20,000 nucleotides of DNA, taken from positions 2,076,248 through 2,096,247 of the forward strand of contig NC_057719.1 in the NCBI RefSeq assembly GCF_004010195.1, written 5' to 3'. Under the pieces are notes generated by a model. That model saw nothing but the letters and a program-made list of their open reading frames with translations, had not been told where the DNA came from and made no database searches. This stretch comes from Chiloscyllium plagiosum. Its lineage: Eukaryota. Positions 1 through 20,000 of this stretch are shown here, one piece after another; positions within the stretch are counted from its first letter, which is position 1; each line of letters begins with the position of its first letter. Made by a program: the position numbers and the translations under genes.

Positions 1-416
1 CTCTTTTCTCTGGATTATAGCTCAGTGTACTGACTGTCTAAAACAGAAATGAAGGATTTAACTAATCGTGCTAGTATTAGGTGTAGAGATGACAGCTGTC
101 TCTTAATGTCTTTAGAAATTATTCTATCCTCCACAAAGCAAGCTTCTGTATCTTTGTAAAGCATGAAGTTGGAAGCCCTTGAACCTTCAGTTACGTTTTC
201 CTGCATGTTTTTTTTTTCCTTCTCTCATCCTGCCCCACAGCTTCAGGTTATGAATCTTCCATTTCCAAAAATTGCCACGCAGATCAACCTTCGATTTGAA
301 ACTGAATTCTATTTTAAAATGTTTCTGTCACTCCTGATCTACTGTAAGGGCTGTGAGTCAGGGAAAGATTTGGTATTGCTATTTCCCAGCACAATCTTGA
401 CTATGTTTCTGTTTAT

Positions 417-626
417 AGTCAAAGGGGCTGGTGCTGGAAAAGCACAGCAGGTCAGGCAGCATCCGTGAAGCAGGAGAGTTGATGTTTCGGGCATAAGCCC
501 TTCATCAGAGCTTATGCCTGAAACGTCAGTTCTCCTGCTCCTTGGATGCCGTCTGACCGGCTGTGCTTTTCCAGCACCACTATTTTCAACACTGACCTTC
601 AGCATCTGCAGTCCTGACTTTCTCCT
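417..626. mobile_element. Penelope-like element pseudo-LTR remnant, inverted (hairpin) arrangement
   Basis: Left arm ~429-500 (tggtgctggaaaagcacagc...cgggcataagccc) is the reverse complement of right arm ~509-579, followed by tail cagcatctgcagtcctgactttctcct. Same family as 14249-14446, 14844-15196 and 18725-18849. PLE assignment is from recalled architecture plus the hammerhead motif. Confidence 0.8.
481..508 (-). ncRNA. Minimal hammerhead ribozyme motif (decayed)
   Basis: Minus strand reads CTGATGA-A-GGGC-TTAT-GCCC-GAAAC-ATC. Core and stem II are intact, but the ACGT palindrome seen in sister copies is ACAT here. Confidence 0.6.
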
Positions 627-956
627 ATGGTTGTGTTTCTATTTGTGTATGGGAGAAAGAGAGGCAGAGACTGCACACCCGCCTTCAAGTTGGGGTGGGG
701 AGATCAGTTTATGAACATCCTGGTTTCTGATCGTGTAAATCTCTGACCAACTTTGAAGAAAGGGTGCTGACAGACATTTCTAAGTTGAGTTGGTGGTGTG
801 TGTGTATTGCTAGTATTGGGATGAGATGACTACGGTGTAAGTAACAAAAAGAACAGTGGAATCTCATGAACTCAACTAGAGATCTGGATTAGTGACCAAT
901 CCTTTCATCAGGAAATGAGAAATCAAACAAATATGCACGTTGGCTGGGAGTTCCTG

Positions 957-1295
957 AGATTGTAGAGTCCTACAGCACAGAAACAGACCCTTTGGTCCAA
1001 CCAGTCCATGCCAACCATAACCCCAAACTAAACTAGTCCCAGCTGTCTGCACTTGGCCCATATCCCTCCAAACCTTTCCTGTTCATGTACTTATCCAAAT
1101 TTCTTTTAAACATTGTAACTATACCCTCATCTACCGCTTCCTCTGGCAGTTCATTCCACACACAAACCACTCTGGGGAAAAAAGGTGCCCCTCCTGTCCT
1201 TTTTAAATCGCCTTCAAAATATGCCTCCTAGTTTTGCACACCCCCACCCTAGGGCAAAGACTCTTATCTCTGCCTGTCATGATTTTATAAACCTC
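957..1295 (-). mobile_element. CR1-clade LINE (HER1-like) 3' fragment
   Basis: Reverse-complement similarity to the LINE 3' ends at 1640-2190 and 18200-18580 (tacagcacagaaacagaccctttggtccaac, catatccctccaaacc, gattttataaacctc). Confidence 0.85.
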
Positions 1296-1534
1296 AATAA
1301 ATAGCACAGTCCCTTTAGTAATGCAGGAAACACAGCAGCCCATAGGATGCACATAGCAGGCCTGTACAAAAGCCAATCATAAGACCAGGTCGCTTGTTAG
1401 TGGTATTTGATATTGACCACAGAATCAGGGCTGTCGGGGTGGAAACATCCTCTGTCTCCTCGGAATATTGCTGTGGGATGTCCCTCTTCCACCTCAGAGG
1501 ACAGGCAGGTTTTATAACAAATTCTGGTCTCCCT

Positions 1535-2190
1535 AAGATGTTGTTAAACTTGAAAGTGTTTGGAAAAGACAAGGAAGAGTTGCCAGGATTGGCGGGGAGG
1601 GTTGAGCTACAGGGAGTGTCAGAGGCTGAGGGGTGACCTTATAGAGGTTTATAAAATCATGAGGGGCATGGATAGGATAAATAGTAAAAGTCTTTTTCCC
1701 TGGGGTGGGGGAGTCCAAAACTAGAGGGCATAGGTTTGACGTGAGAGGGGAAAGATATAAAAGAGACCTAAGGGACAACATTTCCACACAGAGGGTGGAA
1801 TGAGTTGGAGGGATATGGGCCAAGTGCAGACAGTTGGGACTAGTTTAGTTTGGGGTTACGGTTGGCATGGACTGGTTGGACCAAAGGGTCTGTTTCTGTG
1901 CTGTAGGACTCTACAATCTCAGGAACTCCCAGCCAACGTGCGTATTTGTTTGATCTTCCTTTCTCATTTCCTGGTGAAAGGATTAGTCCCTAATCCAGAT
2001 CTCTGGTTGAGGAAGTGGGCAGGTACACTTACAGCATTTAAAAGGCATCTGGGTGGGTATATGAATAGGAAGGGTTTGGAGGGATATGGGCTGGGTGCTG
2101 GCAAATGGGACTGGATCAGTTTAGGACTCTGGTTGGTGAGGATAAGTTGGACTGAAAGGTCTGTTTCTGTGCTGTATAACTCTGTGACTC
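1535..2190 (+). mobile_element. CR1-clade LINE (HER1-like) 5'-truncated 3' end, interrupted at 1805-2011
   Basis: Near-identical stretches to 18136-18580 (gctgaggggtgaccttatagaggttta, agaggggaaagatataaaagagacctaaggg). Encodes FKRHLGGYMNRKGLEGYG and ends in an actctgtgactc tail. Confidence 0.9.
1805..2011. repeat. Inverted copy of 871-1071 inserted in the LINE
   Basis: 1805-2011 is the reverse complement of 871-1071 with scattered substitutions and one 6-bp indel. The ORF track shows the same peptide (MGQVQT.GTSLVWGYGWHGLVGPKG) on opposite strands. Confidence 0.95.
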
Positions 2191-2885
2191 ATTTGAAAGA
2201 TGGCCCTTTACTCCTTTAATGCAGTATTGAGGTCGGCCTGGGTTACCTGCTCAAGTCTCTGGAATATGACTGCAGCCTCTGACCAATCCTCATGATGAAT
2301 TGCAGGACAAGGTGCAGGGGTTAATTTGCTACCTGTGGGAGTCAGAGAGGGCAGTGCTAGCCTATGCTTTGTGATGGGTGAGTGCAGGTCCAGGTATTGT
2401 GTGCTAATTTAACAAAGACATTCCAAACAGTGATTGATTTATGATTAACATCAAATGTTGTCACTTGGTTTCGGAGCAGGGTAATGTATGAATCTTACTG
2501 CATCCACTTTAATTTTGTAAAACACTGGTCTGTGTCTAGAACTGAACATTTGAACTTAGTGATTCAGTCAGTTTCAGGTGATGAATTGAGTATCAGAGAT
2601 GAAGCTTAATTTTTCCTGGTAGGCAAGTGACAGTAATAACATCTGTACATGAGGGGTGACATTGAACAGACTTGTAACAGTCATTGTTCTTACCTAGAAT
2701 AGCAGTGTCTTAGGAACATGCTTGGAACGTTTTCATCTATTAGTTTTAGTTATTGTCTCATTCATACAGACCTGCTCAATGTTTCTCTCTCAACTAACAG
2801 AATTAAAAATTATGACTTGGTCACTGTCATTTTGTTTGGATGCTTGCTATGCACGAATTGATTGACATATTTTCTCCTTTGTAAC

Positions 2886-3127
2886 ATAGAGTCCCTACAG
2901 TGTGGAAGCATTGAGTCCAAAAGAGCACCCCACTCCAACATACCAACTCCGGTTTCCTCCCACAGTCCAAACATGTGAAGGTCAGGTGAATTGGTCATGC
3001 TAAATTGGCCATTGTGTTCGGTGTAGTAGTCAGAGGGAAATGGGTCTGGGTGAGTTACTCTTCAGAGGGTTGGTGTGGACTGGTTGGGCCGAAGGGCCTG
3101 TTTCCACACTGTAGGGAATCTAATCTA
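2886..3127. mobile_element. HE1-like V-SINE fragments: minus-strand tail ~2886-2940 and plus-strand 3' half ~2947-3127
   Basis: ggtttcctcccacagtccaaacatgtg V-domain-like text and LINE-type tail gggccgaagggcctgtttccacactgtaggga; homologous to 18596-19079. Confidence 0.8.
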
Positions 3128-3316
3128 TCCCTGTAACCCCACATTTCCCATGGCCAATCCATCCATCCTGCACATCTTTGGACCTGTGGGAAGAAACCCA
3201 CACAGACACAGGGAGAATGTGCAAACTCCATACAGACAATTGCCCGAGGCTGGAATCGAACCCAGGTCCCTGGCTCTGTGAGGCAGCAGTGCTAACCACT
3301 GACTCACCGTGCCACC
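3128..3316 (-). mobile_element. HE1-like tRNA-derived V-SINE, 5' part
   Basis: Minus strand ggtggcacggtgagtcagtggttagcactgctgcctcacag...gggttcgattcc gives Pol III A/B boxes, then ggagtttgcacattctccctgtgtctgtgtgggtttc. Confidence 0.9.
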
Positions 3317-3529
3317 TGGTAATGGCCACACATAGTACTGTATTTGCTTTGGAAATCCTTAAGGCTGCTACAAACGCAAGTCTCTCACTGAATGATATCG
3401 TTCTACACTATAGGGCATTATATCTATAAACACTTTATCATTCACTATGGGTGTCTGAAAGTAAACACATTGTATGATGTCCTTTTTTTGAACTGCTTTA
3501 AGCAGAATAAGCAAATACCGGTATTTCCA

Positions 3530-3880
3530 TTATACCTCTCACAACTTCCAGAAGTCCCCAAGTGTGCTGTAACCTATGAAGTAATGTGCAAAACGTGGAG
3601 TTCAATTTGCACAGAGCAAGCTCCAATGAATACTGAGATAATTACCTGTTTGGTGGTGTTAGTTGGTGGATAAGTGTTGGTTGGGGAAAAGTCCCCTGTT
3701 CTTCTTTGAAGTAATACCCATGAAATGTTTTACTTGCACCTGAGGGGGTAGATGGAGCCTCTGCTTAGCTTTTCCTGTGAAAGGTGGTAATCTTAACAAC
3801 ACCATGTCATTCCTGTGCTGGGGTTCCAACCCTGAACTCGTACCCACTACCTTCGGACTTGGAAACAGAGGGGATTATAC
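3530..3880 (-). mobile_element. Old Deu-domain SINE
   Basis: caatttgcacagagcaagctcc, cccctgttcttctttgaagtaatacccatg and ttttacttgcacctgaggggg are collinear with other copies in the window. Confidence 0.6.
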
Positions 3881-4694
3881 AAATGCAAATATTTATCTTT
3901 TGCAGTTTTTACAGGGTCAGGTAGTGATATACTTGAAGCATTTTATTTCAGAAAAAAATGCACACTCACTTTGTGTGTGAGGGTAATGTTCGAGAATTAG
4001 AGCCAAGTCTCCATTTAAACAGTGTAATCAGCACAGACCATCCGTGGTGAAAATCACTGTGTTTACTGAAGGTAATAGCAGTTTGAGCCTTCCATTAGAG
4101 CGAGACTGTAAGAGTACAGTACTCCAAGGCTAAATGACAGCTTCTTTGAGGCACAATTGTGAGCTTGGCTCGCGTTGCTAGGATGCAATTTAATAGTCTC
4201 TTTGAGTAAGTGATTATGCCCCCTGGACAGATACTCCAGGAGCTGTGCACCTGTGCAGTGATCACTTGGGGATAGAGCTCCTGACTAACCTCTTGCGAAA
4301 ACTGTTTTGCATGTAGTTCTGTTCAATTTGAAACTTCGAGGGAAAATCTGAGACAAAAAAAATCAGTTTTGAAATATGAAAATATTTTTGCCACAATTAG
4401 AATGTCATTTGATGTCCTATATAATTGCCTGTGTGCATGAATGCATCACAGGTATGTGTGTACTATGTAAGGCTGAGAGTATAGGTGCTTTGAACTGCTG
4501 CCAATTTTGACTTTATTATAGCGCCAGATTTACCCACTGTCCGATTGTTGGGTGAGAGTTGTGGTTTGAGTGCGCTATGTATCTTCCTGTGTGTAGTGCT
4601 GGGAAAATTAATTTTCTGCACTGTGTAAATTTGCTCATTTTGTCTATTCAAGACACACCTGATATTCAGACAACTTAAGTGATTCAGCCTGTTT

Positions 4695-4772
4695 GAATCC
4701 CTACAATGCAGAGAGAGGCCATTCGGCCCATTGAGTCTGCACCAACCCTCCAAAGAGCATCCCAACCAGACC
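4695..4772 (-). mobile_element. HE1-like SINE 3' tail fragment
   Basis: gaatccctacaatgcaga..aggccattcggcccattgagtctgcaccaaccctccaaagagcatcc matches 6553-6630. Confidence 0.75.
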
Positions 4773-5018
4773 AAGTGAACTTGAATAAGTTGCTGTCAGA
4801 GTCTCTTAAAACATTTTGGGTTGTACTTGTTCTTTCCGCTCATGAGACATCCCATAGTTACCTTGAGAAGGTGACAGTGTGTCACCTCATTGAACTGCTG
4901 CTACTATCTGCTTCAGAGCCCAGTTAACAGTGAACTGCTCGATGTGCGACTGAAATCACATGAGTGAATAAAGATTGATTCCTTCCCTCAAAAGAAACCT
5001 GTTTGGGTTTTCTTTTAG

Positions 5019-5332
5019 ACCATAAGACATAGGAGCAGAAATTAGGCCGTTCAGCCCATCGAGTCTGCTCCACCATTCAATCATGGCTGATTATGTTTCT
5101 CAAACCCATTCTTCTGCTTTCTCCCTGTAACCCTTGATCCCCTTGATATCAATAATCTATCTATCTCAGTCTTAAATATACCCAATGACCTGTCCTCCAC
5201 AGCCCACTGGCAGTGAATTTCACAGATTCCCCTCTCTCTGGCTGAAGAAGTTTCTCTTTCTCTCCGTTCTAAAAGGTTTTCCCTTTACCCTAAGACTGTG
5301 CCCTTAGGTCCTCGTCTCTCCTCCCAATGGAA
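5019..5332 (-). mobile_element. CR1-clade LINE 3' end (second subfamily)
   Basis: Tail cataagacataggagcagaaattaggccgttcagcccatcgag. Minus strand encodes RGHSLRVKGKPFRT-type ORF2 C-terminus, similar to 16010-16280. Confidence 0.85.
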
Positions 5333-6009
5333 TAAATAAACTCTCAAACTGTCCTAGTGAGATTTAAACTTACATTCTCAAGATCATTATTTGAGGACTC
5401 AAACTGACTAACCTGCAAACGTGTGCATACTTCGGGTATGATATGATAATGTTATGTCATGCTTTCCTGACTCCAGTATGATCAGATTAGAGACCAACAG
5501 CAAAGCCAATAAAGGCAGCCCCCCTCTCCAACAATGGTCCACGTGCCTTTTTGAAGTCTTATCTGGCAACTGTCCAAACTTTCCCAACAGCGGGCTGTGA
5601 GGCCTGAGTGAGAGGGCTATTGGTCATTGCAAATGAGCCATGAAATGTATGCTTCTGTATTCCTAATCCTCCCCATCTGACAACTATCTGCACACTGTTC
5701 GAAACTCCATGTGAGCACGGGTGTTCTCATGTTGAACTAGAGCTTTGAGTTGTCCTGCAATTTTGTGAAGACTGATTTTTAAGAGCGCAGCCTTGAGGTC
5801 TTAATCTTTTTGTTCATAAGCATGAAGTGGGCTAAACCCCAAATGAGCATGTGCTCTGATGGTTACTGCAGGAGATTTATATTGCATTGAAGCCAGGGAT
5901 GATTGATATTCCACAGCTGTTTTGTTGTCAATGAATTTAATTATGTTCTCCCTTCTCGCATTTCTCTGTTTGGTCCTGATCTATACTCAGGATTCAGCCT
6001 GACTGACCA

Positions 6010-6165
6010 CAGCTGAGGCACTGATTGCGAGATTGTTTGGCTATTAAACGAATTGAGGGATTGGATATGGGTGCGGGAAGGTGGACCTGATCTAGAAATA
6101 AGATCAGCAATGATCTGGAAAGGTGGAGAAGACTCCAGTGAGGCTTTCTTGTTCATACTTCTTAC
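6010..6165 (+). mobile_element. Degraded CR1 3' UTR
   Basis: gagattgtttggctattaaacgaattgaggg..gatatggg..gcgggaaggtgga..agatcagcaatgatct resembles CR1 3' ends. Confidence 0.5.
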
Positions 6166-6420
6166 AATTTGAATTTTTCCAGCACCTGATCTCTGGGGAT
6201 GGGGTATAAAAGTATCTGACTTCTTGGAACTGGTTGAGTGTTAATTTTAACTGGGGATGATTCCCAATGAATACACATCTGTACTGTCAGAGGGGGTATT
6301 GAGAAGGAGTAAAATATTGGACAGAATAGCATAGGAAGTGATCACAGTTTGGGAGGGCTGGGGGTTTGTGAGCATATTTGAAAATAGAATCTAGTGAATT
6401 TTGGAAGGTAACTCCAAGAA

Positions 6421-6540
6421 TTTTTTTTATTCATTCACGGAATGTGGGTGTTGATGGTTAGACCAACACTTGTCACCCTTGAGAAGGTGGTGATGAGCTG
6501 TCTTGTAGGCTATGTATAATAGGTACACCCACAGTGCTGT
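6421..6540 (-). mobile_element. 3' end of a CR1/L2-supergroup LINE (family of 11494-11998)
   Basis: ttattcattcacggaatgtgggtg...cccttgagaaggtggtgatgagctg resembles 11494-11586. Confidence 0.6.
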
Positions 6541-6543
6541 TTG

Positions 6544-6720
6544 TAGAGTCATAGAATCCCTGCAGTGTGGAAGGAGGCCACTTGGCCCATCGAGTCCACA
6601 CTGACCCTCTGAAGAGCATCCCATCCAGACCCACTGCCCCCACTCTTTCCCTGTAACCCTGCATTTCCCATAGCTAATCCACTCAACCTGCACATCCCTG
6701 AGCAGTCTGCGGCAATTTAG
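6544..6720 (-). mobile_element. HE1-like SINE 3' half
   Basis: catagaatccctgcagtgtggaaggaggcc...ccctgtaaccctgcatttcccatagctaatccac, shared with 3128-3180 and 18596-18720. Confidence 0.85.
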
Positions 6721-7069
6721 TGAAGGTAATATCGTTCCAAATTTGGATGGGGTGTGGCTGAGAGAATGATTGGAAGACTCTGGTGATCCCATGTATTTCT
6801 GCAATTATCTCTTAAAGTCACAGGCCACCAGACTGGAATCTGTTATTTTTTAGTCCTGTTAATGTCACTCACAGACCTAAGTGAAATATTTCCCGGGCTA
6901 TTGAGAAGCAAGGGATGAAATCAGCTCTGATTACAGACATGGTATTGGATTATTGGTCGTTTTATTTAAAGAGAGCAAAAGGGATAACTAGAAACAGACC
7001 AGAACCTCATGGGGTGGGGGCGAGTTCTTTCAAGAGAAAGTTCCGAAAGAAGGTAATAACCATAACTTA

Positions 7070-7245
7070 GAAAGATGCTGATTAATCAAGGAGGGTTGAT
7101 GTGGATTTGTTAATTGTAGGTTATGTGTGACTGAATTGAATGTTTTTGAGGATTTGAGAAGGGACAGTGAGGGAAGTGACAATGTGGTCTGCTTGCATTT
7201 TTAGCAAGGCTTTTGCTAAGGGCCTACATCGCAGACTGGTCCAAA
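7070..7245 (+). pseudogene. Old CR1 ORF2 (RT) fragment, 5' piece
   Basis: tttagcaaggcttttgctaagggcctacatcgcagactggtccaaaa reads FSKAFAKGLHRRLVQ, compared with [13 protein letters not shown] at 17571-17609. Confidence 0.7.
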
Positions 7246-7312
7246 ATCACACGACACCAGGTTATAGTCCAACAGGTTGATTTGTAATCACAAGCTTTCA
7301 GAGCACTGCTCC
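7243..7312 (-). mobile_element. PLE pseudo-LTR fragment (second family), partial hammerhead
   Basis: aaaatcacacgacaccaggttatagtccaacagg matches 10356-10390. Minus strand keeps stem II plus GAAAGCTT (ggagcagtgctctgaaagctt) but lacks CTGATGA. Confidence 0.75.
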
Positions 7313-7488
7313 ACATTAAAGAACAGAGAACAATACAGCACAGGAACAGGCCCTTCGGCCCTCTAAACCTGTGCCGACACATTTTGCCCTTCCACAGTAA
7401 AGCGGTCTTCCCTTACAAGATCCATGTCCTTCTATTACCTTCCTCTTCATGTATTAATCCAGGTGAATGCAGCTATTGTATCTGCTTC

Positions 7489-8253
7489 GTAGACAGGCAG
7501 GGGGCTGGGAGAACACAGCAAGGCAGGCAGCATCAGGAGGGACAGGCAACAGGCTGGAGGAATACAGCAAGCCAGGCAGCATCAGGAAGGACAGGCAGGA
7601 GTCTGGGGGAACACAGCAAGGCAGGCAGCATCAGGAGGGACAGGCAGGGGGCTGGGGGAACACAGCAAGCCAGGCAGCATCAGGAGGGACAGGCAGGGGC
7701 CGGGGGAACACAGCAAGCCAGGCAGCATCAGGAGGGACAGGCAGGAGGCTGGGGGAACACAGCAAGGCAGGCAGCATCAGGAGGGACAGGCAGGAGGCTG
7801 GGGGAACACAGCAAGGCAGGCAGCAGCAGGAGGGACAGGCAGGGGGCTGGGGGAACACAGCAAGCCAGGCAGCATCAGGAGGGACAGGCAGGGGCCGGGG
7901 GAACACAGCAAGCCAGGCAGCATCAGGAGGGACAGGCAGGAGGCTGGAGGAACACAGCAAGCCAGGCAGCATCAGGAGGGACAGGCAGGGGGCCGGGAGA
8001 ACACAGCAAGCCAGGCAGCATCAGGAGGTGGAGAAGTCCATGTTTTGGGAGTAACCCATCTTCAGAAAAATTCCTAAAGAAGGTTACACCCAAAACATTG
8101 ATTTCCCTATCTCCTGTTGCTGCCTGGCTTGCTGTGTTCCCCCAGCCTCCTGCCTGTCCCTCCTGATGCTGCCTGGCTTGCTGTGCTCTTCCAGCCTCCT
8201 GCCTGTCTACTTTGGATTCCAGTATCTTACAGTTTCTTTTGTCTCTAACCAAG
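7489..8253. mobile_element. PLE-derived inverted-repeat insertion with internally amplified arms
   Basis: Outer inverted ends gtagacaggcag (7489) and ctgcctgtctac (8210), followed by tail tttggattccagtatcttacag. Flanked by attgtatctgctt (7475-7487) and attgaatctgctt (8254-8266), a 12/13 TSD. The host LINE resumes collinearly. Confidence 0.85.
7492..8028 (+). repeat. 48-49 bp minisatellite, 11 copies
   Basis: Unit gacaggcagg(a/g)ggctgggggaacacagcaag(c/g)caggcagcatcaggagg starts at 7492, 7541, 7590, 7639, 7688, 7736, 7785, 7834, 7883, 7931 and 7980. Two inverted copies lie at ~8111-8207. Confidence 0.97.
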
Positions 8254-9652
8254 ATTGAATCTGCTTTCACCACCATCTCGGGCAGTGTGTTCCAGGCACT
8301 CACCACCCTCTGTGTGAACAACCTGCCTGTCACATCTCTTTTAAACTTGCCCCCTTGCACCTCGAATCTGTGTCCCCTAGTAATTGACCCCTCCACCCTG
8401 GGAAAAAGCCTCATACTTCCCACTCTATCCACACCGTTCACAATCTTATAAACTTCTATCAGGTTGCCCCCCCCACCCCCCCAAACCTCCTGCGTTCCAA
8501 TGAAAATAAACCCAGTCTATCCAACCTTACTTCATCACTAAAATCCCCCAGACCAGGCAACATCCTGGTAAACCTTCTCTGTACCCTCCCCAAAGCATCC
8601 ACATCCTTCTGGTAGTGTGGTGACCAGAACTGCATGCTGTATTCCAAATGTGGCCTGACTAAAGTTCGATAGAACTACAGCATGACTTGTCTATCCTTAT
8701 ACTCAGTGCCCCTTCCAATGAAGGCAAGCTTGTCATCTCCCTTTTTTACTCCCTTATCTACCTGTGCTGCCACCTTCAGTGACCTGTGAACCTGCAAACC
8801 CAGATCCTTCTGCACATCAATACTCCTGAGGGTTCTGCCATTCACTGAATAATTTCCACTTGTACTTTGACCTTCCAAAATGCATGCCCTCACATTTGTC
8901 TAGATCAACCTCTATCTGGCATTTTTCTGTCCATGCCTCCAACTGATCTATATCCTGCTGTATCCTTTGACAATTTTCCTCACTATCTGCAACTCCACCA
9001 ATCTTTGTATCATCTGCAAACTTATTAATTAGACCTGCATGTTTCCTCCAAATCATTTATGTAGATCACAAACAACAGAGGTCCCAGCACTGATCCCAGT
9101 GGAACACCACTAACCACCAGCCCTCCATTCCAAAAACTTCCTTCCACCACTACTCTCTGTCTCCTATGACTACACCAGTTCTGTATCCATCTTGCCAGCT
9201 CACCCTGATACCACGTGACTTCACCTTTTTTGTCAAGAGGGACCTTATCAAAGGCTTTGCTGAAGTCCATGTGGACAGCATCACCATTTTCCCCTTATCA
9301 ATCATCTTCGTCATCTGAAAAACCTTAACCAAATTAGTGAGGCACAATCTCCCCAGCACAAAGACCTGTGCTGTCTATCGCTAATAAGTCTATTTGCTAC
9401 TAAATGTATATAGAGTTTGTCCCTGATAATGTTTTCCAATAATTTCCCTATCACTGACGTGAGACTCACAGGCCTGTAATTCCAGGATTATCCCTGCTAC
9501 CCTTCTTAAACAGTGGGACAGCATCAACTATTCTCCAGTCCTCTGGGGCCTCACCTGTGGTCAAAGAGGATACAAAGACGTCTGTCAGTGCTTCAGCAAT
9601 TTGTTCTCTTGCCTCCCTCAATATTCTGGGATCCATCCCATCAGAACCCATC

Positions 9653-9870
9653 AAAGTAAGAGCCCAGGGATTTCGAGGGAGAGTGACAGGTTGGACCTAA
9701 AATTGGCTCAGCAAAGAGTGAAGGTCAGTGTGTATTTCTTGTGATTGGAAGACTGTTCCCACTGGGTTGTTGTGGGGCTCAGTACTGGGTCTCCCCTTCT
9801 GGGCTAAAACATCAATGATTTGGACTGAAATGTGGGTGATGTGATCGAGAAGTTTGCAGATGTTGGAAGA
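9653..9870 (+). pseudogene. Old CR1 ORF2 (RT) fragment, continuation of 7070-7245
   Basis: aaagtaagagcccagggatt (KVRAQGI), ggctcagtactgggt (GSVLG), atcaatgatttggac (INDLD), aagtttgcagat (KFAD). Confidence 0.7.
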
Positions 9871-10349
9871 GTTGCTTCAAGTACATGCACTTGTTCCTTC
9901 GTCCAGATCGGGAATTGAAGCTGGTACTTATCTTCTCTTGTCTCCATGCAATGACCAAAGAAGAGACAGCCGAATTTAGACTTAGCATTGTGTAATGGGA
10001 CAGGGTTAATGTGTAAACTTTGTAGTAAAGGATCCTCCTGGGAATGACAGATGATTGTATGATAGAATTTCATATTGTGTTTGAAAGTGATGTGGTTGAG
10101 TACAAAACTAAGGTTTCACGTGTAAATAAAGCCAATTATATCAGGGAAAATGAGCTAGATTAACTTTGAAAATTAGATTAAGGGACCGTGGATAAACAAG
10201 AGTGATCGTTTAAAAAGTAATTTCCTAATTCTTAATGAATAACCATTGTGGTTGCAAAACTCTACAAGAGGTCTAATGCTAGCTATCTAAAAAAGTAGTA
10301 AACCTAAGGACTTGTAAGCTTGAACTCAAAAACAACCAATTAATTGATG

Positions 10350-10524
10350 AAGTTAAAAATCACACAACACCAGATTATAGTCCAATCAGTTTATTTGGAG
10401 GCACTAGCTTTCAGAGTGCTGCTCCTTCAACAGGTGCTTCCAAATAAACCTGTTGAACTATAACCTGGTGTTGTGTGATTTTTAACTTTGTCCACCCCAG
10501 TCCCACACCGGCATCTCCAAATCA
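10350..10524. mobile_element. PLE pseudo-LTR hairpin insertion (second family) with TSD
   Basis: Arms ~10351-10404 and ~10434-10487 are reverse complements. Perfect 13-bp flanking duplication caattaattgatg at 10337-10349 and 10525-10537. The loop holds a mutated hammerhead on the minus strand. Confidence 0.85.
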
Positions 10525-10574
10525 CAATTAATTGATGGAGAACAAATAGATTAAAAGAATCAAGAAATATTCAA

Positions 10575-11445
10575 ACAACTTTAAAATACTTGTATAAGTG
10601 TATGAGAAGGAAAATAAACAGAATCCCTTAAAGAAAGGAGACATTATAACTGGGAATAAGCCATATAAAATATTTTGTATTTCTCTTTGCAATAGAAAAC
10701 AAAAACATGCAGGAAGTAGTTGGGACCAAGATTTCAGTGAATGGTGAACATCAAAACTAAATAAGAAAAGTTCGGGAGAAATTAGTGGAATTAAAAGCCG
10801 ACCGCTTCCCTGGATTGGACAGGCTATGTCCTCGGCTTTTAGGATATGACTGCAAAATGGTGGATGCTTGGTTTGATCTTCCAGGTTTCTCTAGATTCTA
10901 CAGCAGTTCCCTTTACATGTCAAATAGAACCCTGTTTTTAGGCAAGATAGGAGAAGGAAACCTCAGAACCATCTGTCAGGTAGCCGGACTTCACTTGGGA
11001 AAATGTTGGCATCGATTGTTGGGGATATGGCAACAGGGCAAAGCACGATGATTAGGCATAGTTAATGTAGTCTTTGAATAGGGATATTGCTTGACACATA
11101 TATTTGGTTTGTTAACAGACATTTGGTAAGCTGCCTTATAAGACTTTGTGGTATTAGATGAGGTGATTGGTGTGTTAACAGAAAGACAGAAGGCAGTCAG
11201 AACAGAACTGTAATCTTTAGAACGGCAATGTGGTAACTGATGAGTATCGTGAGGCCTTGCTACTTACAATCTGCATCATTAACTCAGGTGATGGAACCAA
11301 GTGCAATGGATCAAAGTTTGCTGATGATACAAGTCTGGGTAGGAGAGTGAGTTGTGAGGAAGACTGATCCTGCAAAGAGCTATAGAGAGATTCAGTAATT
11401 TAACAAAGAGGTGGCACATGGTGTTTAAAGTGGAGACTGTGAACT
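10575..11445 (+). pseudogene. Heavily degraded CR1 ORF2
   Basis: KLVELKADRFPGLDRLCPRLL (compare LKADKSPGPDGLHPRVL) near 10780-10840 and aagtttgctgatgataca (KFADDT) near 11315-11331. Confidence 0.7.
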
Positions 11446-11493
11446 ATTAGCGGAACCAGTTTTGTTCACTAAATTCAACTCTGTAATGGATCA

Positions 11494-11998
11494 TTTATCA
11501 TTCATCCGTGGGATGTGGGTATCACTGGCTGGCCCAGCGTTTATTGCCCATCCTTAGTTGCGTTGGGAAAATGATGGGGAGCTGTCAAAATGCAGTTAGG
11601 GAGGGAGTTCCATGACTTAAACCAAGTGCTGAAGAAATGGTAATTTATTCCCAAGTCAGGATGGTGAGTGGCACAGAGGAGATCTTTGTGGGGGTGGGAG
11701 TGTTGGTGTTTCCAGGTATCTGCTGTGTTGGCCCTTCCAGATGGAAGTGGCCGTGGGTTTGGAAGGTGCTGTCTGAGGACCTTTGGTCAGTTTCTACAGT
11801 GTATCTTGTAGATGGTACACACTGCTGCTACTGAGCATTGTTGTGGTGGAGGGAGTGGGTGTTTGTGGATGTGGTGCCAATCAAGCGGCTGCTTTGTCCT
11901 GGATGGTGTCAAGCTCCTTGAGTGTTGTTGGAGCTGCCCCCATCCAGGGCAAGTGGGGAGGATTCCCTCACACTCCTGACTTGTGCCTTGTCAATGGG
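11494..11998 (-). mobile_element. CR1/L2-supergroup LINE, ORF2 C-terminus and 3' end
   Basis: Minus strand reads KAQVRSV..SPLA..MGAAPTTLKELDTIQDKAA.LIG..HSLHH with frameshifts. 3' end is caataaacgctgggccagccagtgatacccacatcccacggatgaatg. Confidence 0.8.
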
Positions 11999-12004
11999 GA
12001 GTTA

Positions 12005-12190
12005 GAAATATAGAATGAAGGAATGAATGTAGGCCATTCAGCCCTTCGAGCCTTCTCTGTTGTTCAGACTGATCATCCAACTCCATCCCCTTTTCCTGAT
12101 TTCTCCCCGGATCCAATGAACACTTTAGGCCTAAGAAATGCATCCACATCTTTCTTGAAAGTCTTCAGTGTTTTGGCCTCCACGCTTTCA
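12005..12190 (-). mobile_element. CR1 3' end fragment
   Basis: gtaggccattcagcccttcgagcc tail; minus-strand VEAKTLKTFKKDVDAFL matches the CR1 ORF2 terminus. Confidence 0.75.
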
Positions 12191-12955
12191 TAAGAGTGCT
12201 GATGGAGTAGCACAGCAAAGATCACTGCTCTGAAGTTGGGACTATGCCAAGGATTCTTTCTTCTACCTAGGTCAAACCCAACCACTGATGGGAGAGTGCA
12301 GAGACGGTGTTACTCCACCTGACCTGGGTGAGCTTGGAGGTGGCATTTCATTTTCTAGCCAAGGTAGCAATGCTTGATGTTGAAGCTGGTGATCTGAATC
12401 AATACAGATTTTCATTTCCCTGTACTCAGGCTCTACACTTCCAGCATTGATTAAATGAATGAATCACCAAATGATGTAATGTGGCTCAGAGATGTAGAAT
12501 GTTTTTTTTAGAAAAAGTATTCCGATGAGCACCAATCGAGTTTTTAAGATTTAATATCCAGAATTCATCATATGCACCCTACTGAACGTAGCAGGAAAAG
12601 AGTATTGTGAGGTGCAAGAACTATTTGGTTTCACTGCCTGCTGCAGAGGTTACACTGTACTGCAGTGTGCAATGAAAATGAATCTCACTGTAGTGCAAAT
12701 TGCATGCTACAAAAGCACTTCAAGTCATGTAATTCGATCGTGGAGTTTGCAAATGGAACTCAACTGCCCCCACAGACTCTCGGCCTGCATACATCAGACA
12801 GAACAAAAACTGGCTGGACTGTCTCTCAAGGACGTAATGCATTGCAGCGCCTCTGTTGAATCTGCCCAAGTCTGCTGTGCCAATGGCTCCTTTGGGTTAC
12901 ATAATCAGAGTTTATTGATGTTCCTGTGTCACAGAATATGTGAGCCTGTGCTTCG

Positions 12956-13030
12956 TGTACATCTGTAAAGGTGCAATAAAAGCACTTTGCAGAACGTGTG
13001 TATTTGTGGTAAAGATATGTTGGTGTTGAG
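12956..13030 (+). terminator. Candidate cleavage/polyadenylation signal
   Basis: TGTA at 12956 and 12964, AATAAA at 12975-12980, CA at 12990-12991, and GT/T-rich downstream element from 12996 (gtgtgtatttgtggt...tgttggtgttg). Motif evidence only. Confidence 0.35.
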
Positions 13031-13229
13031 TTTGACAAATTTGTATGATGGGAGATTGTGCCTTGTCCGATGATTGGTTTAAAACAAAACAGTCTCCAGT
13101 TTTGACTCCGCTGAAGATTCAGACTCCCCGGGTCACTGTAGTCAAGTGGATACTCTCCGTGTTCAAATCTAGACAGAACTCTAGTTATTGTGTACCATTC
13201 TAAATATTCTCTCTTGGCACAACACAGTT

Positions 13230-13545
13230 TAAATGTGAGGACAGGTTGTCTAAAGTAGGCTTCTCATCCCTGGAAATAACTTGACTGAGGTGTTTAAAAT
13301 ATATTTCAAAGCATTTGTAGTTTGAGTGGTGAGAGAATGCATAGGGACATCGTCTTAAGATTAAATGGAGAATATTCCAGAGTAAATCCAGAAAACACAC
13401 TTTCACACAAAGGATTGTGGATAGTCTGAACTCTGGGTGCAAGGCTTCAGCTTGGAAGGGTACTGCGGGATTTGGATCAAAGTGGATGAAATTAAATTCA
13501 AGTGCTGGCCAGCCATGTCTTAATCAAACTACCCAGTTCCTGTTC
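13230..13545 (+). mobile_element. Degraded CR1 3' fragment
   Basis: gaggacaggttgtctaaagtaggc, ttgactgaggtgtttaaaat, agggacatcgtcttaag and ttcacacaaaggattgtg (FTQRIV). Confidence 0.6.
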
Positions 13546-14185
13546 CTTTGTTTCCTCTTGTACGGCAGTTAGCCTTTTCTCACCCAGTCTCGCCCCTCTG
13601 TAAAGCGCCATGAGCTGTGGCCAGCAATCAGAGTGCAGCCTGGAAGCTGTCCATGGGCTGTTTGATCCCATATGGGCTTTGTGTTGGGCTGGGAATTGCC
13701 CTTAGTCACTTGACTAATATGAACGCCCTCTCAGAAGAAAAAGGTAAAAGCCTGACTGGAGGTGAAAAGTTTGCACATTTCTTATTTAAAGAAGTCTTTC
13801 TAAAGGTGGTTCAGGGACTCTGTGGTTTGACCTATTCTTCTGAAGTATAATGAGCAGGGGGGTACAATAAGCTGCAGCATTGTAGGGACCTGCCATTCAC
13901 CATGAAAGGCCAGCAGGTGCTGAGTCGCTCAGAATTAATTAAACTGTGTGATTATTGCCCGGGTGAGGTCAATTCCCTCCTGATTCTTGAACCTGTTCAA
14001 ATGCTCGATGTTTTGCGGAGGATGGCCACAAGCGAGGGATATCAGTAGTTGTTCCCTTGTGTATGGTGAGGAAATTAAGATAATTGTCTTACGTAATGTG
14101 TAAAATAAGATGGGAGTTTCATGCGGAAGGTGTTTACTCTTTTGGGGATTGGTGGGCTGAGACTGTATTTTGCTTAAAGTGTTGG

Positions 14186-14755
14186 AGTCACAGAGATGTA
14201 CAGCACAGAAACAGACCCTTCGGTCCAACTCTGCATACTGACCAGATACTGGATCAGTGGTGCTGGAAGAGCACAGCAATTCAGGCAGCATCCGACGAGC
14301 AGCAAAATCGACGTTTCGGGCAAAAGCCCTGGCTTTTGCCCGAAACGTTGATTTTGCTGCTCGTCGGATGCTGCCTGAATTGCTGTGCTCTTCCAGCACC
14401 ACTGATCCAGAATCTGGTTTCCAGCATCTGCAGTCATTGTTTTTACCATACTGACCAGATATTCTAACCTAATCTAGTCCCATTTGCCAGTATTTGGCCC
14501 ATATACCTCCAAACCCTTCCAATTCGTGTAACCATCCAGGTGCCTTTTAAATGATATAATTGTACCAGCCTCCACCACTTCCTCTGGCAGCTCATTCCAC
14601 ACACGTACCACCCTCTGTGTGGAAAAAGTTGCCCCTTAGGTCCCTTTTATATCTTTCCCCTCTCACCCTAAACCTATGCCCTCTAATTTTAGACTCCCCC
14701 CAACTCAGGGAAAACACATTGGCTATTACCCTATCCATGCCCCTCATGATGTGAT
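14186..14755 (-). mobile_element. CR1 (HER1-like) 3' end, interrupted at 14249-14446
   Basis: Minus ORF RGHRFRVRGERYKRDLRGNFF is identical to the peptide at 18290-18350; tail gagtcacagagatgtacagcacagaaacagaccc. Confidence 0.92.
14249..14446. mobile_element. Young PLE-derived palindromic insertion, 80-bp arms, 15-bp TSD
   Basis: 14249-14328 vs 14331-14410 match 79/80 as reverse complements with a 2-nt spacer. TSD catactgaccagata at 14234-14248 and 14447-14461. Confidence 0.92.
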
Positions 14756-14845
14756 AAACATTTCCATAGCTCACTTTACAATCCTTCTAGCTAATGAAGT
14801 ACTTTGGAAATATAAAAATCACTGTCTTATAGGAGGCACAGCACC

Positions 14846-14881
14846 ATTCCTGATGAAAGGCTTTTGCCTGAAACGTCGATT
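14846..14881 (+). ncRNA. Minimal type I hammerhead ribozyme motif
   Basis: attc-CTGATGA-A-AGGC-TTTT-GCCT-GAAAC-GTC-gatt: intact core, perfect 4-bp stem II, palindromic ACGT in place of stem III, short stem I. Predicted cleavage after C14877. Confidence 0.75.
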
Positions 14882-15105
14882 CTCCTGCTCTTCGGATGCT
14901 GCTTTTCCAGCATCACAGTCTCAACTCTAATCTCCAGCATCTGCAGTCCTCACTTTCTCCTAGTTGACTTTAACCTTCCTGCGAATCCTCTTGCAAGGAT
15001 GCCTACCTTGAAGAAGTTCTCCTCCCCTCTCTACAAAGATCTCAGTGAGTCTCTCTCTCACTGCACCCCCCAGGTCATCTCCTCTGCCCTGAAGCTCTTC
15101 TCCAC

Positions 15106-15139
15106 GTCCTGATGAAGGGCTTTTGCCTGAAACGTCGAT
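15106..15139 (+). ncRNA. Minimal type I hammerhead ribozyme motif
   Basis: gtc-CTGATGA-A-GGGC-TTTT-GCCT-GAAAC-GTC-gat: intact core, stem II with a basal G-U pair. Predicted cleavage after C15136. Confidence 0.72.
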
Positions 15140-15639
15140 TCCCCTGCTCCTCAGATGCTGCCTGACATGCTGTGCTTTTCCAGCACCACACTCAACAGGA
15201 GCCACAGCAGCGAATTCATACACAGCAAGCTCCCAGTAATAATATAATGGTCAGAAAGCCTTTTTCTTTCTAAAAATGTGTTTGTTAAAGCAAAGGTATT
15301 TCTCAGGCATCTGAAGATACCTTCCCTACCATGAAGTTATGCTGCAGGAGTTTGACCATGTTTAACATTGCAACTCAGTACTGCCCCAGGAGAGTCTGTA
15401 AATGCGTGGAGAGTGAATCACCAGATCTCTGACTGAATGTGTCACTCTCTGAACAATTGCCCTCTCAATCTTGCGAGGGGGTGTTAGTGCCATGGAGTGG
15501 AATTTTTAAATTCTGGGTAACAGGGTGGTCAGCTGGTATTGCCTGCTCAGATATAACCTGGTACGAGCAGAATAAAGCTTTCCCTGATCCTGTCCTTCTC
15601 CATATCTCCCACCCTTTGACCTTGGCAGAGATTGTCAGT

Positions 15640-16283
15640 TGAGATTGAATACTAGTTTGGAGGTACAGCAGGTATGAGGTAAATGGAATGTTGGCATTTA
15701 TTGCGAAAGGAGTAGAGTGTAAAAGTGGGGAAGTGTTGCTGCTACTGTACAAGGCATTAGTGAGACTGTGTCTGGTGTACAGTTATGGTCCCTTAGTTCA
15801 GGAGGGATGCGGTTACATTAGAAGCAGTTCAGAGGTGCTTCACTAGGTTGATTTTAGAGATGAGAGGTTTGTCTTATGAAGAGAGATTGAACCGTTGAGG
15901 ACTATACACTCTGGAGTTCAGAAGAATGCGAGGAGATCTAATTGAAGTCTATAAGATGCTAAAGGGGATTGACAAAGCAGATGTTTCCTCGCGTGGGACA
16001 ATCTAGAATGAGAGGTCACAGTTTGAGGATGACTGGTAGCAGATTTAAAACAGAAATGAGGCGAAATTACATCCGTCAAAGGAGCGTGAATCTGGAGAAT
16101 TCACTTCCCCAGAGCGTGGTGGATCCCAGGACATTGAGTAAGTTGAAGGAGACTGGCAGGTTTTTAATTAGTAATGGGTTGAAGGGTTATGAAGAGTGGG
16201 CAGAAAAGTGAGATTAGCCATGATGGTACCCAATGGCAGGCGCAGACTCAAGGAGCTGAATGGCCTACTCCTGCCCCTCTTTT
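15640..16283 (+). mobile_element. CR1 LINE 3' portion
   Basis: NGMLAFIAKGVECKSGEVLLLLYKALVR, LEAVQRCFTRLI, RGDLIEVYKML, RGHSLRMTGSRFKTEMRRNY; tail gctgaatggcctactcctgc. Confidence 0.9.
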
Positions 16284-16454
16284 ATTAATGAGATGTCCCC
16301 ACATTGGCTGACCTTTGATTCCTGGTAAGGATCTAGGCACCATTGATTCTTTTGAGCCTGAACTGAGACCATTCAAGGTTATGGCAATGAACTCTAGGAG
16401 ACTTCCATCTTTACTGGCAAGGGCTAGATTAACTTGCTCGGGAAGGGGAGCTCA

Positions 16455-16772
16455 TTATTTATTTGCTCATCATTAGTGAGGCCAGCATTTAATGCCAATA
16501 CCTCATTACCCAGAGGGCAGTTAAGAGTCACCCACATTGCTGTGGGACTGGAGTCACGTGTAGGGCAGACCAGGTAAGGATGGCAGTGTCCTTCCCTAAA
16601 GGATAGCAGTGACCCAGGTGGGTTTTTGCTGACAATGAACAACTGCCATCATGACCGCTAATACCTGATTTCTACTTTTTAGTGAATTCAGGTTTTGCCA
16701 TCTGCCAAGGCAGGATTCATGGCAGAACATTAGCTGGGTTTCTCGATTAATAGTTGACAGATTATGTCACTA
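16455..16772 (-). mobile_element. SINE sharing its 3' tail with the LINE family at 11494
   Basis: ggccagcatttaatgcc tail resembles ggcccagcgtttattgccc at 11532. Body cagagggcagttaagagtca..ggagtcacgtgtagggcagaccaggtaaggatggcag..ccttccctaaagga is recalled as a common shark SINE. Confidence 0.65.
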
Positions 16773-17003
16773 ATCGTCCCCCCTCACTTTGAAGTGTCTA
16801 ACCCATACACCTTTCTTCCGTCAATCATCTGAGAGAAACCTTGCTAATTCAAACCAATAAAAAACTGTGCATTCAAACTGAGTTTTCCATTTAAAAATCT
16901 TTTTGAAATAGTGTTATGAATATTTCATTACGGATACACTGTGCTCAAAATCTCTTGGCAAGTTTTCTCCGCCTTCCTGCTGGGATATGGTTCCCTGGAC
17001 ATT

Positions 17004-17059
17004 GGTTGTGTGGGTAACCTTGTCCCGGTTGCGTGGGTAACCTTGTCCCGGTTGCGTGG
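17004..17059 (+). repeat. 23-bp tandem repeat, ~2.4 copies
   Basis: ggttg(t/c)gtgggtaaccttgtccc at 17004 and 17027, partial copy at 17050. Confidence 0.95.
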
Positions 17060-17306
17060 AGTGGAGTGGGATCACACCCAGTTTGGGCATCACAGCAATG
17101 TAGGAACATGAGGTGACTGTATACAGACATCTGCTCAGCTGTCAGTGTAGACATCGCTTATTGTCCTCAGCAGAAAGCCGGCAAGCGCTGTTTAAAAACT
17201 AGTTAAAGTAGCATTCTTCCACTGCCCTTCAGGGAGAGAGGTCCACTGTCCTTGTTTGGTCTGCATGTGTCTCCAGATGTGTAGCAATGTGTTTGACTTG
17301 TAACGA

Positions 17307-18580
17307 AACGTGGTGCCACTGTTTAAGAAGGGCGGTAAGGACAAGCCAGGGAACTAGAGACCAGTGAGCTTGACCTCGGTGGTGGGCAAGTTGTTGGAGG
17401 GAATTCTGAGGGACAGAATGTACATGTATTTGGAAAGGCAAGGACTGATTAGGGATAGTTAACATGGCTTTGTGTGTGGGAAATCATGTCTCACAAACTT
17501 GATTGAGTTTTTTGATGAAGTAACAAAGAAGATTGATGAGGGCAGAGCAGTAGATGTGATCTATATGGACTTCAGTAAGGCGTTCGACAAGGTTCCCCAT
17601 GGGAGACTGNNNNNNNNNNNNNNNNNNNNNNNNNNNNNNNNNNNNNNNNNNNNNNNNNNNNNNNNNNNNNNNNNNNNNNNNNNNNNNNNNNNNNNNNNNN
17701 NNNNNNNNNNNNNNNNNNNNNNNNNNNNNNNNNNNNNNNNNNNNNNNNNNNNNNNNNNNNNNNNNNNNNNNNNNNNNNNNNNNNNNNNNNNNNNNNNNNN
17801 NNNNNNNNNNNNNNNNNNNNNNNNNNNNNNNNNNNNNNNNNNNNNNNNNNNNNNNNNNNNNNNNNNNNNNNNNNNNNNNNNNNNNNNNNNNNNNNNNNNN
17901 NNNNNNNNNNNNNNNNNNNNNNNNNNNNNNNNNNNNNNNNNNNNNNNNNNNNNNNNNNNNNNNNNNNNNNNNNNNNNNNNNNNNNNNNNNNNNNNNNNNN
18001 NNNNNNNNNNNNNNNNNNNNNNNNNNNNNNNNNNNNNNNNNNNNNNNNNNNNNNNNNNNNNNNNNNNNNNNNNNNNNNNNNNNNNNNNNNNNNNNNNNNN
18101 NNNNNNNNNNNNNNNNNNNNNNNNNNNNNNNNNNNTGAGCTATAGGGAGAAGCTGAACAGGCTGGGGCTGTTTTCCCTGGAGCGTTGGATGCTGAGGGGT
18201 GACCTTATAGAGGTTTACAAAATTATGAGAGGCCTGGACAGGGTAAATAGTCAAAATCTTTTCCCTGGGGTCGGGGAGTCCAGGACTAGAGGGCATAGGT
18301 TTAGGGTGAGAGGGGAAAGATATAAAAGAGACCTAAGGGGCAACTTTTTCACACAGAGGGTGGTACGTGTATGGAATGAGCTGCTAGAGGAAGTGGTGGA
18401 GACTGGTACAATTGCAACATTTAAGAGGCATTTGGATGGGTATATGAATAGGAAGAGTTTGGAGGGGTATGGGCCGGGTGCTGGCAGGTGGGACTAATTG
18501 GGTTGGGATATCTGGTCGGCATTGACGGGTTGGACTGAAGGTCTGTTTCCATGCTGTACATCTCTCTGACTCCATGACTC
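17307..18580 (+). mobile_element. Young 5'-truncated CR1 (HER1-like) LINE, RT pseudogene spanning the assembly gap
   Basis: [64 protein letters not shown] with in-frame stops at 17355 and 17460. After the gap the frame reads SYREKLNRLGLFSLE..FFTQRVVRVWNEL, then the tail tgactccatgactc. Confidence 0.95.
17610..18135. other. Assembly gap (526 N)
   Basis: Run of N. Confidence 1.
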
Positions 18581-18595
18581 TCAGCCATTGTTGTA

Positions 18596-19079
18596 TCATA
18601 GAATCCCTACAGTGTGGAAACAGGCCCTTCAGCCCAACAAGTCCATGCTGATCCTCCAAAGAGTAACCCACCCAATCCCATTCCCCTACCCTATTGTTCT
18701 ACATTTACCCCTGACTAATCCACCCAGATGAAAATGTGTACTGCAGGTGCTGGAGATTAGAGTCAAGAGTGTGGTGCTGGAAAAGCACAGCAGATCAGGC
18801 AGCATCCGAGGAGCAGGAGAATTGATGTTTCAGGCAAAAATTGATTTTCCTAATCCACCTAATCTACACATCCCTGAACGCCATGATCAATTTTGCATGG
18901 CCAATCCACCTAACTTGCACATCTTTGGACTGTTGGAGGAAACTAGAGCACTCAAAGGAAACCCACGCTGACACAGGGAGAATGTGTAAACTCCACACAG
19001 TCACCCAAGGCTGGAATCAAACCCGGGACCCAGGTGCTGAGAGGCAGCAGAGCTAACCACTGAGCCACTGTGCTGCCCC
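18596..19079 (-). mobile_element. Full-length HE1-like V-SINE interrupted at 18725-18849
   Basis: Minus-strand head ggggcagcacagtggctcagtggttagctctgctgcctctcagc..gggtttgattcc (A/B boxes), V-domain-like body and LINE-type tail. Confidence 0.92.
18725..18849 (-). mobile_element. PLE pseudo-LTR fragment nested in a SINE, 10-bp TSD
   Basis: gtggtgctggaaaagcacagcagatcaggcagcatccgaggagcagg; ctaatccacc duplicated at 18715-18724 and 18850-18859. Confidence 0.85.
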
Positions 19080-19419
19080 AAGCCACTATAGAAAAGTTTT
19101 AATACGCAAGTGAGATAGACCACTGAGTGTCGGTGTAGATGCTGGAAATGATGAGGGTGCACCCGGTCTGATGACTCCTTCTGTGTGAACTGGGAGAGCT
19201 GTCCTTCAGACTTGTCCATCTCTCTCTGAATCACACCTCACAGTGTGTGTCTGAGATTTCTTCTCCGTTGTGGTTATGTCCTGTCCCACCAACGCTTGAG
19301 GTGTCAGTGATGTGGTGTACAGTTTCAGAGGGAGAGAGAGAGTGACTAGGTAATTATGGCTGGTTATCCTGATGTATATATCTCAATGGGAAACAGCAGT
19401 GTCTAGCCAGAGCTTAGAA

Positions 19420-19778
19420 TGTGGTATCGGTGTGCTGATGTCTGAAAGCAGTTGTTCAAACCCACTCCAGGGATCTGAACACAATCCAGTTTGCCAGTGT
19501 ACTTTACTACTGAGGGTGCTTTGCGATGTGAAAGCACAGGCCTCCTCTGCTTCTTCGGGTGAATGTAAATGATTCCTACTTCAGCAGGAGCAGAGAAAGT
19601 CTTCCTGCTTAAACCTTCGTGAAGATGATTATAAAGATCTAACGTTTGTGCAGATTGGCTGCCATTGGCTCCTATGTTCCGACAAGGACAACTCTTCAAA
19701 CTACCTGAATGGCTGCACATTGCTTTTAAGATGTGCTGAGTTTGTGAAAGTTGGAGAGAAATGCCTGTTCCTTTCTTT
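19420..19778 (+). mobile_element. Old Deu-domain SINE
   Basis: B-box-like gttcaaacccactccag, then tactgagggtgct, gggtgaatgtaaatgattcc and tgtgcagattggctgcc; reverse-complement homologue of 3530-3880. Confidence 0.65.
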
Positions 19779-19881
19779 CCTGCATTTTGAAGTTAACTTC
19801 TGAAATGGCAATTAATTGAAAAGTTGTTTTGAGAAGCATGCTGTTAGTATCTGCTGCTTGTCAGGACTTCCCCCACCTCCC

Positions 19882-20000: not shown

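What the first reader, a model, noticed from the sequence alone, without database searches (positions are those of the whole stretch)
14844..15196. 353-bp TSD-flanked mini-element with two tandem intact hammerhead cores (retrozyme-like, possible double hammerhead)
Seen: two same-strand CTGATGA-A-stemII-GAAACGTC motifs with predicted cleavage sites at 14877 and 15136 (259 nt apart), inside direct repeats, bounded by a 12/13 TSD in an old SINE. Known: Penelope-like elements carry minimal hammerheads whose palindromic stem III lets them cleave as dimers, and retrozymes yield small linear or circular RNAs between tandem hammerheads. Inference: the two ACGU palindromes could pair in cis and excise a ~259-nt RNA, or cut a host pre-mRNA if the + strand is transcribed. 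Stem I is only 2-4 bp, so activity is uncertain.
Basis: partly seen in the sequence, partly recalled or inferred. Interest (0 to 1): 0.7.

Follow-up and report, generated by a model that had tools for sequence, protein, structure and literature searches.

The report
Gutted shark Penelope-like element copy
This 353-base insertion is a gutted, decayed piece of a very abundant repeat, likely a shark Penelope-type jumping gene: its ribozyme-bearing end, the start of its gene and the same end again, likely joined when the copying enzyme jumped templates at a shared 6-base word, and predicted not to fold into a working double ribozyme, so it is mostly ordinary.

Summary
In detail: two same-strand minimal hammerhead cores (predicted cuts after 14877 and 15136) lie inside a 12/13 target-site duplication. 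The element consists of the terminal repeat of a very abundant family, then the first 36 codons of that family's ORF, a 6-nt microhomology (TCCTGA) and the terminal repeat again. Public contigs and two shark proteins show the ORF normally continues past the junction. The motif matches the published minimal hammerheads of Penelope-like elements (PLEs); RT and GIY-YIG domains of the parent could not be shown. The junction creates a predicted 9-bp helix that sequesters core 2 (stem II probability 0.001-0.02), and copy 1 starts with native, not junction, sequence, which argues against a circle-derived retrozyme. Most likely an old template-switch by-product of PLE reverse transcription; a small non-autonomous subfamily or a later deletion remain open. 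The scan has noted similar gutted PLE copies with other spacings on other DNA (unchecked notes). Low interest.

The parts
14831..14843 (.). Left target-site duplication (13 bp)
   Evidence: 12/13 match to 15197-15209; 11 of 40,000 random pairs as good
14844..14961 (+). First copy of the family's terminal repeat (pLTR-like). Starts with native upstream letters CAT, has a private 14-nt deletion at 14899/14900 between TGC repeats, and runs to the family's distal preferred 3' end (14961-14963)
   Evidence: Alignment with six other window copies; loose ends behind 14961-14963 in 106-564 contigs per row; family loose ends before the core end in CCTCAT/CTTCAT
14850..14877 (+). Minimal hammerhead core 1: CUGAUGA, extra A, 4-bp stem II closed by A10.1-U11.1, GAAA, ACGU palindrome, predicted cut after C14877
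   Evidence: stem II pair probability 0.93-1.0
14962..15112 (+). Leader and first codons of the parent element's ORF (ATG 14999; 36 codons to 15106; ends in a stop at 15110 created by the junction)
   Evidence: 86% and 77% identity to residues 1-35 of P0002 and P0003, named records of Hemiscyllium ocellatum and Chiloscyllium punctatum; codon positions; family contigs run on unlike after 15100
15092..15122 (+). Predicted 9-bp helix (15092-15100 with 15114-15122) that takes G8/A9 and the 5' strand of stem II of core 2
   Evidence: Pair probability 0.978-0.999 in six folding windows; present in MFE structures
15107..15112 (+). 6-nt microhomology TCCTGA shared by the ORF (Val37-Leu38-Lys39 of the parent frame) and the hammerhead 5' end: the junction
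   Evidence: Loose-end consensus behind 15100 carries TCCTGA then AACAG/AGCAG in X3 and X1; loose ends before 15107 end in CCTCAT/CTTCAT in 4 of 4 runs
15107..15196 (+). Second copy of the terminal repeat, ending in the AC-rich stretch at the family's proximal preferred 3' end (about 15193)
   Evidence: loose ends behind 15193 in 97-465 contigs per run in 4 of 4 runs
15109..15136 (+). Minimal hammerhead core 2: stem II closed by G10.1.U11.1, predicted cut after C15136
   Evidence: stem II probability 0.000-0.019
15197..15209 (.). Right target-site duplication
   Evidence: the element-to-flank junction 15165-15400 is held at single-copy-like depth (17.9, 22.3) in two runs of organism C

Best explanation
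This is an old, non-coding fragment of a very abundant repeat family, likely a Penelope-like retrotransposon, that was likely made in one insertion event in which reverse transcription jumped templates at a 6-nt microhomology, and it is predicted to be catalytically and transpositionally inactive. Shown: the anatomy (TSD, terminal repeat, 36 ORF codons, TCCTGA, terminal repeat, TSD), the normal continuation of the ORF past TCCTGA, the two preferred family 3' ends, and the rarity of the junction. Inferred steps: (1) the parent's endonuclease nicked the target and cDNA synthesis began internally at the AC-rich site about 57-60 nt downstream of the uncut hammerhead (right end), as shown in vitro for the Anolis Poseidon element; (2) it copied about 90 nt through the core to near the place where most family copies begin, likely the RNA 5' end; (3) the cDNA end re-annealed to the second TCCTGA in the ORF of the same or another RNA, possibly helped by pairing between the hammerhead's GAAGGGCUU and the ORF's AAGCUCUUC next to that site; (4) it copied about 270 nt back to the same 5' end and was sealed with a 13-bp duplication. 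Decay followed. The hammerheads are passengers: the ordinary motif of the terminal repeat, present twice because the repeat was copied twice.
For: Both halves begin within 3-4 nt of each other just upstream of the core. Family loose ends there agree poorly (0.35-0.47, against 0.58-0.92 for loose ends that continue into family sequence), as expected if many copies begin there. The ORF continuation in contigs reads S-H-V-L-K-Q-T-x-Y-H, matching P0002/P0003. The right end sits at a preferred family end, 41 nt before the second preferred end, like the 30-40 bp PLE tail between two RT start sites (PMC11167929, parts 1-2 of 4 read). In that paper hammerhead cleavage is not needed for insertion and needs the PLE protein. 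Copy 1 is preceded by CATTC, a 5-letter match to the native context, against 3 of 6 to the junction context. In X3 the summed depth is about 7.7 million over the core, 195,000 over the ORF part, 1,147 at 15101 and 89 for the junction contig, against 22 for the unique flank. The double-hammerhead fold costs 20.8 kcal/mol over the MFE, cis stem III probability is 1e-5, and the 259-nt circle folds no better than shuffles (z -1.0). In X21, 443 laid RNA reads show both orientations, flat depth across 15136, no end pile-up and no junction joint. Microhomology-deleted PLE derivatives with TSDs are described (PMC3846280, passages).
Against: The junction is not cleanly single-copy. One contig crosses it at depth 89.2 in X3 and 32.3 in X13 (4.0x and 1.8x the flank contig) and appears to end at a branch near 15122/15123. 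It has only 10 letters past the microhomology, so it fails the tool's 31-letter bridging rule. Two further joints 15100>15107 (X3 depth 30.6; X1 depth 41.3, shorter side 33) have unknown letters between. Summed depth is not a copy number (tool warning). A post-insertion deletion gives the same final structure. The native-versus-junction call for copy 1 rests on about 3 informative letters. RT and GIY-YIG domains of the parent were not found. The folding penalty has no positive control, and nearest-neighbour models penalise real hammerhead cores too. A-U and G.U at 10.1-11.1 occur in 3 and 8 of 56 published representatives (my count of Fig. S3 text), so they do not by themselves show loss of activity. 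The RNA test is weak: polyA single-cell reads, about 2% of one run, a 93-nt target, and an organism not shown to hold this locus.
Confidence: 0.55

Rival explanations
1. A small non-autonomous mini-PLE lineage: a master copy bearing this junction was re-copied a few times in trans by the parent's protein, and this insertion is one daughter.
For: Junction contig at 1.8-4x single-copy depth in two runs of organism C, apparently sharing T at 15101 with the window (no 15101 variant row, where a 7.8% variant should be listed); possible junction joints in organisms A and C. The element keeps the repeat plus the ORF 5' region, which for the Anolis element is the protein-binding part (PMC11167929). 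Non-autonomous PLE derivatives are known (PMC8557442 passages; bioRxiv 10.64898/2026.07.22.740005).
Against: Depth at 15101 caps the junction at roughly 50 flank-equivalents in X3, and the identified junction contigs sum to about 5. The second repeat lacks the downstream sequence that the Anolis template needs. Extra copies could be segmental duplicates or independent jumps to the same TCCTGA. No second flank was seen.
Confidence: 0.2
2. A full-length repeat-ORF-repeat unit inserted here and later lost its middle (several kb) by microhomology-mediated end joining between the two TCCTGA words.
For: The structure is exactly a full unit minus its interior. Such deletions are reported for PLEs (PMC3846280, passages). 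Copy 1 carries a second microhomology-type deletion (14 nt between TGC repeats).
Against: It does not explain why the right breakpoint falls where many family copies begin, although the microhomology alone could place it there. Several copies of the junction would need an extra step.
Confidence: 0.2
3. An active retrozyme: the two ACGU palindromes pair in cis, both sites cleave, and a 259-nt linear or circular RNA is released and re-inserted.
For: All conserved core letters and both GUC sites are intact, although 11-13% of family depth in X3 has lost the CpG or C at 15133-15136. The spacing lies in the 150-450 nt retrozyme range (PMC7229834, passages). Dimeric and trimeric minimal hammerheads cleave weakly in vitro (PMC4209133). 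A PLE protein can switch on its hammerhead (PMC11167929).
Against: Core 2 is predicted to be sequestered; stem I is 2-3 bp; copy 1 has native upstream letters, which a more-than-unit copy of the circle would not; it is not a TRF tandem array; there is no junction joint or end pile-up in 443 RNA reads (weak test); 8 of 9 Xenopus dimers tested did not cleave (bioRxiv 10.64898/2026.07.22.740005).
Confidence: 0.05

Closest known systems
Minimal hammerheads (min-HHR) in pLTRs of metazoan PLEs (Cervera and De la Pena 2014, PMC4209133)
   Same: CUGANGA plus one extra base, GAAA, loopless palindromic A-C-G-U helix III, NUH = GUC, short helix I. The Acropora (Neptune) and Nematostella(2) rows of Fig. 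S3 have the same 4-bp stem / 4-nt loop / CGUC layout.
   Different: No shark row was found in the one supplementary file searched (the other file could not be searched). Here 10.1-11.1 is A-U and G.U rather than the majority G-C, and the two motifs are 259 nt rather than about 2-3.4 kb apart.
Endonuclease-bearing PLE insertions: partial tandems, inverted pLTRs, 30-40 bp tail, internal RT initiation, microhomology-deleted derivatives (PMC11167929, PMC8557442, PMC3846280)
   Same: Terminal repeat with hammerhead upstream of an ORF start; two preferred 3' ends 41 nt apart; inverted pairs of the same repeat elsewhere in the window (429-627, 14241-14435); TSD; internal loss at a microhomology.
   Different: The ORF ATG lies about 150 nt after the core here, whereas in the Anolis element it lies at stem II. 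RT/GIY-YIG of the parent were not demonstrated, and the clade was not determined.
Animal non-LTR retrozymes (Cervera and de la Pena 2020, PMC7229834; Li et al. 2026, bioRxiv 10.64898/2026.07.22.740005)
   Same: Two type I motifs a few hundred nt apart, non-coding, long TSD, PLE-derived. Li et al. report such families in one chondrichthyan (mean consensus 363 bp).
   Different: Not a head-to-tail array of one unit; minimal rather than canonical motif; the unit includes parent ORF sequence; at most a handful of copies; no RNA product seen; GC 50.6%.

Membership tests
PLE minimal hammerhead | Core CUGANGA+N ... GAAA ... NUH with helix II | tested here: met
   Both copies; 0 hits in 300 shuffles
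PLE minimal hammerhead | Palindromic 15.1-16.1 segment without loop III | tested here: met
   ACGU in both
PLE minimal hammerhead | Conserved G10.1-C11.1 pair | tested here: not met
   A-U and G.U. G-C is in 43 of 56 published representatives, G.U 8, A-U 3, U-A 2 (my count). About half of the family depth has C at 15128.
PLE minimal hammerhead | Self-cleavage as dimer or with protein help | not testable with these tools
   Folding predicts core 2 sequestered; needs a bench assay
Endonuclease-bearing PLE (parent family) | Hammerhead-bearing terminal repeat followed by an ORF start | tested here: met
Endonuclease-bearing PLE (parent family) | Telomerase-like RT plus GIY-YIG endonuclease in the ORF | tested here: inconclusive
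   P0002/P0003 carry no such Pfam family; longer homologues not found; Atlas and PDB gave nothing usable. A shifted frame of both proteins is compatible with a K/R-G-L-x-F-x-P motif that I recall from PLE ORFs (recalled, no call).
Endonuclease-bearing PLE (parent family) | Two preferred 3' ends giving a 30-40 bp tail | tested here: met
   Loose-end clusters at 15193 (equivalent to 14920) and 14961-14963, 41 nt apart
Endonuclease-bearing PLE (parent family) | Inverted / partial-tandem insertions and TSDs | tested here: met
   Inverted pairs at 429-627 and 14241-14435; TSD here; 'opposite strands' joints at the core in 4 of 4 runs
Animal non-LTR retrozyme | Head-to-tail tandem of a unit with a complete HHR in each (TRF-detectable, Li et al. 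criterion) | tested here: not met
   TRF lists 9 rows, none here (parameters differ from the paper's); copy 1 has native, not junction, upstream letters
Animal non-LTR retrozyme | Canonical type I HHR with 6-bp helix I and loop contacts (Cervera 2020 definition) | tested here: not met
   Helix I of 2-3 contiguous pairs
Animal non-LTR retrozyme | Unit of 150-450 nt | tested here: met
   259 nt
Animal non-LTR retrozyme | Multicopy family sharing the unit junction | tested here: inconclusive
   About 2-4 flank-equivalents for one non-bridging contig, two uncertain joints; no assembly available
Animal non-LTR retrozyme | Abundant linear and circular monomer RNA | tested here: inconclusive
   No junction joint or end pile-up in 443 polyA reads of X21; the library is unsuited to non-polyadenylated circles

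The most novel reading that the evidence does not exclude
The helix between the hammerhead's GAAGGGCUU and the ORF's AAGCUCUUC is a built-in long-range switch of the parent PLE RNA. It keeps the ribozyme off until the PLE protein refolds it, and it parks the RNA 5' end beside an identical TCCTGA word, so that reverse transcriptase repeatedly jumps there and founds a low-copy lineage of mini-elements with this same junction in several shark species: a structure-guided route from PLE to retrozyme-like element. Support is thin: 19 of 1,000 shuffles pair as well in the last 25 nt before the junction, but 122 of 1,000 do so anywhere in the 145-nt middle, and the test was post hoc.
Probability: 0.12. 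Interest if true: 0.5.

Novelty: new member of a known kind. Interest (0 to 1): 0.17.

Why it matters
As it stands it matters little: it is one more decayed derivative of a class whose minimal hammerheads, tails, partial tandems and microhomology deletions are published. Its modest value is as a clean fossil of PLE copying, with both ends and the junction readable, in a lineage for which my searches found no paper on PLE hammerheads. If the junction proved recurrent and guided by an RNA helix that also silences the ribozyme, it would give a testable mechanism for how retrozyme-like mini-elements arise from PLEs and why PLE hammerheads need protein help.

Tried and rejected
No whole genome is held for this window, so the junction's copy number could not be counted in an assembly. 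Rfam found no hammerhead family. DNA pattern scans found 0 matches in metagenome contigs, viral contigs and prokaryote genome contigs, as expected for a vertebrate repeat. Protein searches for the parent's RT: P0001 against longer proteins, none of 8 candidates; P0003 1-165 near, only itself and P0002 of 84 candidates; longer, none of 130; Pfam no relevant family; ESM Atlas returned HEAT/TOG-type helical clusters, treated as generic helical look-alikes; PDB one match at E 0.55. P0004, the third hit (36% identity, repetitive), was dropped as chance. Pfam on 26 of the 41 long window ORFs gave 0 families, so no host exon or transcribed strand was identified. Run search: no RNA holder listed. X1 and X2 show no cover of the right flank 15248-15400; a hole proves nothing. 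No empty-site joint is among the 15 joints shown of 443. Two papers opened for the effect of 10.1-11.1 changes (PMC544870, PMC11300833; passages) gave no rate data, so I do not claim those changes inactivate the motif. The idea that the shared C>T at 11.1 marks a special source copy was rejected: about half of family depth carries T there. Sequence and place look-ups of earlier scan notes returned nothing. Supplements of the bioRxiv preprint (which name its chondrichthyan species and families) are closed and may bear on novelty; the GenBank supplement of PMC11167929 and file 1 of PMC4209133 could not be read.

Full report
Observation. The sequence shows two CTGATGA-A-stem II-GAAACGTC motifs on the + strand at 14850-14877 and 15109-15136. 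Numbered as hammerheads they have G12-A14, A15.1-C-G-U16.1 and C17, so the predicted cuts are after 14877 and 15136, 259 nt apart. A strict descriptor finds these two and one minus-strand copy at 508, and 0 hits in 300 dinucleotide shuffles. A 13-bp direct repeat with one mismatch flanks 14844-15196; 11 of 40,000 random position pairs match as well. Rfam has no model that scores the motif. Pair 10.1-11.1 is A-U in copy 1 and G.U in copy 2, and stem I has 2 and 3 contiguous pairs.

The repeat is common. The same terminal repeat occurs five more times in the window: as inverted pairs at 429-627 and 14241-14435 and singly at 18730-18839. In public contig sets of three coded organisms the summed depth over it is in the millions, while the unique right flank has depth 18-22 in the two runs that cover it. 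The tool warns that summed depth is not a copy number, so I use it for orders of magnitude only. In X3 it is about 7.7 million over the core and 195,000 over the middle segment, roughly 350,000 and 9,000 times the flank.

The middle is the start of an ORF. 14999-15106 encodes 36 codons that match residues 1-35 of two proteins at 86% and 77% (2 of the 3 hits; the third was dropped as chance). These are named records of Hemiscyllium ocellatum and Chiloscyllium punctatum, so the window is likely from a related shark (inference). Long family contigs stop matching at 15100. Their loose-end consensus continues through TCCTGA into ORF sequence that reads S-H-V-L-K-Q-T-x-Y-H, as in P0002/P0003. On the other side, family copies have CCTCAT or CTTCAT before 15107 in 4 of 4 runs. 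The junction is therefore a 6-nt microhomology, TCCTGA (15107-15112), between ORF codons 37-39 and the 5' edge of the hammerhead.

Is the parent a PLE? The motif has the layout of published PLE minimal hammerheads (PMC4209133: parts 1-2 of 4 of the text and parts 1-2 of 3 of supplementary file 2 read). The family has two preferred 3' ends, at 15193 (equivalent to 14920) and 14961-14963, 41 nt apart. This fits the 30-40 bp tail that lies between two internal RT start sites of the Anolis Poseidon element (PMC11167929, parts 1-2 of 4 read). Inverted pairs, partial tandems and TSDs are PLE traits (PMC8557442, PMC3846280; passages). I could not show RT or GIY-YIG domains. A shifted frame of both proteins is compatible with a K/R-G-L-x-F-x-P motif that I recall from PLE ORFs; that is a lead only. 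Membership of the parent is likely, not proven.

How many copies share the junction? Depth at 15101 is 1,147 (X3), 557 (X1), 661 (X2) and 377 (X13), which includes alignments that spill over by a base. One contig crosses the junction: 71 nt, laid on 15060-15122, depth 89.2 in X3; the same inserted G shows at depth 32.3 in X13. That is 4.0 and 1.8 times the flank contig. It has only 10 letters past the microhomology and so fails the tool's 31-letter bridging rule, though ten further matching letters are unlikely by chance. Two joints 15100>15107 (X3 depth 30.6; X1 depth 41.3) have unknown letters between. None is listed for X2 or for the RNA run. The junction is thus rare, about three orders of magnitude below the ORF part, but probably not strictly unique. 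Orthologue plus duplicates, independent jumps, or a tiny subfamily would all fit.

Age. The two repeats differ at 6 of 73 aligned positions plus a 14-nt deletion, the TSD at 1 of 13, and organism C holds the right junction and flank with 5 other letters and 1 gap in about 235 nt. The insertion is old and decaying (inference).

Could it cleave? Copy 1's stem II forms (probability 0.93-1.0), but copy 2's does not (0.000-0.019 in six windows) because 15092-15100 pairs with 15114-15122 at probability 0.98-1.0. No majority variant is listed in either arm, so the helix appears intrinsic to the junction. Forcing the double hammerhead costs 20.8 kcal/mol and cis stem III has probability 1e-5; this has no positive control. 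The 259-nt circle folds like its shuffles (z -1.0), as does the whole element (z -0.63). Against over-reading: A-U and G.U at 10.1-11.1 occur in 3 and 8 of 56 published representatives (my count; G-C 43, U-A 2), and all conserved core letters are intact. Published dimers of minimal hammerheads cleave only weakly (PMC4209133), 8 of 9 Xenopus dimers did not cleave (bioRxiv 10.64898/2026.07.22.740005, parts 1-3 of 5 read), and the Anolis hammerhead needs protein and is dispensable for insertion in vitro. In X21, 443 reads laid from about 2% of a polyA single-cell run cover the family core in both orientations (depth 173 and 254), with no drop at 15136, no end pile-up and no junction joint. This is a weak test for cleavage products.

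Mechanism. A more-than-unit copy of a 259-nt circle would have junction letters before both cores. Copy 1 instead begins with CATTC, matching the native context over 5 letters against 3 of 6 for the junction; only about 3 letters are informative. Both halves begin within 3-4 nt of each other, where family loose ends lose agreement (0.35-0.47). The simplest reading is one priming event at the AC-rich internal site, copying through the uncut core to the RNA's 5' end, re-annealing at the ORF's TCCTGA and copying to the 5' end again. Reading that point as the RNA start came from earlier scan notes and was only partly checked here. Deletion after insertion of a full unit gives the same product and cannot be excluded without orthologous sites. 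The best pairing site for core 2 among 20-nt windows of 14878-15106 is the one next to the junction (-15.4 kcal/mol, next best -11.8). 19 of 1,000 shuffles reach the observed energy in the last 25 nt, but 122 of 1,000 do anywhere in the middle, so a guiding role is a possibility only.

Comparison and novelty. It works like a dead partial-tandem or internally deleted PLE insertion. It fails the retrozyme tests for tandem organisation and canonical motif (PMC7229834, passages) and is inconclusive for copy number and RNA. Searches for shark + Penelope + hammerhead ribozyme (1 review listed), Penelope + Chiloscyllium + transposable (2 unrelated listings), shark + genome + Penelope + repeat + Hemiscyllium (0) and Penelope-like + template switching + hammerhead + truncated copies (4 listings, none on this) found no description of this family; those papers were seen as listings only. 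Li et al. report retrozyme families in one chondrichthyan, and their closed supplements may include relatives. Earlier scan notes list several gutted copies with other spacings in the same genome; these are unchecked AI notes and not support. No host exon was identified, and the SINE target (a resemblance to a Deu-domain SINE is recalled, no call) was not verified.

Verdict. A real feature; a new member of a known kind; interest 0.17. The three PLE-derivative readings together carry about 0.95, an active retrozyme about 0.05.

Noticed in passing
window 429-627: Head-to-head inverted pair of the same terminal repeat centred in the hammerhead core. The minus-strand arm keeps a descriptor-matching core at 508 with G-C closing stem II but AUC at the cut triplet.
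   Followed up: partly
window 14241-14435: Near-perfect (97%) 178-bp palindrome of the terminal repeat folded back at stem II, flanked by an apparent direct repeat (CATACTGACCAGATA at about 14234 and 14448) inside another repeat.
   Followed up: partly
window 7492-8028 and 8111-8207: 49-bp minisatellite (11 copies) plus an inverted 2-copy block whose unit resembles the downstream part of the same terminal repeat; possibly a satellite born from a related PLE end.
   Followed up: no
window 18730-18839: Solo minus-strand copy of the terminal repeat truncated inside stem II.
   Followed up: partly
runs X1, X3, X13 laid on window 14650-15400: Joints 14960/14961 > 15107 in 6-10 contigs per row suggest other loci where the repeat's distal end is followed by a new core, i.e. 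short tandem terminal repeats that may be closer to true retrozymes; letters between are unknown.
   Followed up: no
window 14942-14961 and 15162-15184: Both preferred family 3' ends lie at or near pyrimidine tracts ending in AG that look like 3' splice sites; PLEs are known to carry introns, but this was not tested.
   Followed up: no
run X21 laid on window 15132: 88 of 254 reads of one orientation carry C instead of A at the last base of GAAA, suggesting one well-expressed family copy with an altered core.
   Followed up: no
window 17463-18497: ORF fragments around an assembly gap of N that resemble a CR1-type LINE reverse transcriptase and its 3' end (resemblance recalled; the one fragment scanned had no Pfam hit).
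   Followed up: no
P0002, P0003: Annotated as 'mucin-2-like' and 'uncharacterized protein', but they appear to be mis-framed reads of this element's ORF.
   Followed up: partly
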